A stretch of DNA of 63,919 nt, counting the filler, from Collodictyon triciliatum (lineage: Eukaryota), in assembly GCA_043381765.1 (NCBI GenBank). It is 15 parts of 15 records of this genome, joined end to end, with 100 filler letters (N's around TTAATTAATTAA, not from the genome) between each part and the next. Parts side by side here need not be neighbours in the genome. Positions count along the whole stretch, not along the records: positions 51,248 to 55,405 come from JBHJMP010006437.1; 14 more parts are not named here. One strand, given 5' to 3'. Below are positions 1 through 63,919 of the stretch, in pieces. The position numbers and the translations under genes are program-made. Under the pieces are notes generated by a model that did not search any database, was not told where the DNA came from, and was given only the letters and a program-made list of their open reading frames with translations. Numbering within the stretch: the stretch's first letter is position 1; every line of letters starts with the position of its first letter.

Positions 1-51949: not shown

Positions 51950-53390
51950 TACAGCCGTACTTACCGAAGCATATGTTAATAGCTTATCAAAATAATATCA
52001 AGGAGCATTTTGTAAAGAGGCTACTGCGCTTTATAAATCAAACATTCCATAAGATGGGAATACTACGGAAGCTATTAAAAAGCCAGAGTTACGAAAAAAA
52101 GTTAGAAAATAGCCATCTTCATGAAACTCGAAATATGGGAACAATATAAAAGAATGGACTAGAATGCATTTGCATCGTATAATCTCCAGTGATATTGTAA
52201 ATGGTATCGAATATGACGTCAAAGTTAATCCAAATAAGTGCATTACGTGTCTGATTTACATGAATCGCATTTTTGAGGACATTGGAACCAAACCGTTTCA
52301 ATCAATCCCTATAAGGACTAACAATATACCATGTCATATTACTCTAGATACTGCATGGTTGATAGATCTATTAGTATCATATGGAAATAATTATTACTGA
52401 AGAATATATCAGGATGCAAAGAGACCCTATGGGATGGCTTCTTTGAAATGAAGAAGAGGGTCTTTCATCAAAGAGGCTACAATTTTAAATACATGATACG
52501 AACAGACGGGTTGGCAGTGTCATTATTGTTTGAGAAGAAAGTTATTTCAAATTCAAAATTACAACTTAATAAAAAAAACTCAATATGTTTATGTAGATGA
52601 ACTTTCCGAAGAGCAGTTATCTTTTTTAGCGAAAAAATATAGTTTGGGTGGACGCAGGCAAGTTTAATTTGGTTTACATGGTGGATAAGGCAGGTAAGAA
52701 ATTACGTTACACAGCACACCAAACAAGACATGATAGCAAATCTCTTGAAAATCACAAAATACTCTTGTGAGAGAAAAGAGAAAAGTACAATGCTTCAGGG
52801 ATATACATGACAACAGATTTACAAAGTGCTATTTCTTTTGGTTGCATGACTTTTGAAGAGAATCAGCAGTTTGAGACATCAAGAGTATCTTTAATCGATT
52901 TAGAGACAGAACTGAGTAAACATAATTCATGCGCAATCGATTATGAAAAATTTCGAAAATATGTGTCTATGAAATCAAGATACCAGATAGAATTATCCAC
53001 ATTTTATGAACAAGTAACTTTTTGAAAGATGAGATGGAGACAGTATGTTCATACAAAAAGAAGTGAAGCATTGTTTATGAACTGAATCGAAGAGACATTT
53101 GGCAAGGATGTTGTACTGGCGCATGGAGACTGGAGTAGAAAATCCCCGATGAAACATTTTGTGCCAACAATCGGAAGAGGATTACGAAAAATGCTATCCA
53201 AACGTTTTGAAACAGTTAGTGCAGATGAATTTAGAACCTCCAAGATGTGTTGCAACTGCGAAAAAGAACTGGAATATATGACACTGAAAGGGAGTTCAAA
53301 AAAGTGTGTAGATATCTGATATGTAAAGAATGCAATCGGTCAGAAAGCAAACAAACTGTATTCTTGACAAGGGACTTCAACAGCGCTAAA
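51950..53390 (+). mobile_element. Decayed Fanzor (eukaryotic TnpB-like RNA-guided nuclease, Fanzor1-like)
   Basis: YQNNIKEHFVKRLLRFIN, YDVKVNP..YMN..PFQSIPIRTNNIP.HITLDT, MIRTDGLAVSLLF, RuvC-I VWVDAGK (D at 52651), GDWSRKSPMKHFVPTIGRGLRKML, RuvC-II DEFRTSK (E at 53227), CCNC...CKEC zinc finger, RuvC-III RDFNSA (D at 53373). Frameshifts and in-frame TGA stops. Confidence 0.9.
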
Positions 53391-53404
53391 AAAAAAAAAA
53401 AATA

Positions 53405-53475
53405 ACAGGCTGTTGGGTCTTTCTTGGCAGCCTTCACCACTTCACAATCTTTGTGAAAAAAGTGGTGAGACCTTG
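53405..53475 (+). ncRNA. Candidate Fanzor omegaRNA scaffold / element right end
   Basis: Hairpin 53408-53432 (GGCUGUUGGG/CUUGGCAGCC), hairpin 53434-53468 (UCACCAC-UUCACAA/UUGUGAA-GUGGUGA) and complementarity GGUCU 53416-20 to AGACC 53468-72, directly 3' of the Fanzor ORF. Confidence 0.45.
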
Positions 53476-53702
53476 GATACTAGCGCACCAGGTTAACCAA
53501 TCGAAAGATGATATGCCCCTTCTAGCAAAACATAAATGATTGATATGAATGCTCAATTTTATTGATAATAACTAACAATACAAGAATCTCATGCAAATAA
53601 GAGGTGATTCGTGGAATCAAACCCTCTTCCTTTTCTTGAATCGAATAAAGGGAAAAAAGGAATGGCTCATGGACGAGATAATGGAACCCCCTTCCTCGCC
53701 CC

Positions 53703-55130
53703 AGATTGTGTGGTTGGAGTTTTTGTTTTTTTAGGAGGAAAAAGAAGAAAAAGAGAATAGAAAGGAGAGAAAGTGTTCTCATAGGCAGACTATTCTACCC
53801 GAGGTGATTGAGCTCCAACGCGATTTCTGGTTGTATTCGAGACTGACAGAAGAGCAAATAAAGTTTTCAGGTCGATGAAAGTACGCACATGGCAGTTACT
53901 TCTCAAATCGATTCTGACGAGTCCTTTCAGCCACCTATCTCAGACAAGGTTTACATCCTATTTCATTCCACAGGATGAGCCTTTTGAAGGGACAACGGGT
54001 CACTTTCCTTGCGTTTCTTGCTGGGCGACTCTGACAAAAAGCGATACATCGTTGTTTGTCTGGTATTATTGGAAGTGGCGCTTGACCGTCCCCTGGTTTC
54101 GGAACCATGCGTAGCCGGCAGTGTACTTTGCTTAACCGGAGTATGGCTACGCGTTTGTGGTTTTAGAAACATACGCTCCTGCTTGCTCGGACTGTCTTTG
54201 GTGTGTGAAGTTCCAAGCTCGGATTCTACTTGTGGTGTTTGCTCTTGGTCTTGCTTCTCGGTGCGACGGGTGGGGCAGGGTAAACGGACTATATTTAGTG
54301 GGCGCTGGTTCTTGTGTTGCCTTCCCTTTAGAGTATCTTTTCGGATAAGTAACGAAGACTGCCTTGATGCCTCCTTTGTTATCCATATTCACGTCAGTCT
54401 GAATGGGTAGTTTAAGGGGGGATTTCTTTCGGGGTTTGGAGATGCGCTGCTCTTGGGTCTTGCGATGTGCGGGCTTGTCGGGTGTTGGCGGTGGAGGGCT
54501 TGAGTGCGAGGATTCTGAAGAGGAACCGAGATTTCCTTCCATGTCATCGTCGCTGTCGCTGTATGCACATATCTGCTGTGAGTCTTATAGACTGGTGTTG
54601 CCTGGCCTTGGCTTCCTTGGCCCCGTTGCTGCTTGTCTGCTTGGCAAGTGTACTCTTTTGCGGTGCTTTTGCTTGTCGTTCGTTATTTGCAACTGGTGGA
54701 TACTCTTTGAGGATGCGCTTTGGACACTTTTTGCCCATGACCGTAAACTTTGCAGGGAGCCGGTTCTTGTGACAAAGAAGCTTCACCACGGCCGTGTCTG
54801 TGAAGAAGCCTTTGTCCTTTTTGATCTCCGCATGGGTCGGTCTGAACGGCTTCAGCTCCTCATGAAGGAGTTGCGGCCACACGTCCAGCGGTAGTTGGTA
54901 GAGCATTACCGAGGTCTCTGTTGGTTTACTTCTGCTGAAGCTGCTTATAATTTCGCTCAAACTTACCTGCTTCTGTTGCAGAAGCTTTCGGGCGTTATCT
55001 GCAGTGCGGAAGGCAATCAGGCAAAGGCCTTCGCTGTCCGGTAAGCGCAATTGGATGGACTCTTCCCAAAGTTTGTTCGCATTCAAGAAGGAGGCGAGCG
55101 CATCGGTGAGCCTGCGGGCCTTGTTCTTGT
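53703..55130 (-). mobile_element. LINE ORF1-like element (RRM-like N-part, low-complexity tail); repeat family copy 1
   Basis: LCLIAFRTADNARKLL...SVMLYQLPLDVWPQLLHEELKPF...GFFTDTAVVKL..LPAKFTVMG resembles L1/Tx1 ORF1. No introns, frameshifted. 3' part is repeated at 55507-55968. Confidence 0.55.
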
Positions 55131-55316
55131 TTCACTTTCATCCGATGTCGCGTCAAAAACTGTAAAACTTCCCTCTTATGCCGAATCCTTCTCTTTTTCG
55201 CCTAATTTGGAGACTCCACAATTGTGATTTTCCTCATTAGGAATCTTATCGGTATATTTATTATCATAAATTATATACCATACTATTCTAGCTTAGGCAA
55301 CAATGTTTTTATGGGT

Positions 55317-55405
55317 TGTTTTATGGGTTGTTTTATGGGTTGTTTTATGGGTTGTTTTATGGGTTGTTTTATGGGTTGTTTTATGGGTTGTTTTATGGGT
55401 TGTTT
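55317..55405. repeat. (TTTTATGGGTTG)n 12-mer tandem repeat at contig end
   Basis: Seen directly, about seven units. Confidence 0.9.
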
Positions 55406-55506
55406 NNNNNNNNNNNNNNNNNNNNNNNNNNNNNNNNNNNNNNNNNNNNTTAATTAATTAANNNNNNNNNNNNNNNNNNNNNNNNNNNNNNNNNNNNNNN
55501 NNNNNA

Positions 55507-55968
55507 ATCGACAAACGCGTATCCATACTCCGGTTAAGCAAAGTCCACTGCCGGCTACGCATGGTCCCGATGCCAGGGGACGGTCAAGCGCCACTTCCGA
55601 TAATACCAGAAAAACAACGACGTATCGCTTTTTGTCAGAGTCGCCCAGCATAAAACGCAAGGAAAGTGACCCGTTGTGTCCTCAAAAGACTCATCCCGTG
55701 GAATGAAATAGGATGTAAACCTTGTCTGAGATAGACAGCTGAAAGGACTCGTCGGAATCGATTTGAGAAGTAACTGCCATGTGCGTACTTTCATCGACCC
55801 GACAACTTTATCCGCTCTTCTGTCAGTCTCGAACACAACCGAAAATCGCGTCGGAGCTGATTCACCTCGGGTAGAATAGACTGTGTGTGGGAACACTTTC
55901 TCTCCTTTCCCTCCTTTCTATTTTCTTTTCTTCTTTCACCCAAAACACAAAATCTCCAACCACACAAT
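55507..55968 (+). repeat. Interspersed repeat, diverged copy of 53703-54165 in opposite orientation
   Basis: Aligns by eye to the reverse complement of copy 1 (both translate to ..HTPVKQS.LPATHG..RGRSSATS.NTR..YRFLSESPS.KRKESDPL..QK.HPVE*). Homology ends at CCAACCACACAATC in both. Confidence 0.88.
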
Positions 55969-56955
55969 CCAGGGTTTTCCACTTTCTCATACACAGCTCA
56001 TTTTTTGTCCTAGAGGCGAACGCTCGTCTTTGTTTTCTCTCAATAAACTGTTGAAAAGAAACCAAAAAACTAGGGGAAAGATTATTATTGGGACAAAATC
56101 ATCACTTAATAAAATGATGCAGAGTCGGGACTACATATTTACCCTGGTACTCCATCACTACGATTATATAGCAACGAAAGATAATGCTTCCAATATCGAT
56201 TGAAAATAGTCAAGTCATATATAACATGCAATCAATTATGTCATCATATGTCTCTCAAAGCTCTTACTAAAGATTTTTTTTTGTATATAATATATCAATC
56301 CCATAAAAAAGACTAATTTATCGATTAAATAATTTGAAACATAAGTATAACATTATATTTAGCCATCATGTGAGATGTGTCTATTTTTATTCCATTTTTG
56401 CAGTTGCTATCATCCAGAATGTTCCGAACTCAAGAACTGGGTTCAATATTTTGTATTAGTGTATGATTTCTTTCTGCACCCGTTTTTGTCTAACGGATCA
56501 AACATAACAATATAAAACCCCTTCATTACATCAATAATTCACAGGATACACGATTATTTCACTGATGTAGTCCAGCCTACACTCACATCTGAGTTTGTAC
56601 CACGATGTTATCACAAAAAAAAGAGCTTAAACCAGAAATCGCAAACCAAAATTCCACTCTCTAAGCCCTTTGATGACGTGCAGTCCTTCTAGAGAGTATA
56701 TCCACCACCGTCAAATTGCGAATCATTCACGATGCTCAATAATCATATTAAACAAAATAAAACATATACCTTTTCTTTTTAACAGTAAAGAATTAACATT
56801 TTATAATACAATATAATAAAAGCCTTCAATATTATTCGAAATTTATCTGCTAAAGAGTATATATATCTTTCTATGATATACGATGCGATTATTTTATGAA
56901 AAATAACTAAAAGTGAAATAAATGCGCAGTGCAGAATTATGTCAGGCAACGTCCT

Positions 56956-56957
<2 letters not shown>

Positions 56958-56987
<30 letters not shown>

Positions 56988-57706
56988 CATACATACATAC
57001 ATACATACATACATACATACATACATACATACATACATACATACATACATACATACATACATACATACATACATACATACATACATACATACATACATAC
57101 ATACATACATACATACATACATACATACATACATACATACATACATACATACATACATACATACATACATACATACATACATACATACATACATACATAC
57201 ATACATACATACATACATACATACATACATACATACATACATACATACATACATACATACATACATACATACATACATACATACATACATACATACATAC
57301 ATACATACATACATACATACATACATACATACATACATACATACATACATACATACATACATACATACATACATACATACATACATACATACATACATAC
57401 ATACATACATACATACATACATACATACATACATACATACATACATACATACATACATACATACATACATACATACATACATACATACATACATACATAC
57501 ATACATACATACATACATACATACATACATACATACATACATACATACATACATACATACATACATACATACATACATACATACATACATACATACATAC
57601 ATACATACATACATACATACATACATACATACATACATACATACATACATACATACATACATACATACATACATACATACATACATACATACATACATAC
57701 ATACAT

Positions 57707-57774
<68 letters not shown>
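56958..57774. repeat. Long (TACA)n microsatellite followed by (CA)n
   Basis: Perfect repeat of about 770 bp plus about 50 bp of (CA)n; source of the spurious YIHT/MYVC ORFs. Confidence 0.98.
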
Positions 57775-57779
<5 letters not shown>

Positions 57780-57896
57780 ACTCCCTCCATCACCCAGCTT
57801 TACCACCCATCATTTTAATTTCTCGACCCAACAAAACAATAACAAACAAACAAACAAACAAACGAACAAAACCTCCTCAGAGTCGAAAGAGGACGA

Positions 57897-58693
57897 ATGG
57901 CGGACTTCCAGCTGGAGCGAATCAAGCGAATCGGAGGGAAATGAAGCCCGGCGGAATCACCCATCAGTGAATGCACGGGTCTGCAGCTGACGGAAGGGAG
58001 CGCAGTGACATACGCCCCAAACGGCGTCTCGATGCTGCTGCGACTCGAGTCCCTGGGGCTGAACGGGAATGCCATTACGTCCATCCCGGAGTGGATCTCG
58101 CTCCTGACGCGCGTGACCAAGCTAGTCTTTGACTCGAATCTGATCAGCAACCTTTCCCGACGAGATCTCGACCCTGACCCAGCTGGGGGACTTGCAGGTC
58201 CACAAAAATCAGATCAGGGCCGTCCCCATCGGCCTGTCCCGCCTGACGCGCCTCACTCTCCTGCGCCTTGATGCAAACATGATCCCAGCAATCCCCGATG
58301 GCATATCCTGCTTGACAAGCCTGGCCTATCTCCGCCTCGACTCAAACAGGGTCTCCTCCATCCCTGATGGGGTCTCTTGCTTACTCAACCTGGAGACATT
58401 CAACATCATGGGTAACCCGGTATGGACTCTTTTCTTCTTGAATATACTGCTCTCTTCAAACATGAACTATGCATAAACTATTTCGCCTCTTATCTCAGAT
58501 TGCAGAGTTACCCAGGGGCATGTCGCTTCTCACAAAGCTCAGCAAGTTCTATGTCATGGATAATACTGGCACGATCTATGCCAAGAGGGCTCCCGGGGGA
58601 ATTACCAATCTGCTCTGCTGGAGCTGCAACGAGGGCGATTACGGTGGATCGACCGTGGCCAGTTCTCTCAGAGGCTTGTCCCTTTATGACTAG
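57897..58693 (+). pseudogene. LRR-only gene with an in-frame TGA and a 1-nt frameshift
   Basis: MADFQLERIKRIGGK*SPAESPISECTGLQL (TGA 57942-44). Extra T near 58155 between DSNLISNL and PDEISTLTQLGDLQVHKNQ. About six LRRs; intron after GNP. Confidence 0.75.
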
Positions 58694-60039
58694 GTTTCAA
58701 ATTAATTCCTTTTTTAATCTTTAATAATCAAATTGCGTTTATAAAAGAAATAAATTAGATTGTTGGCATGGGCGCCAACAGCTAAGTCTGCCGTGAATAA
58801 AAAAAAAAATAAAAGAAATGAATTAAGTAACAAACGTCAGATCATCGATCTCCTCTTTTGAAACCAGACGCTGCTCGTGATACCCCCAAGATGCAACTTA
58901 CTGTGTCAAAGTCTAGTTTAATAAAATCACGTTAATTCATCTATCTTTTACAACAACTTGAGATATCTGAAAGCACCTGATGTCCTCCCCAAGAAAACTA
59001 CTTCTTGCTTTTTAATACCTTTCTTTCTCGGGTTGGTTGTTGTATTTCAATCTTTTGCGCCAGGCCTTATCCCCTTGCGTAAAAAAAAAACTTAACAATT
59101 ATATTCCACTTTTAGACTTCTTTAGATAGAAGTCATTGTTAAAAACTAACGGAATCGTGTACTATCATACATACACACCGTCCAACAACATAATTTGAAG
59201 ACTCTTTGTCTAGAGTCGTAGATTATTATTATATTCATTAGGTTCATAGATTATATCAATATTTGGCCCGACAGATATACCATAGAATCTTTTTAGTTGA
59301 GGTTAGAGTCATAAATTTATATTTTCCAAGATTGAAATATCTTTTTCTGGAATATACTCGACTCATTTCATCCTCGAACCAGATTATTCTCGCGCTGACG
59401 GATGCATTGCGGGATGATGTGTCAAAAGTGCGGCGAGGTATGCCGGGACTAGTGTGCATGGGTGTCGAGGATCGGTGCTGGTCGCAAATTATTGGGGTGG
59501 AGGAGGGGGGAGCGTTTCATACTTTCTTTATTCCACTATTTCATTTGTTCTTCAACTAGTGCCATGGGAAGTGAATCGCAGACGTAAAGAAGAAAAAAGA
59601 AAAAAGAAAAAAGAAAAAAGAAAAAAGAAAAAAGAAAAAAGAAAAAAGAAAAAAGAAAAAAGNNNNNNNNNNNNNNNNNNNNNNNNNNNNNNNNNNNNNN
59701 NNNNNNTTAATTAATTAANNNNNNNNNNNNNNNNNNNNNNNNNNNNNNNNNNNNNNNNNNNNGAAGAAAAAAGAAGAAAAAAGAAGAAAAAAGAAGAAAA
59801 AAGAAGAAAAAAGAAGAAAAAAGAAGAAAAAAGAAGAAAAAAGAAGAAAAAGAAGAAAAAAGAAAAAAGAAAAGAAAAAAGAAGAAAAATTAGAGAAATG
59901 GAAAGCGACATATAATCGATTCATGTTTCCTAGTGGCAGGTAACATGGTATAGTGGAGTTGTATATGTGGGATGCTATGCGATGATATTGTCGGTGAATT
60001 TGAGTTTTGTGCATAGATGTGAACATACATCTGAAAGCA

Positions 60040-63000
60040 GAGTGTGCATTATGCTGCCTGGAAACCGAGAGCGCAGCCTAAAAGCAATCATAGACTCTAC
60101 GGCACCCCCTCCGGCGATTGTGTTCTGTTTGAATTTCGCAAAACATGATTTCTCTTAAGTCCACGTAAAGAATTTGCTCTTTCATACAATTATGTAATAC
60201 TCGGGGTTAATTAAAATCAAAAGAATAGAAGACATATGAAATAAAAATGATATATATATATATATGAATGTCAAGAGACACTCACCTTCTCTGTCATGAT
60301 TCTTACACAAACACACACCGCATCGATAAGCGACCTTCTGATTTCAGCCAGGATTGTTGCCGACGGAGCTCGAAGTATGACGGACTTTGAGTTTTCATTG
60401 CATTTCTGTCAATTGAATTTGTTGTTTATAATTTAATATATCTATTTCATTTCTGAAAATAAGTCATGCAAAATACACTCATTTGACAGCAAATAGATTC
60501 TATGTATGTCAGTCAGTAATTCCAGCACAACCACAGTGGTACTTCTTACATTCATATCTCATGCAATCATTCACTAACTAAAATATGAGAAGAAAAAGAA
60601 GAGAAAAAGAAGAGAAAAAGAAGAGAAAAAGAAGAGAAAAAGAAGAGAAAAAGAAGAGAAGAGAAAAAGAAGAGAAAAAGAAGAGAAAAATGAAGAAAAA
60701 TGAAGAAAAATGAAGAAAAAGATGAGAAAAAGATGAGAAAAAGATGAGAAAAAGAAGAGAAAAATAAAGAGATAAACATGAGAAAACCCCCTTCCAACAT
60801 AAAACGTACAAATGCGAAACTTGCTTGGGATAATACCTTGAAGTTGAATAAAATCGTTTCTTGGATTTGAAAACTAGCAAAATCTGAGAGAAGGGTGGGT
60901 TTTACATGAGTATTATATTCTGAACTACCAGTTGGCATAACCACACTACACTTTGAATCCAATAAAGGGAAAAAAATTGTTTTAACCACCAATTTGTCTT
61001 ATATAATATGAAATAAATGGGTTGGAGAAACATGCGTGCAAATGATGAAACAGACAAAAAAAAATCATGTTTATAAACGTGAAAATTATTATGAAAACGA
61101 AATGAAATATGATAAAAAATGATGATATTCTTTCATTACACTCAAACAGGACAGGGATATCCATATGCGGGTTTTCTAAGTCTGCCGGTTCATGAAATTC
61201 GGGGAGTTTGAAATGATGGCGCCAGTTCTGATGAAACAGAGTCATAGTTTTATATAATCCAATTGAAATTCATAAACAGGTTTATTTTCTAAACTTCTGT
61301 ATTATTATCTCCAATTTTTTTTGAGAAATCTTCTCCGAAAAATGATTCTGAAAAAAAAAACCTCGTTATATTCGATCAACGGATAAATGATGACAGATAT
61401 TCCAGCTTTCTTAAACAAATCCATCGCATACTGAGGGAAATACAATGATTTACTAGCTTTTGATACATCGTGCGCAACAATAACAAGATGGATGCCGAGT
61501 CTCTTTATGGACAAAACTCTCTGCATGTTTAAAAGACTTTAAATGGCCGAATCAAAGCAATAAAAAGAAAAAAAAGGCCAAAATTTACTATCTTATATTG
61601 TATTCTCAATTCCCTGGAGTATCATACTGATTTAATCCATGCTTCCTCTTCTCGAATCAGTCGGTCCAAGGACAAATTTGAAGGAACAGCAACCACTTTC
61701 TTTTGATAAACTGTCTGAAAGGGAAGTTACTATAAGAAAATGACGCATACTGCCGTCGATGATGAATACCATTGATTATCTTGGTTGTTACCCTATCCAG
61801 AGGAAACTTCAAAACGACTATTTTTGGTGAAGTAATGGAGACCATACTGGAGCAGACAATCCTCAGAATTTGCTTCCTTTCTTTTTCCTGGGAGTTTGTA
61901 TGATTTTTTGAGAAAAGAAAAAGTATTACTGGATATAAATTGCATTTGCATTGACATGTAGCAACCTGCTTTGAAAAGAAGTGAAAATCGGCTCTTGGGT
62001 CATTAAAAAGTAATCCATCGACCAGTAGAGATGATTCAGGCGAATCACCAGTTATGAGAATAATTGGTAGTCGTTCGCGATTATTCAAAATGATATCGAT
62101 TTTTTTCAAAGTTGGAGATGCGCCTTTTTCGTCCTTAATTTCATCGTATTCCAATAAAGATTTAGCAAATTCCAGCGAGAGACTATACCATACCAGATGA
62201 TAGAATATTTAGCTTTGTGGTATTTACTGAGTAAGAATATAAATGTAGATTTGTTTCAGTCATTCCTTCACAGTATTGATATTGAATGCGTGATCAACAT
62301 ATAATGAGCTCACTCAATCAATCCGGGAACGAACTGAGACGCTAGTTTTGATGATAACGTAGTTTTGCATACCTATTTTTTTTTTTTAAAAAATCTATTA
62401 TTTATACAATATCTCCGAACATATGACCTTGCTTTTATTTTATTTTGAAGAACCATTTTATTATTCATTATTCTTTTGAATAAATTTCACGACGCGATAT
62501 GTAGCATAGCTCGAATGTAAAGCAGTTGAATGATTGAATCATATAATAAAATATATTACGTTTTTTGATATTTCATCCATTTCACATACAGATTGATATT
62601 CATTTGAGTATTCCTATGAAAGGTTTGATCGAATTAGAGATAATTTCCTATACCGCCCACCAATTTTAGATGGAAAAATAGTAAAACCAGTATTGTTAAC
62701 ATTCAGAACCGTTCAATTCACCTTCATCCATTGTTTCATCATTTGAGCAGAAGAGGATAGACACTCAGTTATATGATTTATGTGTAGTCCTGAGTCCAAA
62801 GCTGCTTGGACGGCCTGTAGTCTATCGAAATTTAAACTTTGAAGTTCGTGATACTAAAAAGTATAGGACGGTTCATAGTCCACATCCTGTTTGCGAATTA
62901 TTTGTGCTTTGGTAAAATTTATGCCTACATAGAACTGGCCAGAATAATCACCGAGGTGGTTCCTTTTGGGCGATTTATTTAAAGATTTAATACATGCATA

Positions 63001-63742
63001 TTAGAGACGTACCAAAGTATAAAGAACAATAAACAATAAACAATAAACAATAAACAATAAACAATAAACAATAAACAATAAACAATAAACAATAAACAAT
63101 AAACAATAAACAATGAACAATGAACAATGAACAATGAACAATGAACAATGAACAATGAACAATGAACAATGAACAATCAATAAGTAATAGCAAAACCATC
63201 TCCGTATTGTTTATCCATGACTTGGCTTATCTCAGCTAGTAACCGGGCAGCAGGATTTTTAATTTGCTGGGTAAATAGATCATGATACTAAATACTTGAA
63301 TCGACATTGCAATTCAATTTTTTTAATACCTAGTAAAATCCAGAGAACTTTCATAGCATGGGTAGTTAAATGTTCAAGTCAATGTTAAAACCATTCTTGC
63401 AGCAGCTGTCGCGCCATCATTTGTGACCAGATATGTTCCTGCAATGCGATGAAGACTTATCAAGTGTGATTATTCGTGAATGATGATACCACAATACACA
63501 TTTGTCATGTGATTTGTATTGTTAATATCATACACGACTAAAAGGCTCTTATTAATAAAGCATATAAAAATACAGCTTCTCAACAATAGGATGATTTCTT
63601 TATAATGAACTATAATTAGACTACAAACTGGTACCGATGAAATAATGCCACTAACCATCAAAATCAACAATCATTTTCTCTAGACTTCGTGGGCCTAGAA
63701 GAGGAGCAAGCGTACTTGATAGGCTAGCGCAAGCCCGAATAT
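60040..63742 (-). CDS. Divergent group II chaperonin (CCT/TCP-1-like, possibly BBS-type); partial
   Basis: Spliced exons IRACASLSSTLAPLLGPRSLEKMIVDFD|GTYLVTNDGATAA, NPAARLLAEISQVMDKQYGD|GTTSVIILASS, ITGDSPESSLLVDGLLF, FRAPSATILAEIRRSLIDAVCV, IAGGGAVESMIA. Confidence 0.8.
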
Positions 63743-63919
63743 CTTGATATATGAATGTATGATGCCGTCATTTGAAATGATATGCGTCTTATTGTTGATC
63801 TACACCTGTACAGTATATGGGAGAATAAAAAGAGAATAAAAAGAGAATAAAAAGAGAATAAAAAGAGAATAAAAAGAGAATAAAAAGAGAATAAAAAGAG
63901 AATAAAAAGAGAATAAAAA

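What the first reader, a model, noticed from the sequence alone, without database searches (positions are those of the whole stretch)
51950..53390. Fanzor (OMEGA RNA-guided nuclease) fossil with all three RuvC catalytic residues and zinc finger retained
Seen: collinear Fanzor motifs over about 1.45 kb, broken by frameshifts and TGA stops at 52768, 53023 and 53083. D (52651), E (53227), D (53373) and CxxC..CxxC are readable. The N-terminus is missing and there is an extra in-frame segment of about 30 aa near 52790-52890. Established: Fanzors are eukaryotic and giant-virus TnpB homologues guided by a 3' omegaRNA. Inference: this genome hosts or hosted a Fanzor family, and intact copies may exist and could yield a new programmable nuclease.
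Basis: partly seen in the sequence, partly recalled or inferred. Interest (0 to 1): 0.75.

Follow-up and report, generated by a model that had tools for sequence, protein, structure and literature searches.

The report
Dead Fanzor1 nuclease gene copy
This is a broken copy, missing its front end, of a Fanzor1 RNA-guided nuclease gene from a repeated transposon family whose intact relatives lie mostly in giant viruses; it is an ordinary transposon fossil, not a working nuclease.

Summary
Window 51868-53387 (+) is a collinear, decayed Fanzor1 gene. Eight frame pieces match a profile of 19 intact relatives (E 7.6e-33 to 1.4e-4). The read-through RuvC part hits solved Fanzor1 structures (E 2.3e-11). 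I add a fourth TGA at 51937 and at least six frameshifts. About 100 N-terminal residues are missing.

The "extra" 33 residues are a lineage insert shared with the closest intact relative, P0002 (648 aa, 60% identical).

The family is large (3147 representatives). It is common in giant-virus contigs (404 loci). There it sits in units bounded by inverted repeats, often with a DDE transposase, and has a conserved structured 3' RNA. The fossil has no detectable inverted repeat and no significant match to that RNA.

Other public runs hold many diverged copies. All seven close protein fragments come from broken copies. No close intact copy was found. Known kind, low interest.

The parts
51857..51868 (+). 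5' break of the fossil. Upstream lies a different repeat, and Fanzor homology starts here at about residue 100 of the intact relative.
   Evidence: The alignment starts at 51868, which is P0002 residue 103. In one search a contig of the upstream repeat (51522-51857) runs on unlike the window after 51857. A contig of run X4 reaches 51882 from upstream with letters that, by my own reading, code for the residues preceding this point in P0002.
51868..53387 (+). Decayed Fanzor1 coding sequence (REC/WED part, RuvC-I, lineage insert, RuvC-II, zinc finger, RuvC-III).
   Evidence: tblastn of P0002 covers residues 103-608; 316 of 525 aligned residues are identical; eight collinear pieces with E 7.6e-33 to 1.4e-4. 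PDB Fanzor1 hits.
51937..51939 (+).
   Evidence: P0002 has Gly here.
52651..52653 (+). RuvC-I Asp. The motif reads DAGK here and DPGK in the family.
   Evidence: family column D364. It aligns to Asp 383 of SpuFz1 (after subtracting an offset of 394 for the MBP fusion, with Saito 2023 passages).
52768..52770 (+). In-frame TGA stop.
52789..52887 (+). Lineage-specific 33-residue insert between RuvC-I and RuvC-II.
   Evidence: it is full-length only in P0002 among the 19 relatives; it is also present in fragments P0228, P0231, P0232 and P0049.
53023..53025 (+). In-frame TGA stop at an invariant Arg (R487).
   Evidence: Fragment P0228 has Arg here.
53083..53085 (+). In-frame TGA stop.
   Evidence: P0229 has Gly and P0230 has Arg here.
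53227..53229 (+). Relocated RuvC-II Glu in the motif DEFRTSK.
   Evidence: family column E555. It aligns to Glu 541 of SpuFz1. The relocated glutamate is described in Jiang 2023.
53248..53333 (+). Zinc finger, with CxxC at 53248/53257 and CxxC at 53322/53331. A frameshift near 53296 lies between the two pairs.
53373..53375 (+). RuvC-III Asp in the motif RDFNSA.
   Evidence: family column D604. It aligns to Asp 606 of SpuFz1.
53388..53402 (+). A15 homopolymer inside the coding region, about 10 nt longer than the three codons that relatives have here. It breaks the frame.
   Evidence: Sequence, family alignment.
53404..53496 (+). Tentative C-terminal tail and possible remnant of the 3' RNA element (hairpin 53434-53468).
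   Evidence: For: copies in other runs still match here (letter difference at 53495 seen in 5, 6 and 8 contigs). MAFFT lines it up with the viral H1/H2 region. The fold z-score is -2.5. Against: there is no HMM, hhalign or covariance-model support.

Best explanation
Window 51868-53387 (perhaps to 53496), + strand, is a dead copy of a Fanzor1 gene that has lost its 5' end.

Intact members of its family are about 600-660 aa TnpB-like RuvC nucleases. In giant-virus genomes they lie in units of 2.3-5.3 kb bounded by terminal inverted repeats. These units often also carry a DDE_3/HTH transposase of the Tc1/mariner-IS630 type. By analogy with the solved Spizellomyces and Parasitella Fanzor1 complexes, such a protein binds a guide RNA (omegaRNA) transcribed from the 3' end of its own element and cuts matching DNA next to a short motif.

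This copy cannot do that. It lacks about 100 N-terminal residues. It has four TGA stops and at least six frameshifts. It has lost 7 of 66 invariant residues. It shows no transposon end.

Shown here: the homology, the lesions, the retained catalytic residues, the many diverged copies in other public runs, and the inverted repeats and structured 3' element in viral relatives.

Inferred: that the family entered this host lineage as a transposon, perhaps by way of giant viruses, and that the viral 3' element is the omegaRNA.
For: Homology. Profile matches of eight collinear pieces have E 7.6e-33 to 1.4e-4. phmmer of the read-through RuvC part hits Fanzor1 structures 9cf0 (2.3e-11), 8gkh (4.8e-9) and 9cer (6.1e-6). 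The family profile matches the same structures at 2.4e-72, 1.8e-68 and 2.3e-49.

Lesions are listed. 59 of 66 invariant columns are kept.

Family size. 3147 representatives have E<=1e-3 and 537 have E<=1e-30. 404 of 450 candidate stretches in the viral collection encode relatives. Atlas clusters nearest P0002 are 92-100% viral, mostly Nucleocytoviricota.

Mobile unit. A DDE_3+HTH_28 protein lies beside the gene in 5 of 10 viral loci examined. Exact inverted repeats of 18-38 nt occur in 53 of 78 loci, with the right arm 2-94 nt after the stop.

3' RNA. 90.9% of cells are paired against 80.5% in shuffles, and 11 of 18 pairs show changes on both sides. Model R1 finds the element at the gene's end in 77 of 78 viral loci.

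Many copies. In one search, 234, 10, 549 and 750 contig pieces of four runs lie on 51260-55400, most 80-95% alike. At the listed sites of the Fanzor part, up to 10 distinct contigs cover a site in X1 and up to 16 in X4 and X9.

Broken kin. All seven fragments at 73-88% identity are 59-84 aa long.
Against: No genome of the source organism is held, so copy number and intact copies in the same genome are untested. The runs are not shown to be the same species.

Several frameshifts lie in A-runs and could in part be assembly errors. No reads of the source were available to check this.

All four stops are TGA, which is odd for 35% GC DNA and is unexplained.

No inverted repeat like the viral ones lies near the fossil. 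Model R1 has no hit there at E<=10, so the element's ends and its guide RNA are not located.

No transposase remnant and no other viral gene is seen in the window, so the route of entry is inferred only.

Pfam-A as held here does not name the pieces. The best match is Cas12f1-like_TNB at E 0.05, below its cut-off.
Confidence: 0.9

Rival explanations
1. The gene is really intact, or nearly so. On this reading the frameshifts are homopolymer errors of the assembly and TGA is read through or recoded in this organism.
For: Several frameshifts sit in A-runs. All four in-frame stops are TGA, with no TAA or TAG in frame. 59 of 66 invariant residues and the whole catalytic triad are kept.
Against: The first 100 or so residues have no counterpart anywhere in the window. 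Relatives have Gly, Lys or Arg at the TGA sites, and as far as I recall no known code reads TGA that way. An invariant Arg is among the sites hit. Close copies in public data are themselves broken at other places. The A15 run is about 10 nt too long, not 1 nt.
Confidence: 0.03
2. The fossil is part of an integrated giant-virus genome fragment, not a copy of a transposon living in the host.
For: The nearest protein clusters are 92-100% viral. 404 relatives lie in giant-virus contigs. Bao and Jurka 2013 describe virus-integrated Fanzor elements in a brown alga (passages).
Against: A tblastx of the window against 78 viral loci (662 kb) finds nothing shared beyond the Fanzor part, apart from generic LRR hits and a few weak scattered short hits. 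Pfam on 78 window ORFs shows no viral hallmark gene. The flanks are other repeats and LRR ORFs. The sequence is multi-copy and diverged in other runs, as expected for a transposon family.
Confidence: 0.05
3. It is a processed retrocopy: a Fanzor mRNA that was reverse-transcribed by a LINE, which would explain the lost 5' end and the poly-A.
For: The 5' end is missing and an A15 run follows the RDFNSA motif. An endonuclease fragment of the Exo_endo_phos family, which includes LINE endonucleases, lies just upstream.
Against: The A-run sits where relatives have A-rich Lys/Asn codons. Similarity to other copies goes on past it to at least 53495. No flanking direct repeat was found. Other copies extend further 5'.
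Confidence: 0.02

Closest known systems
Spizellomyces punctatus Fanzor1 (SpuFz1, PDB 8GKH) and Parasitella parasitica Fanzor1 (PDB 9CF0)
   Same: The family profile aligns over the whole length of SpuFz1 (positions 3-608, E 1.8e-68). The Asp, relocated Glu and Asp line up with SpuFz1 D383, E541 and D606. A zinc finger lies between the Glu and the last Asp.
   Different: This copy is broken and lacks its N-terminus. Its lineage has a 33-residue insert after RuvC-I. The second metal-site residue N385 of SpuFz1 is Gly in this family. No guide RNA or inverted repeat was located here.
Fanzor1 in Tc/mariner elements of giant viruses and protists (PGv-1, PUl-1, PUl-4; Bao and Jurka 2013, PMC3627910, passages read)
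   Same: The viral relatives found here have the same layout. Some units carry a Mariner-type DDE transposase plus Fanzor1 between inverted repeats, and others carry Fanzor1 alone with the same kind of repeats.
   Different: I did not compare sequences with PGv-1 itself, and TA target duplications were not checked. The window copy has neither a transposase nor recognisable repeats.
TnpB of IS200/IS605 (ISDra2) and Fanzor2 (ApmFz2)
   Same: A split RuvC fold with a zinc finger and a guide RNA from the 3' end of the element (Saito 2023 and Jiang 2023, passages).
   Different: No TnpB or Fanzor2 chain matched the family profile at E<=1. The glutamate is in the relocated position described for Fanzors.

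Membership tests
Fanzor1 | Sequence homology to experimentally characterised Fanzor1 proteins | tested here: met
   the fossil's read-through RuvC part hits 9cf0 (2.3e-11), 8gkh (4.8e-9) and 9cer (6.1e-6); the profile of its relatives hits the same chains at 2.4e-72, 1.8e-68 and 2.3e-49.
Fanzor1 | RuvC triad: Asp (RuvC-I), relocated Glu in the D/N-E-F/Y-x-T-S motif, Asp (RuvC-III) | tested here: met
   D 52651, E 53227 and D 53373 sit at invariant columns. They map to SpuFz1 D383, E541 and D606 through and the Saito 2023 passages.
Fanzor1 | Non-acidic residue (Gly or Pro) at the canonical RuvC-II glutamate position | tested here: inconclusive
   An invariant Gly in the G-D-W motif is kept at 53125. 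Bao and Jurka note a conserved Gly in Fanzor1. I did not align it structurally to a canonical TnpB.
Fanzor1 | Zinc finger (CxxC ... CxxC) in the nuclease lobe | tested here: met
   Cys codons start at 53248, 53257, 53322 and 53331, although a frameshift separates the two pairs.
Fanzor1 | Open reading frame of full length (a working gene) | tested here: not met
   There are four TGA stops and at least six frameshifts, and residues 1-102 are absent.
Fanzor1 | Guide RNA (omegaRNA) scaffold at the 3' end of the element | tested here: inconclusive
   Model R1 finds the relatives' 3' element in 77 of 78 viral loci. It has no hit near the fossil at E<=10. MAFFT shows partial likeness at 53410-53475. 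No RNA data were available.
Fanzor1 | Transposon ends (inverted repeats) around the gene | tested here: not met
   The best matches to four viral repeat sequences near the fossil (17-21 of 33-35 letters) are no better than the best elsewhere in the window (19-23). The only inverted pair spanning the fossil is 72% complementary and has one arm inside the coding sequence.
Fanzor2 / TnpB | Closer sequence similarity to Fanzor2 or TnpB than to Fanzor1 | tested here: not met
   No Fanzor2 or TnpB chain appears at E<=1 in the PDB profile search. The Pfam Cas12f1-like_TNB match is below its cut-off.

The most novel reading that the evidence does not exclude
The fossil marks a cellular lineage into which a giant-virus-borne Tc1/mariner-Fanzor1 transposon jumped and then multiplied. 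On this reading, intact and active copies of this sub-lineage still exist in the host or its relatives. The sub-lineage would be recognised by the 33-residue insert, DAGK in place of DPGK, and a 3' RNA unlike the viral type. That would give a datable case of virus-to-host transfer of an RNA-guided nuclease and a new Fanzor1 subtype to test.
Probability: 0.25. Interest if true: 0.45.

Novelty: new member of a known kind. Interest (0 to 1): 0.22.

Why it matters
Fanzor pseudogenes and multi-copy Fanzor families in eukaryotes and giant viruses have been described since 2013 and were surveyed in the thousands in 2023. One more dead copy changes little.

It has modest value as a pointer. Its lineage, including the intact relative P0002 at 60-65% identity, carries a 33-residue insert not seen in 16 of the other 18 aligned relatives.

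The viral branch of the family offers hundreds of intact genes with defined inverted repeats and a covarying 3' RNA. Those would be better starting points for nuclease testing than this fossil.

Tried and rejected
Pfam-A on the eight frame pieces gave only sub-threshold hits. P0002 itself gave none in the local Pfam copy. The precomputed family PF26935 (DUF8286) is not in that copy.

No whole genome is held for the window. Earlier notes of this scan held nothing.

Scans with P0002 alone found no relative in viral contigs or in metagenome contigs. The DNA of the closest relative could therefore not be fetched, and no comparison of flanks or substitution pattern was possible.

Sequencing runs: no RNA holder was listed, and only small shares (0.12 or less) were found. 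Whether the copy is transcribed is open.

The Atlas search with the alpha-amylase ORF did not place the host. Rfam gave no match in the window at gathering scores.

RNAalifold on the first 3' alignment (A2) found only 5 pairs because MAFFT misplaced the inner stem. I then set the structure by eye on A3. This biases the slid control in its favour.

The weak R1 hit at 3828-3887(-), E 0.15, covers only the repeat-like part of the model. No partner arm was seen among the 25 longest of 106 inverted pairs shown, which were all microsatellite-like, so I dropped it.

The C-terminal tail reading (53404-53493) has no support from the HMM or from hhalign (E 0.067 to an unrelated region).

The retrocopy and viral-island readings were considered and judged unlikely (see rivals).

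No structure prediction or complex prediction was run, because the sequence evidence sufficed.

Full report
**What is there**

The + strand between about 51868 and 53387 reads as a Fanzor-type protein spread over three frames.

I read the frame 52630-53319 through its TGA codons with X. phmmer then matched it to three solved Fanzor1 proteins: Parasitella (9cf0, E 2.3e-11), Spizellomyces (8gkh, 4.8e-9) and Guillardia (9cer, 6.1e-6). Nothing else matched below E 0.8.

A word-indexed search of 5.8 billion proteins gave 20 longer relatives. The best is P0002, 648 aa and intact, 65% identical over the RuvC part.

tblastn of P0002 on the window covers its residues 103-608 at 51868-53387 and nowhere else.

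I built an HMM from 19 intact relatives (A1) and ran it against all 2893 frame pieces of the window. It picks eight pieces. All lie in this stretch and in profile order (positions 129-585 of 634), with E from 7.6e-33 to 1.4e-4. A ninth piece in the same place, 52497-52664, scores E 0.17. The best hit anywhere else in the window is E 0.48. This is far beyond chance.

**Lesions**

My own frameshift-aware alignment to P0002 spans residues 103-632. 316 of 525 aligned residues are identical.

- In-frame stops: TGA at 51937, 52768, 53023 and 53083.
- Frameshifts: near 52111, 52148, 52395, 52580, 52638 and 53296, and in or after the A15 run at 53388-53402.
- Missing part: residues 1-102 have no counterpart in the window.
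- Invariant residues: 59 of the 66 invariant family columns in the covered range are kept. Seven are lost: T140I, L242P, P365A, E391D, R487 to stop, N554D and N610K.

The Cys codons start at 53248/53257 and 53322/53331.

I subtracted the MBP-fusion offset of 394 in chain 8gkh_P. The three acidic residues then line up with D383, E541 and D606 of SpuFz1 (alignments). Saito et al. 2023 name these as metal-binding active-site residues (PMC10432273, passages). The Glu is the relocated RuvC-II glutamate described by Jiang et al. 2023 (PMC10530073, passages).

The 'extra' 33 codons at about 52789-52887 are not damage. P0002 has the same insert. It is absent in 16 and much shorter in 3 of the other 18 aligned relatives. 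Four shorter fragments also carry it.

**The 3' end**

After the RDFNSA motif comes the A15 run. It is about 10 nt longer than the three codons that relatives have there.

Beyond it, one frame runs to a stop at 53494-53496. Copies in other runs still match there. MAFFT lines 53410-53475 up with the viral 3' element. A hairpin at 53434-53468 helps give a fold z-score of -2.5.

Against this, neither the HMM, nor hhalign, nor the covariance model supports the tail. I report it as tentative.

**The family**

An exhaustive HMMER search with P0002 found 3147 representatives at E<=1e-3 and 537 at E<=1e-30.

The profile of relatives matches Fanzor1 structures over the whole length (E 2.4e-72, 1.8e-68 and 2.3e-49). 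No Fanzor2 or TnpB chain appears at E<=1.

Atlas clusters nearest P0002 are 92-100% viral, mostly Nucleocytoviricota, and carry PF26935 (DUF8286).

In the viral contig collection, 404 of 450 candidate stretches encode relatives. 78 loci were kept, at 36-47% identity to P0002.

- In 5 of 10 loci examined, a DDE_3+HTH_28 transposase lies beside the gene.
- Exact inverted repeats of 18-38 nt flank the gene in 53 of 78 loci. The right arm starts 2-94 nt after the stop, and the units are about 2.3-5.3 kb long.

This is the layout that Bao and Jurka described in 2013 for Fanzor1 in Tc/mariner elements of giant viruses and protists (PMC3627910, passages).

**A structured 3' element in the viral relatives**

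I started from the 53 loci with inverted repeats and removed duplicates.

- 46 distinct 3' ends remained, and 39 were under 95% alike.
- I aligned 37 of them. L013 and L063 were dropped because my coordinates ran off their ends.
- I then aligned the core of 35. L006 and L008 were dropped as poorly aligned.

The stop codon falls at 10 different alignment columns. The conservation is therefore not protein-coding.

I set a structure of 18 pairs by eye. 90.9% of its cells are paired, against 80.5 +/- 0.8% in shuffles (0 of 500 reach it) and 37-52% when partners are slid. 11 pairs show changes on both sides. Because I drew the structure from these sequences, the slid control is biased in its favour.

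The covariance model R1 finds the element at the gene's 3' end in 77 of 78 loci, all but L006. I read it as the omegaRNA scaffold. That is an inference; no RNA data were seen.

**Is any of that left at the fossil?**

R1 run with filters off over the whole window gives no hit between 51260 and 53900 at E<=10.

The four viral repeat sequences match no better near the fossil (17-21 of 33-35 letters) than elsewhere in the window (19-23).

tblastx of the window against the 78 loci shares only the Fanzor part, generic LRR hits and a few weak scattered short hits. Pfam on 78 window ORFs shows host-type genes only: alpha-amylase, PEX11, LRR and an Exo_endo_phos fragment.

So this copy stands alone. 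It has no transposase, no recognisable ends and no sign of a viral island.

**Other copies**

No genome is held. One run search gave only small shares.

I laid four runs on 51260-55400 at 80% likeness. This gave 234, 10, 549 and 750 contig pieces, most of them 80-95% alike.

- At the listed sites of the Fanzor part, up to 10 distinct contigs cover a site in X1 and up to 16 in X4 and X9.
- Depth is 95-377 in X4 and X9 over 51816-53483. It is 3-25 just upstream and 7-20 just downstream.
- A different repeat at 53762-55151 reaches 934-3351.
- One contig runs on upstream of 51882 with letters that, by my own reading, code for the residues preceding this point in P0002.
- Several contigs go on unlike the window after 53377 (all).

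The runs are not shown to be the source species.

Among public proteins, seven fragments are 73-88% identical to the fossil. All are 59-84 aa ORFs cut by further stops or shifts, and one shares the Pro-to-Ala change in the DPGK motif. No intact protein closer than P0002 was found in three searches.

**Verdict**

It is a new member of a known kind and does nothing now. The hope of a nearby intact copy is neither met nor excluded.

Two things remain unexplained. All four stops are TGA, although CpG depletion is only mild (0.72 against 0.91 for the window). Some metagenome contigs join 53658 back to 52006 or 52582.

Papers: I saw passages only of PMC10530073, PMC10432273 and PMC3627910. The other papers I saw as search listings only. 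No supplements were read.

Noticed in passing
window 4171-4270, 8439-8538 and so on to 59663-59762: Paired runs of 44 N, 12 bases apart, recur about every 4.26 kb. This looks like masking of the window and not like assembly gaps or biology.
   Followed up: no
window 53762-55151: This is a different repeat with much higher copy number. Depth is about 934-3351 in runs X4 and X9, against 95-377 for the Fanzor part. It holds a 195-aa ORF on the minus strand (54547-55131) with no Pfam match.
   Followed up: partly
window 51450-51857 (-): A fragment of an Exo_endo_phos endonuclease, the family that includes LINE endonucleases, lies at 51472-51693 (E 7.8e-4). It belongs to a separate low-copy repeat that abuts the fossil's 5' break.
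   Followed up: partly
window 51937, 52768, 53023, 53083: All four in-frame stops of the fossil are TGA, with no TAA or TAG in frame, in 35% GC DNA. Relatives have Gly, Arg or Lys at these sites. CpG observed/expected is 0.72 in the fossil and 0.91 in the window. Unexplained; the numbers are small.
   Followed up: partly
window 53623-53761 and 52006/52582: In metagenome run X1, contigs join 53658 back to 52006 and to 52582. Positions 53623-53761 have Fanzor-like depth, while 53484-53622 is low. Other copies may be arranged differently (rearranged, tandem or circular forms).
   Followed up: no
L001-L078, 3' ends of the Fanzor genes (e.g. L003:5822-5951): The giant-virus relatives carry a conserved element of about 130-150 nt with covarying stems. 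It overlaps the end of the gene and runs into the right inverted repeat. The stop codon falls at 10 different alignment columns. It is probably the omegaRNA of this branch.
   Followed up: yes
L002:2641-3678, L003:2648-3676, L012:2476-3492, L018:2948-3976, L006:3133-3552: DDE_3 + HTH_28 transposase genes lie next to the Fanzor gene. In L002, L003 and L012 they sit inside the same 32-35-nt inverted repeats. Other loci have the same kind of repeats around the Fanzor gene alone.
   Followed up: yes
window 14159-15685 (-), 23061-23747 (-), 50649-51147 (+), 57945-58473 (+): Host-type genes. An alpha-amylase ORF has 61% GC, and its in-frame TAA at 14660 lies in a probable intron. There is also a PEX11 ORF. 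Two LRR ORFs on the same strand lie either side of the fossil, so the fossil may sit in an intron or between two LRR genes.
   Followed up: no
window 55283-55400: A tandem repeat of a 12-nt unit, at least 8 copies, runs into an N mask.
   Followed up: no
window 3828-3887 (-): A weak match (19 bits, E 0.15) of model R1 covers only its inverted-repeat part. No partner arm was seen among the 25 longest of 106 inverted pairs shown. Probably chance.
   Followed up: partly
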